Assembly (NCBI GenBank): GCA_001784565.1
Contig: MFRL01000064.1
Location: forward strand, 1 to 61,105
DNA: 61,105 nucleotides
DNA from: Candidatus Melainabacteria bacterium GWF2_37_15
GTDB lineage: Bacteria; Cyanobacteriota; Vampirovibrionia; Gastranaerophilales; UBA9971
Direction of reading: 5' to 3'
Each line of letters begins with the position of its first letter. Position 1 is the stretch's first letter. The notes beneath the pieces are model-generated. The model saw only the letters and a program-made list of their open reading frames with translations, made no database searches and was not told the DNA's origin. Shown here one piece after another: positions 1-61,105 of this stretch. A program made the translations under genes and the position numbers.

Positions 1-960
1 CCTGTAGCTGTAGTAGCTGTACCTGTTAAAGTAAGATTTTCAACATTTGCATCAAGTACGTAGTTAATGCTTGATTGTACTGTATCAATACCTTCATCTG
101 CGTTTTCATTTACTACATCACTTGCATTATCAACGATATATGTATCGTTACCAGCTCCGCCAATCATTACATCAGCGCCAGTTGCGCCATCAATGATGTT
201 ATTGTTAGCATTACCTGTAATGATGTTATCAAGTTCATTACCTGTAGCTGAAATAGCTAAGTTTGTTATTGTGAGGTTTTCAACGTTAGCGCCGAGGGTG
301 TAATCAACATTTGCTTGTACAGTATCTATTCCTGCATTTAAATCTTCAATAATTACATCACTTACATTATCAACAATGTAGGTATCGTTGCCTGCACCAC
401 CGATCATGGTGTCTGAACCCACTGCGCCATCAAGGATGTTATTTAAAGAATTGCCTGTGATAATGTTATCCAAAGCATTTCCTGTACCGGTGGTAGCTGA
501 ACCTGTTAACGTAAGGTTTTCAACATTAGCGCCAAGGGTAAGATTAATGCTGGATTGTACTGTATCAACGCCTTCGCCTGCAGCTTCAATTGCTACATCG
601 CCTGCATTATCAACAATGTAGGTATCATTACCAGCTCTACCTGTCATAGCATCAGCGCCAACTCCACCATCAAGGATGTTATCTAAAGAATTGCCTGCAA
701 TGATATTATTAAGTTCGTTTCCTGTAGCTGTAGTAGCTGTACCTGTTAAGGTAAGGTTTTCAACATTAGCGCCAAGGGTATAATTAATGCTTGATTGTAC
801 TGTATCATCACCTTCGTTAATATTTTCAATAACAACATCACCTGCATTATCAACGATATAAGTATCATCACCGGTAAGACCTGACATAGTATCAGCGCCA
901 AGTTTTCCGTCAATAATGTTATCTAAGGAATTACCAGTAAGTACATCATTACCATCTGTT
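1..960 (-). repeat. ~240-bp coding tandem repeat (80-aa units) of the RTX protein
   Basis: cctgtagctg/cctgtaccgg recurs at 1, 241, 481 and 721; ttttcaacattagcgcc-like blocks recur with the same period. Confidence 0.9.
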
Positions 961-1643
961 CCATTTATTTCCACAACTTCAACAGGTGGTGGTGGATCAT
1001 TATTTATTAAAGCTTCGATTTTTTTAATATTTAAAGAAGTACCATTAGAAAATTTAAAGTAATCAATTTTGTTAGACTGATTAATAAACCAATTTTTAAT
1101 TGTTACTTTATCAAGAAGTCCATTAAAAGAAACAACAAGATTGTTAGAATCCTGAGTAATTATAATATTACTAGTAGTATACATACTTGCAAATTTCAGT
1201 ACATTAGTGCCGCCAACTTCAACAACTTGGTCCTGTCCGCCTGAAAAATAATAAATATCATCGCCACGACCGCCAATTAGCGTATCGTTGCCAGCTCCGC
1301 CATTAAGATAATCATCGCCGTTACCGCCGTATAAAATATCATCGCCGTTTCCGCTGCAAAGAATATCATCACCATTATCACCGTGAAGGACGTCATTGCC
1401 ATCATCGGCTATTAATATATCTGTTCCGTTACCGCCGTAGAGTGTGTCGTTGCCGGCGCCTGCAAAAAGGATGTCATTTCCTTTTCCGCCATACAAAACA
1501 TCATCACCAGCTCCGCCGAAAAGAATATCGTTACCATTTCCGCCGTAAAGTGTGTCATCGCCGTCGCCACTGATTAAAATGTCTGTACCGTTACCACCGT
1601 CCAGAATGTCGTCGCCATTTGTACCAATTAAGATTTCTGCCAT
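1..1643 (-). CDS. RTX/hemolysin-type Ca2+-binding repeat protein (probable type I-secreted adhesin), 5' part; runs off the window
   Basis: Not in the ORF track. ATG at 1643 with an upstream AGAAGGGG RBS; open to position 1. Translation MAEILIGTNGDDILDGGNGTDILI... has 14 GGxGxDxLx-like nonapeptides, a DKVTIKNWF..IDYFKFSNG domain, then ~80-aa repeats (GNDTYIVDNAGDVV.E...G.DTVQSSINYTLGANVENLTLTG). Confidence 0.93.
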   Translation of the reverse strand, partial: MAEILIGTNGDDILDGGNGTDILISGDGDDTLYGGNGNDILFGGAGDDVLYGGKGNDILFAGAGNDTLYGGNGTDILIADDGNDVLHGDNGDDILCSGNGDDILYGGNGDDYLNGGAGNDTLIGGRGDDIYYFSGGQDQVVEVGGTNVLKFASMYTTSNIIITQDSNNLVVSFNGLLDKVTIKNWFINQSNKIDYFKFSNGTSLNIKKIEALINNDPPPPVEVVEINGTDGNDVLTGNSLDNIIDGKLGADTMSGLTGDDTYIVDNAGDVVIENINEGDDTVQSSINYTLGANVENLTLTGTATTATGNELNNIIAGNSLDNILDGGVGADAMTGRAGNDTYIVDNAGDVAIEAAGEGVDTVQSSINLTLGANVENLTLTGSATTGTGNALDNIITGNSLNNILDGAVGSDTMIGGAGNDTYIVDNVSDVIIEDLNAGIDTVQANVDYTLGANVENLTITNLAISATGNELDNIITGNANNNIIDGATGADVMIGGAGNDTYIVDNASDVVNENADEGIDTVQSSINYVLDANVENLTLTGTATTAT

Positions 1644-1755
1644 ACTGTGTCCCCTTCTATTTATATGTACCCGAACTTTTTATTTTACTTATTATGTTTT
1701 AATTTTAATAGTATTAATATATATATTTATAATAATAATTTACATTTCAGTGTAA

Positions 1756-2022
1756 TCATGGATATAAACATGGGGGATCCCAGCCTTCTACCCAAACTCC
1801 ACCCGCATTTTGACACTGTTCTTTATCTCCACCGGTTTCACCATCTCCATTGTCACCATTGGATATCTCTACAACTTCAGAATATCTTGTTACAGTAGCT
1901 TTAAAATTTTCCTGAATCAACTTACCTAAAACTGACAGACTGCCTATTGCAACTAACGATACCAGACTTAAAACTAACCCGGTTTCTACTAAAGATTGTC
2001 CTTTTTCTTTTCTATAATTCAT
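1756..2022 (-). CDS. Flp/TadE-like type IVb pilin
   Basis: KEKG|QSLVE prepilin cleavage motif followed by a hydrophobic helix; short Gly/acidic C-terminal tail with 2 Cys. Confidence 0.75.
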   Translation of the reverse strand: MNYRKEKGQSLVETGLVLSLVSLVAIGSLSVLGKLIQENFKATVTRYSEVVEISNGDNGDGETGGDKEQCQNAGGVWVEGWDPPCLYP

Positions 2023-2133
2023 AAAAAGCAGTTTCCTAAGTTGTATATTATATCATATCGTATATAATAGTTGAAGCGAAATATTAAAAAAGTATTAAGA
2101 AAAAATGTTCACATATAATTAAAGTAAATTATT

Positions 2134-4176
2134 ATGAAAAAATTGCTAAATTTTAAAAAATTTATTTTTTTATTTGTAGTTTTTGTTACACTGTCTATTA
2201 CTTATATCGTGACACATTATTTATTAAATGGAATGGTAAATAATGTAGAAATGACATTGTATGATCACCTGGCGAGGTTGTCTGCTGATAATATGCTGGC
2301 GCTTAATGAACAAAGCAAAGCAAGTGATGACATAGTTATATTAGCTATTGATAATGATTCCCAAAAATTAGAAAAAGACTTAAATATTGGAAGATGGCCC
2401 TGGCCAAGAAGTGTTTGGAGTGATGTTATTGATTTTGTTAGCAAAGGCGCACCCAAATGTATTGTCTTTGATATCAGATTTGAAGGAAAAGAAGGGAATA
2501 GTAGTGATAATATTAAATCTGATACTAAATTTGCTAATGCTATAAAAAATCATAAAAAAAATATTATTCTGGCTTTTTTATTGAGAAAGCAAAAAATATT
2601 TAGTGACAATAAATATATAGATTTTATACCTCTACGTCATGATTTAATTTTAAAGATTGAAGATTCAGATTTATATAAATCAAAAGATTATAAAAACAAA
2701 ATTTTAGACTACATTACTTATTTAGATTATCATCCACTTTGGGATGAATTCATTGAAAATACCAAATATATTGGTGCTACAAACCAGGTACAAAGCAATA
2801 ATGACAGTATAATAAGGTCACATAGGCCTTTATATACTTTAGCTAATTCGAAAGTAGCGGCGTATGTGCCATCATTGCCTTTAGCTGCAGTGTTAGCTGT
2901 ATTGCCAGATGAGGAGAAAAAACCGTTTAAATTAATGCATGATCGGATAATTCTTGGCAAAAGAGTCATTCAGCTAGACAATGAAGGTAAATTTTTTATT
3001 AACTGGCACGGCGAACATAGTAAGCACAACACATACAAGTTTATACCTATTTCAAAGGTGCTGGATAAGTCGCAAAGAATATTGCCTGATGAATTTAAAA
3101 ATAAAATTGTTGTTATCGGAAGAACTCAAAATGGATCAGATATTCATGCAACTTCTATGGCTATGAATTACGTTGGGCCTGAAATTATGGCTACGTGTAT
3201 TGATAATATTTTAAATGATACTGATACAACGAATAAATTTAGAAGAAAATTTATAACCAAAGCCGGTCTTATTTCTCAGAGTTTAATTATTCTTTTGTTT
3301 TGTTTAGTAACAGGTTTATTTATTCGCAAGGCGAGCTCCAATTTTTACAGCTTTATCTGGTTAGTATTTATTGTGCTGGCATATATGCTGGCTGCAGTGG
3401 CAAGTTTTGCTTTTTTGAGATACTGGATAAGCATTGTTTATCCGCTAATTTTTATAATTTCTACTGCAATGACAGTGTACTTGTATAAACTTCACATTTC
3501 AAATAAGCAAAAAAATGAGATTAAAGAGTTGTTTGGCAGGTTTGTATCGCCTCAAGTACTTGATAAATTATTATTAGACCCTTCAGTTATATCAAAAGAA
3601 GGTGATAGAAAAGTTCTTACTGTTTTATTCTCAGATATTAGAGGATTTACTACATTATCAGAACATTTGCCTGCTAATGAATTACTCTCTCAATTAAATG
3701 AGTATTTTAATGAAGTTTATGAAGTTGTAATAAAACATGGGGGCACTTTCGATAAATATATTGGTGATGCTGTCATGGCTTTTTATGGCGATCCGCTGCC
3801 GGTTGAAAATCACGCACTCCAGGCTGTTTTAACTGCTATAGATATGATAAAACTTCTTGAAAAATTAAATGAACGTTGGAAAAGTGAGAACAGGCAGGAA
3901 TTAAATATAGGGATCGGGATCAACACCGGGGAAATGATTGTGGGGCCGGTAGGAGCCAGAAAAATGGTCAGCTACACAGTTATGGGGGATAGTGTAAATA
4001 CTGCATCCAGGCTAGAAAGTTTAAACAAGGAGTATAAAACTAACATTATAATAAGCCATTCAACTTACGAGCAGGTTAAGGATTATGTTGAAACAGAGTA
4101 TCTTGGGGAAGTTATGGTTAAGGGTAAGCAAGTTGCTATAAATATATATAAAGTAACTGGTTCTAAACTTTTGTAA
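2134..4176 (+). CDS. CHASE2-domain adenylate/guanylate cyclase (class III)
   Basis: CHASE2 motifs (IVILAID, GRWPWPR, IVFDI, KIVVIG), 3 TM helices, cyclase motifs LFSDIRGFT, DKYIGDAVMA, IGIGINTG, GDSVNTASRLE. Confidence 0.95.
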   Translation: MKKLLNFKKFIFLFVVFVTLSITYIVTHYLLNGMVNNVEMTLYDHLARLSADNMLALNEQSKASDDIVILAIDNDSQKLEKDLNIGRWPWPRSVWSDVIDFVSKGAPKCIVFDIRFEGKEGNSSDNIKSDTKFANAIKNHKKNIILAFLLRKQKIFSDNKYIDFIPLRHDLILKIEDSDLYKSKDYKNKILDYITYLDYHPLWDEFIENTKYIGATNQVQSNNDSIIRSHRPLYTLANSKVAAYVPSLPLAAVLAVLPDEEKKPFKLMHDRIILGKRVIQLDNEGKFFINWHGEHSKHNTYKFIPISKVLDKSQRILPDEFKNKIVVIGRTQNGSDIHATSMAMNYVGPEIMATCIDNILNDTDTTNKFRRKFITKAGLISQSLIILLFCLVTGLFIRKASSNFYSFIWLVFIVLAYMLAAVASFAFLRYWISIVYPLIFIISTAMTVYLYKLHISNKQKNEIKELFGRFVSPQVLDKLLLDPSVISKEGDRKVLTVLFSDIRGFTTLSEHLPANELLSQLNEYFNEVYEVVIKHGGTFDKYIGDAVMAFYGDPLPVENHALQAVLTAIDMIKLLEKLNERWKSENRQELNIGIGINTGEMIVGPVGARKMVSYTVMGDSVNTASRLESLNKEYKTNIIISHSTYEQVKDYVETEYLGEVMVKGKQVAINIYKVTGSKLL

Positions 4177-4248
4177 ATTTTTTCATTTATACTGTTAACA
4201 TTTTTTTTCAGTAGCTTTATATATGTGAGGCTACTAAAGGAGTAGAAA

Positions 4249-5247
4249 ATGTTACAATTTACTACACAATACATACCATTAAGACTACCTGTAAAGCAAA
4301 GCGTAAATTTTGGGATGGCTTTTGCCGATCCAATTAGTTGTTATGAGCCAATAAAGAGTAACTGTACTCTAACAGAGCCTATAATGGATTCAATGAAAGA
4401 TCAAAGAGTAGGTCACAATGTTATAGCTCCAGAGCCTATTGAAGCCAAAACATTTACTGCTGGAAACAATTTTCATGGGCAAAGTATAATGTCTGAAACT
4501 ATCACTATGGGCAATGATGCTTACATAAGTAATTTTATTTCCGCAGATACAGTTGATTTAAAAGATAACGCTACTATTATGGGCGAGGTTACAGTATCCA
4601 GAGGTTTAACAGCAGGACATAAATTCACCGCCGAATATGTTGAAGCTAATACAGTTAATTTAAAAGATGGTGCTGATATTGCTAATGGAGTTTTCGCAAC
4701 AGGATTGATTACAATAGATAATGGATTGCATGCTGGATATCTTGAAGCATATAAAGTACATTTAAAAGATAATGCCGTTATTGAGCGTGATGCTGCAGCA
4801 TGTAGAGAGTTTATAGCAGGTAATAATACTGAAATATACGGATCGGTTAAAGGACATACAGTTAAGTTAGGAGATAATGCTAATATTACGCGTAATGTTG
4901 AAGCTGATAAATGGGTAAAAATTGGGAATCATTTACAGGCAGATTCCATCATTTCTAGCGGTGACGTTTCTCTGGGAAGTATAGATAAATTAAACAAAAT
5001 TTGTTTTGATGAAAACAAAAATACAAGTCCGGATAGAAAATTAATACTTAACAGTGAAGATATAAAACCTGAGAAGAAGATAGAAGTACATTTAGGAGAT
5101 ATTTATTCTCTTGAGATACAAACTCCAACAGGAAATCCAGAGATTCTTAATAAATTTGAATTTATAGATAAATCTACAGGAAATCCAATAACCGACGACC
5201 AACGCAAAGCTATTAAGGTTACCAGGATACCTGAAGCTTCTTGTTAA
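4249..5247 (+). CDS. Hypothetical beta-helix repeat protein (bactofilin/polymer-forming-like)
   Basis: Repeats of V.LKD.A.I...V at ~33-aa period; AAGGAG RBS; N-terminal SVNFG motif; no signal peptide. Confidence 0.6.
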   Translation: MLQFTTQYIPLRLPVKQSVNFGMAFADPISCYEPIKSNCTLTEPIMDSMKDQRVGHNVIAPEPIEAKTFTAGNNFHGQSIMSETITMGNDAYISNFISADTVDLKDNATIMGEVTVSRGLTAGHKFTAEYVEANTVNLKDGADIANGVFATGLITIDNGLHAGYLEAYKVHLKDNAVIERDAAACREFIAGNNTEIYGSVKGHTVKLGDNANITRNVEADKWVKIGNHLQADSIISSGDVSLGSIDKLNKICFDENKNTSPDRKLILNSEDIKPEKKIEVHLGDIYSLEIQTPTGNPEILNKFEFIDKSTGNPITDDQRKAIKVTRIPEASC

Positions 5248-5277
5248 TAATTTCTTAAATATTAATATTTTTTTAAC

Positions 5278-5306
5278 AATTGACGGCGAAACACCCGTCA
5301 ATTTTT
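5278..5306 (+). terminator. Intrinsic terminator
   Basis: AATTGACGG-cgaaacac-CCGTCAATT hairpin followed by a T-run, downstream of 4249..5247. Confidence 0.7.
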
Positions 5307-5375
5307 AATATATAAATTTTTTTATATAAATATATTAAATTTATATAAAGACTAGATAATAGAGGAGTATAAAAT

Positions 5376-7055
5376 ATGAGTCAAGTAAATTCCAGTAGTT
5401 TAACACAAATTACACAATCGTTAGCAAATTTAGCATCACTTGTTTCAGGTTCAGACTCGGCGAAAAGTACATCAACTAAGACAAGTACTGGAACTGATTC
5501 AATATTCAAGCAGTCATCAACAAATTCATTAGCAGATTCTCTTTTAGGAATTTCTAATACAGGCAGTGCATCAACATCAACTAACGCTCTGACAAGTTTA
5601 CTTACTATGGCATTTGGTCTTATATCCGCATTTAGTGGAATAACTGGTAACAATACAGCAATGAATTCTAACCCATTTGCCAGTATGTTAGGTAATACAG
5701 GCTTAGGTACCGGACTTAATACAGGCGGTATGATGGGTGGAATGACAGGAATGACAGGCATGGGCGGAATGGGTACCGGATTAAATACCGGATTAAATGC
5801 AGGCCTTAATACAGGCGGCCTGGCAACTCTTGCTAATTCTGCAGCAGCATCATCAAATCCTTACCTAACACAGGTAGCTGCAAACCTCGGCGCTCTTCCA
5901 ACTAATACATCGCCAATGGGAAATACATTAGCAGCAATGACAAATAGCGGTACATTAAGTAATACAAGTAGTGCTATAAATAGTTTGCCAGTAGGTAGTG
6001 CATTTGGTACTTATAACCTTATGTTACCCGGCGGAAGTGTAGGCCTCGGTAGTTTAGCCGGATCAGCCAGCTTAGGCACAGGTGGATTATTAACTGGTAG
6101 TAGTGTACCGTCCGTTTCAAGTGGCATTCTGGCACAACCTGATACAGGTAATGGTGTAGCTGGCGTCGATAGCTTAATAGGCAAGTATTCAACATTCTTA
6201 TACGGTGGTGCATCAGGAGTCGGAACACCAGTCGATACTGGAAGCTCAGATAGCTCAGGTAAATCAGCAGGCGCCGGTACTAAAGCAGAAACTGAAACAA
6301 AAGTAGACACTATTAAAAATGTTGTAAAAACTACAGAATCCGAACCTGCAGCAACAGCAGCACCTGTTAAAGATACAAAAGCTGAAACTCAGGCAGAAAC
6401 AATAAAACAGGATGAAGTAATTGCAGATGCACAAGCTAAAGTTGAAGCTGCAAAAGCTGAAATAGCTGAAACACCAAAAGCTGAAGTCCCAGAAACACCA
6501 GCAACTGCAACCGCTGCAGCACCAGCAGTTGCAGCACCAGAAGCCCCACCAGCTGCAGCTCCAGAAGCTCCAAAAACCGAAACAGAAGCATTAATTGAGA
6601 AATATACAAATACTATAGCTGAAGCAAAGGATCAAAAGGCTGAAACTGCAGCTGCTGAAGTACCAGCAGCACCAGCAGCACCTGCAGAACCTACAGAAGC
6701 CACTGAAACTACAAAAACTGAAGAAACTCAGGTAACCACTGAAACTACAAAACCTGCAGAAGAAGGAACAGAAGCAGCAAGTTCAGATGTGCCTGAAGAA
6801 AAAGTAGAAACAACTGAAGAAACCACAACAAGTGAAGAAACTGTAAAAACAGCAGACGCTGGACAACCTGGAGAGGCTATAGCAGCACAAGTATCTACAG
6901 ATGCAGCAAGCGCTACAGCTAGCGCACCAGCTGGCGAAGCTGCCCCGGCTGAAGGTGAACATAAAGCAGAAGGTGAAGCAGCACCAGATGAAGGAGCACC
7001 AGCAGCAGAAGCAGAAAAAGCACCAGCACCTGAAGCGCCTCCTGCACAAGCATAA
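5376..7055 (+). CDS. Low-complexity, Cys-free protein; Gly/Ser/Met-rich N-half (harpin-like composition), Ala/Glu/Pro/Thr-rich acidic C-half
   Basis: 559-aa ORF with GAGGAG RBS; GTGLNTG/GMTGM repeats; downstream terminator. Confidence 0.8.
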   Translation: MSQVNSSSLTQITQSLANLASLVSGSDSAKSTSTKTSTGTDSIFKQSSTNSLADSLLGISNTGSASTSTNALTSLLTMAFGLISAFSGITGNNTAMNSNPFASMLGNTGLGTGLNTGGMMGGMTGMTGMGGMGTGLNTGLNAGLNTGGLATLANSAAASSNPYLTQVAANLGALPTNTSPMGNTLAAMTNSGTLSNTSSAINSLPVGSAFGTYNLMLPGGSVGLGSLAGSASLGTGGLLTGSSVPSVSSGILAQPDTGNGVAGVDSLIGKYSTFLYGGASGVGTPVDTGSSDSSGKSAGAGTKAETETKVDTIKNVVKTTESEPAATAAPVKDTKAETQAETIKQDEVIADAQAKVEAAKAEIAETPKAEVPETPATATAAAPAVAAPEAPPAAAPEAPKTETEALIEKYTNTIAEAKDQKAETAAAEVPAAPAAPAEPTEATETTKTEETQVTTETTKPAEEGTEAASSDVPEEKVETTEETTTSEETVKTADAGQPGEAIAAQVSTDAASATASAPAGEAAPAEGEHKAEGEAAPDEGAPAAEAEKAPAPEAPPAQA

Positions 7056-7077
7056 TTTTTAAAGAATAGAGCAACGC

Positions 7078-7105
7078 TGGTCGGTGTTAACCGGCCAGTT
7101 TTGTT
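7078..7105 (+). terminator. Intrinsic terminator
   Basis: CTGGTCGG-tgttaa-CCGGCCAG hairpin followed by TTTTGTT. Confidence 0.7.
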
Positions 7106-7184
7106 ATAGGATAAACTTTACTTTTGTATACTTTTTGTATTATATAGAATATAAAAGATAGCAGTGAATTAAGGATATAATGTT

Positions 7185-7487
7185 ATGAGTAATATAAAAA
7201 GTTTCGCAGAAAGAAGCAGAGATTTTGAAGAGGCACATCATTCTTGCAGGGAACTCATGGCAGCGCCTCTTAATAAGATTGAAAATTATGTAACAAAATG
7301 GCTCATAGCGGCAATAGGTGCTGTTATACTTATACAGGCAGTAGGTTTTACGTATTTATATTATGAATTAATGCATCTCAGAAAAAAGGTTGATCACAGG
7401 TATTTCCTTATTGAAGAAAGCCTTGAGGATATTCATCATGTCAAGATTGAGAATGGGAAAGTAGTAAGGAATTACACAAAAGAATAA
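7185..7487 (+). CDS. Small single-pass membrane protein, unknown function
   Basis: 100 aa with one hydrophobic segment (WLIAAIGAVILIQAVGFTYLYY); AAGGA RBS. Confidence 0.7.
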   Translation: MSNIKSFAERSRDFEEAHHSCRELMAAPLNKIENYVTKWLIAAIGAVILIQAVGFTYLYYELMHLRKKVDHRYFLIEESLEDIHHVKIENGKVVRNYTKE

Positions 7488-7517
7488 TTTAAAATATAAA
7501 GTTTTGTTAAGAAAATT

Positions 7518-7544
7518 GCAGGTTTTCCCTGAGATTGTCGATAT
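7518..7544 (+). promoter_or_regulatory. Putative sigma28 (FliA-type) promoter of the giant EF-hand gene
   Basis: GCAGGTTT-N11-GTCGATAT versus consensus TAAAGTTT-N11-GCCGATAA; 36 nt upstream of ATG 7581. Confidence 0.55.
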
Positions 7545-7580
7545 ATTTTATTAAGTATCGTCAGTTTCAAGGGGAATAAA

Positions 7581-10500
7581 ATGGGTCTTCCAATTAATTT
7601 TCTCAACATCTTAAATCTGTATAATATTCGGGACTTTAGCGAATTCAGCGGGACCGATGCGTATACGATTGATGATAACGTAAGTATTTTCTTTAGTTCA
7701 CTGGAAAATGTTGCTGGCAACCCGGTGGATGGCCAGATTTCCCTTGCTGAATATAACAAGTTTTTAAAGCTTGTAAATTTACCTTCTTACATGAGTAATG
7801 GCTTTTTTAATACATTTGATGCCAACGATGACGGGATAATAACAAATGAAGAGTTTAGTAATGGGTTGAGTTCATTTGACTCAAATAATAATGATACACT
7901 CGATTGGAATGAGGGAATAAACATTTATAATTCATTTTCAAATGCGGACATCCCATCTGATATAACCTTTACTCAGTATTCTAATTTTCTTTCAACTTCC
8001 CAGGGTGCGATTAATTTTTACGATAAAAACGCTGATGGGAAGATAGATTCTTCTGAATACACCACAATCCTTAAAAATATGGGATTAGACGATAGCGGCG
8101 CTACTGCCGGAAATTTAATTGATTTATATGACAGGGATAATGATAATGCCATAAATTTTGAAGAATTTTTCCTGCAGAATTTACAATGGGATACAAACGA
8201 GGATGGCGTTATTGAATTTGATGAAGGAGAAGCTGGAGAGCTTATAAATAACCTGCCATGGTATTTACGTCCCTCAGATAGCTTTACTGCAATCCAGAAA
8301 ATGGTTTCTTCCTTAATTAAATCTTATGACAAAGATGCAAATAAAGAACTCAGTCGCGATGAGTTTATGAATTATATGGTAAAAACAGCCTATTTCCCTA
8401 AGAGTATGGCAGAAGAAATATGGTCAGCTCATAGCAGTGGCGATTCACTATCTTTTGATAGCCTCGTATCGCTATATGAAGGTTTTGATTCAAATAACGA
8501 TGATGAAATGAAATATGGCGAGCTTATATCATTTATAAACTCATTTTCAAATATACAGATTGACAGTGCTGCGATTTCCGAAACACAGTATACCGGGTTA
8601 TATAAACTGGGCGCTCAAGCTATAAAAGGTTATGATGGTGATGGAGATGGCGAAATAAGTGTAGATGAATACCGGGCAGCAATAAAACAGGCTGAAACCT
8701 CATATAAAAATGCAGGAAAAGAATTACCTGAAGGTTTTGGCCAGCACATGGCTGAAAATTTTGTAAGACTGTTTGATATGGATAAAACTGGCACAGTCAG
8801 TATCTTAGAAATCATAAATCAGTACGCATTATCGGATTCAAACAAGGATGGAGCTGTTTCCAGCGGGGAATTCCTCAATATGCAGGAAAGAATTGAAGAT
8901 AAAACCCTATGGAATAACGTTAATGAAGAATTCATCACTAACGGAGATAAAGATTACGACAAAGCATTGAGTTTGACAGAACTCCAGAATGTACTCGTAA
9001 CAAAAGGATTACCAAAATATATTGCGGAGAATGCTTTTACACTATTTGATTCAAACCAGGACGCTAAATTAAGCCGTCTTGAACTTATGGAAGCTTTCTC
9101 CCGATATGACAACAGCACAGTCAATACAGATTATATAGAAGGTGAAACAGGCGAAGATTACACGCTGTACACCGGTAATTCCAATCAGGTACTGGATGCG
9201 GACGAAAAACTTGCTATGTATGAAGATCTTTCAGGTATAGCATACACACCAGACCCGGCAAAAAGAGCCCAATATGAAAAAATATTAGCTTCTTCCCAGG
9301 AACTTATCAAAAATTATGATATGTATAAAGATGGCGTGTTAAGCGCTGATGAATATAAGAAACATTTTAAAGCTATCGGATTACCTGACTATTTGGCTGA
9401 TGCTATTATTTCCGCTCATGATGTAAGTGGTGATGGCAGCTTTGACCTTCTTGAAAACTTAAAATTAATGCTTGATTACGACTTGAACCAGAACGGAACT
9501 CTGGAATTTAATGAAGAATTTACTTTATACGATAATTTAACCGGGGTAGGTTTAAATATTACCGAAGAAAACAAGCTTCAATACTCCAAGCTCTATACTA
9601 CAGTTAAAAATTTCCTATCAGCTTCTGATATAAGCAGTAACCAGGTTCTTAACAGGGACGGATCACTCCAAATAGATGAGCTGGCAAAGTATTTCATAAG
9701 TAAAGGCCTTCCTCAAGATTATGCGGATATGGCGCTTGCAGCTTATGATGTAAATACTGACGGCGGATTGGATATCCTTGAATGGATGAAGGCATACGCT
9801 GAATTCGATGTTGATGGTGATGGAAATATCGGAGAAAGTGAAGAACTGGCATTTTTTGACCATATAGCAGGGACTGACTTGTCGGGCATAACTGACTCCC
9901 AAATGTATGCAAAAATAGAAGATGCCGCAAGCTTACTTATACAAACTTATGACAAAAGTGATAATAACAAAAAACTAAGTGAAGCAGAGTTAATAGAAAG
10001 AATGAAATCGCTTGGTTTGCCTGATTATATAGCAGGCGAAGCACTCGAGGCTTTTGATCTTAATGCTGACGGTGGAGTGGACAAGCTGGAATGGATGAAA
10101 GCATATACTGGTGTTGACCATAACCAAAACGGTGTTCTTGAATTCAACGAAGAACTTGAATTATACAGCAATCTGTCTTCCTCTGGCTTAATCTCTGCTT
10201 CAGCCGATGATCTAAAACAGTATTCAACAATTTATAATTCCTTAAAAAAATTCATGACTCTAAGAGATGATACAACTGACAGAATCTTAAATGCAGACGA
10301 ATTAAAAGATTACTTTACCCAGCTTGAACTCCCTGAATATATGGCCACAGAGGCAGTTAAACTTTATGACAAAAACGGTGACAACGGACTGGATATTTAT
10401 GAATGGATGCTGCCAAATATAGAGTTTGATATTAACAAGAACGGAATTCTCGAATTTAATGAAGTAATGGGTATGAATGGTGTGATTGCAGACCCGGATC

Positions 10501-13037
10501 TACCTATTGATCCGAATACTATGGATGTTACACAGGTCACTAACCTGTATAATTCTGTCAAAAAATACATAACCAGCCTTGATACTGAATATAGTGATAA
10601 TAGAATCTCTGAAAGCGAATTAATAAAAAAATACAAATCACTTGGACTATCTGATAACATTGCAAAAGATGTCATGGCGTCTCAGGATGCAAATAGTGAC
10701 GGATATTTAGACCTAATAGAATGGCTAAATACCAGTTTACAATTTGATGCAAATCACACAGGGATACTGGATTTCAATGAATTAATGAATTTGTACCAGA
10801 CAGCTACCGGAATAGAGTTAAATGCCACTGATGCTAACATTAAACAGCAACAGACTATGTATAACTCTGCATTAACAGCTATGAATACATACGATCTTAA
10901 CAGTGACAAAAGGATGTCCGGTACGGAATTCAAAAAATGGTTATCAGCCAGCTTTGGAATGACAGATAGTATGGCGAGCCAGGTTGTTAGTAATTATGAT
11001 TCCTTGATTGGAAATGGTGATGGGGAATTTGACGTCCTGGAATTAACAAAAGCTTTAGTAGATTTTGATGTAAATGGTAATGGCGTCTGGGACAAAGATG
11101 AAAAATTGAATTTCGTTGATAATGCATTACCACATATTGATTTAGGTGGTGTAAACGGAACTAACGTAACACAATATTCGAGTTTGTTAAGCTTCACAAC
11201 CTCTAAAACAAGCGCTTATGGCGGCGGTGATAATGAATTAACCGGTGCAGAATTTAAAAAATGGTTGGGAAGTGCCTATGCACTTACAGATGATATAGCA
11301 AACCAGGTAGTAAGCCATTATGATACGAGTGGAAATGGCCAGATGGATACATTGGAATTAGCACAGGCCATGATTGCACTTAATACAAACAATAATGGCA
11401 CATGGGATAATGATGAAAGACTGAATTTCATTGATAACGCCTTACCGTCCATTGATTTAGGCGGGGTAGATGCAAACAATGTCACGCAATATTGGAGCTT
11501 ATTCAGCTTCGCATTTGATAGAATAAAATCTAATGGGGGCGGTGATTATAAATTAACAAGCGCAGAGTTCAAAACCTGGTTAGGCGGCGCTTATGGACTC
11601 ACAAATGAAATGACAGATCAGGTAATCAGCTATTATGATACAAATGGCGATGAAATGATGGATGTTATGGAATTAACTCAGGCTATGATTTCGGTTAATG
11701 CAAACTCTAATGGTGCATGGGACAACGATGAAAGGCTAAATTTCTTTGATAATGCAATGGAATCCATAAATTTAGGCGGCGTAGACAGCAATAATCTTAA
11801 GCAATATTGGAGTTTATTTAATTTTGCCATTGAAAAAGTAAAAACATATGGGAACGGTGACAATAAATTAACCAATGTAGAGCTCAAAAAATGGCTTGGA
11901 AGTGTTTATGCTTTAACAGATGAAATGGCTGACCAGGCAATTAGCTACTATGATACAGATGGTGATAGTCAGGTGGATGCGCTGGAATTAACCCAGGCAT
12001 TGCAAAATGTTGACGCAAACGCTAATGGTATATGGGATAATGATGAAAGGCTGAATTTCTTTGATAACGCCTTACCATCTATCGATTTAGGCGGTGTTGG
12101 TTCTGATAATGTCACGCAGTATTGGAAATTATATAATTATGCAATCACTTGTATTAAAACTGCTGACCTGAACTTTAACAGAAATTTATCCCAGAGCGAA
12201 TATCGTTTATACCTTGAAAAACAGGGGATACCGAATTATATAGCTGATGCAGCTCTTAGTGCTTATGATACTAACAAAGACGGTGAAATGGATGCACTAG
12301 AATTTACAAAAGCTCTTACAAACTTTGATCATAACCAGAATGGTGTATGGGACTTTGATGAAAAGATGGATTTCTACGAAGCTAACTCCGGCGTAACATT
12401 AAATGCGGATTCAACTAATAATACTCAGTACACTAAGTTATTTGCTAAAGCCTCAGCTTTTGTTAACCCGTTGGATCTTGATAAAAATAAAGGCTACAGC
12501 GCTGATGAATACAAGGTATACCTTAAAAAGCAAGGATTACCGGAATACTTAGCAGACGGTATGTTGTCCCTTTATGATTTTAATAAGGATGGAATGATAG
12601 ATATTATAGAACAAACCAGGGCTTATATAGACTTAGATATAAATAAATCAGGAGCAATTGAATTTGATGAGCTTATGAATTATAACAAAAAGCTTGCCGG
12701 TGCAACCGGGTATAATTTTAGTTTTACTGCAGACTTAAATAATACATATCAGCTTAACAAAATTTATACCAGCCAGCTTGCGACTTTAAAAACAAGAGAT
12801 TCAAACTATGACCGTACACTTCAGGCGTCAGAGTATGAACGTGCGCTTATTGCTGCCGGATTTACAGCAGCAGAAGCTTCAACTATGGCAGTAAATGCTG
12901 TTGCACAATACGATTTTAATCATGATGGCGGAATTGATGTATTCGAATGGATGGACACAGTATTAAGATTTGATGTAAACAAAAATGGAGTCCTTGATAC
13001 AGCTGAAAAAACCAGCTTTTACAATAGTATGAAATAA
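7581..13037 (+). CDS. Giant multi-EF-hand Ca2+-binding protein (17 modules x 3 EF-hand-like loops)
   Basis: About 51 DxxxDGxxxxxE-type loops counted by eye (e.g. DANDDGIITNEE, DGDGDGEISVDE, DFNHDGGIDVFE), some degenerate; no signal peptide or TM segment. Confidence 0.92.
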   Translation: MGLPINFLNILNLYNIRDFSEFSGTDAYTIDDNVSIFFSSLENVAGNPVDGQISLAEYNKFLKLVNLPSYMSNGFFNTFDANDDGIITNEEFSNGLSSFDSNNNDTLDWNEGINIYNSFSNADIPSDITFTQYSNFLSTSQGAINFYDKNADGKIDSSEYTTILKNMGLDDSGATAGNLIDLYDRDNDNAINFEEFFLQNLQWDTNEDGVIEFDEGEAGELINNLPWYLRPSDSFTAIQKMVSSLIKSYDKDANKELSRDEFMNYMVKTAYFPKSMAEEIWSAHSSGDSLSFDSLVSLYEGFDSNNDDEMKYGELISFINSFSNIQIDSAAISETQYTGLYKLGAQAIKGYDGDGDGEISVDEYRAAIKQAETSYKNAGKELPEGFGQHMAENFVRLFDMDKTGTVSILEIINQYALSDSNKDGAVSSGEFLNMQERIEDKTLWNNVNEEFITNGDKDYDKALSLTELQNVLVTKGLPKYIAENAFTLFDSNQDAKLSRLELMEAFSRYDNSTVNTDYIEGETGEDYTLYTGNSNQVLDADEKLAMYEDLSGIAYTPDPAKRAQYEKILASSQELIKNYDMYKDGVLSADEYKKHFKAIGLPDYLADAIISAHDVSGDGSFDLLENLKLMLDYDLNQNGTLEFNEEFTLYDNLTGVGLNITEENKLQYSKLYTTVKNFLSASDISSNQVLNRDGSLQIDELAKYFISKGLPQDYADMALAAYDVNTDGGLDILEWMKAYAEFDVDGDGNIGESEELAFFDHIAGTDLSGITDSQMYAKIEDAASLLIQTYDKSDNNKKLSEAELIERMKSLGLPDYIAGEALEAFDLNADGGVDKLEWMKAYTGVDHNQNGVLEFNEELELYSNLSSSGLISASADDLKQYSTIYNSLKKFMTLRDDTTDRILNADELKDYFTQLELPEYMATEAVKLYDKNGDNGLDIYEWMLPNIEFDINKNGILEFNEVMGMNGVIADPDLPIDPNTMDVTQVTNLYNSVKKYITSLDTEYSDNRISESELIKKYKSLGLSDNIAKDVMASQDANSDGYLDLIEWLNTSLQFDANHTGILDFNELMNLYQTATGIELNATDANIKQQQTMYNSALTAMNTYDLNSDKRMSGTEFKKWLSASFGMTDSMASQVVSNYDSLIGNGDGEFDVLELTKALVDFDVNGNGVWDKDEKLNFVDNALPHIDLGGVNGTNVTQYSSLLSFTTSKTSAYGGGDNELTGAEFKKWLGSAYALTDDIANQVVSHYDTSGNGQMDTLELAQAMIALNTNNNGTWDNDERLNFIDNALPSIDLGGVDANNVTQYWSLFSFAFDRIKSNGGGDYKLTSAEFKTWLGGAYGLTNEMTDQVISYYDTNGDEMMDVMELTQAMISVNANSNGAWDNDERLNFFDNAMESINLGGVDSNNLKQYWSLFNFAIEKVKTYGNGDNKLTNVELKKWLGSVYALTDEMADQAISYYDTDGDSQVDALELTQALQNVDANANGIWDNDERLNFFDNALPSIDLGGVGSDNVTQYWKLYNYAITCIKTADLNFNRNLSQSEYRLYLEKQGIPNYIADAALSAYDTNKDGEMDALEFTKALTNFDHNQNGVWDFDEKMDFYEANSGVTLNADSTNNTQYTKLFAKASAFVNPLDLDKNKGYSADEYKVYLKKQGLPEYLADGMLSLYDFNKDGMIDIIEQTRAYIDLDINKSGAIEFDELMNYNKKLAGATGYNFSFTADLNNTYQLNKIYTSQLATLKTRDSNYDRTLQASEYERALIAAGFTAAEASTMAVNAVAQYDFNHDGGIDVFEWMDTVLRFDVNKNGVLDTAEKTSFYNSMK
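10900..12200 (+). repeat. 315-bp coding tandem repeat (105-aa module) inside the EF-hand gene
   Basis: ttgataa(t/c)gc...atttagg block at ~11116, 11431, 11746 and 12061 (LNF.DNA...I.LGGV). Confidence 0.85.
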
Positions 13038-13064
13038 AATGCCAGGAAAGGTTATTAAACTTAT

Positions 13065-13724
13065 ATGTTTAAACGTTTTACAAAAAAAATTATTCGTAAC
13101 GGTATAAAAAATATACTTACCGGGGATGATTCCCTCTCTATCGATGGTGAACAACGGGTTATAAAGGAAGAAATTAACAAACAAGCCCGTGAAGTCCTTA
13201 AAAACGCAATAGATAAACCTGAAATACTGCTTGATTTTATAAAATCAAAAGGGACCCAAATTGTAAAATCTAAGCATATACATAAAATTCTCTTGCTTTT
13301 CGGTGAAACTGAAGGGTTTATTACACCAATGAAAGGGATAAAAGCCCTGTTATTCACAACCGTTATTAATATGTTTTCCCCGGTTAAGTTGAAAGCAGGG
13401 TTTAGTACGCCTGCAATTTTCGCATTAAATGATGAGCCGGTGAATATCTACATATTAGCCCATCAATTTCACCTCTGGCTGTCTTATATAAACAATCTTC
13501 CAGGATTTGAGGAAAGAACACTGTATAATTTTAAAAATTTCTGGAAGCAGGGGCATCAATCACAAGATGTATCATATCTTTCCGTTGATGAGATATTCTC
13601 GTTGAAAGACATAATAGCAAGGGAACTTGAGGCACTGAGTTTTGTGAAGGAACTTGGCAGGGAATTTGAGGGACAGAAAAAATCCATTAAAAAGCTTAGG
13701 GAAGGTGGAAGTGTGAATTTGTAG
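13065..13724 (+). CDS. Hypothetical protein
   Basis: 219-aa ORF directly downstream of the EF-hand gene; no family recognised. Confidence 0.7.
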   Translation: MFKRFTKKIIRNGIKNILTGDDSLSIDGEQRVIKEEINKQAREVLKNAIDKPEILLDFIKSKGTQIVKSKHIHKILLLFGETEGFITPMKGIKALLFTTVINMFSPVKLKAGFSTPAIFALNDEPVNIYILAHQFHLWLSYINNLPGFEERTLYNFKNFWKQGHQSQDVSYLSVDEIFSLKDIIARELEALSFVKELGREFEGQKKSIKKLREGGSVNL

Positions 13725-13762
13725 AAGAATATTGGTAGTGGTTGAAAAGTAACTGATTTTTG

Positions 13763-13807
13763 TCAAAAATAATAAAAAATTTTAAATTTATAAGGCCTTT
13801 TCCTCAT
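13763..13807 (-). pseudogene. Probable 5' relic of a HEPN/DUF86 toxin gene
   Basis: ATGA overlap with the MNT stop codon gives MRKRPYKFKIFYYF*, resembling DUF86 N-termini (M.KR.Y.L/F), then stops after 14 codons. Confidence 0.4.
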
Positions 13808-14103
13808 ACATATATAACCTCGCTAAGAATATATTTTTCCAATGCAGGATGAATACCTTTCTTAGAAACAAGGTCAATTTTTTTATTAAAAATTTTGCTT
13901 AAAAACATTTGCATTCCGCAAAATTTAATTACACCAACAGAATGCCCTCTTTTTAAAGTGACAAGAACATCTATATCACTATTTTCAGTTTGCTCATTTC
14001 TTGCATAAGAGCCAAATACTCCTAATTCCTCGACAGAATATTCTTTTTCAAGGATAGGCTTTACTTCTTTTAGTTTTTCAATGATATTTTCAAGCTCGGA
14101 CAT
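13804..14103 (-). CDS. Minimal nucleotidyltransferase (MntA-type antitoxin)
   Basis: GVFGSYARNEQ.ENSDIDVLV motif. Likely start MSELENII at 14103; the longer track ORF overlaps ugd. Confidence 0.9.
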   Translation of the reverse strand: MSELENIIEKLKEVKPILEKEYSVEELGVFGSYARNEQTENSDIDVLVTLKRGHSVGVIKFCGMQMFLSKIFNKKIDLVSKKGIHPALEKYILSEVIYV

Positions 14104-14191
14104 GTTATAAATTATACCATTATATAATAGGACAGCACATAATTTTTTAAGTATAATAATTTCATTCTTAGGAATAATCAGGAGAAGAAAA

Positions 14192-15517
14192 ATGAGAATT
14201 TGCGTTATAGGAACTGGATATGTCGGGCTTGTGGCCGGAACCTGTCTTGCTGAAATGGGTAATGACGTTATATGCGTAGACAATAACGAAGAAAAAATCA
14301 AGGAACTCCGTCAGGGTAAGGTTCCTATTTACGAACCGGGGCTTGAAGAACTTATAATTTCAAATACACGTGAGGGAAGGCTGGTATTTTCCACTGACCT
14401 TGACTCAGCAGTAAAAAATTCCTTAATTTGCTTTATAGCAGTCGGAACTCCGCAGGGTGATGACGGTTCAGCCGATCTGCAATATGTGTTTAAAGTTGCA
14501 GAAGAAATAGCAAAATCAATGGATGAATATAAAGTTGTTGTAAATAAAAGCACTGTGCCGGTCGGTACAGCTCAAAAAGTCACAGAACACATTAAGTCAT
14601 TTACTTCCTGCGATTTTGATGTGGTGTCTAACCCGGAATTCCTGAAACAGGGCGCTGCTGTGGATGATTTCCTTAAGCCTGACAGGATAATAATTGGCTC
14701 TGATTCCCAGAAAGCCACGGAAATTATGCAGGAAGTTTACAGTCCGTTCTTAAGAACAGGAAACCCTATCATTATTATGGATGTTAAATCCGCTGAAATG
14801 GCTAAATATGCGGCAAATTCATTTCTTGCAACTAAAATTTCATTTATAAACGAGCTTGCCAATATTTGCGAGAAAGTAGGCGCAGATGTCGAGCAGGTAA
14901 GGATTGGTATGAGTACTGACAGAAGAATAGGCAGTCAATTCCTTTTCCCTGGCCTGGGTTACGGTGGTTCATGCTTTCCAAAAGATGTAAAAGCCCTTAT
15001 AAAAATTGCTCAGGATAATATTATCCCCTGCGGAATACTTAAAGCAGCTGATGAAACCAACAGCACACAGCGGAAAATCTTTATAGAGAGGATTTTTAAC
15101 TATTTTAACAATGATGTAAAGGGTAAAACATTTGCGCTGTGGGGGCTGGCATTTAAGCCAAGAACAAATGATATGAGGGAAGCGCCCGCTATAACTATCA
15201 TAAATACCCTTCTGGAAAAAGGTGCAAGCATAATAGCCTACGATCCTAAGGCAACTGACGAAGCAAAAAGAATTTTTGGTAATACTATCACTTATGTTAC
15301 TAGCAGCTATGATGCTTTGATTGGCGCGGATGCTTTGATTCTGGCTACTGAGTGGAATGAATTCCGGCGGCCTGACTTTGAAAGAATTAAAAAATCACTT
15401 AAAAATCCTGTAATATTTGACGGCAGAAACCAATATGACGTGAAAAGAATGCAGGAAAGAGGATTCGATTACATTTGCGTAGGGAAAAGAACCGAAAAAC
15501 AGACAGCTAAGGTTTGA
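14192..15517 (+). CDS. ugd: UDP-glucose 6-dehydrogenase
   Basis: IGTGYVGL, KSTVPVGT, SNPEFL, GYGGSCFPKD, GLAFKP, DGRN motifs. Confidence 0.96.
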   Translation: MRICVIGTGYVGLVAGTCLAEMGNDVICVDNNEEKIKELRQGKVPIYEPGLEELIISNTREGRLVFSTDLDSAVKNSLICFIAVGTPQGDDGSADLQYVFKVAEEIAKSMDEYKVVVNKSTVPVGTAQKVTEHIKSFTSCDFDVVSNPEFLKQGAAVDDFLKPDRIIIGSDSQKATEIMQEVYSPFLRTGNPIIIMDVKSAEMAKYAANSFLATKISFINELANICEKVGADVEQVRIGMSTDRRIGSQFLFPGLGYGGSCFPKDVKALIKIAQDNIIPCGILKAADETNSTQRKIFIERIFNYFNNDVKGKTFALWGLAFKPRTNDMREAPAITIINTLLEKGASIIAYDPKATDEAKRIFGNTITYVTSSYDALIGADALILATEWNEFRRPDFERIKKSLKNPVIFDGRNQYDVKRMQERGFDYICVGKRTEKQTAKV

Positions 15518-15522
15518 TTTAG

Positions 15523-16536
15523 ATGCCTGAAATGAGAAGAAACCCAATTACGGGTGAGTGGGCAATAATAGCCACAGAAAGAGCAAAACGACCATACAAT
15601 CATACTTTTGACGAAGATGTTTTCATAAGCGGAAATGCTCATGATTCTACGTGCTGTTTTTGTTACGGTAATGAACACACAACACCGCCGGAAGTACTTA
15701 CTTATCGGGAAAAGCCTAATGCTTCCAATATGTCCGGCTGGACGTTGAGGGTAGTTACAAATAAATTTTCCGCACTTAGCCCTGATGGTGAGTTTAATAT
15801 CACAAATGATGGATCATTGAAGTCTTTTACTTATGCAAGAGGCAATGCTGACGTTGTTATTGAATCACCGCACCATACTTTAAACACAGCCCTGTTTCCT
15901 TTGCCACAAATTAAGCTTGTTTTAAAGGCATACAGAGAAAGGTATATTGCTTTAGCGAAAGATCCATTAATACAATATATAGCAATCTTTAAAAATAATG
16001 GCATTGAAGCAGGCGCAACTCTTTCCCACCCGCACAGCCAGATTATTGCTACGCCTGTTGTTCCTCCGGTTATTGAGTATGAAATTGCCGGTGCTAAAAA
16101 ATATTTTAAAGACAATAATCGGTGTGTATACTGCGATATGATTGAGGATGAGCTAAAAGATGGTTCTAGGGTTATATATGAAAACGAGGAATTCCTTTCG
16201 TTTGCGCCGTATGCGTCTAAATCGCCGTTTGAAACGTGGGTGATGCCTAAATTCCACAGCAGTTGTTATGAGGATTTAACCAACAGCCAGCTTAAAAGTC
16301 TTGCGCAGGTGTGGAAAATTACTTTATACAAGATTTATAAAGGGTTGGATAACCCACCATATAACTATTACATCCATACTTCACCAACGCAGCAGGACAC
16401 TAAAAAATTCTATCACTGGCATATGGAACTGATCCCAAAAATGACAGTATTAGCGGGTTTTGAGCTTGGTACAGGGATGTGCATAAATATAGCAGTACCT
16501 GAGCATAGCGCTGAGTATTTGAGGGAAGTAATTTAG
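15523..16536 (+). CDS. galT: Galactose-1-phosphate uridylyltransferase
   Basis: RAKRP, C.FC.GNE, NKFSAL, GATLSHPHSQI, HWHMEL..GFELGTG motifs. Confidence 0.93.
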   Translation: MPEMRRNPITGEWAIIATERAKRPYNHTFDEDVFISGNAHDSTCCFCYGNEHTTPPEVLTYREKPNASNMSGWTLRVVTNKFSALSPDGEFNITNDGSLKSFTYARGNADVVIESPHHTLNTALFPLPQIKLVLKAYRERYIALAKDPLIQYIAIFKNNGIEAGATLSHPHSQIIATPVVPPVIEYEIAGAKKYFKDNNRCVYCDMIEDELKDGSRVIYENEEFLSFAPYASKSPFETWVMPKFHSSCYEDLTNSQLKSLAQVWKITLYKIYKGLDNPPYNYYIHTSPTQQDTKKFYHWHMELIPKMTVLAGFELGTGMCINIAVPEHSAEYLREVI

Positions 16537-16888
16537 TTAGCTTTTGTCTTATTAAAAAATAAATTTCTGAATTTATTTTTTATAAAAAAATTTCTTTATA
16601 ATTTAAAAATTTAATTTTTTTATATATCTTATTATACCATATTTTAATTAATATCTCAAGATCATATGGCGAGAATTGATTACTGGCAAGAGTTTTGCCA
16701 AATGGAGTAAGGAGAGAAAATCCTCTTTTTTACATAATTTTTCATTTTGGATTATCAGAAATTGTTGTTAAAAGTCAGTTTTTTTTCTTATATTTTTTTA
16801 TAAAAAAGCAGTCAAATTTTAGCCAAAATTCCGTTTAGATTCAGTCAAAATTGAGCTGTTTCGGATTATCAGAAATTTTTTAATAGGA

Positions 16889-17057
16889 CAGGGCTGTTCA
16901 ATTCCAACACTGCATGTAAACTGTGGGTCAAAGGCTCACTTAGACAGATTCTCACGTCGGGCGAAAAAACAGCCCTATCGCTTTCATTCCTGATAACTTG
17001 CTCGCCCTCCTCAGAAAGACATTCGGAGCTGGTTGGTGTTTGTATTGAACAACCCTG
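16889..17057. mobile_element. MITE/REP-like element, copy A, with 14-bp terminal inverted repeats
   Basis: CAGGGCTGTTCAAT (16889-16902) / ATTGAACAACCCTG (17044-17057); the interior closely matches 34513-34672. Confidence 0.65.
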
Positions 17058-17064
17058 CAATTTT

Positions 17065-17331
17065 TTAAACCTTTACTGCAAAAGATTTAGCACGTTCTTT
17101 TGCCATTTTTTCTAAACCTGGCTCCATTGCATTTGAGGCCATGTAAGTAAATTCTGCCAATAATTTTTGTCGTATAAGATCGTTCTCTGCCTGATGAGCC
17201 GCAAAAACTGGCATTTTACCTGATGCGGCGGTCGTAGCATTTCCTAATGCTGCGTTAGGAATCTGCTGTGTTAATGCGAATTCACTATTTGAAATTCTGT
17301 TCATGTTTCCCATTAAATCTACTGCGCACAT
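17065..17331 (-). CDS. Small hypothetical protein
   Basis: 88 aa, AAGGT RBS; C-terminus KMAKERAKSFAVKV resembles that of the upstream small ORF. Confidence 0.7.
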   Translation of the reverse strand: MCAVDLMGNMNRISNSEFALTQQIPNAALGNATTAASGKMPVFAAHQAENDLIRQKLLAEFTYMASNAMEPGLEKMAKERAKSFAVKV

Positions 17332-17400
17332 GTTTTATTACCTTATTTACCTTATACATGAATAAAAACATTCTGATTGAAAAAATTGCTGGTAATTAAT

Positions 17401-17574
17401 TTATATATGCAGTGTAAAAGATCGTTTTACAGCTCCATTAGCCATCTTTGTGGTGGATTTAAGCATTTCAGTTGTTGCCTGGCAGCCGAAAATCGAGCTT
17501 TGCTGGTCTGCGTTAAGCTTCTTTTCAAAGGATGCAGGTTTACTGATGATTGATTTGGCAACAGGGTTAATCAT
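17401..17574 (-). CDS. Small hypothetical protein (57 aa, not in ORF track)
   Basis: MINPVAKSIISKPASFEKKLNADQQSSIFGCQATTEMLKSTTKMANGAVKRSFTLHI*; motif similarity to neighbours; the shared upstream DNA motif ends 6 nt before the ATG (leaderless-like). Confidence 0.65.
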   Translation of the reverse strand: MINPVAKSIISKPASFEKKLNADQQSSIFGCQATTEMLKSTTKMANGAVKRSFTLHI

Positions 17575-17632
17575 TATACTTATATAAACGCTAATTTATG
17601 CATGAAATTTACTTTTTTGTAATAATAATAAA

Positions 17633-18019
17633 ATGATACAAAACCTTTTATCAATTGCAGCTGGCGGCGCGATAGGAGCGATTTTACGGTTTTTAATGTG
17701 TGAAGCTACATTTAAAATCACAGGAATTGCTTATCCTTTGGGCACAATACTCGTGAACCTTACAGGCTGCTTCTTTATCGGCCTGATTTGGGGTGTATTC
17801 AGCATTTTTGAAGCTGGCAATACTACGAAACTCTTTATCTTTACCGGTTTGTTGGGCGCATTTACCACATTTTCAACATTTGCGCTGGAAAATTTTTATT
17901 TAATCAGGAATGGAGAAATCCAGCAATTTGCCTTTAATGTTTTAATAAGCAATATAGGTGGCATCCTTTTGGTTTTTGCTGGATTCTATGTTGCAAAAAT
18001 ACTTGCTTATAAGTATTGA
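17633..18019 (+). CDS. crcB: Fluoride channel CrcB/FluC
   Basis: GGAIGAILR, GTILVNLTG, TGLLGAFTTFSTF motifs; 4 TM. Confidence 0.95.
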   Translation: MIQNLLSIAAGGAIGAILRFLMCEATFKITGIAYPLGTILVNLTGCFFIGLIWGVFSIFEAGNTTKLFIFTGLLGAFTTFSTFALENFYLIRNGEIQQFAFNVLISNIGGILLVFAGFYVAKILAYKY

Positions 18020-18067
18020 TTGTGTTAACTATATAACAATATTACTATACTAGGAGAAATCTCGAAC

Positions 18068-18532
18068 ATGCTAAAAATTCGTCTTAAAAGACTTGGATCA
18101 AAGAAAAACCCAATATATAGAGTAATAGTTATTGATGGAAGAGAAAAAAGAGAAGGCCGGGCTTTAGAAGAGCTTGGACATTACAATCCAAGAAGAAAAG
18201 AATTAAAACTGGACAAGGTAAAAGCTTTAGGTTGGGTAAAAAATGGTGCACAGCCTACAGATACAGTTAAGTATTTAATTGATAACAGTGACGATGCTGG
18301 AAGCCTTGTAAGAAAACAAGTTGTAGAAGAAAAATTATCTAAAAAAGCAAAAGCTAAACAGGAAGCTGAAGAAAAAGCCAAAGTAGAAGCAAAAGCTAAA
18401 GCTGAAGAAGAAGCGAAAGCCAAAAAAGAAGCTGAAGCCCAGGCTCAAAAAGAAGCTGCAGAAAAAGCTGAAGCTGAAGTTAAAGTTGAAGAAGTTAAAA
18501 CAGAAGAAGCTGAACCAGCAGCTGCTGAATAG
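18068..18532 (+). CDS. rpsP: 30S ribosomal protein S16 with an Ala/Glu/Lys-rich C-terminal extension
   Basis: [21 protein letters not shown]...ELGHYNP...GAQPTDTV. Confidence 0.97.
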
Positions 18533-18547
18533 CAAAAATAAAATATT

Positions 18548-18583
18548 AAAAGAGAGTCGGTATTTCAACCGACTCTCTTTTTT
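18548..18583. terminator. Bidirectional intrinsic terminator
   Basis: AAAGAGAGTCGG-tatttcaa-CCGACTCTCTTT hairpin plus T-run, between convergent genes. Confidence 0.85.
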
Positions 18584-18593
18584 GTGTAAAACA

Positions 18594-19079
18594 TTATGCT
18601 AATATATTAAGCGGTTTTCTTTTATTATTTTTAGAGTTCTGTTCAGGGTTCTGTTCGTTTTCTGCAAGTTTTGACTCAAATTGCTGGCGTTCCATGTTTG
18701 CTCGCTTCGCACTAAATAGAACTTGCCTTCCTCTATTTGCAATTGTTTTATCAGCATCAGATAACCCATCTGAAGGGGCTTCTGCTCCTGAAATTGTATG
18801 TTCTGCTGCTCTGATTGTTTTATCAATTGTTGACCTGGAAGCAGTAAAGTTTATGGGGGCAGGAATTGAAATAACCTGATGGCCGCCAATTATTGCTTCC
18901 ATTGATTGTCCCTTGCCAAAAGCAATTTTTTGCCTGATATAAACAGGAGTACCAACAGCCTGCGGGCCTGCTGCGCTTTTATGCGCTTCTTCATGCGCAA
19001 TTACTTTGGAGTTTTGCGCTTGAATTCTGGATTTCATCGCAGCAAATCCATTATTATTCATAACAGGGTTTATAGACAC
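18594..19079 (-). CDS. SprA-related (CJM1_0395-like) putative Zn metalloprotease, paralogue 1
   Basis: V.AHEEAH..AAG, A..GGH, A.AP...LS.AD motifs; ends KPLNILA; paralogous to 27576..28163. Confidence 0.7.
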   Translation of the reverse strand: MSINPVMNNNGFAAMKSRIQAQNSKVIAHEEAHKSAAGPQAVGTPVYIRQKIAFGKGQSMEAIIGGHQVISIPAPINFTASRSTIDKTIRAAEHTISGAEAPSDGLSDADKTIANRGRQVLFSAKRANMERQQFESKLAENEQNPEQNSKNNKRKPLNILA

Positions 19080-19169
19080 TTTTACCTCAATGACATAGCT
19101 TCACCAATTATATTAAAACCGGGATCAGGCAAAAATTAACACTTTGCGCAACAAAAATTTACATAAAAA

Positions 19170-20732
19170 TTATAGATTATAACCTAATCTGTCCTGCAAG
19201 TTTTTATCCACAACAAACAGCGCGTCATTTCCTGCAAACTGTTCAAGTGCCACCCTTTTGCTCAGTACATCCTGCTGTGCCCGATATTTCAGATCCAGGG
19301 TTTCATTGTAAAAAACATCCGCAACATTGACCAGTTCAGGTTTTGATATTTTTATGGCATCCATATAATCTTTGCTCGCTTGTTCCATATTTTCAACAAG
19401 CATTAGATCCATTAATGAACTTAAATAGTTATGATAAAGCACTATCAGCTTTTCCTGAAGTGAGTCGGTTTCTTGCGCAAGCAAAACCAGGTCAGCATCT
19501 GTTACTTTTGATAAATGAGCATTTATTTTGCTGTCATCAGAAAGCACAGATGTAAGTAAATTTCCGCTAAACATTGCTGTTCCTGCTGACACAGGATCAC
19601 CTAACCCTAATCCAACAATCGGAGCCACGCTTGCCAGAGGAGATAAAATTTGCTTAACTAAAGTCTTTTTCTCCACATCTCCGTTAGGATTAGACAATTT
19701 GAGGATAGCAAACCTTATAGTTTCACTATTTTCTACACCAGCCTCCCATAAAATTTGCAGATCAGCAAGGATTTCCTTTCTTTCGTCTTCCATTTCATCA
19801 GCGATTTCTCTCGCCAGCGCTCTTATATCTAAATTATCGGACTCTACTTTGCCTTCTACAACCTGCGGTACAGGTGGTCCTTCCTTTTTATCTATGGATT
19901 CTGCTTTCAAATCTTCTAACAATGAAGTTTTGCCAAGATTTAAACCAGTGACCTCCTCTCCACCGGCAAGCCTTTCTAATTCCAGACGGTTAAGCTTAAT
20001 TTTTTGCTTAATTTCGATTTCAGTCCTCATAGCCTTGTTGTATAAGGTATTAGAAGTTAACATTACGGCGAATTCATCAGATTCCAGAGCATCAGAGTAC
20101 ATTTTGTTAAACTTTATGGTATTTTCTCTTGCTACTTTATAAGCTTCAAGATTACCTTTGTAGTCATAATAGTTTCTTATAATCTTATCCTGCAGGTCTT
20201 CAACAAGCCTTGCAAGATGGATAAGTTCTGTATCAGTCATAGGCATTTGTTTTGGCAAATTTTTATCAGCAATATACCTGCCTGCCAAACCGCCGCCAAA
20301 AGAAGATGCGCCTGATGTAACAGGATCAGCTCCTAGAATGCCCGGCAGCATTGCCGCACCACGGATAAGCGTTGCAAGAGTTTTAGTCATTCTGGATGAA
20401 GTAATCCTTCTCTTGTCAGGAGGAAGGGATAATTTTTGTAAAGCGAACGTAATGACAGGATTTCGTTTAACTGTAGACTCCCACAATACTTTTATGTCTT
20501 CAATATCCATTTTTTTCTGATCCTGGAGGTAATATTTCATCATTTCCTCCTTAGAATCAAACAGGTCATTGTTTATTTCCTGTGCTGGCTCACTGAGTTC
20601 AATTTTGTGTTTGCTTGTATCTACTAAATTCAACGCTATTTCTGCAGAAGAAAACTGGTTGAGCGCAAAAAACGCTGCAACTGATAATACACACATCCTG
20701 GATATTTTCTTTTTAAAAATAAAATTCTTCAA
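19170..20732 (-). CDS. Exported helical protein with an internal two-fold duplication
   Basis: N-terminal signal peptide; DIKVLWE..FALQKLS.P vs DLQILWE..FAILKLSNP; TDTELIHLA..LQDKI vs TDADLVLLA..LQEKL. Confidence 0.75.
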   Translation of the reverse strand: MKNFIFKKKISRMCVLSVAAFFALNQFSSAEIALNLVDTSKHKIELSEPAQEINNDLFDSKEEMMKYYLQDQKKMDIEDIKVLWESTVKRNPVITFALQKLSLPPDKRRITSSRMTKTLATLIRGAAMLPGILGADPVTSGASSFGGGLAGRYIADKNLPKQMPMTDTELIHLARLVEDLQDKIIRNYYDYKGNLEAYKVARENTIKFNKMYSDALESDEFAVMLTSNTLYNKAMRTEIEIKQKIKLNRLELERLAGGEEVTGLNLGKTSLLEDLKAESIDKKEGPPVPQVVEGKVESDNLDIRALAREIADEMEDERKEILADLQILWEAGVENSETIRFAILKLSNPNGDVEKKTLVKQILSPLASVAPIVGLGLGDPVSAGTAMFSGNLLTSVLSDDSKINAHLSKVTDADLVLLAQETDSLQEKLIVLYHNYLSSLMDLMLVENMEQASKDYMDAIKISKPELVNVADVFYNETLDLKYRAQQDVLSKRVALEQFAGNDALFVVDKNLQDRLGYNL

Positions 20733-20764
20733 AGTGCCTCACCCCGGTATTTGGTTATATTAAG

Positions 20765-22630
20765 TTATAACACATTCAAAAAAAAATATAAAATTCTGGA
20801 TATAATTGCACCTGTTCCGAAAGCTAACACCCATGAACCAAACCAGATAAATGTCGCTTCCTTAAAGCCGCGCTCTTTGAAAAGCATCACCACTGCAGCA
20901 ATACAGGGGACAAACAATGTTAATACTATAAGGCTGACCAGTATTTGGATGTTGTTTAATATTGCTGTTCCTCCGCCCATTCCTGCCATCTCTGCCAGTC
21001 CTGCTGCGCCAAAATCCCTTCTTATCAAACCCATAATAAACATATTTGCTGTTTCTTTTGGTAAATTCAGCAGGCCAACAGTCAATGGCTCAAATAAGTG
21101 CTGGATTATAGCCAGAGCATTTGTAATATGCAGCACGGAAATAATTAGAAAACCTAATATAAAAATGGGGGTTGCTTCCTGTAAAAAATACCACGTTTTA
21201 ACCAATGTTTTACTAAGCACATTTTTAAGGAGAGGTACTCTCATAGGTGGAAGTTCAATGAATAAATCAGTCGATTTACCGGGCAAAAGCCGGTTAAGCG
21301 CTGTTCCAACCAGGGCCATTAAGATAAAGAGCGTAGATAGATAGATAAGCCATGGGACTAATCCTCCAATAACCGCAATAAGTCCTAGTATAATGCCGAT
21401 TTGTGCGGAACAGGGCACTATTAAATTAAGGATTGCGGTTGCAATTGTCCTTTCTCGCTTGGAGCCAAGTATTCTGGTGGTTATTGTTGCCATTGTGACG
21501 CAGCCGAATCCGAGTATTACAGGTATGATTGCCCTGCCGTTGAGCCCGATTTTGGACATAAACCTGTCAGATAGTACGGCGAGCCTGGGAAGGTAGCCTG
21601 AGTCCTCCAGAATCGACATAAATATGTAGAAACCGAAGATCATAGGCAGTAAAACCCCTATTAAATACTGCACTGTCATTGTTAGTATTCCGAATTCGCC
21701 AATGAGTATTTCATTTATAGCGCCAGATGGGATAATTTTTACAACAATTTCAGTTATCCAGGGAATATAATGGGTTGCTATTATTTCATTTTCAAGGAAA
21801 TTAACCAGGTCACCTGCTATAAACACTCCCACTACCTTATAAAGAAGGTAAAGCATAAATATTGTAGTTATTGCGCCGATGTAGGGATTAAGTAGGAGGT
21901 TACCCACTATATACGAGATATTAACCTGTTTTTCCACTTCTGAAATAACCTCAGCAATTATTTGGGTTATATTCTTTCTTATTTCACTGTAAACTTGTTC
22001 TTTTTTTATTGAATCATTATCCAGTTCAAGTATTTGTGCAATTTTTTCCTTTACAGATAATTGGTGGCAGGAAAGTTTATATTCTTTATCTCTGATACTT
22101 TTTAAAATCTCGGATATTCCTTTATTTGCAACAGCTACAGCCGGAATAACCTTGACTCCCAGCAGGTTTTCAAGTTTTTCAAAATCAATCTGGATTCCTC
22201 TAATTTTTGCTTCATCTGTCTGGTTAACTACAACAATCAGCGGCAAATCAAGTTCAAGTAACTGATAGGTAAGAAAAAGGTCTCGCTCAAGGCTCAATGC
22301 ACTTGTTACGTTAATTATGATGTCTGATTTTTCAATTATTTTCCTTGTAACAACTTCATCATCAGTATAATTGCCGATAGAATAAGCGCCCGGTGTGTCA
22401 ATTATTTCCCCTTCCTTGATAAAAGCTTTGGAAACATCAACTGTAGTGCCGGGGTAATTACTTACCTCAGCGTAATAACACCCGGTCAATGCATTAAACA
22501 TAGCGGATTTGCCCACGTTAGGGTTACCGACCAGAGCTATTTTAGGCTGCCCTTCATCTTTACAAATTTGAGCACCTTTCCAGTCAGCACCCTTCCAGCA
22601 ATTTTTACAATCACAACCCAATAAACTCAT
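20765..22630 (-). CDS. feoB: Ferrous iron transporter FeoB
   Basis: GNPNVGKS, NYPGTTVD, DTPG G-domain; LEDSGYLPR, GFGC, VPCSAQ, FIELPP membrane motifs. Confidence 0.95.
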   Translation of the reverse strand: MSLLGCDCKNCWKGADWKGAQICKDEGQPKIALVGNPNVGKSAMFNALTGCYYAEVSNYPGTTVDVSKAFIKEGEIIDTPGAYSIGNYTDDEVVTRKIIEKSDIIINVTSALSLERDLFLTYQLLELDLPLIVVVNQTDEAKIRGIQIDFEKLENLLGVKVIPAVAVANKGISEILKSIRDKEYKLSCHQLSVKEKIAQILELDNDSIKKEQVYSEIRKNITQIIAEVISEVEKQVNISYIVGNLLLNPYIGAITTIFMLYLLYKVVGVFIAGDLVNFLENEIIATHYIPWITEIVVKIIPSGAINEILIGEFGILTMTVQYLIGVLLPMIFGFYIFMSILEDSGYLPRLAVLSDRFMSKIGLNGRAIIPVILGFGCVTMATITTRILGSKRERTIATAILNLIVPCSAQIGIILGLIAVIGGLVPWLIYLSTLFILMALVGTALNRLLPGKSTDLFIELPPMRVPLLKNVLSKTLVKTWYFLQEATPIFILGFLIISVLHITNALAIIQHLFEPLTVGLLNLPKETANMFIMGLIRRDFGAAGLAEMAGMGGGTAILNNIQILVSLIVLTLFVPCIAAVVMLFKERGFKEATFIWFGSWVLAFGTGAIISRILYFFLNVL

Positions 22631-22649
22631 TTATATCTTATTCCGCCTC

Positions 22650-22680
22650 TTATTGAAAAATATTCTCAATAATCATTGTC
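22650..22680 (-). promoter_or_regulatory. Fur-type operator upstream of feoB
   Basis: Palindrome TTATTGAAAA-TA-TTCTCAATAA plus adjacent AATCATTGTC, Fur-box-like hexamers overlapping a TTGACA...GACAAT promoter on the minus strand. Confidence 0.7.
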
Positions 22681-22708
22681 CAATAAATAATACCTGATTG
22701 TCAATAAT

Positions 22709-23446
22709 TTAGTAATTAATGGAACCGTGTTTTATAATTTCTGCGGTACAGCCAAGGCCAAATCCAGGCGCACCGCTAACATCTTCGTTAGTATCACCGG
22801 ATGCCGGGTCACAGCCTCTGGCATAATCATCAAATGCACCTGATGGGTATACCGTTCCATTTTTTACAATCTTGAAGTGAAAATAATCCCTTCCAATTTG
22901 ATTTGGTGGTTTTAAGCCGTTTATATCAATACCTACAGCTCCACAAATAGTTTCGTAGAGAGGGCTAGTCGGATCGGCAGATTTTGATGATGTGCAATTA
23001 CCTGCACCTAAATCGACTAATGTGATAGATATGCCATCAGCTAACCTTGCTTTCGCCCAATTAAAATCATCAACACTTCCTGGCAGAGTTGTTCCATTTA
23101 AATATTTATATGACGTATAGAAGCAACCTTGTCCTGCATTAGTATCACAATCTTTAGCTATTTTAAAATATGGTTTTAGGGCATCCCATACCTGTTGATT
23201 TCCCGCTTGATCAAGGTTACCGGTAAATGCTCCGCAGACTGCAAGGTCTCCAATACAGTCATTATCAAGAGAATATCGCTTTATAACCTGATTTAATACT
23301 GATGAATACTTCTTTACTTTTGCGGCTGCTTCCGCATTTTGGCTGTTTTGTATTAAAGCAGGTATAGTTAGAGCTGCAACAACTCCTATTACAGCAAGAG
23401 TCACCAGTACTTCTGCAAGGGTAAAAGCTTTTGTTTTTTTTAACAT
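22709..23446 (-). CDS. Type IV pilin-like / pseudopilin protein
   Basis: KA|FTLAEVLVTLAVIGVVAALTIP; C-terminal IDINGLKPPNQIGRDYF motif; paired Cys. Confidence 0.9.
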   Translation of the reverse strand: MLKKTKAFTLAEVLVTLAVIGVVAALTIPALIQNSQNAEAAAKVKKYSSVLNQVIKRYSLDNDCIGDLAVCGAFTGNLDQAGNQQVWDALKPYFKIAKDCDTNAGQGCFYTSYKYLNGTTLPGSVDDFNWAKARLADGISITLVDLGAGNCTSSKSADPTSPLYETICGAVGIDINGLKPPNQIGRDYFHFKIVKNGTVYPSGAFDDYARGCDPASGDTNEDVSGAPGFGLGCTAEIIKHGSINY

Positions 23447-23573
23447 ATATTACTATTTTAATGTATTTTTGAAAAAATTTCATACATTAATAATCTCTAT
23501 TAGAAACGTGTCCGATAAATTTGCCTGATAAATACTTTAAAATTATGCAAAAGGGGAAAAAGGAGAGGTCGTA

Positions 23574-24029
23574 ATGAAGTATTTAATTTTATTATTGTCA
23601 TTCCTGCTGCTTTCATTGCCTGCAACAGGCGCAAATTATGCAGATATGGCTCACAAAGCTTACAAAAATAAAGACTACGTTAAAGCGGCAGAATATTATG
23701 AACAAGCATATCAGCAGGATAAATCAGACGTTTATCTTGATAATGCCATAGCAGCCTACCTAAGCCATGCATTTAATCTTACAAACGATAAAGAATATGA
23801 CCAAGCTATAAAGTACTGCGAAAAGGTATTATCATTGAAACCGGGCTATTCAAACGCACAGGAACTCTTATGTGAAATTTACTATTCCAGGGGTACAGAT
23901 AGTTATTTCAATGGGAATGGAGAAGAAGCAAGAATACATATGGAAAAATCTTTGCAATACAGCGTCTTACCGGAACAAAAACAACGCGCTCTCGATGAAT
24001 TAAGGGACTGGAAAATCCAGTATTATTAA
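23574..24029 (+). CDS. Exported TPR protein
   Basis: Signal peptide plus ~3 TPR-like helical pairs; AGGAG RBS. Confidence 0.8.
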   Translation: MKYLILLLSFLLLSLPATGANYADMAHKAYKNKDYVKAAEYYEQAYQQDKSDVYLDNAIAAYLSHAFNLTNDKEYDQAIKYCEKVLSLKPGYSNAQELLCEIYYSRGTDSYFNGNGEEARIHMEKSLQYSVLPEQKQRALDELRDWKIQYY

Positions 24030-24046
24030 GGTAAATTAGAATAATT

Positions 24047-25573
24047 ATGATAAAAGTATTATCAAGCCGACAAATGAAGCAGGTCGACCAGAGAGCCATA
24101 GAAGAGCTGGGAATCCCCGGTGTGCTGCTAATGGAGAACGCTGGCAGGTCTGTCTGCGAAAAAGTAATTGAAATAACAGAAAATGAAGAAAAAAGCGTTC
24201 TTGTAATTTGTGGAAAAGGTAACAATGGCGGAGATGGGTTTGTTGCGGCAAGGCATTTGATTGAAAATTCCGTACAAACAACAGTTATTTCACTTTTCCG
24301 ACCTGAAAATCTGTCCGGAGATGCACTGCTTAATCACAATATACTCGAAAATTTCACAGAAATTATTTATTTTGACGATATTCCAATTAATAAATTCAAG
24401 GAAATTATTTCCCTGTCTGATATAGTGGTTGATGCTGTCTTTGGAACAGGCTTGAATAGTGAAATTCATGGTTTCCAGCTAGATGTAATTGAATCTATAA
24501 ACGAGTATGCTGAAGGTGAAATAGTTTCTGTTGATATCCCTTCCGGTGTGAATGCCGAAACAGGCGATGTTATGGGTAGTGCGGTTATTGCAGACTACAC
24601 TGTGACTTTCCATTCGCCAAAAATCGGACATTTACTGTACCCGGGGGCGGACTACTGCGGAGAAATTATGGTATATCCTATTGGAATTCCTGAGTTTCTC
24701 AGTGAAGAAGTTAAAGAATACAATAATTATCTTATTACATCGCATTATGCCCACATATCCCTGCCGTTCAGGCCGGAGGATGGCCATAAAGGCACTTTCG
24801 GCAAGGTATTCAACATTGCGGGAAGCTTTACAATGACAGGAGCTGCTTATATGTGCGCAATGTCATCTCTTCTTGTCGGAGCGGGATATACTATCCTTGC
24901 TGCACCGGAATCCGTTATACCTATCGTGGCTGCCAAAGCTTCGGAAATCGTGTATTTGCCTTTAAATGAGAATAATGCGCTTGATAAAAGCGCAGAAAGC
25001 GACGTTATTTTAATTGGGCCGGGACTTGGTACGGAAGAAGCAACTGTTCGTTTTGTTTCAAACTTTATCCAGCAGGTCACAAACAGGGGCGATAAAGTCA
25101 TAGTCGACGGTGACGGTTTAAATTGCCTAGCTATGCAGGAGCGTGTAGTTTTGCCGCTGAATTCAATTATAACCCCGCACCCAAAAGAGCTTTCCAGGTT
25201 AATGAAAATACCAGTTGAGGAAATACTAAGAAATAAACTTCAATCAGCAAAACAGGCAGCCGCCCAATTCAACACAATTGTAGTTTTAAAAGGTGCAAAC
25301 ACGATAATTGCAGAGCCTAACGGAAATGCCTACATAAACACAACAGGAAACACAGGACTAGCAACTGCAGGAAGCGGAGATGTGCTGGCTGGAATGATTG
25401 CGGGTTTTGTGGCACAGAGTATTGAGTTGCGGACTGCTGCTATTCTGGGAGTATTCCTGCATGGATTCGCTGCTAATATTGCGTTAGAGGAAATTAATGA
25501 GTATTCACTAACTGCCGAGAAGTTAATGGAATATGTTCCGGTAGCTATAAACAGAGTGTTAAACATAGACTAA
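24047..25573 (+). CDS. nnr: Bifunctional NAD(P)HX epimerase/dehydratase
   Basis: LMENAG, GKGNNGGDG, VDIPSG; HKGTFG, IGPGLG, TPHPKE, LATAGSGDVLAG. Confidence 0.95.
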   Translation: MIKVLSSRQMKQVDQRAIEELGIPGVLLMENAGRSVCEKVIEITENEEKSVLVICGKGNNGGDGFVAARHLIENSVQTTVISLFRPENLSGDALLNHNILENFTEIIYFDDIPINKFKEIISLSDIVVDAVFGTGLNSEIHGFQLDVIESINEYAEGEIVSVDIPSGVNAETGDVMGSAVIADYTVTFHSPKIGHLLYPGADYCGEIMVYPIGIPEFLSEEVKEYNNYLITSHYAHISLPFRPEDGHKGTFGKVFNIAGSFTMTGAAYMCAMSSLLVGAGYTILAAPESVIPIVAAKASEIVYLPLNENNALDKSAESDVILIGPGLGTEEATVRFVSNFIQQVTNRGDKVIVDGDGLNCLAMQERVVLPLNSIITPHPKELSRLMKIPVEEILRNKLQSAKQAAAQFNTIVVLKGANTIIAEPNGNAYINTTGNTGLATAGSGDVLAGMIAGFVAQSIELRTAAILGVFLHGFAANIALEEINEYSLTAEKLMEYVPVAINRVLNID

Positions 25574-25590
25574 GAGAAGGAGATTCAACT

Positions 25591-25983
25591 ATGCAAAGTC
25601 AATACCTTATACTTGCTGAAAATATTGTCTATAAAAACAACAAACTCAGCTGTATAAACATTATGGATCAGTTTTTAGTTATAAAACAACCAACCGAAGC
25701 TTATTTTGACCTTGCTGCAATCTGCGGCCCGGGCTGGGATGAAGGCGAATATACTATCTCAATCAAGGTACAGCTTGATGACGAGGAAATCTTCGAGATT
25801 GGAGCAAGCAAAATAAATGTGCCCCACAAGGATTTTGTTTATAATGCGCTTGCTCAAAACCTGAAAGTCGCAATCAAAGAAGATATAAAGTATGTTAAAT
25901 TCTATGTTTATAAGGATAACGACCTTGTAATGCAGAGAGATTACAAAGTAGCTGCAATGTTTGTCCCGCAGGAAGTAGCTTAA
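25591..25983 (+). CDS. Hypothetical beta-rich protein
   Basis: 130-aa ORF with AAGGAG RBS; no confident family. Confidence 0.65.
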   Translation: MQSQYLILAENIVYKNNKLSCINIMDQFLVIKQPTEAYFDLAAICGPGWDEGEYTISIKVQLDDEEIFEIGASKINVPHKDFVYNALAQNLKVAIKEDIKYVKFYVYKDNDLVMQRDYKVAAMFVPQEVA

Positions 25984-26077
25984 TAGCTTATAAAATTGCA
26001 GTCAATGTATAACTTATTGGTGGCGTTGTAGGCGTTAATTTTATATATTCCATACTGTCCCTGGCGTTAAAAAGGTT

Positions 26078-26124
26078 TTTTAGGGGGAGAAATGTCCGCA
26101 CAGCGGCCATTTCTCCCCCTAAAA
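26078..26124. terminator. Long hairpin, probable bidirectional terminator
   Basis: TTTTAGGGGGAGAAATG / CATTTCTCCCCCTAAAA perfect 17-bp stem with an inner CCGC-aca-GCGG, between convergent genes. Confidence 0.7.
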
Positions 26125-26134
26125 GTTTTTCGTA

Positions 26135-26863
26135 TTAATACTTTCTTTTTACAGCTCTATTGTGTGCAAGCCACTCGAATTCATCGTTAATTTCGGCTAA
26201 ATTAACCTGCCCGTAATTCCTTTCAAGGGATAGTTTTATTAAATAGTCAGTAAAATGTGGGTTTTTGGGCAGTAATGAACCATGTAAATAAGTGCCAAAA
26301 ACATTCTTTTTATAGGCTCCCTCTGATTTATCTTTACCGTTGTTGCCGTTCCCGATAATAACGCTACCAATTGGCTTTGTTTCACCTTCTAAATACGTTA
26401 GCCCGCTATGGTTTTCAAACCCTGTCAAAGTATTAGTATTATTTAGTGGTAAATCAGACAGCACTGTAACGTTTCCGATATATCTTGTATTTCCGGCGAT
26501 AGTGTATGCGTCTAAAAGGCTGATTCCTTTTAATTCCTCACCATCATGCGGCCGGTAATAATGTCCGAAAAGCTGGTATCCCCCGCAAATTGCCAGAAAA
26601 ACCGCACCGCTGTCCATGGCTTCATGAAGCGGGGTTTTTTGTTTCTGCAGTTCGTGAGAAACCGCGATTTGCTGCTGGTCCTGGCCTCCGCCTATAAAAT
26701 AAAAGTCGTAAAGCTCAGGGTTTATTTTATCGTTAATGCCGATTTCATGGACTTTTACGTCTATATTTCTCCACGTGCAACGTTTAATAAAGGCAGTTAC
26801 GTTGCCTTTATCACCATAAATGTTTAGTAAATCAGGGTATAAATGTGCTATGTTTATCTGCAT
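26135..26863 (-). CDS. gatD: CobQ/GatD-like type 1 glutamine amidotransferase
   Basis: HLYPDLLNIYGDKGN, IGGGQD, AICGGYQL, GFENHSG, GTYLHGSLLPKNP. Confidence 0.88.
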   Translation of the reverse strand: MQINIAHLYPDLLNIYGDKGNVTAFIKRCTWRNIDVKVHEIGINDKINPELYDFYFIGGGQDQQQIAVSHELQKQKTPLHEAMDSGAVFLAICGGYQLFGHYYRPHDGEELKGISLLDAYTIAGNTRYIGNVTVLSDLPLNNTNTLTGFENHSGLTYLEGETKPIGSVIIGNGNNGKDKSEGAYKKNVFGTYLHGSLLPKNPHFTDYLIKLSLERNYGQVNLAEINDEFEWLAHNRAVKRKY

Positions 26864-26970
26864 TTTTATCCTGGAAAAATCCTACTTAAAGATATTTTAA
26901 CAGCAAATATTGTGATGAATAATATGTCAAAATCGAGAAATCCAATCGAGTAATTTTATAAGGAGGAAAA

Positions 26971-27486
26971 ATGAAAAAAATATTACTTCTGGTACTGGTA
27001 ACGACAGCCATTATGCTAAGTGGCACAATAAAAGCCGATGCTGCTCTGCCACAAAACTCCAACATGAGTACTGCAGAAACACTATACTATTCAGGTGAAT
27101 TCTGCAAATTTTATGACCTATTAGAGCGTGCCGATCTTAATAGAGTTTTAAAAGGGAGAGGGCCATATACGGTTTTTGCTCCATCAGATGCTGCTTTAGC
27201 CAATGTACCGCAGGATATGCTTAACAAACTCGCCGGCGCACAAAATCAATGCGAGTTGGAAAGAGCAATGAGATACCATATTGTTTCTGATTGTGTATCC
27301 TGTCAACAACTAGCTGCCGGTAGTACTATAAAAACCACGGATGGAAGATGTGTTTGCGCCGGAAATGCTGCAAATGCAATAACATTAAATAATGCAAGAA
27401 TCGTACAGAGTGTTAATACAAACAATGGCGTAATTCATGTTATTGATAACATACTATTGCCTAGCGATCAGTTAAGCTTAAGGTAA
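26971..27486 (+). CDS. Exported fasciclin (FAS1) domain protein
   Basis: Signal peptide; GPYTVFAPSDAA, YHIV, NGVIHVIDNILLP. Confidence 0.93.
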   Translation: MKKILLLVLVTTAIMLSGTIKADAALPQNSNMSTAETLYYSGEFCKFYDLLERADLNRVLKGRGPYTVFAPSDAALANVPQDMLNKLAGAQNQCELERAMRYHIVSDCVSCQQLAAGSTIKTTDGRCVCAGNAANAITLNNARIVQSVNTNNGVIHVIDNILLPSDQLSLR

Positions 27487-27575
27487 TTAATAAGAAAATA
27501 AAGAAAGTTTGGAAAAAAGTAAATTTTTCCAAACTTTTTGTTTTTATATATATAAGAAATTGTGAATTTTGTAAT

Positions 27576-28163
27576 ATGAGCTTTCCGAAAATAGAAAAAC
27601 CTATACTTGCACAACAAAACCCTAATTGCCAGGGTTTATATAAAACGTCTGAAGGACTGGTCGCTCCAAAAGAACAGGCAGATAGTATTTTCGCAGAAAA
27701 AGTCAGGGAAAAAACCACAAGAAGAAATCAAGAAGTAAATGCGCACGAAGATTTGCACCAGCAGGTAGCAGGTTCATTTGCTAAAGGCAAAACTATAGAA
27801 ACTGGAAGTGACGAACTGGGTAATGCTATCGCAACCGGTGGGCATGTAGAAGTTCAAATGCCACCAAGTGTTACTTTTCAGGCGCCAATGACACAAATTG
27901 AAAAAGCTGAAAATCACGCAAGAATAATCGCACAATCAGCAATAGCACCTGCATCACTTGGCGGGGATGCCGGAAGACTTTCTGCCGCAGATCAGTCAGT
28001 ATATGCACAGGCAACATCAGCAATAGGTGCAGCAAGTTCTGCAAAATCTCAAAGAGCTGCATTTGAAGGACAAATTGCACAACAATCAGGACAGAAACCC
28101 GATAAAAATCAGGAATTAAAACCGGAAGATACACAAAAAAAACCTTTAAATATAATTGCTTAA
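27576..28163 (+). CDS. SprA-related putative Zn metalloprotease, paralogue 2
   Basis: EVNAHEDLH, ATGGHV, SAIAP...LSAAD; ends KKPLNIIA. Confidence 0.7.
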   Translation: MSFPKIEKPILAQQNPNCQGLYKTSEGLVAPKEQADSIFAEKVREKTTRRNQEVNAHEDLHQQVAGSFAKGKTIETGSDELGNAIATGGHVEVQMPPSVTFQAPMTQIEKAENHARIIAQSAIAPASLGGDAGRLSAADQSVYAQATSAIGAASSAKSQRAAFEGQIAQQSGQKPDKNQELKPEDTQKKPLNIIA

Positions 28164-28184
28164 ATTTGATGTAAAATTTAGTGT

Positions 28185-28919
28185 ATGAATAAAGCAAATG
28201 TATTTGGTTACCCTGTGCACCTTGTCACGCAGGATGAAGGTGTAAATTATGTGCTTGACGCAATAGATAAAGGACAGGGTCTTCACATTGTTACAATTAA
28301 CCCGGAAATAATAGCTGCTGCTGATAAATCACCTGAGCTGGCAGGTATACTCAAACAGGCAGAACTCGTGATACCTGATAGCATAGGCATGATGCTGGCG
28401 ATTTGGAGTTCGGGATTTTTTAGGGCAAAAAAATTACCGGGTATTGAATTTTCTGAAAAATTACTCGAAAAATGTGCTGAAAAAGGTATACGTGTGGGCT
28501 TTTTGGGCGGTAAGCCTGAAATTATCAAAGAACTAAATTTTCCTGGAGTAAATGTTGTTTTTTCTCATCATGGTTATTTTAAAGATGAGGAAGTAAACGA
28601 TATTACGCAGCAATTACAGGCGTCAGAGCCACAAATACTCTTTGTTGGGCTGGGTTGTCCAAAACAGGAATATTTTATAAAACGTCACAGAAATATTTTA
28701 AAAAAAATTGCTATGATAGGCGTAGGTGGTAGTTTTGACGTATGGGCTAAAAAAGTTAAAAGAGCACCTGTTCTTTTTCAGGCTTTTGGGCTAGAATGGT
28801 TTTACCGTTTGGTGACACAGCCGGAGAGGTTTAACAGGATGTTTCCTGTGTTACCGTTGTTTTTTTTGAGAATCGTGTTTGATAGGAAGAATTTGGGAAA
28901 AAAGTACGAAAATGAGTGA
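28185..28919 (+). CDS. WecB/TagA/CpsF family glycosyltransferase
   Basis: VTINPE, IPDSIG, PGIE, HHGYF, VGLGCPKQE, GVGGSFD, RAP..LEWFYRL. Confidence 0.93.
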   Translation: MNKANVFGYPVHLVTQDEGVNYVLDAIDKGQGLHIVTINPEIIAAADKSPELAGILKQAELVIPDSIGMMLAIWSSGFFRAKKLPGIEFSEKLLEKCAEKGIRVGFLGGKPEIIKELNFPGVNVVFSHHGYFKDEEVNDITQQLQASEPQILFVGLGCPKQEYFIKRHRNILKKIAMIGVGGSFDVWAKKVKRAPVLFQAFGLEWFYRLVTQPERFNRMFPVLPLFFLRIVFDRKNLGKKYENE

Positions 28920-29763
28920 TATTAAAACGTTAAGTGGGCAGGAGATAGAGGAATTATCCCGGGTATCTAATAAATTACGTGAACAATGCCTTACAATGAT
29001 TCATAAAGCGCAGTCAGGTCATCCGGGCGGGACATTTTCAGCTTTGGATCTAATGCTGGTGTTATATAAAAAGGTTTTAAAACAAAGCCCAGAATGGTGT
29101 AATTGTAACGAATGGTGTAAAAGAGACAGATTCGTTTTATCAAAAGGGCACGCATCTGCTGCTTTATATTCTGTTTTAGCTAATTGCGGCTACTTTTGTG
29201 AAGATGAACTTGCTTCTTTCAGAAAGTTAGGCGGAAGGCTGCAAGGACATCCAGGCTGTAACTGTGTCCCCGGTGTAGAAATTCCGGCAGGTTCACTTGG
29301 TCAGGGTTTATCTATGGCAAACGGAATTGCAATGGCTTTAAGACTTGATAACAACCCGTCAAATGTTTTTGTTATGCTTGGTGATGGCGAATTGCAAGAG
29401 GGTCAGGTATGGGAAGCTGCAATGTCAACGTCACATTACAAGTTAAATAGCATAACTGCTATAGTAGATAGAAATCGCCTTCAAATAGATGGTGGAACAG
29501 AATCCGTAAAAGGGTTAGAGCCGCTTTCAGCAAAATGGCAAGCCTTTGGCTGGGAAGTTATTGAAATAGACGGACATGATTATCAGCAAATTTATGGCGC
29601 TTACCAGCAAGCTATAGAAAAAACGAAGCCTACTGTGATTATTGCCAATACAATAAAAGGCAAGGGTGTATCATTTATGGAAAATAATGCGGGATGGCAC
29701 GGCAGAGCCACTAATGAAGAAGAATTTATGAAAGCTGTTGAGGAATTAAGAGTAAAATGTTAA
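28912..29763 (+). CDS. tkt: Transketolase, N-terminal (TPP-binding) subunit
   Basis: SGHPGG, RDRFVLSKGH, GSLGQGL, GDGELQEG, KGKGVSFMEN; start reassigned to MSDIK (28912). Confidence 0.95.
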   Translation: MSDIKTLSGQEIEELSRVSNKLREQCLTMIHKAQSGHPGGTFSALDLMLVLYKKVLKQSPEWCNCNEWCKRDRFVLSKGHASAALYSVLANCGYFCEDELASFRKLGGRLQGHPGCNCVPGVEIPAGSLGQGLSMANGIAMALRLDNNPSNVFVMLGDGELQEGQVWEAAMSTSHYKLNSITAIVDRNRLQIDGGTESVKGLEPLSAKWQAFGWEVIEIDGHDYQQIYGAYQQAIEKTKPTVIIANTIKGKGVSFMENNAGWHGRATNEEEFMKAVEELRVKC

Positions 29764-30710
29764 CTGATAATAAACCTGTAAGCTCATTAAGGGCTGCATA
29801 TGGAGAAACACTTGTAGAATTAGGGCGTGAAAACCCGAACATTGTTGTGTTAGATGCTGATCTGTCCTGTTCTACCCAGACAATAAAGTTTCAGAAAGTA
29901 TTCCCAGAAAGATTTTTCAATATGGGAGTAGCTGAACAGGATGCTGTCGGTACAGCAGCAGGGCTGGCTTATTCCGGAAAAATTGCTTTTTTCAGCACAT
30001 TTGCGGTTTTTGCATCAGGCCGGGCATGGGATCAGGTAAGATGTTCAGTTGCACACCCTAAATTTAACGTAAAAATAGTTGCTACACATGGCGGAATAAC
30101 TGTTGGTGAGGATGGAGCAAGTCATCAGGCACTTGAAGATATAAGCTTAATGCGGTCTTTACCTAATATGAATGTTATTATACCTGCAGACAGCGTGGAA
30201 ACACGGGCTGCTGTCAGGTATGCAGCTCAAACACCCGGACCTTTTTATATAAGATTGACAAGACCCAATATGCCGGAAATATTTGATGCAAATGAGTATA
30301 AATTTACCGGTAAGGCAAGTGTTCTTGTTGAAGGGACTGATATAACTATTGCTACATATGGTGAAACAGTAGTTGAGGCATTAAAATGTGCTGAACTACT
30401 GAAAAGTAAAGGTATATCAGCAGAAATAGTCAACGTTCCTGTAATTAAGCCCCTTGATGAAACCACTATCCTCAACAGCGCTAAAAAAACAGGTGCAGTT
30501 TTAACGGTTGAGAACCATTCCATTATTGGTGGACTTGGAAGCGCTGTTTGTGAGCTGCTAAGTGAAAAAATGCCTCTTCCTGTAAAAAGGGTTGGAGTCA
30601 GGGATGAATTTGGCCAGAGCGGAAAGTATGATGAATTAATGAAAAAATACGGGCTTGTGGCTGAAGTGTTTGTTAATGATGCAATAGAATTGTATAATAT
30701 TAAGAAATAA
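29757..30710 (+). CDS. tkt: Transketolase, C-terminal subunit
   Basis: DADLSCST, GVAEQ, GEDGASHQ, IKPLD, ENHSIIGGLG. Confidence 0.95.
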   Translation: MLTDNKPVSSLRAAYGETLVELGRENPNIVVLDADLSCSTQTIKFQKVFPERFFNMGVAEQDAVGTAAGLAYSGKIAFFSTFAVFASGRAWDQVRCSVAHPKFNVKIVATHGGITVGEDGASHQALEDISLMRSLPNMNVIIPADSVETRAAVRYAAQTPGPFYIRLTRPNMPEIFDANEYKFTGKASVLVEGTDITIATYGETVVEALKCAELLKSKGISAEIVNVPVIKPLDETTILNSAKKTGAVLTVENHSIIGGLGSAVCELLSEKMPLPVKRVGVRDEFGQSGKYDELMKKYGLVAEVFVNDAIELYNIKK

Positions 30711-31387
30711 TGATAAGACTAAGAAACGTATCAAAAATATATGGAAAGCAAAAAGCTCTGGACTGTGCAGTGCTGCATATAAAACAGGGCGAATTTGTCT
30801 TCCTTGTCGGAACCAGCGGCGCAGGTAAATCCACCCTTATGCGGCTTATATACAGGGAAGAAGTGCCAACTAAAGGCCAAGTGCTGGTTGGTGGTGTTGA
30901 TGTTGCTAAACTACAAGACTATAAAGTCCATCATTTAAGAAGAAGAATGGGTATTGTTTTTCAGGACTTTAAATTATTATGTGACCAAACTGTATTTGAT
31001 AATGTTGCGTTTATTATCCGTGCGCTTGGAATGAGCGATAGGGAAATAAACAGGAGAGTGCGCGGCGCTTTAAAAATAGTAGGCCTGCATGAAAAAGCAG
31101 ACGAGCTTCCAACATGCTTGTCAGGAGGCGAACAGCAGCGAGTGGGGATTGCAAGGGCGATAGTTAATGGCCCACCCTTATTAATTGCTGATGAGCCAAC
31201 CGGAAATCTTGATCCTCAGACATCTATGGAAATAATGGAGATACTTGAACAGGTTAACAAGCGTGGAACCACAGTAATTGTTGCCACGCACGATCATATG
31301 ATTGTTAATCATATGAAAAAACGTGTAATCACTCTGGACCAGGGTAAAATAGTTAAAGATATGGACTGCGGAACTTATGAGTGCTGA
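30710..31387 (+). CDS. ftsE: Cell division ABC ATPase FtsE
   Basis: GTSGAGKST, LRRRMGIVFQDFKLL, LSGGEQQRV, ADEPTGNLDP; precedes ftsX. Confidence 0.93.
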   Translation: MIRLRNVSKIYGKQKALDCAVLHIKQGEFVFLVGTSGAGKSTLMRLIYREEVPTKGQVLVGGVDVAKLQDYKVHHLRRRMGIVFQDFKLLCDQTVFDNVAFIIRALGMSDREINRRVRGALKIVGLHEKADELPTCLSGGEQQRVGIARAIVNGPPLLIADEPTGNLDPQTSMEIMEILEQVNKRGTTVIVATHDHMIVNHMKKRVITLDQGKIVKDMDCGTYEC

Positions 31388-32228
31388 ATTAAGAATATTC
31401 ACAAGAATCATAGGAGAAACATTCAAGGGTATCAAAAGAACCCGTTGGATGAATTTGATTATTATAACGACCATGGCAGCTATATTGAGTATGTTTGGTT
31501 GCCTTTTCCGCACAAGCTTATTTATTGCCAACTTTGTTAATGAGCTTGGTAATTCTATGGAGGTATCCATATATTTAAAGCAAGGAAAAAATCCTGAAAA
31601 TGTCAAAGAGGAAATACTTAAATATAAAAATATAAAAAGCATAAAAATTATAACGAAACAACAAGCCTGGGAAGGCTTAAAAAGCCAAATGGATTTACCA
31701 GATATGGGCAATCCTCTTCCTGATACGATTCGGGTAAAACTAGTCGATCGCTCAGAAATTGATGAATTTATTAAGAATGTAAAAAAAATTCAGGCAGTTG
31801 AAGAAGTGCAATACGCAAAGCAACTTGCTGATCACATCAGCACTGCAGGTTATTATGCAAACATTGCAGCTCTTATAATTATAATTTTGCTAAGCGGGCT
31901 TACATTTTTTATAATAAATAACACCATTCACCTTGTTATAGAATCCAAAAAGCAGGAAATAGAAATAATGCTGATGATGGGCGTGTCTAACTGGTATATA
32001 AAAGCGCCGTATATTTTGCAGGGAGCGTTTTACGGCTTTTGGGCAGGCACACTGGCTATTATTCCATTATTAGTACTTAGTTACTACTTGAAAAAGCTTG
32101 CTGATTTTTTCTATATAGATTACCTTTTCTTAAATACAAATATAGTAATACTTGCGATTATTCTTGCGGGAATAGCTGTGGGTGCGATTGGAAGTACGAT
32201 TTCTGTGAGAAAATATTTAAAGGTATAA
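31377..32228 (+). CDS. ftsX: Cell division permease FtsX
   Basis: NPLPD, INNTI.L...EIEIM..MG...YI..PY, 4 TM, ends SVRKYLKV. Confidence 0.93.
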   Translation: MSAELRIFTRIIGETFKGIKRTRWMNLIIITTMAAILSMFGCLFRTSLFIANFVNELGNSMEVSIYLKQGKNPENVKEEILKYKNIKSIKIITKQQAWEGLKSQMDLPDMGNPLPDTIRVKLVDRSEIDEFIKNVKKIQAVEEVQYAKQLADHISTAGYYANIAALIIIILLSGLTFFIINNTIHLVIESKKQEIEIMLMMGVSNWYIKAPYILQGAFYGFWAGTLAIIPLLVLSYYLKKLADFFYIDYLFLNTNIVILAIILAGIAVGAIGSTISVRKYLKV

Positions 32229-32284
32229 GTATTACACTATTGATCTTTTGTAATAAGTGTATAATAATTAATTTGCTTAATTAA

Positions 32285-32358
32285 GGCTTAGTAGCTCAGT
32301 TGGTTAGAGCACGTGGCTCATACCCGCGGGGTCGCTGGTTCAACTCCAGCCTAAGCCA
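32285..32358 (+). tRNA. tRNA-Met(CAT), probably elongator (Ile2 not fully excluded); CCA not encoded
   Basis: Cloverleaf: acceptor GGCTTAG/CTAAGCC, D-arm GCTC/GAGC, anticodon arm CGTGG-CTCATAC-CCGCG, T-arm GCTGG-TTCAACT-CCAGC, discriminator A; G1-C72 pair argues against initiator. Confidence 0.93.
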
Positions 32359-32386
32359 TTTTTTATTGGATAAAAAGGGTTTTCAT

Positions 32387-32800
32387 ATGAAGTTTCACAC
32401 AGAATACCTATGGTTCAACACTAAAAAACACAGGGAATACATAAACATAACAAGTGAAATAGCTAAAATTTTGAGGAAAAGCAACGTAAAAGAAGGAATG
32501 ATACTCGTTTCTGCAATGCATATAACAGCAGGTGTCTATGTTAACGATGCGGAAAGCGGGCTAATAGCAGATATTGACGAATGGCTGGAGAACCTTGCCC
32601 CATTTAATATTAATTACAGGCATCATATGACAGGAGAAACAAACGGGGATGCGTACCTTAAAAGCCTCTTGGTCGGCCATGAAGTTATAGTCCCTGTTAC
32701 TAATGGAAAACTTGACCTCGGTCCCTGGCAGCAAATTTACTATGCCGAATTCGACGGACAGAGGAAAAAACGCCTGATTGTAAAGGTTATGGGGGAATAA
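32387..32800 (+). CDS. yjbQ: YjbQ/UPF0047 family protein
   Basis: [34 protein letters not shown]; start reassigned to MKFHTE because the track ORF begins inside the tRNA. Confidence 0.92.
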
Positions 32801-32803
32801 TTT

Positions 32804-33343
32804 ATGTTAAATACTGAAAATTCACTGATTTTAATAGTCGATCTACAGGAAAAACTGGTAAATATGCTGGAAACGGACACCATATCCGGCAAGGCAGCAA
32901 AATTACTCAAAGCTGCAGGGATTTTGGGAATTCCATGTATTATCTCTGAACAATACCCAAAAGGCCTTGGATCAACCATTAAAGAGTTAAAACATGAAAC
33001 CACAGATAAAACAGTGTTTTTTGAAAAAACCGCATTCAGCGCAATGCAGGAAAGCGGTTTTAAAGCGGTTTTAAAGGATTTTAAAAGAAAAAATATCATT
33101 ATATGCGGGATTGAGGCTCATGTTTGTGTTTATCAAACAGTGGCTGACCTGATTGCCGAGGGCTATGAAGTTGAAATAGTTCAGGACATAACCGCTTCTC
33201 GAAATGAATTTGAATTCCAGATCGGTATGGAAAAAATGAAGCAGTTGGGCGCTAAAATTACTTCTTTAGAGATAGTTTTATTTGAGCTTATAAAAACATC
33301 AAAACACCCGCATTTTAAAGAGATACAGGGTTTAATTAAGTAA
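32804..33343 (+). CDS. Isochorismatase-family hydrolase
   Basis: IVDLQEKL, EQYPKGLGST, EKTAFSA, GIEAHVCVYQT. Confidence 0.92.
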   Translation: MLNTENSLILIVDLQEKLVNMLETDTISGKAAKLLKAAGILGIPCIISEQYPKGLGSTIKELKHETTDKTVFFEKTAFSAMQESGFKAVLKDFKRKNIIICGIEAHVCVYQTVADLIAEGYEVEIVQDITASRNEFEFQIGMEKMKQLGAKITSLEIVLFELIKTSKHPHFKEIQGLIK

Positions 33344-33349
33344 TTTAAA

Positions 33350-33709
33350 TTAAAATTTCGGCAACAGCTTTAAATTATTGAATTGATAGTTGGAATTACG
33401 CTCTTGTTCCACCCAAATCTGAAGGATTTCCTTATTACATAAGTTATTATCAGCTTCTTTTTTAGAAATCACGGCATATTCAAAATCGTAAAACTCAATT
33501 TGCTCTTTTTTTTCGGTATAACACTCTGAGGTTCCGCATTTTATGCAGTATTTACTTCTTGGAACCACTGAATTAAAAACCACGCCTGCTTGCCTTTTAG
33601 ATTGGCAGCATGAACATCTCAAAATAAGCCATGAAATTTCTATTTTTTTACCGCAATCCGGACAAAAATTTCCCGCAGAAAACGGAGTAATATTTTTATG
33701 CTTACACAT
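33350..33709 (-). CDS. Double zinc-ribbon protein
   Basis: C.H...FCPDCG, RCSCC, YCIKCG motifs. Confidence 0.7.
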   Translation of the reverse strand: MCKHKNITPFSAGNFCPDCGKKIEISWLILRCSCCQSKRQAGVVFNSVVPRSKYCIKCGTSECYTEKKEQIEFYDFEYAVISKKEADNNLCNKEILQIWVEQERNSNYQFNNLKLLPKF

Positions 33710-33741
33710 AGTAAAAGATCATAATAATTTTTACTTAAAAT

Positions 33742-34050
33742 TCAAAGTTTTTCGTAAATGTTATAAATCTTTTTCTTCTTAATTCCAAACAATTTTAAAA
33801 TGAAATCTTTCGCTTTATTAAAATAACTTTGTATTGTTTGCATTAACTTCTTCTCTTCATCAATGCTTTCAGCTTCCGGGTGTGCAGCGTGACTAAATGT
33901 CACTTCATCGAGTTTTTCCGGCGGTTTTTCTTCTCCCTGGCCTCTATTGCTAAAATACCCGGTATTCGATTTAGAACCACCATCATTTGCAAGGTTTATG
34001 GCGGAATCTACTTTATTGGTTGATGCTGGTTTAATAGGCAATAAATCCAT
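33742..34050 (-). CDS. Hypothetical protein
   Basis: 102 aa, AAGGTG RBS; polar N-terminus and DEVTFS motif. Confidence 0.65.
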   Translation of the reverse strand: MDLLPIKPASTNKVDSAINLANDGGSKSNTGYFSNRGQGEEKPPEKLDEVTFSHAAHPEAESIDEEKKLMQTIQSYFNKAKDFILKLFGIKKKKIYNIYEKL

Positions 34051-34214
34051 TTTACACCTTTAAGTATTTAATTTTTTACAATAATACTCCTTATTCATAT
34101 AAAAACATTATACACCAGGATAATCTCTTTTTGAACAGTTACAAAAGTTAATGTTAATTTATGTAAATAAAAATAAAATTTTACTTAAAGTAAGGAAAAT
34201 TTACTTAAAAACAC

Positions 34215-34243
34215 TTGAAAACATATCCACGATATGATATCAT
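34215..34243 (+). promoter_or_regulatory. Sigma70 promoter of the candidate ncRNA
   Basis: TTGAAA-N17-TATCAT with an extended -10 TG. Confidence 0.65.
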
Positions 34244-34249
34244 TATATC

Positions 34250-34485
34250 AAAGAGAGTTGGATTTTGGGGTCGGTGGGACTTACCTCACTTTTGGTTTTC
34301 TTAAACAGGTGAATAGCTATTATTCCTGACCTCAAGGCAAAGGATAAAGCCCGGGGTCAACTAACTTAAACAAATAACAATAACTCCGGGCGATACCCGA
34401 TGTTTTGTGGTGAAATAAAAACTAAATAATAAGCAAGAAATGGAAATTAGGTAAGGCGCCTTAAGCAAGTGCCTTACTTCTATTG
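34250..34485 (+). ncRNA. Candidate structured ncRNA or leader RNA upstream of nrdJ
   Basis: Lies between a promoter and a terminator; stems 34265-74/34326-35 and 34349-57/34383-91 with G-U pairs only on the + strand; no convincing ORF. Confidence 0.5.
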
Positions 34486-34488
34486 TTT
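34451..34488 (+). terminator. Intrinsic terminator
   Basis: GTAAGGCGC-cttaagcaa-GTGCCTTAC followed by TTCTATTGTTT. Confidence 0.65.
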
Positions 34489-34495
34489 ATTAATA

Positions 34496-34672
34496 CCCGA
34501 CGTGGTAATCTGTCCAACTTGGATATAAACTGTGGGTCGGAGCCTGCACTGAGCGCAGCGTGAGTGACCCACTTAGATAGATTCTCACGTCGGGCGAAAA
34601 CTAATTATTTTATTTTCATTCCTGATTATTTGTTCACCCTCCTCAGAATGACAATTTGGGATAGGGTTGGTG
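34496..34672. repeat. REP/MITE-like element, copy B
   Basis: Shares TAAACTGTGGGTC..CACTTAGA.AGATTCTCACGTCGGGCGAAAA..TTTCATTCCTGAT..CCCTCCTCAGAA.GACA..GGTTGGTG with 16903-17038; CCCGACGTGGTAATCT at its left end pairs with AGATTCTCACGTCGGG. Confidence 0.8.
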
Positions 34673-34780
34673 CTGAGTAGTTAACCGATGTGACAACTAT
34701 AAATAATTGTTAAGCATTTAAACTTCCATCTCAATTTGTAATATAATATGCATAGCTACTAAATTAGGGGAGGCAAGTCT

Positions 34781-37141
34781 GTGACATCAAATACGTCAAA
34801 AACTTTAGAAACTGTAAAACTCAGTGAGAACGCTCATACAGTACTGAGCAAAAGATATTTAAAAAGAGATAAAGAAGGAAATCCTATAGAAACGCCGGAA
34901 ACGATGTTTTGGAGAGTTGCTGAAACTATTGCGCAGGCTGATAAAAACTTCGGCAAAAATGATGCTGAAGTCGACAAAACTACTGAAGAATTTTATGAAA
35001 TAATGGCGAAATTGTGCTTTATGCCAAACAGTCCTACCTTAATGAACGCCGGCAGGGAGTTAGGGCAGTTATCAGCATGCTTTGTGCTGCCGGTAGAAGA
35101 CTCCCTTGAACAAATATTTGAAACAATCAAAAATACAGCAATGATTCACAAAAGTGGCGGCGGGACAGGTTTCTCTTTCTCAAGATTACGTCCTAAAAAT
35201 GACATAGTTAAATCAACAATGGGTGTTTCCTCGGGCCCTGTTTCCTTTATTGAAGTATTTAACGCAGCAACAGAAGCCGTAAAACAAGGCGGAACACGCC
35301 GCGGTGCGAATATGGCAATTTTAAGGGTGGATCACCCTGATATACTCGACTTTATCAACGCCAAGTTCGAAGGTAACAAGCTCACAAACTTCAACCTCTC
35401 GGTTGGCATTACAGATAAATTTATGGAAGCTGTAAAAAGCAATGAAGAGTACGATCTAATCCATCCAAACTCCAAAAAATCCATTAAAAAGCTTAAAGCA
35501 AGAGAAGTGTTCAACCTGATTGTTGACCACGCGTGGAGAAACGGGGAGCCAGGAATCGTATTCCTCGATAAAGTAAACAAATACAACCCTACACCAAAGC
35601 TTGGTGAAATAGAATCAACTAACCCCTGCGGAGAAGTACCGCTGTTGCCTTATGAAGCCTGCAATCTGGGCTCAATCAACCTTGCAAAAATGGTTAAATA
35701 TGTTGATAATAAGCCTGAAGTTGACTGGGAAAAGCTGGAAAAAGTTACCAGACTTGCAACTCATTTCCTTGATAATGTGATTGAAGCTAACCATTACCCC
35801 TTACCTAAAATCAGGGATATGGTGAACGGAAACAGGAAAGTAGGGCTTGGCCTTATGGGATGGGCTGATTTACTAATGATACTGAACGTGCCTTATAATT
35901 CAGAAGAAGGCACAAACCTTGCTAATCAAGTGATAGAAGTTATCGATTATAATTCCAAATTAGAATCTTTAGAACTTTCAAAACAAAGAGGCAAATTCCC
36001 GAATTTTGAAGGTAGCGTTTATGAAAACGGTAATTTCCTTTATGAAAAATATAGAGGCAAATCCGGCGGGAAAATATCTGATGATGCGTGGAAATACCTT
36101 GATGAACAGATTAAAGAGTACGGCATAAGAAATGCTACAACTACATGTATTGCTCCAACCGGCACTATAAGTATGATAGCAGGCTCTTCCTGCGGAATTG
36201 AACCCTTGTTTGCTCTTGTTTTCTCGAGACATATAATGGATGGAGCCACCCTTTTTGAAGTAAATCCTATATTTGAATATGTTGCAAAAGAAAGAGAGTT
36301 TTATTCACAGGAATTACTGGCTAAAATTTCTCAAAATAGCGGTACAGTTCACGGTATAAATGAAGTCCCCGAAGATATACGACGGGTATTTGTGACAGCG
36401 CACGAAATATCACCTGAGTGGCACGTAAAAATGCAGGCTGCATTCCAATTACACACTGACAATGCTGTTTCCAAGACTGTTAATTTTGAAGAAGACGCTA
36501 CAAGGGAGGATATAGCGAAAACTTACCTGCTTGCGTATGAATCTGACTTAAAAGGCATTACTGTTTACCGCAATAACAGCCGCTTTAACCAGGCAATGCA
36601 ACTAAAATCAGATAAAAAAGATGAAAAGAAAACCGATGAGAATGAAACTAAATGTCACTCAGAATCAGACAAAAAAGTATTAACACCAAGAGAACGACCT
36701 TCACTTACAAAAGGAATAACAGATAAAAGTCTGACAGGCTGCGGACCTATTTACGTAACAATAAATAGCGACGAAGCAGGACTTTGTGAGGTATTTGCAA
36801 GGATAGGCAAATCAGGGGGATGCGCTACCAGCCAGGCTGAAGCTACAGGTAGAATGATTTCCTTGGCCTTAAGAGCAGGCGTTGATGTTGAATCAATAAT
36901 AGAACAGTTAAAAGGTATCAGATGTCCAGCTCCATCGTTCGGCAAAGGCGGAGTGATTTTATCCTGTTCAGATGCAATTGCAAAAGTTCTTGAAAGAAAT
37001 CTCGGCACAAACTCTGAAGAAAATGGCACATGCAAACTGGACACAGGTTTATGCCCCGAGTGTCCTGAATGCGGGGCAATGCTTGAATTTAAAGAAGGGT
37101 GTGCTATGTGCTCAAGCTGCGGGTTTTCAAGGTGCAGCTAA
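34781..37141 (+). CDS. nrdJ: Class II (adenosylcobalamin-dependent) ribonucleotide reductase with C-terminal TSCPD/Zn-ribbon domain
   Basis: PNSPTLMNAG, LSACFV, QGGTRRGANM, TNPCGE, ACNLGS, IAPTGT, KGITVYR; C-terminal SCSDAI..CPECG..C.SCG. Confidence 0.95.
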   Translation: MTSNTSKTLETVKLSENAHTVLSKRYLKRDKEGNPIETPETMFWRVAETIAQADKNFGKNDAEVDKTTEEFYEIMAKLCFMPNSPTLMNAGRELGQLSACFVLPVEDSLEQIFETIKNTAMIHKSGGGTGFSFSRLRPKNDIVKSTMGVSSGPVSFIEVFNAATEAVKQGGTRRGANMAILRVDHPDILDFINAKFEGNKLTNFNLSVGITDKFMEAVKSNEEYDLIHPNSKKSIKKLKAREVFNLIVDHAWRNGEPGIVFLDKVNKYNPTPKLGEIESTNPCGEVPLLPYEACNLGSINLAKMVKYVDNKPEVDWEKLEKVTRLATHFLDNVIEANHYPLPKIRDMVNGNRKVGLGLMGWADLLMILNVPYNSEEGTNLANQVIEVIDYNSKLESLELSKQRGKFPNFEGSVYENGNFLYEKYRGKSGGKISDDAWKYLDEQIKEYGIRNATTTCIAPTGTISMIAGSSCGIEPLFALVFSRHIMDGATLFEVNPIFEYVAKEREFYSQELLAKISQNSGTVHGINEVPEDIRRVFVTAHEISPEWHVKMQAAFQLHTDNAVSKTVNFEEDATREDIAKTYLLAYESDLKGITVYRNNSRFNQAMQLKSDKKDEKKTDENETKCHSESDKKVLTPRERPSLTKGITDKSLTGCGPIYVTINSDEAGLCEVFARIGKSGGCATSQAEATGRMISLALRAGVDVESIIEQLKGIRCPAPSFGKGGVILSCSDAIAKVLERNLGTNSEENGTCKLDTGLCPECPECGAMLEFKEGCAMCSSCGFSRCS

Positions 37142-37152
37142 GAAGAAAAATA

Positions 37153-37455
37153 TTATCTAAACAATATTTTCCCTACAAGAAAGCCTATAGCGATAGCGCC
37201 AAGAAGACTTTTGCCAGGGTTATTTCTAACCATCACTGATACATCTTCTTTAATTGTATTTACATTTTTGTTTCTAAAGAATTCTGCTGTGGATTTCATT
37301 TTATCAGCAGCCTGGTCGAGCCTGTCAGCTGTGTTAACCATTAAATCATTAATGTTAGCGCTAACCTGTTCTTCCATTTCGCACGCTTTCTTTTTAAACT
37401 GTTCTGCTTTTTCTATAAGATTATTCTGCATTTCCTGATAGTTTTGTGCATCCAT
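37153..37455 (-). CDS. DUF883/ElaB-like tail-anchored membrane protein
   Basis: Coiled N-terminus and VRNNPGKSLLGAIAIGFLVG C-terminus; likely start MDAQ behind AAAGGAG. Confidence 0.75.
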   Translation of the reverse strand: MDAQNYQEMQNNLIEKAEQFKKKACEMEEQVSANINDLMVNTADRLDQAADKMKSTAEFFRNKNVNTIKEDVSVMVRNNPGKSLLGAIAIGFLVGKILFR

Positions 37456-37560
37456 AATAACCACTCCTTTTGTATACAAATACTATTATCTGTTATTTAA
37501 AAATAAATTGTACTAGTTAATTTACCTAATAACACATAATTATACAGGAAATATAGTTCA

Positions 37561-37797
37561 TTAATCCTTTTCATAAGGGGAATAATTAAATGGAAGTCTT
37601 TGATTAATAAAATACGCTGCTAATTTTATATCATTTTCTTTAGAACCAGTTTTTTTGATTTCTATTTCATCATAACCAATACCAGCACTTATCCCCATTT
37701 TTCGTAATTCCATTTCTTCACAAACTTGAATTTGTTCTTTAGTTTTATGTGAACCTTCTCTTTGTGCAACAAAAGAACCTTTAAAAACAAAATTTAC
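37561..37797 (-). pseudogene. Start-less 78-codon ORF relic, or a 49-aa ORF from an internal ATG
   Basis: VNFVFKGSFVAQREGSHKTKEQIQVCEEMELRKMGISAGIGYDEIEIKKTGSKENDIKLAAYFINQRLPFNYSPYEKD*; its 5' end abuts the tmk stop codon. Confidence 0.4.
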
Positions 37798-38474
37798 CTA
37801 ATAACGCCGGAATCCATAAACTCCTTGATTGCCTTGCGCATTTTGGTTTGTACAGCTTCTATACTTAATGTTCCATCAATTGTTTCAAAATTATACTCTT
37901 TTTCCATCTTGGAATATTCGGAAATAATTTTTCTCTGGTAAATTTTAAAGCTTTCATAAAAATCAGTACTCAGCCCAATATCACGTCCTGATTCATAATA
38001 ATCAAGTCCGCTTGAGGCAATAATCCTCTTAAGTAGAATCTCAACAGGCATATTCAGGTAGAATACAAGATCAGGCTCCGGCGCAAAATCATACAGCCTT
38101 CTTATCCACTCGGGACTAACGCCCCTTACAACATCACGCGCATAAGCTGTATATGTGTATCTATCCGTTAAAACTATCAATCCTGCTTTTAATGCCGGGA
38201 GGATGACATGTTCAAGCCTGTCTGCAAAGTCCGAGGCATATAAAAGACTAAAAGTGTATGCATGCAGCAGGTTTCTTTCTTTTGCCAGGTCAATTGCGTT
38301 TGCGATCAGGCTGGATGTTTTCCATTCGCTGATAACAACTCCATAACCTTCAATTGCAAGCCAAGAGCGCAATCTTTCGATTTGTGTCGTTCTTCCTGCT
38401 CCATCTGTGCCTTCTATTGATATTAAAAGACCGGGATACCCTTTTTCTGATTGATTTCTTAGTTCTCTTTTCAT
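37794..38474 (-). CDS. tmk: Thymidylate kinase-like protein 2 (variant P-loop GTDGAGRTT)
   Basis: IEGTDGAGRTTQ, DFADR, DRYTYTAYARD, PDLVFYL. Confidence 0.85.
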   Translation of the reverse strand: MKRELRNQSEKGYPGLLISIEGTDGAGRTTQIERLRSWLAIEGYGVVISEWKTSSLIANAIDLAKERNLLHAYTFSLLYASDFADRLEHVILPALKAGLIVLTDRYTYTAYARDVVRGVSPEWIRRLYDFAPEPDLVFYLNMPVEILLKRIIASSGLDYYESGRDIGLSTDFYESFKIYQRKIISEYSKMEKEYNFETIDGTLSIEAVQTKMRKAIKEFMDSGVIR

Positions 38475-38479
38475 AAATC

Positions 38480-39151
38480 TTAAACTCTAATACATTTTTC
38501 TGTTAATACTTTTTTGACAATATCTCTCATTATTAACTGCTGGTTATGAATGGTATCTTTTCCGTCAAGTTTAACCAGGCCGTATTCATCAGCCATATTG
38601 TCATATTCATTTATAACCCTGCTCTGGAAAATTTTGTAGCTTTCGTATGGGTCTTTGCTTAAATTCAAGTCCATGCCAGCTTCATAAAATTTAGGAGCCC
38701 TGTTTGAGCATATTCTTGCCAGTGATACTTCCACAGGAACGTGGAAATAAAAAGCCAGATCAGGATGGATTGCAAACCCATACATATTCCTTACCCAGTC
38801 AGGGTCAACACCTCTGGCCACATCCCGGGCAAATGCGGTATAAACATACCTGTCAGCCAACACTATAAATCCGGCTTTAAGAGCAGGTACTATTATCTGC
38901 TCAAGTCGATCCGCAAAATCTACTGCATGGAGCAGGGAAAACGTTCTGGGAGTTAAAAGATTTTTCTTTTTACCTTTTTTAGTAGTATCAGAGATTATTC
39001 TTGAGGAATTCCATTCGGTAAATATAACATCTTCAACTGTTGAAACCAGCCAGTCTTTTAAAAGTGAAAGCTGGGTACTTTTGCCGGAACCATCAACACC
39101 TTCCACTACAATCAGGACTCCCGGGAGCTCATGTTTTTTGGATAAACGCAT
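38480..39151 (-). CDS. tmk: Thymidylate kinase-like protein 1
   Basis: VEGVDGSGKSTQ, DFADR, ADRYVYTAFARD. Confidence 0.88.
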   Translation of the reverse strand: MRLSKKHELPGVLIVVEGVDGSGKSTQLSLLKDWLVSTVEDVIFTEWNSSRIISDTTKKGKKKNLLTPRTFSLLHAVDFADRLEQIIVPALKAGFIVLADRYVYTAFARDVARGVDPDWVRNMYGFAIHPDLAFYFHVPVEVSLARICSNRAPKFYEAGMDLNLSKDPYESYKIFQSRVINEYDNMADEYGLVKLDGKDTIHNQQLIMRDIVKKVLTEKCIRV

Positions 39152-39177
39152 TTTATCTCACATTCTATACTAAGTTT

Positions 39178-42018
39178 TTAATAATATACCACACTCCCAC
39201 CCAGAGATTCCAGATATGGTTGCATATTTTTTATAGTATCCGGGCTGGCAATAATTGAAGTAGCTGATGGCTGGTTTAAATACGTTTTTGCAGCGTTTTG
39301 TATATCTTGTGGAGTAATCTGTTCTAATACATCAACAAGGGCATTATTGTATCCCGCCTGATATAAGGTATCATAACCGCTTGTTAGCCTGTTTGACCTT
39401 GCACTTGAAAACTCCATAGCGTTACTTATATCTGTTTTTACTTCAAGTTTTGCGATTTCAAGTTCTTTTGGCGTAACAGGAGTGGTTACAAGCTGGTCAA
39501 TATGCTTTTTGAATCCGTCCAGCGACTTTTTAAGGTTATCGTGACATGCCCCTGTAAGGTCATTTTCAGTTGTTGTTTTTATTGAAAATGCAATATTACC
39601 ATACTTTCCGTCGGTATTATATGATGATTTAACTCTGTAAGCCAGCTTTTGTGCTTCACGAAGGTCTGTAAATAGCCTGGATGCGCTATTTCCTCCCAAA
39701 ACTTCGTTTAAAAGCATTAAAGCAGCATGATCTTTAATATTTCCACTTTCCTTAATCTTGAATACCTGCTCTATATCAGCCTGTTCGCGTTTTTCTGCCT
39801 CTGCAATAATAATGTTTTTCTCCAGCGGCTTTGATTGTGGGATTGGAGTGTTACAACAAGGTTTATTAAAGCCTATACCTGATTGCAATTCGTAAAATAA
39901 CCTATGTCCAAGTCCTGGAGTAGCGCTTATTGCTCCATCAATAGCAGCTACACCCTGGGAATCTGTCATAAGCTGATAATGTAATGCCTGAACATCTTGT
40001 AGTGTTACTTTATCTATATCTTCCAGTATCTTTCTTGGTGTCATACCCCATAAATAATCAGGATAAAGAGCTTCCATTGCTCTATCGCCCGGATCCTTCG
40101 GTACGCTGGAATACTGCAGTTTTATTTCTTCCTTGGCTTTGTTGAATTTTTCCTGCGACAAATCAGGATTATAAAGTATTTCTTTCATTACGTTTAACGC
40201 AAGAGGAAGTGATTCTTTCGGGCAAGCTGCACTGATATTAAGTGAGCGGCCGGTTGCATTTGGTACGATGCCTAAATTATACGTGTCTATAATTTGGTGT
40301 AATTGTTCTTCTGTATAGTTTTTTGTGCCTTTTCCAAGCATCACAGCAAGAATATCAGATACGCCGGGCTTTAATGTTTTAATGCTACCGGCTTTTACTT
40401 CCAGGTTTGCGCTTGCCTTGGTGGCAGTTGGGTCATCATTCATAACAAGTCGCAAATTATTAGGCAAATTATATTCTTTTACATTAGTAAATTTAAACTT
40501 GTCAGAGTTATTGGAATTATTACCAAAACTCACATTCTTTGTATTTTGTGAGTGCAGCATCACTATTGATGCCCTGTTCAGGTCTAAGTATTTTCTGGCC
40601 GCATTTTGTATATCCTGTGGAGTAAGGTTGTCTACGTGGTTTTCCCAGTCGGTATAATACCCCATATTTCCGTGGTTGGTTACAGCTTTTCCAACAACAT
40701 CTGCTATGCCCATGGAGCTCTCGCTGACTGAAGCAAGGTTATCTTTCATTTTGTTTTTAATTATAAACATTTCCTGCTGGCTAATCGGCTCGTATGCCAT
40801 CCTGTGTAGGACTGAATAAATAGCTTTGAGCCCCTGCTCCTCCTGGCCCGATGTGAAGTTTGCAGCTAACTGTATTAACTGTGGAGCATTAACGTCTGAA
40901 CTTAAAATTGCTAAATCGGCGCTAGGTTGTGAATTAAACGGTTTTAACGCTTGTACAAGCCTGGAATTTTCATGTCCGATTAATGCGCTCATTAACCCCA
41001 TGGTTGCTACTGTGTCTTTAATGTCATTATTTTTAGGCCCGGCAAACCCTAATGCAGCTACTTCAGCATTTATATGCGGGCTTTTAATATCTTCACGCAC
41101 TGTTTTTGGAGTTAAATTCAATGGTTCATTGTAAACAGGTTCTTTAGTTTGAGGGGATTTTTTTCTGTTAAACAAGCTGCTTGCAAGGTTTATTGTTTTA
41201 TTCGGGTCAACATCCCCGACGATTACTGTGAGCATATTATCCGGCCTATAATTTTTGTTGAAATAATCCACAACATCCTCTCTTTTAAGATTTTGGATTA
41301 TTTTTGTCGAACCTGCAATAAGCCCCTGATAATCAGTTTTTATCTGGAAGAGATTTTTTATAAGTGCATTATATGCTTTGTCATAGGGGTCATCCTGGTA
41401 CATCTGGATTTCGGAAATAACCGGCCCTTTTTCCTTTTCAAGCATTTTATCGGTAAAGGATGGGTACATCAGCATATTAGCGTGCATTTTGAGGTATTCC
41501 TCAAAATCCCCTTCCTTGTGTAAAGGCGATTTTATAAAATAGTCAGTATCTGCGGTGTCTGTGCTTGCATTGTAAAGACCGCCCATTCCTGTTACTTTCT
41601 CAACGAATTCATTGGGGGCAAGCCCTTCTGAGCCGTTAAAAAGGTTGTGTTCAATGTAGTGGCTTATTCCTCTATTTTTCTCTTCGTTAAAAGAACCTGT
41701 TTTTACATAGGTTTTTATGGTTGTAGGCCCTTTTTTCGGGATAATTACTACATCCTGGCCATTATCAAGTTTGAAAAACCGTCCCTCTGTGTTTAAAATC
41801 GGTAATTTAAATGGTGCTAATTCCGTATATCCTGACCCTTTTAGAACAATAGGAAGGGTTTGCGCCCGCATTACAGCGTTCATTCCCGAATTCCACGGCG
41901 TGTATTGCTGGTTGTACGGGATAGTAGAAGCCTGCTGAAAAGCCTGGTTATTTGCCGTAACCGGGTAATACTGCCAATTCAATACAGGTTGTGCAATATT
42001 ATTTTGTATTCCTGTCAT
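39178..42018 (-). CDS. M16 (pitrilysin/insulinase) family Zn peptidase, two-lobe fusion
   Basis: GISHYIEHNLFNGS (HxxEH), NAST, EKEK..V.SE; SRLFTDLREAQKLAY.V in the second half; ~60-aa Gln/Asn-rich N-terminal leader, no signal peptide. Confidence 0.92.
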   Translation of the reverse strand: MTGIQNNIAQPVLNWQYYPVTANNQAFQQASTIPYNQQYTPWNSGMNAVMRAQTLPIVLKGSGYTELAPFKLPILNTEGRFFKLDNGQDVVIIPKKGPTTIKTYVKTGSFNEEKNRGISHYIEHNLFNGSEGLAPNEFVEKVTGMGGLYNASTDTADTDYFIKSPLHKEGDFEEYLKMHANMLMYPSFTDKMLEKEKGPVISEIQMYQDDPYDKAYNALIKNLFQIKTDYQGLIAGSTKIIQNLKREDVVDYFNKNYRPDNMLTVIVGDVDPNKTINLASSLFNRKKSPQTKEPVYNEPLNLTPKTVREDIKSPHINAEVAALGFAGPKNNDIKDTVATMGLMSALIGHENSRLVQALKPFNSQPSADLAILSSDVNAPQLIQLAANFTSGQEEQGLKAIYSVLHRMAYEPISQQEMFIIKNKMKDNLASVSESSMGIADVVGKAVTNHGNMGYYTDWENHVDNLTPQDIQNAARKYLDLNRASIVMLHSQNTKNVSFGNNSNNSDKFKFTNVKEYNLPNNLRLVMNDDPTATKASANLEVKAGSIKTLKPGVSDILAVMLGKGTKNYTEEQLHQIIDTYNLGIVPNATGRSLNISAACPKESLPLALNVMKEILYNPDLSQEKFNKAKEEIKLQYSSVPKDPGDRAMEALYPDYLWGMTPRKILEDIDKVTLQDVQALHYQLMTDSQGVAAIDGAISATPGLGHRLFYELQSGIGFNKPCCNTPIPQSKPLEKNIIIAEAEKREQADIEQVFKIKESGNIKDHAALMLLNEVLGGNSASRLFTDLREAQKLAYRVKSSYNTDGKYGNIAFSIKTTTENDLTGACHDNLKKSLDGFKKHIDQLVTTPVTPKELEIAKLEVKTDISNAMEFSSARSNRLTSGYDTLYQAGYNNALVDVLEQITPQDIQNAAKTYLNQPSATSIIASPDTIKNMQPYLESLGGSVVYY

Positions 42019-42230
42019 TTACCTTGCTTCCTGTTCCCAAAATTTTAATTAGTAAGCCACAATTAATTAAAAAATAGAAAAGTAAAAAAATTCACATAAT
42101 TTGGAAATTTTTAATTTTAAATTTACAAATATTTATATAAAAAGATTGTTTAAACAATTATTATTTTAACAACTAATTAACCACATTAAATTAATTGTTA
42201 TTGCAATAGTTGTTAGCGCAATTAATTCTA

Positions 42231-42878
42231 TTAGGGTAACTCCCTGCCATCCATATAATATACAGTACACCCGCTGCTAGTGTTAAAATTTCCCGAACCA
42301 GCCACGCATGTCCAGGGGTCGTTATCGCCTCCTCCAGGCATTAACATATAGTTATTGTTTTGTTTTATTATCCAGAAAAGCAAATAGTCCTTACCAAACA
42401 TATTAGGTTTATTTTTACCGGTTGTATCCACATAAATATATCCATATGTATGAGCATTGTAAGAACCATCAATATCAAATAATACAACCATACCATTATT
42501 TAGCTGTGCAGCAGGAAAGTTTGCTGCAGGTTGGGCAGTATAATCAATCCCTGCACCGGTATTTTCATACCAGTTATAGTATGAATTGAACAAATTAATC
42601 ATTTGATCAGTTTTTATGCATTTTATGTACTCACAAAATTTATTTCTTAAGTCAGTATCTGTTCCAGTTACCAGGTTTGGCAGATTATCATCAGCAATCA
42701 TATTTGTAAGTGCCCTGGAAAAAATAGAATATGTTTCTTTTGCTCTAGCTCTAGATTGTGCATTTTCAGCGTTTTTTAAAAGAGCAGGAATAGTAAGTGC
42801 TGCAATTACACCTATGATTGCAAGCGTTATAAGTACTTCAGCGAGAGTGAACCCTTTTTTGAGATAAGGTGCTTTTAT
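42231..42878 (-). CDS. Type IV pilin-like protein; only an ATA start precedes the prepilin motif
   Basis: In frame upstream of the track ORF: (I)KAPYLKKG|FTLAEVLITLAIIGVIAALTIP; AAGGA RBS 8 nt before ATA 42878; C-terminal VDTTGKNKPNMFGKDY motif. Confidence 0.85.
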   Translation of the reverse strand: MKAPYLKKGFTLAEVLITLAIIGVIAALTIPALLKNAENAQSRARAKETYSIFSRALTNMIADDNLPNLVTGTDTDLRNKFCEYIKCIKTDQMINLFNSYYNWYENTGAGIDYTAQPAANFPAAQLNNGMVVLFDIDGSYNAHTYGYIYVDTTGKNKPNMFGKDYLLFWIIKQNNNYMLMPGGGDNDPWTCVAGSGNFNTSSGCTVYYMDGRELP

Positions 42879-43005
42879 GGCTTTATTCCTTTGAAATTCC
42901 TGTTATGCAAAATATTATAATAAATGTAAAAACTTAAAACAATTCTACTATTAAATTATCTTTTCACGGGTTTTATAAATATAGTAAGTTGATAAAGAGG
43001 ATGAT

Positions 43006-43227
43006 ATGTTTAGTCCAATTTTATTGTATCCAAAAATGATGCCTTATCAGTCGAATAGAGTTAGCTTTAAGGCACAAAATGAGCCTAAAAACCTTGAGCC
43101 ATCAAAGCAAAACCAAAACCGCGAATTTGGTTTTAATCAGGACTACAATGTTGAACCAAATGAAGATGAATGCGGTTGCTCGGTGGTTGAAGATTCTGAT
43201 GATGAAGAAGATGAAGACATGGATTAA
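43006..43227 (+). CDS. Small acidic hypothetical protein
   Basis: 73 aa, GAGG RBS, VSFKA motif, Asp/Glu-rich tail. Confidence 0.6.
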   Translation: MFSPILLYPKMMPYQSNRVSFKAQNEPKNLEPSKQNQNREFGFNQDYNVEPNEDECGCSVVEDSDDEEDEDMD

Positions 43228-44210
43228 AAGTTCTTTAAAAACCTGCTCGAACTCATCCTTCCTGATTTTTGCTTCTCAATTTCCCGACGTTCTAAAATCT
43301 CTTCAATAGAAGAAGAAAAGTTTTCATCTCGGTATGGAATCCCGGCTGTAGTTTTTAAAATTCCTGATTCTTTTTCTGAAAGCTGATTTTTTACGAGTTC
43401 AGGCTTTTTATATGCGATTGTTCCAGTGGATTTTTTTCCAACCGGAGTAGTTTGCCCGATATAAAACCCTGCTTCTATTATTCCGGCTCTTACTGGTGAA
43501 GAATTACTGTAAGTTGTAAGGTTTCCATTTTCATCCAGCAAATTATATAAAAGTTTAAAAATTTCTACTGTCCATAAATTTGGAACTTTCGCCGGTGTAA
43601 ACGGATCAAAGAATACAAAATCAAAGGATTCATTGATATTTTTTAAGGAAACCCTGGCATCACTTATAAAAAAGTCAATACTAATTCTAGTCGATATAGA
43701 CCGATAATATATATTATGTAATTTCGCGTTTATTTCTTCCTGGGGGATCAAATCATACTCCTTTGGAATTAACTTTCGAATTTGGGGCAAGATTTGACTT
43801 GTTTTCTCAATATAACTATTAATAATTTCCTGAACATTTACGTGCTCATTAATTGCATCAAAAAATAAATCATTTATCTGCTTTTCAAAACATTCACATC
43901 CAACAATTGCAGAAAATGCTAAAACTACAGGATCAATTTCCAATGCAGTAACATGAATTTTAATTTCAGGATTAATTTTTAAAATTTCATTAACTGCAGT
44001 TCTGGAATTATAACCAAGTCCATAACATACATCTAAAATTCTGACTGTATTGTTTTCTTTAACAAACTCAATTAAACCGGATGGTATAACGTATTTATGC
44101 AATGCTTCAGTATAAGCCCCGACTTTGCTGTGATACACGTCACCCACACCAAAATTGTAGAGGCTTATTGTGTCATCATTAGTTTTTATAGGATAGAAAT
44201 CATATGTCAT
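43224..44210 (-). CDS. MnmC/MnmD-like tRNA mnm5s2U34 methyltransferase
   Basis: T.D.T.SLY..YHS..GA..EA..KY, LDVCYGLGYN, FFDPFTP.K.P.LWT, LTTYS. Confidence 0.85.
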   Translation of the reverse strand: MTYDFYPIKTNDDTISLYNFGVGDVYHSKVGAYTEALHKYVIPSGLIEFVKENNTVRILDVCYGLGYNSRTAVNEILKINPEIKIHVTALEIDPVVLAFSAIVGCECFEKQINDLFFDAINEHVNVQEIINSYIEKTSQILPQIRKLIPKEYDLIPQEEINAKLHNIYYRSISTRISIDFFISDARVSLKNINESFDFVFFDPFTPAKVPNLWTVEIFKLLYNLLDENGNLTTYSNSSPVRAGIIEAGFYIGQTTPVGKKSTGTIAYKKPELVKNQLSEKESGILKTTAGIPYRDENFSSSIEEILERREIEKQKSGRMSSSRFLKNF

Positions 44211-44230
44211 AACAATTATTGTCTTAATAA

Positions 44231-45829
44231 CTAATTATTTTTAAGTTTATCGGTTACATCCGGTAGGCCAAAAGTGCATTCATAAAATCCAAAGTAATTC
44301 TTGTCTTCATATAATTCAAGCCCGGTATTAAAATAATTATTAAATAATACCTTGAAAGAATTTACAGGTGTAATTGTTTCGTATAGCCCCCGTGTATTTT
44401 TTTCGCCGGGGAAATAATACGCATTAAGTATGCCAAAAGAATTTATAATAAGATCTTCATCAGATAAAAACATATCTGAATATTTTTCCTGGTTTTTTTG
44501 GAGATCAATACTCTGTTCTTTTAGTTCTAACAGAGTTTTTTGGAAATGATAGTGTGAGCCATGATCAGATTGAATAATAATTATTGGGGGTTTTTTTGAA
44601 TTTTTAATGATACTGGTTATTAATTCTTTTATTTTTTCATTTGTAAACATTAAATAATCAACGTACAAATCCTTTTTGAGCCATTCTGTTGCGTATTCGG
44701 AAGGCTCTACAATATGTTCCGGTTGTTCTTTACCTGTTCGATTAAATAAGTACGGTGGATGAGGGGTTAAAAAATGTGCATAAATAAATTTAGGTTCCCG
44801 GGCAATTTTTTCAGGATGGGATAAAAACTCCAGCCGCTTGATTAAGGAATTCTTATAAGAATTATAAAAATATATATTTATAAATTTTTCTTCTATAAAA
44901 TTCCCGTTTAAGTCCAAAAGCCCGATTATAGAATTCTTATAGATTAAATAATTAAGGCTGGTTAACAAAAAATTAAATTCATTATTCGTGTATTCAATAT
45001 CAGCAATACTTTTAAGGTCACTTAGCATATCATTTTTAACTACATCAAGAAATAGAAATCTGTATCCCTTGGACTTTAAAAATTTTACAACTTCGTTTTC
45101 GCGCCTTAATTGTACCAACTTAAAAGCATTGGTGTTCATGTTGTGAGTGTTTTGCAAATCATCGTTAATATAGCGCATATTTAGTGAAGAAGTAATTGAA
45201 TAAGTTGTACACATATAATTAGATGTTGAGTTTTCAGCCACAAAAAACCCTTTATTTTCAAGCCATGTAAGGAATTCCGAATTGTCATAATTGTAATATT
45301 CTTTTAAAGCCTTATTATTAGCGTATCCGTCGAGAACTATATAATAAATATCAGGGTGGTTATTTTGAATTACGTTGGATGATTTTATGCTGGTTTTCTT
45401 GAACAAGTTTTTATACATATCAGCAGGAACGGAAATCAGGCACAGTATAATTAAAACTGATGAAAAGTAATTCAATATATTAACTAATTTATTCCCGTCA
45501 TACTTCTTTTTTATTATGAATACACAAAGCAGCCCGATTATGACTATTGAAGTGATGGAAAATGCCAGGATATGCAGCTTTGTTAGTTGGTATATTAAAT
45601 TTCCATTCAAAATAAATATCATTAATAAAGATGTTATAAAGGATGATTTTATTGGGTTTTTAATAAGCCTGTCGGAAATAAAAAATATGGCTAACGCCAA
45701 TAATAAAACAATAAAGAGCGGTAATAAAACATGAAGGAAATTAACTTCGACAACATTACGTGTAAACAGGAAAATTACCGGATATATACTAAATAAAACA
45801 ACATGAATTAAATGTTTAAACTTATTCAC
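44231..45829 (-). CDS. Membrane-anchored sulfatase/LTA-synthase-fold transferase (NoeB-like)
   Basis: 5 N-terminal TM helices; PDIYYIVLDGY, SNY..T..S, HFLTPHPPY, IIIQSDHG. Confidence 0.8.
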   Translation of the reverse strand: MNKFKHLIHVVLFSIYPVIFLFTRNVVEVNFLHVLLPLFIVLLLALAIFFISDRLIKNPIKSSFITSLLMIFILNGNLIYQLTKLHILAFSITSIVIIGLLCVFIIKKKYDGNKLVNILNYFSSVLIILCLISVPADMYKNLFKKTSIKSSNVIQNNHPDIYYIVLDGYANNKALKEYYNYDNSEFLTWLENKGFFVAENSTSNYMCTTYSITSSLNMRYINDDLQNTHNMNTNAFKLVQLRRENEVVKFLKSKGYRFLFLDVVKNDMLSDLKSIADIEYTNNEFNFLLTSLNYLIYKNSIIGLLDLNGNFIEEKFINIYFYNSYKNSLIKRLEFLSHPEKIAREPKFIYAHFLTPHPPYLFNRTGKEQPEHIVEPSEYATEWLKKDLYVDYLMFTNEKIKELITSIIKNSKKPPIIIIQSDHGSHYHFQKTLLELKEQSIDLQKNQEKYSDMFLSDEDLIINSFGILNAYYFPGEKNTRGLYETITPVNSFKVLFNNYFNTGLELYEDKNYFGFYECTFGLPDVTDKLKNN

Positions 45830-45832
45830 TGC

Positions 45833-47215
45833 CTATTTCCTTTCCATTAAATATAAAAAGCGTAATGAATTTTCTATTTGGGATGACTTAACAATAGTGA
45901 AATAATTTGAAAACTCCTGTTCAAAAATTTCTTTAGAATAATCGTTAAAAATATCTTCCCTTGTAGAAAGCAGTTTCTGCACCATGGAGTCTTCTTTTGG
46001 AACAAATTCAATTACTAATTCCCGGCATATTCCGGCAAAAAATTCAGCGAGTTTTCTAACAGGTACGTTGTTGGAAATCCTCAAATGATGTATTAATGCC
46101 AGCGCAAGTACTGTTTTATCATTACCTGTTCTTTCAAAAAAAGACATCCTTTCTTTACAAGACCAGCCGATGCAGGGACTTGGAGCGCATAGATCAATAA
46201 TCAAAGGCAGTATTTTTCTATTTTTTTCTTTTTTTAATTGCAGATAGTTATTTTCTACCGCAAGATAATCCATATCACAGGAAATCACGTATTTACCTGC
46301 TTCATTTGCAATTTTACTGAATATACCTGTATTTGCACCAAGATCCACAACTGTTTCTGATTGTGTTAAACCCAAATATTCCCTTATAAGCTGTTTTTTA
46401 TATTCAAAAGAATCTTCGTCATAGTTTTTTATATTGTAATAATCAGCCCATACTGTCTTATTATCCTTAAGTTTCAGGCTTTTTATAATGTTTTCAAGGT
46501 CTGTCAGAAGGTTAGCCAATGAGTTTTTTGATAATTTAAGATTATTATTGTTTTTTAGTGGTTTATCCTGCATGGCCTGCATGGATTTTTGCATAAAAGC
46601 GTTAAAGTGGATGTGAGTAAGTATAGAAAAGTTCAATAGAGTTGTTTTGGGGAGTAAATTTGAGGTTGTATCCAGCGGAATTCCATCTATGTTGCTCAAA
46701 AGAAGAGATTGCAGTTTATATTCTTTGAGGCTCATTAATAAAAGCGGAGCCAGAAAATGCTGGCAAAACTGCTTATACGCAATCCATGGTGTTCCTTCCA
46801 CATATTTTTCCAATGACAAAATATCTATAAAAATCGGTTTTGAGCCAATAAACTGAACATTGTAAGCACTTGCGTCCTTAAGAGTCATATTATATTTGAG
46901 TGAGATTTTTTGTATTTTTAATGTTAAAAGAGCAGCATTCTTTAATGCTGAAAAGCTCCATTCATAAGGATACGAAACAAAAGGGAGCATATCGGGCTTG
47001 TAAATTTTATATTTATCTATTTCCTTATGATTTACCACAAGGTTTTGCTTTAATAATTGCTCCCACAAGCCTGAATCCAGTAAATGTTCAAAATTCTCTT
47101 TATAAGAATCGTCAACAAACCTGTATAATTCCCCATCCTGCCAGTATAAAAAACCTGAAGGGTCACGAAAAGAAGAAGCTTGTAAGTTTGAATTAATTGA
47201 GTCCACTATCTTCAC
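45833..47215 (-). CDS. NoeA-like protein: kinase-like N-domain plus SAM methyltransferase
   Basis: SFRDPSG, SYPYEWSF, LKDASAYNVQF, IFIDILS; VVDLGANTG, LALIHHL, IEFVPKED. Confidence 0.8.
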   Translation of the reverse strand: MKIVDSINSNLQASSFRDPSGFLYWQDGELYRFVDDSYKENFEHLLDSGLWEQLLKQNLVVNHKEIDKYKIYKPDMLPFVSYPYEWSFSALKNAALLTLKIQKISLKYNMTLKDASAYNVQFIGSKPIFIDILSLEKYVEGTPWIAYKQFCQHFLAPLLLMSLKEYKLQSLLLSNIDGIPLDTTSNLLPKTTLLNFSILTHIHFNAFMQKSMQAMQDKPLKNNNNLKLSKNSLANLLTDLENIIKSLKLKDNKTVWADYYNIKNYDEDSFEYKKQLIREYLGLTQSETVVDLGANTGIFSKIANEAGKYVISCDMDYLAVENNYLQLKKEKNRKILPLIIDLCAPSPCIGWSCKERMSFFERTGNDKTVLALALIHHLRISNNVPVRKLAEFFAGICRELVIEFVPKEDSMVQKLLSTREDIFNDYSKEIFEQEFSNYFTIVKSSQIENSLRFLYLMERK

Positions 47216-47399
47216 TATTTTCGCTATTTTCGTCTTCTGAAGCTTGTTTCTTAGAAAATAAACTCGTAAAGAAAAGCTTTATATTTAGCCAAAAGCTTTT
47301 TATTGAAATAATAATTCCTATAGCGGCTGCAGCGGCTACTTGAGCAACAAAACTTCCTGTGCCGGGATCTATATAACAGATAAATAATTCACCAGACAT
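47193..47399 (-). CDS. Small YIDPGTGS-motif membrane peptide
   Basis: YIDPGTGS followed by a hydrophobic helix; overlaps the start of the NoeA-like gene. Confidence 0.75.
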   Translation of the reverse strand: MSGELFICYIDPGTGSFVAQVAAAAAIGIIISIKSFWLNIKLFFTSLFSKKQASEDENSENSEDSGLN

Positions 47400-47420
47400 A
47401 CCTTTTATTATAGGAAACTA

Positions 47421-48158
47421 TTAATTTTTTTCAAGTATTACCTTATAATTTGCCCTATCAACAGTAACTTTAAATTTTTCAAGGAAACTTAAACCCAAAA
47501 GTCCAGCTAATCCCATATCTGTCCCTGATGTGTGAACAGGAAGATCCATTACTATTGCTTCAACGTTTTTTACGTATAACCCATTAACTTCTATACTGGG
47601 GATTCTGACAAGAGGTGCATTTATATATCCGCTGCCGGTCATTATTTTCATAGTTTTTGCATTTTGTGTGGAAATATTGAGCCTCGCCGCAATATTTCTT
47701 GAAATTGTAGTATATGATGCACCAGTATCAAGAACAAATTTTGTTTTATATGTATCATTTAGCAGTACATCATTAACAATAATTGATCCTCCTGCCATAT
47801 TTACGTTTAAAATTGCCTTGTTTACTTCCTTAGGATATTTATTAGTACCTGTTGATTCGCCCAGGTTTCTTAATCCTGTGGATGATAGGCTAATTAACCT
47901 GTCATTATGAGAGTTGTTCATTACATTTCTATATAACTGCTTGGCTTCATTATAATTTTGCATGTTCACAAGCGTGACAGCCAGCATATACTGAGCTGTA
48001 TAATCCCTGGGGTCTTTTGTAATTATTTCCCTGAAAACTGTTTCGGCTTTAGAATAATGCCCTACTCGATATAAAGCGAGGCCTTCCTGTAAACTTTTAC
48101 CTGAAGCAAAAGAACTTGCAAATAGAAAAACGACGAAACTTAAAATAAATATCCGCAT
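47421..48158 (-). CDS. Exported TPR + retropepsin-like (clan AA) aspartic protease
   Basis: Signal peptide, TPR helices, FVLDTGASYTTIS and GLLGLSFL motifs. Confidence 0.92.
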   Translation of the reverse strand: MRIFILSFVVFLFASSFASGKSLQEGLALYRVGHYSKAETVFREIITKDPRDYTAQYMLAVTLVNMQNYNEAKQLYRNVMNNSHNDRLISLSSTGLRNLGESTGTNKYPKEVNKAILNVNMAGGSIIVNDVLLNDTYKTKFVLDTGASYTTISRNIAARLNISTQNAKTMKIMTGSGYINAPLVRIPSIEVNGLYVKNVEAIVMDLPVHTSGTDMGLAGLLGLSFLEKFKVTVDRANYKVILEKN

Positions 48159-48165
48159 AAATATT

Positions 48166-48192
48166 TTATCGGTCAGTTTTTGTTTTTATTGA
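48166..48192 (-). promoter_or_regulatory. Putative sigma28 promoter, leaderless transcript
   Basis: TCAA-N15-ACCGATAA with the ATG 7 nt downstream and no RBS. Confidence 0.6.
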
Positions 48193-48199
48193 GTAACTT

Positions 48200-49099
48200 T
48201 TAAAATCTTTTATCAAAGTTAATAAGTCCGATGTTACTTACCTTTTTATGTTTTTTATTTACTGTTAAAACAAAATTTTCATAAATATAAAAATCATATT
48301 TGTCATCAATTTTTTCAATTTCATGAGGTTCTTTAATTGTTTTCAGGATATTTGAGGATTCCGCATCAGTGGGCACAAGACTTATCCATGTTAAAATTCC
48401 ATTCTCAAAACGTAACACAGCCTGCTGGTAGAATTGACTGGCTCCTTCAAGTTCTTCAACCATGGTATATGTGGAATTAACGTCAAATTCTCCTTCCATA
48501 TACGGGAGCAGGTCAGGATAACTCTGGGTAAACTCACTTTCAACCGTTAAGCCGGGTTTAAGTTTTGGAAATGTTTCGAAAAACTTTTGTGTAGGCGTAT
48601 CCAGGATTTTATTTCTAAGGGTTTTATTAATTACAGATTGTTGTGTGGTGAAAAAAGAAATACTGCGTGCATTCGTGCTTTTTTTATCTACGGCAACGCT
48701 GTAATTATCATAATTATAATAATCCAGTGTAGTGCTGTATTTTGTATCGATGTATTTGGGGAAACCGTATATAGTTATAAATTCATTCACATTAATTTGT
48801 TTGCTCAGAACAAATTCAATCCAGTCCAGGGTTTTGTTCCTGAAACCTACGTTTATTTCATTAAAATCGTTCAGGTTATAAGGTTGTGTGGTGATTATTG
48901 ATACATTTTTTTCTGCATCAAATGATTTAACCTCAGGGCATAACTTTTTGAATTCATCCAGGGTTGTTTTCTGGAATTTAAGTTTTTCAGGCGAATAAAC
49001 ACTTGCATTTTTCCAGTCAGGCAGCTTGTCAGGGAAGACATACGCACTGGAAAAGATCAAGATTAAAAACAAATAGAATATTGAAATTATTTTTTTCAT
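48200..49099 (-). CDS. Exported hypothetical protein with two similar domains
   Basis: Signal peptide from MKKII (49099); FRNKTLDWIEF..LDYYNYDNY vs FENGILTWISL..YDFYIYENF. Confidence 0.7.
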   Translation of the reverse strand: MKKIISIFYLFLILIFSSAYVFPDKLPDWKNASVYSPEKLKFQKTTLDEFKKLCPEVKSFDAEKNVSIITTQPYNLNDFNEINVGFRNKTLDWIEFVLSKQINVNEFITIYGFPKYIDTKYSTTLDYYNYDNYSVAVDKKSTNARSISFFTTQQSVINKTLRNKILDTPTQKFFETFPKLKPGLTVESEFTQSYPDLLPYMEGEFDVNSTYTMVEELEGASQFYQQAVLRFENGILTWISLVPTDAESSNILKTIKEPHEIEKIDDKYDFYIYENFVLTVNKKHKKVSNIGLINFDKRF

Positions 49100-49218
49100 A
49101 TTTATTATTATGCCTGTTTTCTGCAAATTTACAAAACCATCAAAACAATGAATTTTTGAGAGTTAAATTTAATTTTTACGTGTTTTATATATTTAGCATG
49201 ACATAAGGGAAGTTAAGT

Positions 49219-50400
49219 ATGATTTCAGCGGTAAGACCTTCATTACCTCTATCTATAGCGATTGTTGATGATTATGATTGTAAAGATATTGATGTGAACG
49301 GGGATTTTTGTCCTGATATAACACATGGTGAAGATACAGAAACCACGTTAACAAGTAATTTAAGGGTTAATCATGTAATAAGAAGGTTTTCCATTCCTTG
49401 CAACTCAGGAAATGAAAAGCTTGTTGATAATACTCTATTACAAACGTTTAATGAGTTGGAAAGCCCTGAGAATAAAGATATTAAATATGTTAATATGTCG
49501 CTTGCTGAGGAAATAAGATTTGATAAGCTTAAAAGAAAATATGATAAATACCTTAAGGATAATAATTTACCTGGTGAGGAACTAACGCCGGATAATATAG
49601 TTAAGAATAGAAAAACGGTCATAGATGTGTTTGGAGAAAAAGTTAAACCGGCTTTAAAATCAATAATTCAAAAATTAGAAAATGTTGCGAAAACTAAGAA
49701 TATATTTATTGCACAGCATAATATATATACCAAGGATTCTTTAGAGTTTGTGGACTCTGAACCATTTGCCAAGGGAATAATAAGTGTTGGATCTGAAACA
49801 CAAAAGCGTCAAAGACCGGAATTTAACTTCCCGGGCACAACTTATATTTATGCTAAAGGTAATTATAAAACAACTCCGGTTCTGAAAAACGGTACAGTTA
49901 TCGGCTTTGACAGAACAGAAGATGGGAAAATGGATATACCAATATCAAAAATAACCGGCCATGAAATAATCGAACAGTTTGCTGGTTCTTGCATAAAAGA
50001 AGGCGCTAATATTAAAGATGTAGAAGCAACAGATGTTGATTATGAAAGACTGAAACAATATATAGATGGAACACAACCAGGTAAAGAAAAAGAATATTTA
50101 AGTGCCAAATTATTTTCTATAGATAAATTACATGAGAAGGGAATAATGTGGAAACAGGAATCCCTGGTTAAAAAAGGGACTCATCTTGATTTAAATACTG
50201 TTTTAACTTTTTCTGACAGTATGAGTGCTGCATACAGTGGTAAAGAAGTCACAAATCCGTCATTGGTATTTAAGGTAAAAAAGAATGGAAAAGTTGTATA
50301 CAATCCTTGTGGGAAAAAGGGTGTTATTAGTGAAATAGATGCAACTTCTCTGGCGACACCTACGGCACTGGCGCAGCACATAAATAAACTGTACGCCTAG
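49219..50400 (+). CDS. Divergent subtilisin-like (S8) protease
   Basis: IAIVDD (Asp), THGE (His), YVNMSL, IFIAQHN, ATSLATP (Ser); no signal peptide. Confidence 0.65.
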   Translation: MISAVRPSLPLSIAIVDDYDCKDIDVNGDFCPDITHGEDTETTLTSNLRVNHVIRRFSIPCNSGNEKLVDNTLLQTFNELESPENKDIKYVNMSLAEEIRFDKLKRKYDKYLKDNNLPGEELTPDNIVKNRKTVIDVFGEKVKPALKSIIQKLENVAKTKNIFIAQHNIYTKDSLEFVDSEPFAKGIISVGSETQKRQRPEFNFPGTTYIYAKGNYKTTPVLKNGTVIGFDRTEDGKMDIPISKITGHEIIEQFAGSCIKEGANIKDVEATDVDYERLKQYIDGTQPGKEKEYLSAKLFSIDKLHEKGIMWKQESLVKKGTHLDLNTVLTFSDSMSAAYSGKEVTNPSLVFKVKKNGKVVYNPCGKKGVISEIDATSLATPTALAQHINKLYA

Positions 50401-50401
50401 A

Positions 50402-52291
50402 TTACTTCTTAAATAACTTCCTGATATCGTCCATAACCTGCTTGTTTTTGGTTGGGTTTTTAGCTTCGCTTATTGCTCTTGCTTTTGATATTTTTGAGGA
50501 GTCTTCAAGGTGCTTTATTTTGTCCTTGATTTGCTGGGCATTTTTGTATTCACGGCCTTTTAGCCTTAAAAAAGTTTCGTATGATTCCTTGGCTTCTTTG
50601 AAATCATCCATTATTTCAAAAATCTGGGCCAGGTTATAATAAATATCCGCATTGTCCGGCTCAAACCGGATAACCCTTCTAAGCTCCACAACAGCTTCCT
50701 GGTATCGCTTCATTTCAAATAAAGCAAGACCAAGATTATGTTTATATTCAGGGTTGTAGAAGTCAATTGTGCCGGCCTTTCTGTAGAAACTCACTGCGTT
50801 TTCCAGGTTTCCTTCTGCCTGGTACATAAGTCCGATTTCATTCAGGAAAACAGCATTTTCAGGTTCAAGCGTTGCTGCCACCTTAATATTATTTATTGCT
50901 TCGTCAAGATTACCTAGTTCTCTGTTAATAAGGCCCTTTTGATAATAAGCATCAGGCAGGTTCTTATTATATGAAGTTGCCTTATTGAAAAACTCTATTG
51001 CGTCCTCAATTTGCCCCAATTTTGAATAATAAATCCCTAACCCATAATGTGCTTCAGCAAATTTATCATTATTATTCAGGGCTAATTCAAAATAATTCCG
51101 AGCTTTTTCAAGTTCATTCTTTCCTAAAAGTATTATTCCAACAGCATAACAAGCATCAATCAACTCTGAATTCAGGTCAATAGCTTTTTCATAAGCTTCA
51201 ATTGCTTTATCTTTTAACCCGATTGTCTGGTATATGGAAGCCAGGTTGTACCAGTTTATAGGATCATTACTGTTTATATCTAATGATTTTACAAAACACT
51301 CAATTGCTTCCTTGAATTTTTCCGTCGCAGTATAAATCGAACCCAGCACAGAATAAGCCTGAGCATAAGATGGATTAAGCTGTATAGTTTTATTTAGTTC
51401 AGCTTCAGCCAGTTCATAATCTTTATTTTTGTAATATATGTAGCCTAGAGCATACCTGATTTCGGGGTTATCAGGATTAAGACTTGCTGCGCATTTAAAT
51501 TCATTTAAAGCTTCTTCTGTCCAACCAAGAAAACCGTATGCAAGTCCCAGGTTACTGTATGCGTTAATGTTTCCGGGTTCAAACGTGATTACATATTTGA
51601 GTTCGGGTATGGCTTTTTCATATTTTTCCTGTTCAATATAGGTTAATCCAAGGTAATAATGTGCTTTAACACTGTCAAAATTTATATCCAGGACTTTTTT
51701 AAATTCCATTTCAGCATTTTCACAATCATTGCTGTTTAAATGCAGAATTCCAAGACCTAAACGAGCTTCATAATTTTCAGAATTACTGTTAATAGCCATT
51801 TTGTAGTGATGTTTAGCCTGTTCAATGTCCCCTTTTTTTTCAAAGTTCATGGCAAGAAGCATATATCCTTTATCCAGGCCAGGGTAATCACGCAGTATTT
51901 TTTCTATCAGGTTGAGAGATTTTTCATAATCATTTGTTGCTATATAAAGAATAGCGAGATTCTGGGCTATATCAATGTCATATTTGCTTGCTTCGTGAGC
52001 TTTTTCCATATATTCAACAGCTTTACCAAGCTTTTTAGTAAGCTCATAGGATTTGGAAATACCCAGCAAAGCCAGTACATAATCAGGTTTTTTGCTGAGA
52101 GAGCTTTCATAAAAGATTATTGCCCTTTCAAAATCACTCGTGCAAAAACATGCATCAGCTACTTTTTCCAGGACTTCATAACTGTGAGGGTTTATAAAGA
52201 GTGCTCTTTTATAGATTTGTATTGCATTTTCATATTCCTTTTCCCGCTTTGAATTATCTCCAGCAGTTACTAATGCTTCAAAATCAGTCAC
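50402..52291 (-). CDS. Long TPR-repeat protein
   Basis: About 16 consecutive 34-aa repeats (AHYYLG, AYSNLG, WYNLA...). Confidence 0.92.
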   Translation of the reverse strand: MTDFEALVTAGDNSKREKEYENAIQIYKRALFINPHSYEVLEKVADACFCTSDFERAIIFYESSLSKKPDYVLALLGISKSYELTKKLGKAVEYMEKAHEASKYDIDIAQNLAILYIATNDYEKSLNLIEKILRDYPGLDKGYMLLAMNFEKKGDIEQAKHHYKMAINSNSENYEARLGLGILHLNSNDCENAEMEFKKVLDINFDSVKAHYYLGLTYIEQEKYEKAIPELKYVITFEPGNINAYSNLGLAYGFLGWTEEALNEFKCAASLNPDNPEIRYALGYIYYKNKDYELAEAELNKTIQLNPSYAQAYSVLGSIYTATEKFKEAIECFVKSLDINSNDPINWYNLASIYQTIGLKDKAIEAYEKAIDLNSELIDACYAVGIILLGKNELEKARNYFELALNNNDKFAEAHYGLGIYYSKLGQIEDAIEFFNKATSYNKNLPDAYYQKGLINRELGNLDEAINNIKVAATLEPENAVFLNEIGLMYQAEGNLENAVSFYRKAGTIDFYNPEYKHNLGLALFEMKRYQEAVVELRRVIRFEPDNADIYYNLAQIFEIMDDFKEAKESYETFLRLKGREYKNAQQIKDKIKHLEDSSKISKARAISEAKNPTKNKQVMDDIRKLFKK

Positions 52292-52499
52292 GGTTAACCT
52301 CTATTTTCCTGTTTGTAATTGGGCAATATGAAATATGCTTCAATTTTATTACATTGTTACTTCCAAGACAAACCTCATTATCTTTCCTGTAGAATTCACA
52401 TATAAGGCAATCATCGTAATCCATAAATTCGATACGTTCTTTCCGCCGTTTTTTTGCGTATTCCTGAAGGGAAAGTATCTTTTTCACACGTCTTTTCAT
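52284..52499 (-). CDS. Small Cys-containing hypothetical protein
   Basis: 71 aa, CLICEFY..C..YCP; overlaps the TPR gene start. Confidence 0.55.
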   Translation of the reverse strand: MKRRVKKILSLQEYAKKRRKERIEFMDYDDCLICEFYRKDNEVCLGSNNVIKLKHISYCPITNRKIEVNRD

Positions 52500-52559
52500 A
52501 CCAGCATTATATATTAGGGCTATTACCCGGGCAATTTTGTTAAGGAGAGTTAAAGATCT

Positions 52560-52581
52560 GGTGGGCTGAAGCCCACCCTAT
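52560..52581 (-). repeat. Single GTAG-type REP-like palindrome
   Basis: Minus strand TAGGGTGGGCTTCAGCCCACC (GGTGGGCT/AGCCCACC stem). Confidence 0.6.
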
Positions 52582-52639
52582 ATTGGCTAAAAATAATAAT
52601 TGCAACAACAACTGTTGCAATAACAAATAAATATTTTTA

Positions 52640-52891
52640 TTAAACCTGATAAAGCTGCTCCATGTCATACCTGTCTAAATAACCTTTTAAAAGGTATCCA
52701 ATAATAATTGAGCAGGAAACTATATCTTTTTCCGCAAGCGTTGTCTTGTTTTTTACTTTTGAGATTAATTCAGCATAATTATTTATTACATAAAGCATCT
52801 GAACATCTACTCTGTCAAACATTATATCCATCATTTTCTGCGGATTTTCAAGGCTTTTTAGGAATTCTTCAGCTGCTTGTACCCTGTTCAT
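52640..52891 (-). CDS. Small hypothetical protein
   Basis: 83 aa, AAAGGT RBS. Confidence 0.65.
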   Translation of the reverse strand: MNRVQAAEEFLKSLENPQKMMDIMFDRVDVQMLYVINNYAELISKVKNKTTLAEKDIVSCSIIIGYLLKGYLDRYDMEQLYQV

Positions 52892-52979
52892 TGATTATTA
52901 CCTTTATATACTATGTTCACAGTATATCGGTGTGCCTAGCTATACACAATTAACCAGGTAATTAATCCGTGCAGGTTAT

Positions 52980-53402
52980 TTATGCCTTTTTAGCTTGCTT
53001 ATATTTATCATTAAGCCATATAAAACCTATTACTTTTTTATCCAGTGGTGTTTTAACCACAGGAGCATATTTATTATTAAGGTACTTCATAACCGAAAAA
53101 GCGTGCTCCGCCTGGGTTTCCGGATAAAATACCAGCGGCATAGTGCTTTTGTTGATTATATCCTTAACTTTTATGTTTTTTAAGGAATCAAATATATTCC
53201 CAAAAACAAAAAAGTTCTTTTTGATGTACTCCTTAACATTTTCCCTTTTCAGTTGACTTACAAGTAAAAAGTCTTCACTAACCACTGATATATTATCAAT
53301 GTTGAACTTTTTCATATGTTCAATAACTTTCAATAAATCATCATTTTCGTATACGTATAACGATGAATTACTGACAAAATCTGCCACCATAGTTTTACTC
53401 AT
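52980..53402 (-). CDS. CBS-domain pair protein
   Basis: VADFV...V.END.L..V...M, IKVKDII, KVIGFI pattern. Confidence 0.7.
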   Translation of the reverse strand: MSKTMVADFVSNSSLYVYENDDLLKVIEHMKKFNIDNISVVSEDFLLVSQLKRENVKEYIKKNFFVFGNIFDSLKNIKVKDIINKSTMPLVFYPETQAEHAFSVMKYLNNKYAPVVKTPLDKKVIGFIWLNDKYKQAKKA

Positions 53403-53535
53403 GCCTAATTATTCTCCCTTGGTCCGATGATCTCTTCTAAATAATTCTTACATTTCTTTTTATAAGATATCTTAATGTATATAGTTAAAATATTATCAAG
53501 TCACTTACCTAAGTTACTAATATTAGGTTTGTTGA

Positions 53536-53988
53536 TTAACCTTTAGAGTATTCATTTAATTCTTGAATAAAATCCTCGAAAGTACAACTAATAATAGGTG
53601 AAGTGTCATCTTTTTGCAGAAAGATATTTGTTATTCCAGCCTGTATAATAAATCTTTTACACAATATACACACTTGATTGTGGCCAAATATATAAATGGC
53701 TCCATCCCTACATAGACTCTCGCCTGCTTGTATAATTGCGTTCATCTCGGCATGGATAGATTGACAAGTTTCATATTTAGTTCCGGATGGAATATTGTGG
53801 TCAAGTCTGTAACATGTACCCTTTTCAAGGCATGATGTGACGCCGGTCGGTGTCCCATTGTACCCGGTGGATTTTATTTTGTTATTAGAGTCAACTATTA
53901 TTGCCCCGACTTGTGCTCTTATGCAATTAGACCTGATAGCAGCCTGTTTTGCCAACCCCATAAAATATTCTTGAAAACTTGGTCTCAT
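53536..53988 (-). CDS. dCMP deaminase family protein
   Basis: RPSF.EYFM, RSNC.RAQVGA, STGYNG, HAEMNAI, C..C.R.IIQAGI. Confidence 0.93.
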   Translation of the reverse strand: MRPSFQEYFMGLAKQAAIRSNCIRAQVGAIIVDSNNKIKSTGYNGTPTGVTSCLEKGTCYRLDHNIPSGTKYETCQSIHAEMNAIIQAGESLCRDGAIYIFGHNQVCILCKRFIIQAGITNIFLQKDDTSPIISCTFEDFIQELNEYSKG

Positions 53989-54024
53989 AGATAAATTATA
54001 TCATTTCTATAATAAAATACAGAT

Positions 54025-55140
54025 ATGAATTTAAAAAAGAAAATATTTTCTGTAGTTATTTTTATATTTATTGTAGCCCTTGCTATCTGGTTTTTTACGG
54101 GAGGCGTACCTTGCATTGCACTTGAGATTCACAAGCAGGACGCGATAAAAGGCGTTTCTGTAACAGGAAGAGTTGCGACAACCGAAGATGTACAGGTTAC
54201 GCCAGAAGTAACAGCAACAATAGAAAAAATACTTGTAAAGACTGAGCAAGAAGTTGAAAAAGGTCAGGAGCTGGCTTATCTTAATAAGGACGAAATATTA
54301 GGGCAACTATCAACAGCCGAGGCTAGAGTAAGTGTTGCCCGTGCCACACTTGCAAGAACCCGGATAGAATATCAGGATGCACTTTCTGATGAAAAACGAT
54401 ATAAAAAACTTTTTGAAATAGGTGCTGTGAGCAAGAGAGCACTTGAAGAAAGGACGCTCCGCAGAGAGCAGCTTAAAGAAACTATAATACAGACTCAAAA
54501 TGAAATTGAGGCAGCTCAGGGACAATTATCAACTACAAGGGAGCAATTTGATAACTATACAGTTAGAGCTCCGATTTCCGGCATTATTACTGAAAAACTT
54601 GTAAGTACAGGGGATATTGTTTCACCTCAGCAAAATCTTTTCCGGCTTGTAGGGCCAGAATTTATTTTCCTGGGCGTGGATGTTGAAGAAAATGAACTTG
54701 ATTCAATAAAGCTGGGACAAGACGCGCTTGTAATATTCGACGCATACCCTGACAGGGTTTTTAGGCAAAAAGTAATTAGAATAGCCCGCGAGGTTGACTT
54801 TGTCACAGGCACTTTTATTGTAAGAATAAGAAGGCCAGAGGTAAAGGATGTAAAAATTCTGGTGGGAATGACGCTGGACGCTACCATAATACTTGAAGAG
54901 TACAAAAACGTGATGATTATTCCGTCTGATTTTGTAACGCAGGAAAATAACAAAACATTTGTATTTAAAAAAGTTAATTATTTTGCCAGAAAAACAGAGA
55001 TCAAAACAAAGCAATTTGATAATAACAGGGTTCTCGTTGAAAAAGGGTTAGACGAAGGAGATGTTATCCTTAAGAGGATTGGAACAGGAAAGCTTAAGGA
55101 CAATACAAAAATTAAGGTTGAGGAATTTCGAGAAAAATGA
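54025..55140 (+). CDS. Efflux periplasmic adaptor (MacA/HlyD-like membrane fusion protein)
   Basis: N-terminal TM, lipoyl half-motifs (V.KGQ.LA, RAPISG.I), coiled hairpin, FDAYP. Confidence 0.9.
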   Translation: MNLKKKIFSVVIFIFIVALAIWFFTGGVPCIALEIHKQDAIKGVSVTGRVATTEDVQVTPEVTATIEKILVKTEQEVEKGQELAYLNKDEILGQLSTAEARVSVARATLARTRIEYQDALSDEKRYKKLFEIGAVSKRALEERTLRREQLKETIIQTQNEIEAAQGQLSTTREQFDNYTVRAPISGIITEKLVSTGDIVSPQQNLFRLVGPEFIFLGVDVEENELDSIKLGQDALVIFDAYPDRVFRQKVIRIAREVDFVTGTFIVRIRRPEVKDVKILVGMTLDATIILEEYKNVMIIPSDFVTQENNKTFVFKKVNYFARKTEIKTKQFDNNRVLVEKGLDEGDVILKRIGTGKLKDNTKIKVEEFREK

Positions 55141-56381
55141 AATTCTACGAACTATTTATAGCCTCTCGCTACATTACTTCCAACTTGCGGCAGTCAATTA
55201 TTATTACTGCTGCAATGAGTATCGGAGTAACGCTGATAATCTGGATTCCATCCATTAACCTGTCATTTTTCGGTGATTTAATAGATAAATCAGTGGAAAG
55301 TGCGCCGCATATAAGGATAACTAAGGAAGTTGATACATTTGAAAGAAACAAATCCACACTTGATACGCTTTTTGTGGACAGGTCGCTTTTACTTGAAGAT
55401 CAGGTTTTAACCAGGAAAAGAAACATTAAAACATACAGGGAAGTGATGAACCAGATCAAAGATGTCGAGCAAATTATTGCTATGGCGCCGTTCGTAGAAC
55501 AACAGGGCTTTATAATAAGGGGGGCAGAGGAAAGAGGCGCGCAAATCCGTGGAATTATACCGGAAATGGAACTTGAAGTAGTTGATATTGAAGAAGATAT
55601 TATAAAAGGAAGGATAAGAAACCTTGGAATAAACGATATAGTAATAGGAATAACACTTGCAGAGAAACTGAATGTGGGATTAGGCGACAGAGTAACTGTA
55701 GCAGGCCCCAGAGGAGAAACAAAAAATTTAAAAGTCATAGGCATTATCTCTACCGGTTTAAGAAATCGGGATGAATTCCAGGCTTATGTCAGTTTAAAAA
55801 CAGGCCAGCAAATATTTGAACTTGGCAATGACGTGAATGGTATAGGCATAAAGGTCGAAGATATTTATCAGGCAGAAAATATTGCGCAGGAATTGCATAA
55901 AATAACCGGGCTAAAGGCAGATAGCTGGATGGAGGAAAATAGGCAGATATTGGATCAGATAAACAGGTTCAGGCTTATTATCACGTTTATTAACTTTCTT
56001 ATTATATCCTCTGCTGCATCAAGCATCACCAGCGTATTTTCCATGCTTATTGCTTCTAAATCAAGAGAAATAGGTATTTTAAAGTCAATGGGGGCAAAAA
56101 GCTTATCAATAATGTCGCTTTTTGTTACGCAGGCTGCTGTCCTTAGCCTTATAGCTTATTTTGTAGGTCTTTTAGGAGCTAAGCTTCTTCTTATGTGGTA
56201 TGCGGGGCTTATTGAACAGGCAGGCGAAACTTTTTTAACTTCCGGGGTTCCTGAATTCAAGATTAGTCCGTATTATGCGACTCTGGCATTCTTCTATTCG
56301 CTAATCACCAGCATATTAGCTAGTATCATACCATCGTATCAGGCCGCAAAACTTAATCCAGTGGAGGCTATAAATGCCTGA
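55137..56381 (+). CDS. ABC transporter permease (LolE/MacB/FtsX-like)
   Basis: IG..LAEKLNV..GD, K.REIGILKSMGA, P.YQAAKLNPVEAI. Confidence 0.9.
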   Translation: MKFYELFIASRYITSNLRQSIIITAAMSIGVTLIIWIPSINLSFFGDLIDKSVESAPHIRITKEVDTFERNKSTLDTLFVDRSLLLEDQVLTRKRNIKTYREVMNQIKDVEQIIAMAPFVEQQGFIIRGAEERGAQIRGIIPEMELEVVDIEEDIIKGRIRNLGINDIVIGITLAEKLNVGLGDRVTVAGPRGETKNLKVIGIISTGLRNRDEFQAYVSLKTGQQIFELGNDVNGIGIKVEDIYQAENIAQELHKITGLKADSWMEENRQILDQINRFRLIITFINFLIISSAASSITSVFSMLIASKSREIGILKSMGAKSLSIMSLFVTQAAVLSLIAYFVGLLGAKLLLMWYAGLIEQAGETFLTSGVPEFKISPYYATLAFFYSLITSILASIIPSYQAAKLNPVEAINA

Positions 56382-56484
56382 ATTTTCAAAAATATTGTAA
56401 TACTTTTTTATAAACTTATTGACTTCATCTTTTGTTTGTTTTATATATATGGATATAAGGTAGATATAAAAAATGAGGTAGTAT

Positions 56485-56973
56485 ATGGAACAAGTTAGTT
56501 TTGGAACAAATATTAACGTAAGTGATGAAGTTAAAGCCCTTTTTAATTACGCAAGGAATGAGATTAAAGAGGTTAAAAAAGTAACCAGGTTTATAGAAAA
56601 AGCCAAAAAGGATGGTATACCCTATGATATGGAGATTAAAACCGATGAACTTCATGGTAATAGGTTTTTAAGTGGAACAATAACTAACCCAGAAACTATT
56701 AATTCACATTACAAATATGCATATTCAGGCAAGAATAATGGGTTAGAAACAGACCCCTCTCGTTTAGATAAATTAGTAACAAGATTCCCGATTCTGCAAG
56801 TTATTCGTAAGCCAAGCATTAAAAACAATGCGATGGGACTCGACAGACCATTTGAAAGAATTAAGCAAATTTACAAAAATATGTTAGGAATACATAAGGA
56901 TCAAACTAGATTTGAAGCTTATCGGGCTAAAGAAGCACAAAGGGAAGCAAAAGTAAAAGAATTATGGGGTTAG
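56485..56973 (+). CDS. Hypothetical protein, paralogue of 60725..>61105
   Basis: MEQVSFGTNI; GAGGT RBS; shares AK.DGI, Y.GK.N, PS..D....FP.LQ...KPS..NN..G..R.FERI. Confidence 0.75.
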   Translation: MEQVSFGTNINVSDEVKALFNYARNEIKEVKKVTRFIEKAKKDGIPYDMEIKTDELHGNRFLSGTITNPETINSHYKYAYSGKNNGLETDPSRLDKLVTRFPILQVIRKPSIKNNAMGLDRPFERIKQIYKNMLGIHKDQTRFEAYRAKEAQREAKVKELWG

Positions 56974-56995
56974 AATAGGGTAAACATCCTAAAGC

Positions 56996-57171
56996 GTCAA
57001 TCTGAGCCGTGATAATTATATGTTAGGTATGGATATAAGCATTGCGAAGGATCTTTCTAATAAACAACTGTAAGCAAGAATCCAAAAATAGGCTGTATGT
57101 TGTTATTTGGTAAGATCTTTCGCATCGCTTTTATTCCACGATTATAGCATCTATTTTATGGCTCAGATGAC
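56996..57171. repeat. Long imperfect inverted repeat (REPIN-like), related to copies A/B
   Basis: GTCAATCTGAGCC...GCGAAGGATCT...AACAAC on the left pairs over ~75 nt with GTTGTT...AGATCTTTCGC...GGCTCAGATGAC. Confidence 0.7.
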
Positions 57172-57272
57172 AACAGTCTTTATCCGCCAAACTCTACTAA
57201 CTTCTTAATTTTATCTAAAATTAATCATACAAGGATGACCCTTTAGTTGAAATTTTAATGAACTTGCCCTGT

Positions 57273-57297
57273 ATACTCTATAAACTTGATAGACAAT
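57273..57297. promoter_or_regulatory. Rrf2-family operator 1
   Basis: ATACTCTATAAACTTGATAGACAAT; 25-bp IscR/CymR-type imperfect palindrome upstream of the Rrf2 gene. Confidence 0.65.
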
Positions 57298-57326
57298 ATA
57301 AAAAATTATGATATTATAATAAACAT

Positions 57327-57731
57327 ATGGTAAGGTTATCTGTAAAGGCCGAATACGCTTGTCTTGCCCTGGCATATCTTTCAAAAAATTATGATAAAGA
57401 CTGGGTAAGAATTGAAGAAATAGCTGATTCTCAAGATATTCCACAAAAATTTCTTGAGCAAATACTACTTTTGCTTAAACAGGCAGGTTACTTAAAAAGT
57501 AGGCGAGGCTCAAACGGTGGATATGCGCTTGCGAAACCGCCTGATTGTATACGTATTGCAGACATAGTAAGGCTAATAAGCGGTCCTCTCGCGCCAGTTA
57601 ATTCAGTAAGCAAGTATTTTTACGAAAAAACACCCACAGAGAAGAATAGTAAGCTAACCGCACTGTTTAAGGACATAAGGGACTATACTGCCTGGAAACT
57701 TGAGAATACATATTTTTCAGATATGACATAA
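57327..57731 (+). CDS. Rrf2-family regulator (CymR-like; lacks the IscR three-Cys motif)
   Basis: LS.K.EYA, IA.SQ.IP.KFLEQIL..LK.AG...S.RG..GGY.LA. Confidence 0.93.
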   Translation: MVRLSVKAEYACLALAYLSKNYDKDWVRIEEIADSQDIPQKFLEQILLLLKQAGYLKSRRGSNGGYALAKPPDCIRIADIVRLISGPLAPVNSVSKYFYEKTPTEKNSKLTALFKDIRDYTAWKLENTYFSDMT

Positions 57732-57757
57732 TTAACAATCTAAAAATTTTTGAAGCT

Positions 57758-57782
57758 ATTGTCTACTAAGTCAATATAGTTA
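57758..57782. promoter_or_regulatory. Rrf2-family operator 2
   Basis: ATTGTCTACTAAGTCAATATAGTTA; similar to the reverse complement of operator 1 (ATTGTCTATCAAGTTTATAGAGTAT). Confidence 0.65.
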
Positions 57783-57803
57783 ATTGGGAAAGGAGTTGTA
57801 AAA

Positions 57804-61105: not shown

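Follow-up and report, generated by a model that had tools for sequence, protein, structure and literature searches.

The 1818-aa protein described here consists of 17 modules, each with three EF-hand loops, and its gene is preceded by a sigma28 (FliA)-type promoter candidate that is conserved between species. The gene lies in the window (the whole 61,105-nucleotide stretch of DNA analyzed) from Candidatus Melainabacteria bacterium GWF2_37_15, a non-photosynthetic groundwater relative of the cyanobacteria. Tentatively, we regard the protein as an acidic rod that is stiffened by Ca2+ and belongs to the late flagellar regulon, probably exported and most likely via the flagellar export gate; the odds of a cytoplasmic Ca2+ buffer or sensor are almost as good. 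The EF-hand proteins so far described from bacteria are of small size, calerythrin having four motifs and calsymin three domains in the account excerpted from PMC10574481. The present family is set apart by about 50 sites per chain, a predicted orphan hand that shares a helix with a normal pair, and a promoter apparently linked to the flagellum. The three-hand module has not, to our knowledge, been described before. Coordinates of the features are collected in Table 1.

Table 1 Features of the 17-module gene and of the region upstream of it
Feature	Position	Strand	Remarks
Upstream block TAAAGTTTTGTTAA	7497..7510	+	Conserved in alignment of seven orthologous upstream regions
Candidate sigma28 (FliA)-type promoter GCAGGTTT-N11-GTCGATAT	7518..7544	+	-10 word kept across loci
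Block AAGTATCGTCAGTTTCAA, presumed 5' untranslated region	7553..7570	+	Directly 5' of ribosome-binding site
Ribosome-binding site GGGG	7571..7574	+	Directly 3' of block 7553..7570
Gene for 17-module EF-hand protein	7581..13037	+	ATG start; 1818 aa, 203 kDa, pI 4.1, net charge -178, 1 Cys
N-terminal 28 residues, outside module core	7581..7664	+	Conserved; low model confidence
Modules 1-11	7581..11126	+	From 17-module alignment; 10 and 11 have clear one-to-one counterparts in closest orthologues (1-9 unscored)
Modules 12-14, 315-bp tandem block	11127..12071	+	Loop 1 shortened (GGGD/GNGD); Trp at position 8 of loop 3
Modules 15-17	12072..13034	+	Chain end is exit helix of last third hand

Modules and loops of the 1818-aa protein

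The original prediction of 17 three-EF-hand modules, with some 51 loops arranged in triplets, was borne out by the length of the open reading frame, by an alignment in which all 17 modules of about 105 aa are in register, and by a census of the loops. In a search of the whole genome, a profile built from the 17 modules matched 17 stretches in this reading frame and three other proteins. Loop starts are 34–36 aa apart from loop 1 to loop 2 (a spacer of about 22–24 residues), 20 aa from loop 2 to loop 3 (a spacer of 8 residues), and about 48 aa from loop 3 to the next loop 1. The 12-residue loops carry calcium ligands and are flanked by helices in the models, as in the EF-hand superfamily. By the criterion of a 12-residue length and a ligand-type residue at each of positions 1, 3, 5, and 12, 40 of the 51 loops were canonical (9/17 for loop 1, 15/17 for loop 2, and 16/17 for loop 3); the other 11 had insertions, deletions, or a lost ligand. 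Loop 3 was the best conserved of the three. Among 54 modules from eight genomes, its ligand columns held D in 52, N or D in 53, and E in 52, and its position 8 was always hydrophobic (L in 27, W in 17, I in 6, and F in 3).

All Pfam matches above the cut-off were to EF-hand families (EF-hand_1, 1.5e-59; EF-hand_7, 5.4e-47; SPARC_Ca_bdg, 1.8e-11), and no catalytic domain was found among them. The highest 19-residue Kyte-Doolittle mean was 1.28, indicating no transmembrane segment, and the N-terminus, judged by eye, had no Sec-type signal; the absence of all three features agrees with what had been predicted. Cys makes up 0.1% of the residues, compared with 1.1% in the crude proteome, and the net charge per residue falls in the lowest 0.7% among 1416 long reading frames.

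Outside the module core, residues F7, N9, I10, and L11 were invariant in eight aligned sequences, and L006 and L007, the two orthologues farthest removed, lacked the motif. No comparable N-terminal motif was found in other proteins of the host genome. Despite this conservation, in an alignment of only eight sequences, the model gave a pLDDT below 50 for residues 1–9 and 18–25. We rejected the idea that the N-terminus derives from the exit helix of a former third hand, as 83 to 436 of 500 shuffled sequences scored as well against the profile.

Modules 11–14 had been taken for a recent 315-bp tandem expansion. A tandem repeat was present at 11088..12126 (period 315 bp, 3.3 copies, 72% matches), but the identity among modules 12–14 was 57–65% in protein and 69–73% in DNA; by these values, modules 12–14 are the youngest copies, yet not very recent ones. 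The decay of the first loop that had been proposed for these modules was visible as GGGD, GGGD, and GNGD at residues 1214, 1319, and 1424. Because the same shortened loop occurs in one or two modules of the three closest orthologues, however, it appears to be an inherited variant and not fresh decay. Module 10 was 67–70% identical to module 10 of orthologues P0002–P0004, compared with no more than 37% for their other modules, and module copy number among the closest orthologues varied in the block of modules 12–15 only. A fixed counterpart for module 10, together with copy number changes confined to modules 12–15, is more readily reconciled with a structure whose length is set than with a simple buffer.

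Candidate promoter, upstream blocks, and distribution of the family

Three blocks upstream of the gene were conserved across seven orthologous loci. The predicted sigma28-like promoter is the middle one, and its standing depends on how it is judged. The sigma28 consensus is TAAAGTTT-N11-GCCGATAA. The candidate matches 11 of its 16 positions, no better than chance in this genome, where 392 of 1000 random 300-nt windows also reach 11/16; the genome's own flagellin genes reach just 10–11/16. A position weight matrix made from the orthologue promoters gave the site 11.9 bits, and 255 sites in the genome scored at least 11, the top matches not being clearly flagellar. Across species, the -10 word G[CT]CGA[TCA]A[TA] was found at the same place in 7/8 loci, and the remaining one, L007, had the near copy ACCGAAAT. 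We therefore base the promoter's standing on its conservation between species and not on its score within the genome. No sigma70-type promoter was listed on the + strand from 7488 to 7580.

The site resembles, in sequence, the flagellin promoters of carrier genomes. Among 20 flagellin upstream regions examined, those of the lead flagellin genes of five carrier genomes contained TTCGATAA. Two of them (L024 and L029) had TAAAGAAT-N11-TTCGATAA; a third (L041) had a 12-nt spacer in a compared stretch that begins at AAAGAAT, and the stretches from L032 and L037 were too short to contain a -35 word. The host genome encodes FliA (244.6 bits; cut-off, 189.6) and FlhA (879.9 bits), and has six flagellin matches. 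The word G[CT]CGAT[AT][AT] lies 15–110 nt upstream of only 15 of its 1731 crude genes, including the 17-module gene, fliL, and two of the three other proteins that matched the module profile. One of these consists of one three-hand module and a coiled coil of about 320 aa and has TAAAGTTT-N12-GCCGATTA upstream; its orthologue in another genome (G401) has CAAGTTAT-N11-TCCGATAA. From these likenesses, the 17-module gene is apparently switched on together with the flagellum. It would be a stand-alone transcription unit with a FliA-type promoter and, because that promoter is kept in orthologues, its product should be made with the late flagellar proteins.

Situated some two helical turns 5' of the candidate promoter, the block at 7497..7510 resembles another -35-type word for sigma28; the genome contains 26 occurrences of AAGTTTTGT[TA]A. 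In the block at 7553..7570, the core TCGTCA was kept in 5/7 orthologues and had a single base changed in L003 and L004. The flagellin genes examined did not have this motif in their upstream regions, and the 5' leader contained no conserved RNA fold (0 pairs).

The family was found in eight melainabacterial MAGs but not in any of the other 400 class genomes sampled; it is rare and without a name. The orthologous proteins, at seven loci, were only 27–52% identical. No well-characterized homologous family was found, and literature searches on Melainabacteria EF-hands and on EF-hand proteins and flagellar sigma28 yielded no paper on the family. Among the matches listed for the latter subject, almost all concerned eukaryotic flagella. 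All eight carrier genomes have flagellins. Because the carriers seem to be one clade and 133 flagellin-bearing genomes in the class sample do not have the gene, this co-occurrence is weak evidence.

No conserved neighborhood or adjoining secretion system was found at the eight loci, and the neighbors differ between loci and are thus uninformative. The upstream reading frame at 7185..7487 had no counterpart in orthologous loci. The downstream reading frame at 13065..13724 was considered as a partner or chaperone and rejected, as it adjoins the gene only here and in L001. Its counterpart was placed elsewhere in all five carrier genomes searched, and 34 of 121 genomes of the class had it, among them 24/24 of family f2, a family with a flagellin in only 49 of its 188 sampled genomes.

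Predicted structure and comparison with known proteins

An AlphaFold2 model of modules 8–10 was obtained with high confidence (pLDDT 92.9, pTM 0.87) and has five helices per module. DSSP bridges joined loop 1 to loop 2 in all three modules, and hands 1 and 2 thus form the pair usual in the superfamily; they superposed on solved EF-hand pairs with Z 10.1 and an rmsd of 1.7 Å over 73 residues, and structural matches to such pairs reached Z 8–10 with an rmsd of 1.5–2 Å over about 70 residues. The exiting helix of hand 2 is the entering helix of hand 3. Loop 3 had no bridge in any of the three modules, and hand 3 is therefore, in this model, an orphan without a partner loop within the chain. The suggestion that the odd hand pairs between modules was accordingly not upheld. 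No solved chain fitted more than one module well: alignments of more than 120 residues had an rmsd of 8–17 Å, and the Foldseek TM-score on the query was at most 0.24. The ESM Atlas returned generic EF-hand clusters only (best score 0.88).

Hands 1 and 2 form a helix-loop-helix pair with bridged loops, as do the pairs of calmodulin and troponin C (EF-hand_7), and the module profile matched calmodulin at about 1e-13 over profile positions ~22–85. The present protein differs by having a third hand, without a partner, 8 residues behind the pair and 17 copies of the whole unit per chain. Lanmodulins, according to an excerpt of PMC10232371, have 12–13 residues between adjacent EF loops, compared with about 25 typically, and are recognized by four hands at that distance, Pro at loop position 2, and a length below 200 aa. 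They form a compact bundle with the sites on its periphery, and the trait shared is the short spacer. Here, however, only the spacer between loops 2 and 3 is short, and it is shorter still; there are three hands per module in an 1818-aa chain, and Pro is at position 2 in 1 of the 51 loops, the degenerate first loop of module 1. The structural match to lanmodulin (8fns_A) was weak (Z 6.5, rmsd 3.9 Å, 76 residues, model positions 223–314).

Calsymin of Rhizobium etli, as described in the part of PMC10574481 cited above, is a secreted calmodulin-like protein with three domains of repeated EF-hand motifs in ordinary pairs. The likeness, compared by description only, is that both are bacterial proteins with repeated EF-hand domains; calsymin is not known to be under flagellar control. 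The model for XopAW, a type III EF-hand effector (NCBIfam NF041410), gave 132.3 bits against a cut-off of 120, but this score sums eight partial stretches on a 235-position model, the best covering positions 67–163, with no full-length match. The 17-module protein is eight times longer, and the score reflects repeated EF-hands rather than family architecture.

Other long EF-hand arrays, from other sources (P0011–P0014 and many further matches), likewise exceed 1000 aa and are almost wholly EF-hands. Arrays of this type, in contrast, have a period of about 80 aa and match only the part of the module profile that covers hands 1 and 2. Their commonest loop spacing is 36, and 5 of 135 such proteins contain a spacing of 20, compared with 178 instances in the three-hand-module family. 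P0134, with a 36-20-44 rhythm, may be a distant relative. P0051, in which loops are 20 residues apart, starts with a hydrophobic signal-like segment, a point on the side of export.

Proposed export, calcium binding, and alternative roles

On the reading that we prefer, the protein would leave the cell Ca2+-free and largely unfolded, most probably through the flagellar type III export gate. Outside the cell, binding of some 40 Ca2+ would fix it as a stiff rod, which the flagellated cell would use as an appendage for structure or adhesion. Judged by the order of the sequence and the DSSP strings, hand 3 would be a calcium-set joint between successive pair domains.

That the protein is an exported Ca2+-binding protein had been suggested at the outset. 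The evidence for export is circumstantial, comprising the late-flagellar-type promoter, the N-terminus, the scarcity of Cys, and the fusion of related modules to an RTX protein, and no recognized export signal was found in the 1818-aa protein. EF-hand proteins are generally Cys-poor, so the argument from Cys is weak; nor does the promoter demonstrate export, given that motor and chemotaxis proteins of the cytoplasm also belong to sigma28 regulons. Among flagellar export substrates, we know of none with 1818 aa. For Campylobacter jejuni, an excerpt of PMC2764114 states that proteins other than flagellar ones are exported via the flagellar apparatus with a signal in the amino-terminus. An injectisome was rejected as the route, since both full-length FHIPEP genes lie in flagellar operons. 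If exported, the protein would be by far the largest cargo proposed for the flagellar export gate, and would provide, in addition to the RTX beta-roll, a second and helical way for Ca2+ to drive extracellular folding.

Almost as probable is that the protein stays in the cytoplasm as a high-capacity Ca2+ buffer, sensor, or scaffold that is made with the late flagellar genes. Its approximately 40 sites would absorb Ca2+ transients and perhaps link Ca2+ to the motor or to chemotaxis at the flagellated pole. No Sec, Tat, or RTX-type signal was seen in the protein, canonical EF-hand loops are usually of micromolar affinity, suited to intracellular signaling, and the cytoplasmic members of sigma28 regulons mentioned above would be its companions. 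The protein with one module and a coiled coil, which also has a sigma28-type promoter, looks like an intracellular scaffold. A buffer, however, needs neither a fixed order of modules, as indicated by the one-to-one counterpart of module 10, nor the rigid inter-module geometry suggested by the pTM of the model; scarce Cys and extreme charge are more usual for exported repeat proteins, and related modules occur on an RTX protein. An intracellular protein of this kind would be the largest Ca2+ buffer or sensor known in a bacterium, and one tied to motility.

Secretion as a type I substrate, threaded C-terminus first and folding at extracellular Ca2+ like RTX adhesins, is unlikely. RTX adhesins and toxins are giant, acidic, and Cys-poor, and their Ca2+ sites are empty inside the cell and filled outside, which leads to folding. 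The 1818-aa protein is likewise large, acidic, and Cys-poor with many Ca2+ sites, but the likeness is a functional analogy, because it has helix-loop-helix hands rather than the GGxGxD nonapeptides of a beta-roll. The host genome encodes a HlyB-type ABC exporter (861.1 bits, above the cut-off) and HlyD (303.7 bits) on contig C76, and the window includes an RTX protein at 3..1643. P0110 joins two to three such modules to RTX repeats that are 36–38% identical to that protein. Against this route, the 1818-aa protein (P0001) contains no HemolysinCabind repeat; beyond the last helix of module 17, there is no C-terminal extension that could hold the C-terminal signal region of RTX proteins; no type I genes adjoin the gene at any of the eight loci; and the conserved non-module peptide is N-terminal.

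More doubtful still is a calcium-zipped fiber, in which the 17 third hands pair with those of a second chain so that Ca2+ drives formation of dimers or polymers. Unpaired EF-hands are unusual, and in penta-EF-hand dimers the fifth hand pairs between chains; a partnerless hand 3 with the best-conserved loop and a constant hydrophobic residue at loop position 8 is consistent with such pairing, but the 10-residue blocks that hold loop 3 had a mean pLDDT of at least 92 in the single-chain model, suggesting that hand 3 is stable without a partner. The extracellular form of this idea, in which 200-kDa rods exported by the flagellar gate are zipped through their third hands and form, at the flagellum or close to it, a Ca2+-triggered sheath, tether, or spring, is similarly improbable; such a fiber would be for bacteria what centrin and spasmin fibers are for eukaryotes.

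A three-hand EF-hand module

The plus-strand ORF at 7581..13037 encodes the giant protein P0001, of 1818 residues. When P0001 was cut after every third EF-hand loop, the 17 pieces aligned in register, and a whole-genome search with a module profile found 17 stretches within this ORF, confirming the proposed 17 modules and 51 loops in triplets. Between loop starts, the spacing is 34–36 residues from loop 1 to loop 2, 20 from loop 2 to loop 3, and about 48 from there to loop 1 of the following module. Canonical loops (12 residues, with positions 1, 3, 5 and 12 occupied by ligand-type residues) make up 40 of the 51; of the 17 modules, 9 have a canonical loop 1, 15 a canonical loop 2 and 16 a canonical loop 3. 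Loop 3 was the best kept among 54 modules from eight genomes (D in 52, N/D in 53, G in 47, E in 52). EF-hand families alone exceeded Pfam cut-offs (EF-hand_1, 1.5e-59; EF-hand_7, 5.4e-47), with no other domain and no membrane-spanning hydrophobic stretch found in P0001, in line with the original observation that catalytic domains and TM segments are absent.

Modules 8–10 were modeled with AlphaFold2 from an alignment of 50 three-module windows from eight genomes (mean pLDDT 92.9, pTM 0.87); the high pTM suggests a fixed inter-module geometry. Each modeled module has five helices, with a single 11-residue helix between loops 2 and 3 common to both hands. DSSP bridges joined loops 1 and 2 in every module; loop 3 had none in this model, contrary to the proposal that the odd hand pairs between modules. 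Structural alignment to 48,161 solved chains superposed hands 1–2 on ordinary EF-hand pairs (6psd_E, Z 10.1, rmsd 1.7 Å over 73 residues; 5otj_C, Z 9.6), and alignments longer than 120 residues had rmsd values of 8–17 Å. The best Foldseek match to the module model reached only E 2.1e-4 and a TM of 0.23 on the query. The module profile matched 380 PDB sequences, and among the 60 listed nearly all best stretches stopped at profile position 74–85, short of the third hand. Taken with the bridges, these matches indicate that, as modeled, hands 1–2 are an ordinary pair and that hand 3 lacks a partner within a single chain. The protein may be rod-shaped, and hand 3 may serve as a joint.

The family and the tandem block

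A word-indexed search recovered 10 family proteins including P0001 (646–4039 bits, 1336–2224 aa); the next match had 69 bits. The profile search, against 1.84 billion representatives, gave 17,838 matches with E no higher than 0.001. Of these, the top 13 had 498 bits or more and 8–20 full modules each, and those below had 278 bits or less, most covering the hand 1–2 part alone. Family members have 16 to 21 modules, and their source names are all generic (e.g. "EF-hand domain-containing protein"). The 20-residue loop spacing occurred 178 times in the family versus 13 times, in 5 of 135 proteins, among other multi-EF-hand proteins; P0134, one of these five, shares the 36-20-44 loop rhythm. The family's building unit is a three-hand module, an orphan third hand fused to a normal pair.

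Eight loci in species-representative genomes carry the gene, seven in MAGs titled Melainabacteria, Gastranaerophilales or Cyanobacteria and one in a genome titled as an uncultured gammaproteobacterium. Within the class sample of 401 genomes it turned up once, in the window's own (G000), by a search that recovered it from three carrier genomes as a positive control. The family is undescribed and narrowly distributed. At one locus (L004:6031-12159) the orthologue lies in two frames of 668 and 1336 aa separated by 110 nt; at another (L008:6743-8377) an N-terminal 544-aa piece stands alone, with an integrase gene about 2.6 kb downstream (10989-11822).

TRF reported a 315-bp period at 11088..12126 (3.3 copies, 72% matches), so that the predicted tandem repeat is present; "recent" does not fit modules 12–14, which are only 57–65% identical in protein and 69–73% in DNA. 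Against the modules of the three closest orthologues (P0002–P0004) they reach at most 53% identity, and no one-to-one counterpart was found there, whereas module 10 has counterparts at 67–70% and module 17 at 47–58%. By this comparison the block expanded or was homogenized after the lineage split, yet not recently. The decayed first loops described for these modules (GGGD, GGGD, GNGD) are real; however, the shortened loop is shared by one or two modules each of P0002–P0004, is absent from P0005–P0010, and is an inherited variant of the sub-clade with P0002–P0004.

The upstream region and a probable place in the flagellar regulon

The predicted sigma28-like promoter is unremarkable when taken alone: it matches 11 of 16 positions of the sigma28 consensus, a score equaled by 392 of 1000 random windows, and its 11.9 bits on an orthologue-derived matrix compare with 255 genomic sites at 11 bits or more. 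The flagellin genes of G000 score no better on the consensus. What sustains the prediction is conservation and likeness to carrier flagellin promoters. The upstream regions of seven orthologues, whose proteins are 27–52% identical, share three blocks (see table); no conserved RNA fold was found in the leader block.

Features upstream of the giant's gene (window coordinates)
Feature	Position	Strand	Remarks
Terminator-like hairpin	7076..7099		Ends the gene upstream; follows ORF 5376-7055
Conserved block TAAAGTTTTGTTAA	7497-7510	+	7 orthologues; resembles sigma28 -35 word
-35-like AGTT word, 11 nt, then G(T/C)CGATA(T/A)	7518..7544	+	7 orthologues
Conserved leader block AAGTATCGTCAGTTTCAA	7553-7570	+	7 orthologues; just before ribosome site

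The two most distant loci have TAAACTTT-N11-GCCGAAAT and TAAACTTT-N11-ACCGAAAT. TTCGATAA precedes a flagellin gene in five of eight carrier genomes (5 of 20 upstream regions fetched). In two of these regions (L024, L029) TAAAGAAT lies 11 nt upstream of it; at L041 the gap is 12 nt, in a fetched region that begins AAAGAAT, and L032 and L037 are too short to include the TAAAGAAT position. Of 1731 crudely called genes in G000, 15 have G[CT]CGAT[AT][AT] at 15–110 nt upstream, among them the giant's gene, fliL (Pfam FliL, 74.9 bits) and a sigma factor. The 15 also include two of three other module-profile proteins, whose promoters were noticed post hoc, once these two proteins had been found; no such site precedes the third, a weak match on contig C27. 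Genes for FliA, flagellins and the export gate are present in G000. Together, the conserved site, its likeness to flagellin promoters, the set of 15 and these flagellar genes make it very probable that the giant's gene belongs to the late flagellar regulon, under FliA control.

The first of the two EF-hand relatives in that set of 15, of 420 aa (contig C14, L059:193-1455), combines a single three-hand module (profile 25-99, E 3.7e-10) with a coiled coil of about 320 aa C-terminal to it; upstream is TAAAGTTT-N12-GCCGATTA, a near-consensus sigma28 promoter candidate. Its orthologues were found only in G401 (58% identity) and G402 (56%), with none among 400 other class genomes; that of G401 has CAAGTTAT-N11-TCCGATAA upstream, and that of G402 no clear promoter site. 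The second, of 457 aa (contig C87, L060:163-1536), carries a C-terminal DUF4114 domain (32 bits, cut-off 27), a linker of PPVE repeats and several loops of EF-hand type. GTCGATAA lies some 40 nt ahead of its start, and its N-terminal sequence, MGNEFNIMNDYL, is reminiscent of the giant's own.

Two full-length FHIPEP/FlhA paralogues lie in flagellar operons, one on C72 (L071:6087-8174) and one on C66 (L072:5905-8004), with 880 and 716.7 bits; one follows fliP-fliR-flhB and the other is flanked by fliH and fliI. C59 holds an additional, partial match, and the C72 paralogue has a Na+/Ca2+ exchanger gene some 2 kb downstream.

Cellular location and genomic neighborhood

Our tentative reading is that the giant may be an exported, calcium-stiffened rod. 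Its composition is consistent with export: at 203 kDa, pI 4.1 and net charge −178, it ranks third in length among 1416 long ORFs of a crude proteome and falls within the bottom 0.7% by charge per residue, and its one Cys amounts to 0.1% versus 1.1% in that proteome. The N-terminal 28 residues are conserved, yet residues 1–9 and 18–25 have pLDDT below 50 in an AlphaFold2 model, and late sigma28 genes include those for exported filament proteins. Protein P0110 has two to three three-hand modules N-terminal to its RTX repeats (HemolysinCabind, 1.9e-45); these repeats share 36–38% identity with the RTX protein encoded at window 3..1643. For Campylobacter, one report (PMC2764114) describes N-terminal signals on non-flagellar cargo of the flagellar gate, a possible route here.

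That the giant is instead a cytoplasmic buffer or scaffold is only slightly less likely; several observations count against export: no recognized signal was found in the giant, the N-terminal motif is lost at the two most distant loci (L006, L007), and the coiled-coil relative looks cytoplasmic. The giant is also larger than any flagellar cargo that we know of. Export by a type I route would draw on the type I system of G000 (an HlyB/HlyD pair on contig C76), but the giant has neither an RTX repeat nor a C-terminal extension. Flagellins are present in 8 of 8 carriers versus 134 of 401 genomes in the class sample. Identity of a housekeeping-type gene was 55–63% in four of five carriers searched, 39% in G404 and about 30% in sampled family f2; because of the first and last of these values the carriers look like one clade, which leaves the association of flagellin with the giant weak. 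A published description (PMC4040986) gives complete flagellar gene sets for some Melainabacteria and losses for others.

The giant's neighbors are unrelated housekeeping genes that vary between loci. The ORF at 5376-7055 encodes a 559-aa low-complexity protein that matches no Pfam family and has a high content of S, T, G, A, P and E, and the minus-strand RTX-repeat gene at 3-1643 (HemolysinCabind, 2.3e-51) runs off the window edge. The gene at 2134-4176, 3.4 kb upstream of the giant, encodes a CHASE2 sensor joined to an adenylate/guanylate cyclase domain; none turned up around the giant's gene at the other loci. In L001 the EF-hand gene is immediately preceded by a fasciclin and GATase_3 gene pair (8572-9907); in the window the pair lies inverted at 26135-27486, 13 kb downstream of the giant, and this difference in place and orientation points to rearrangement between close relatives.
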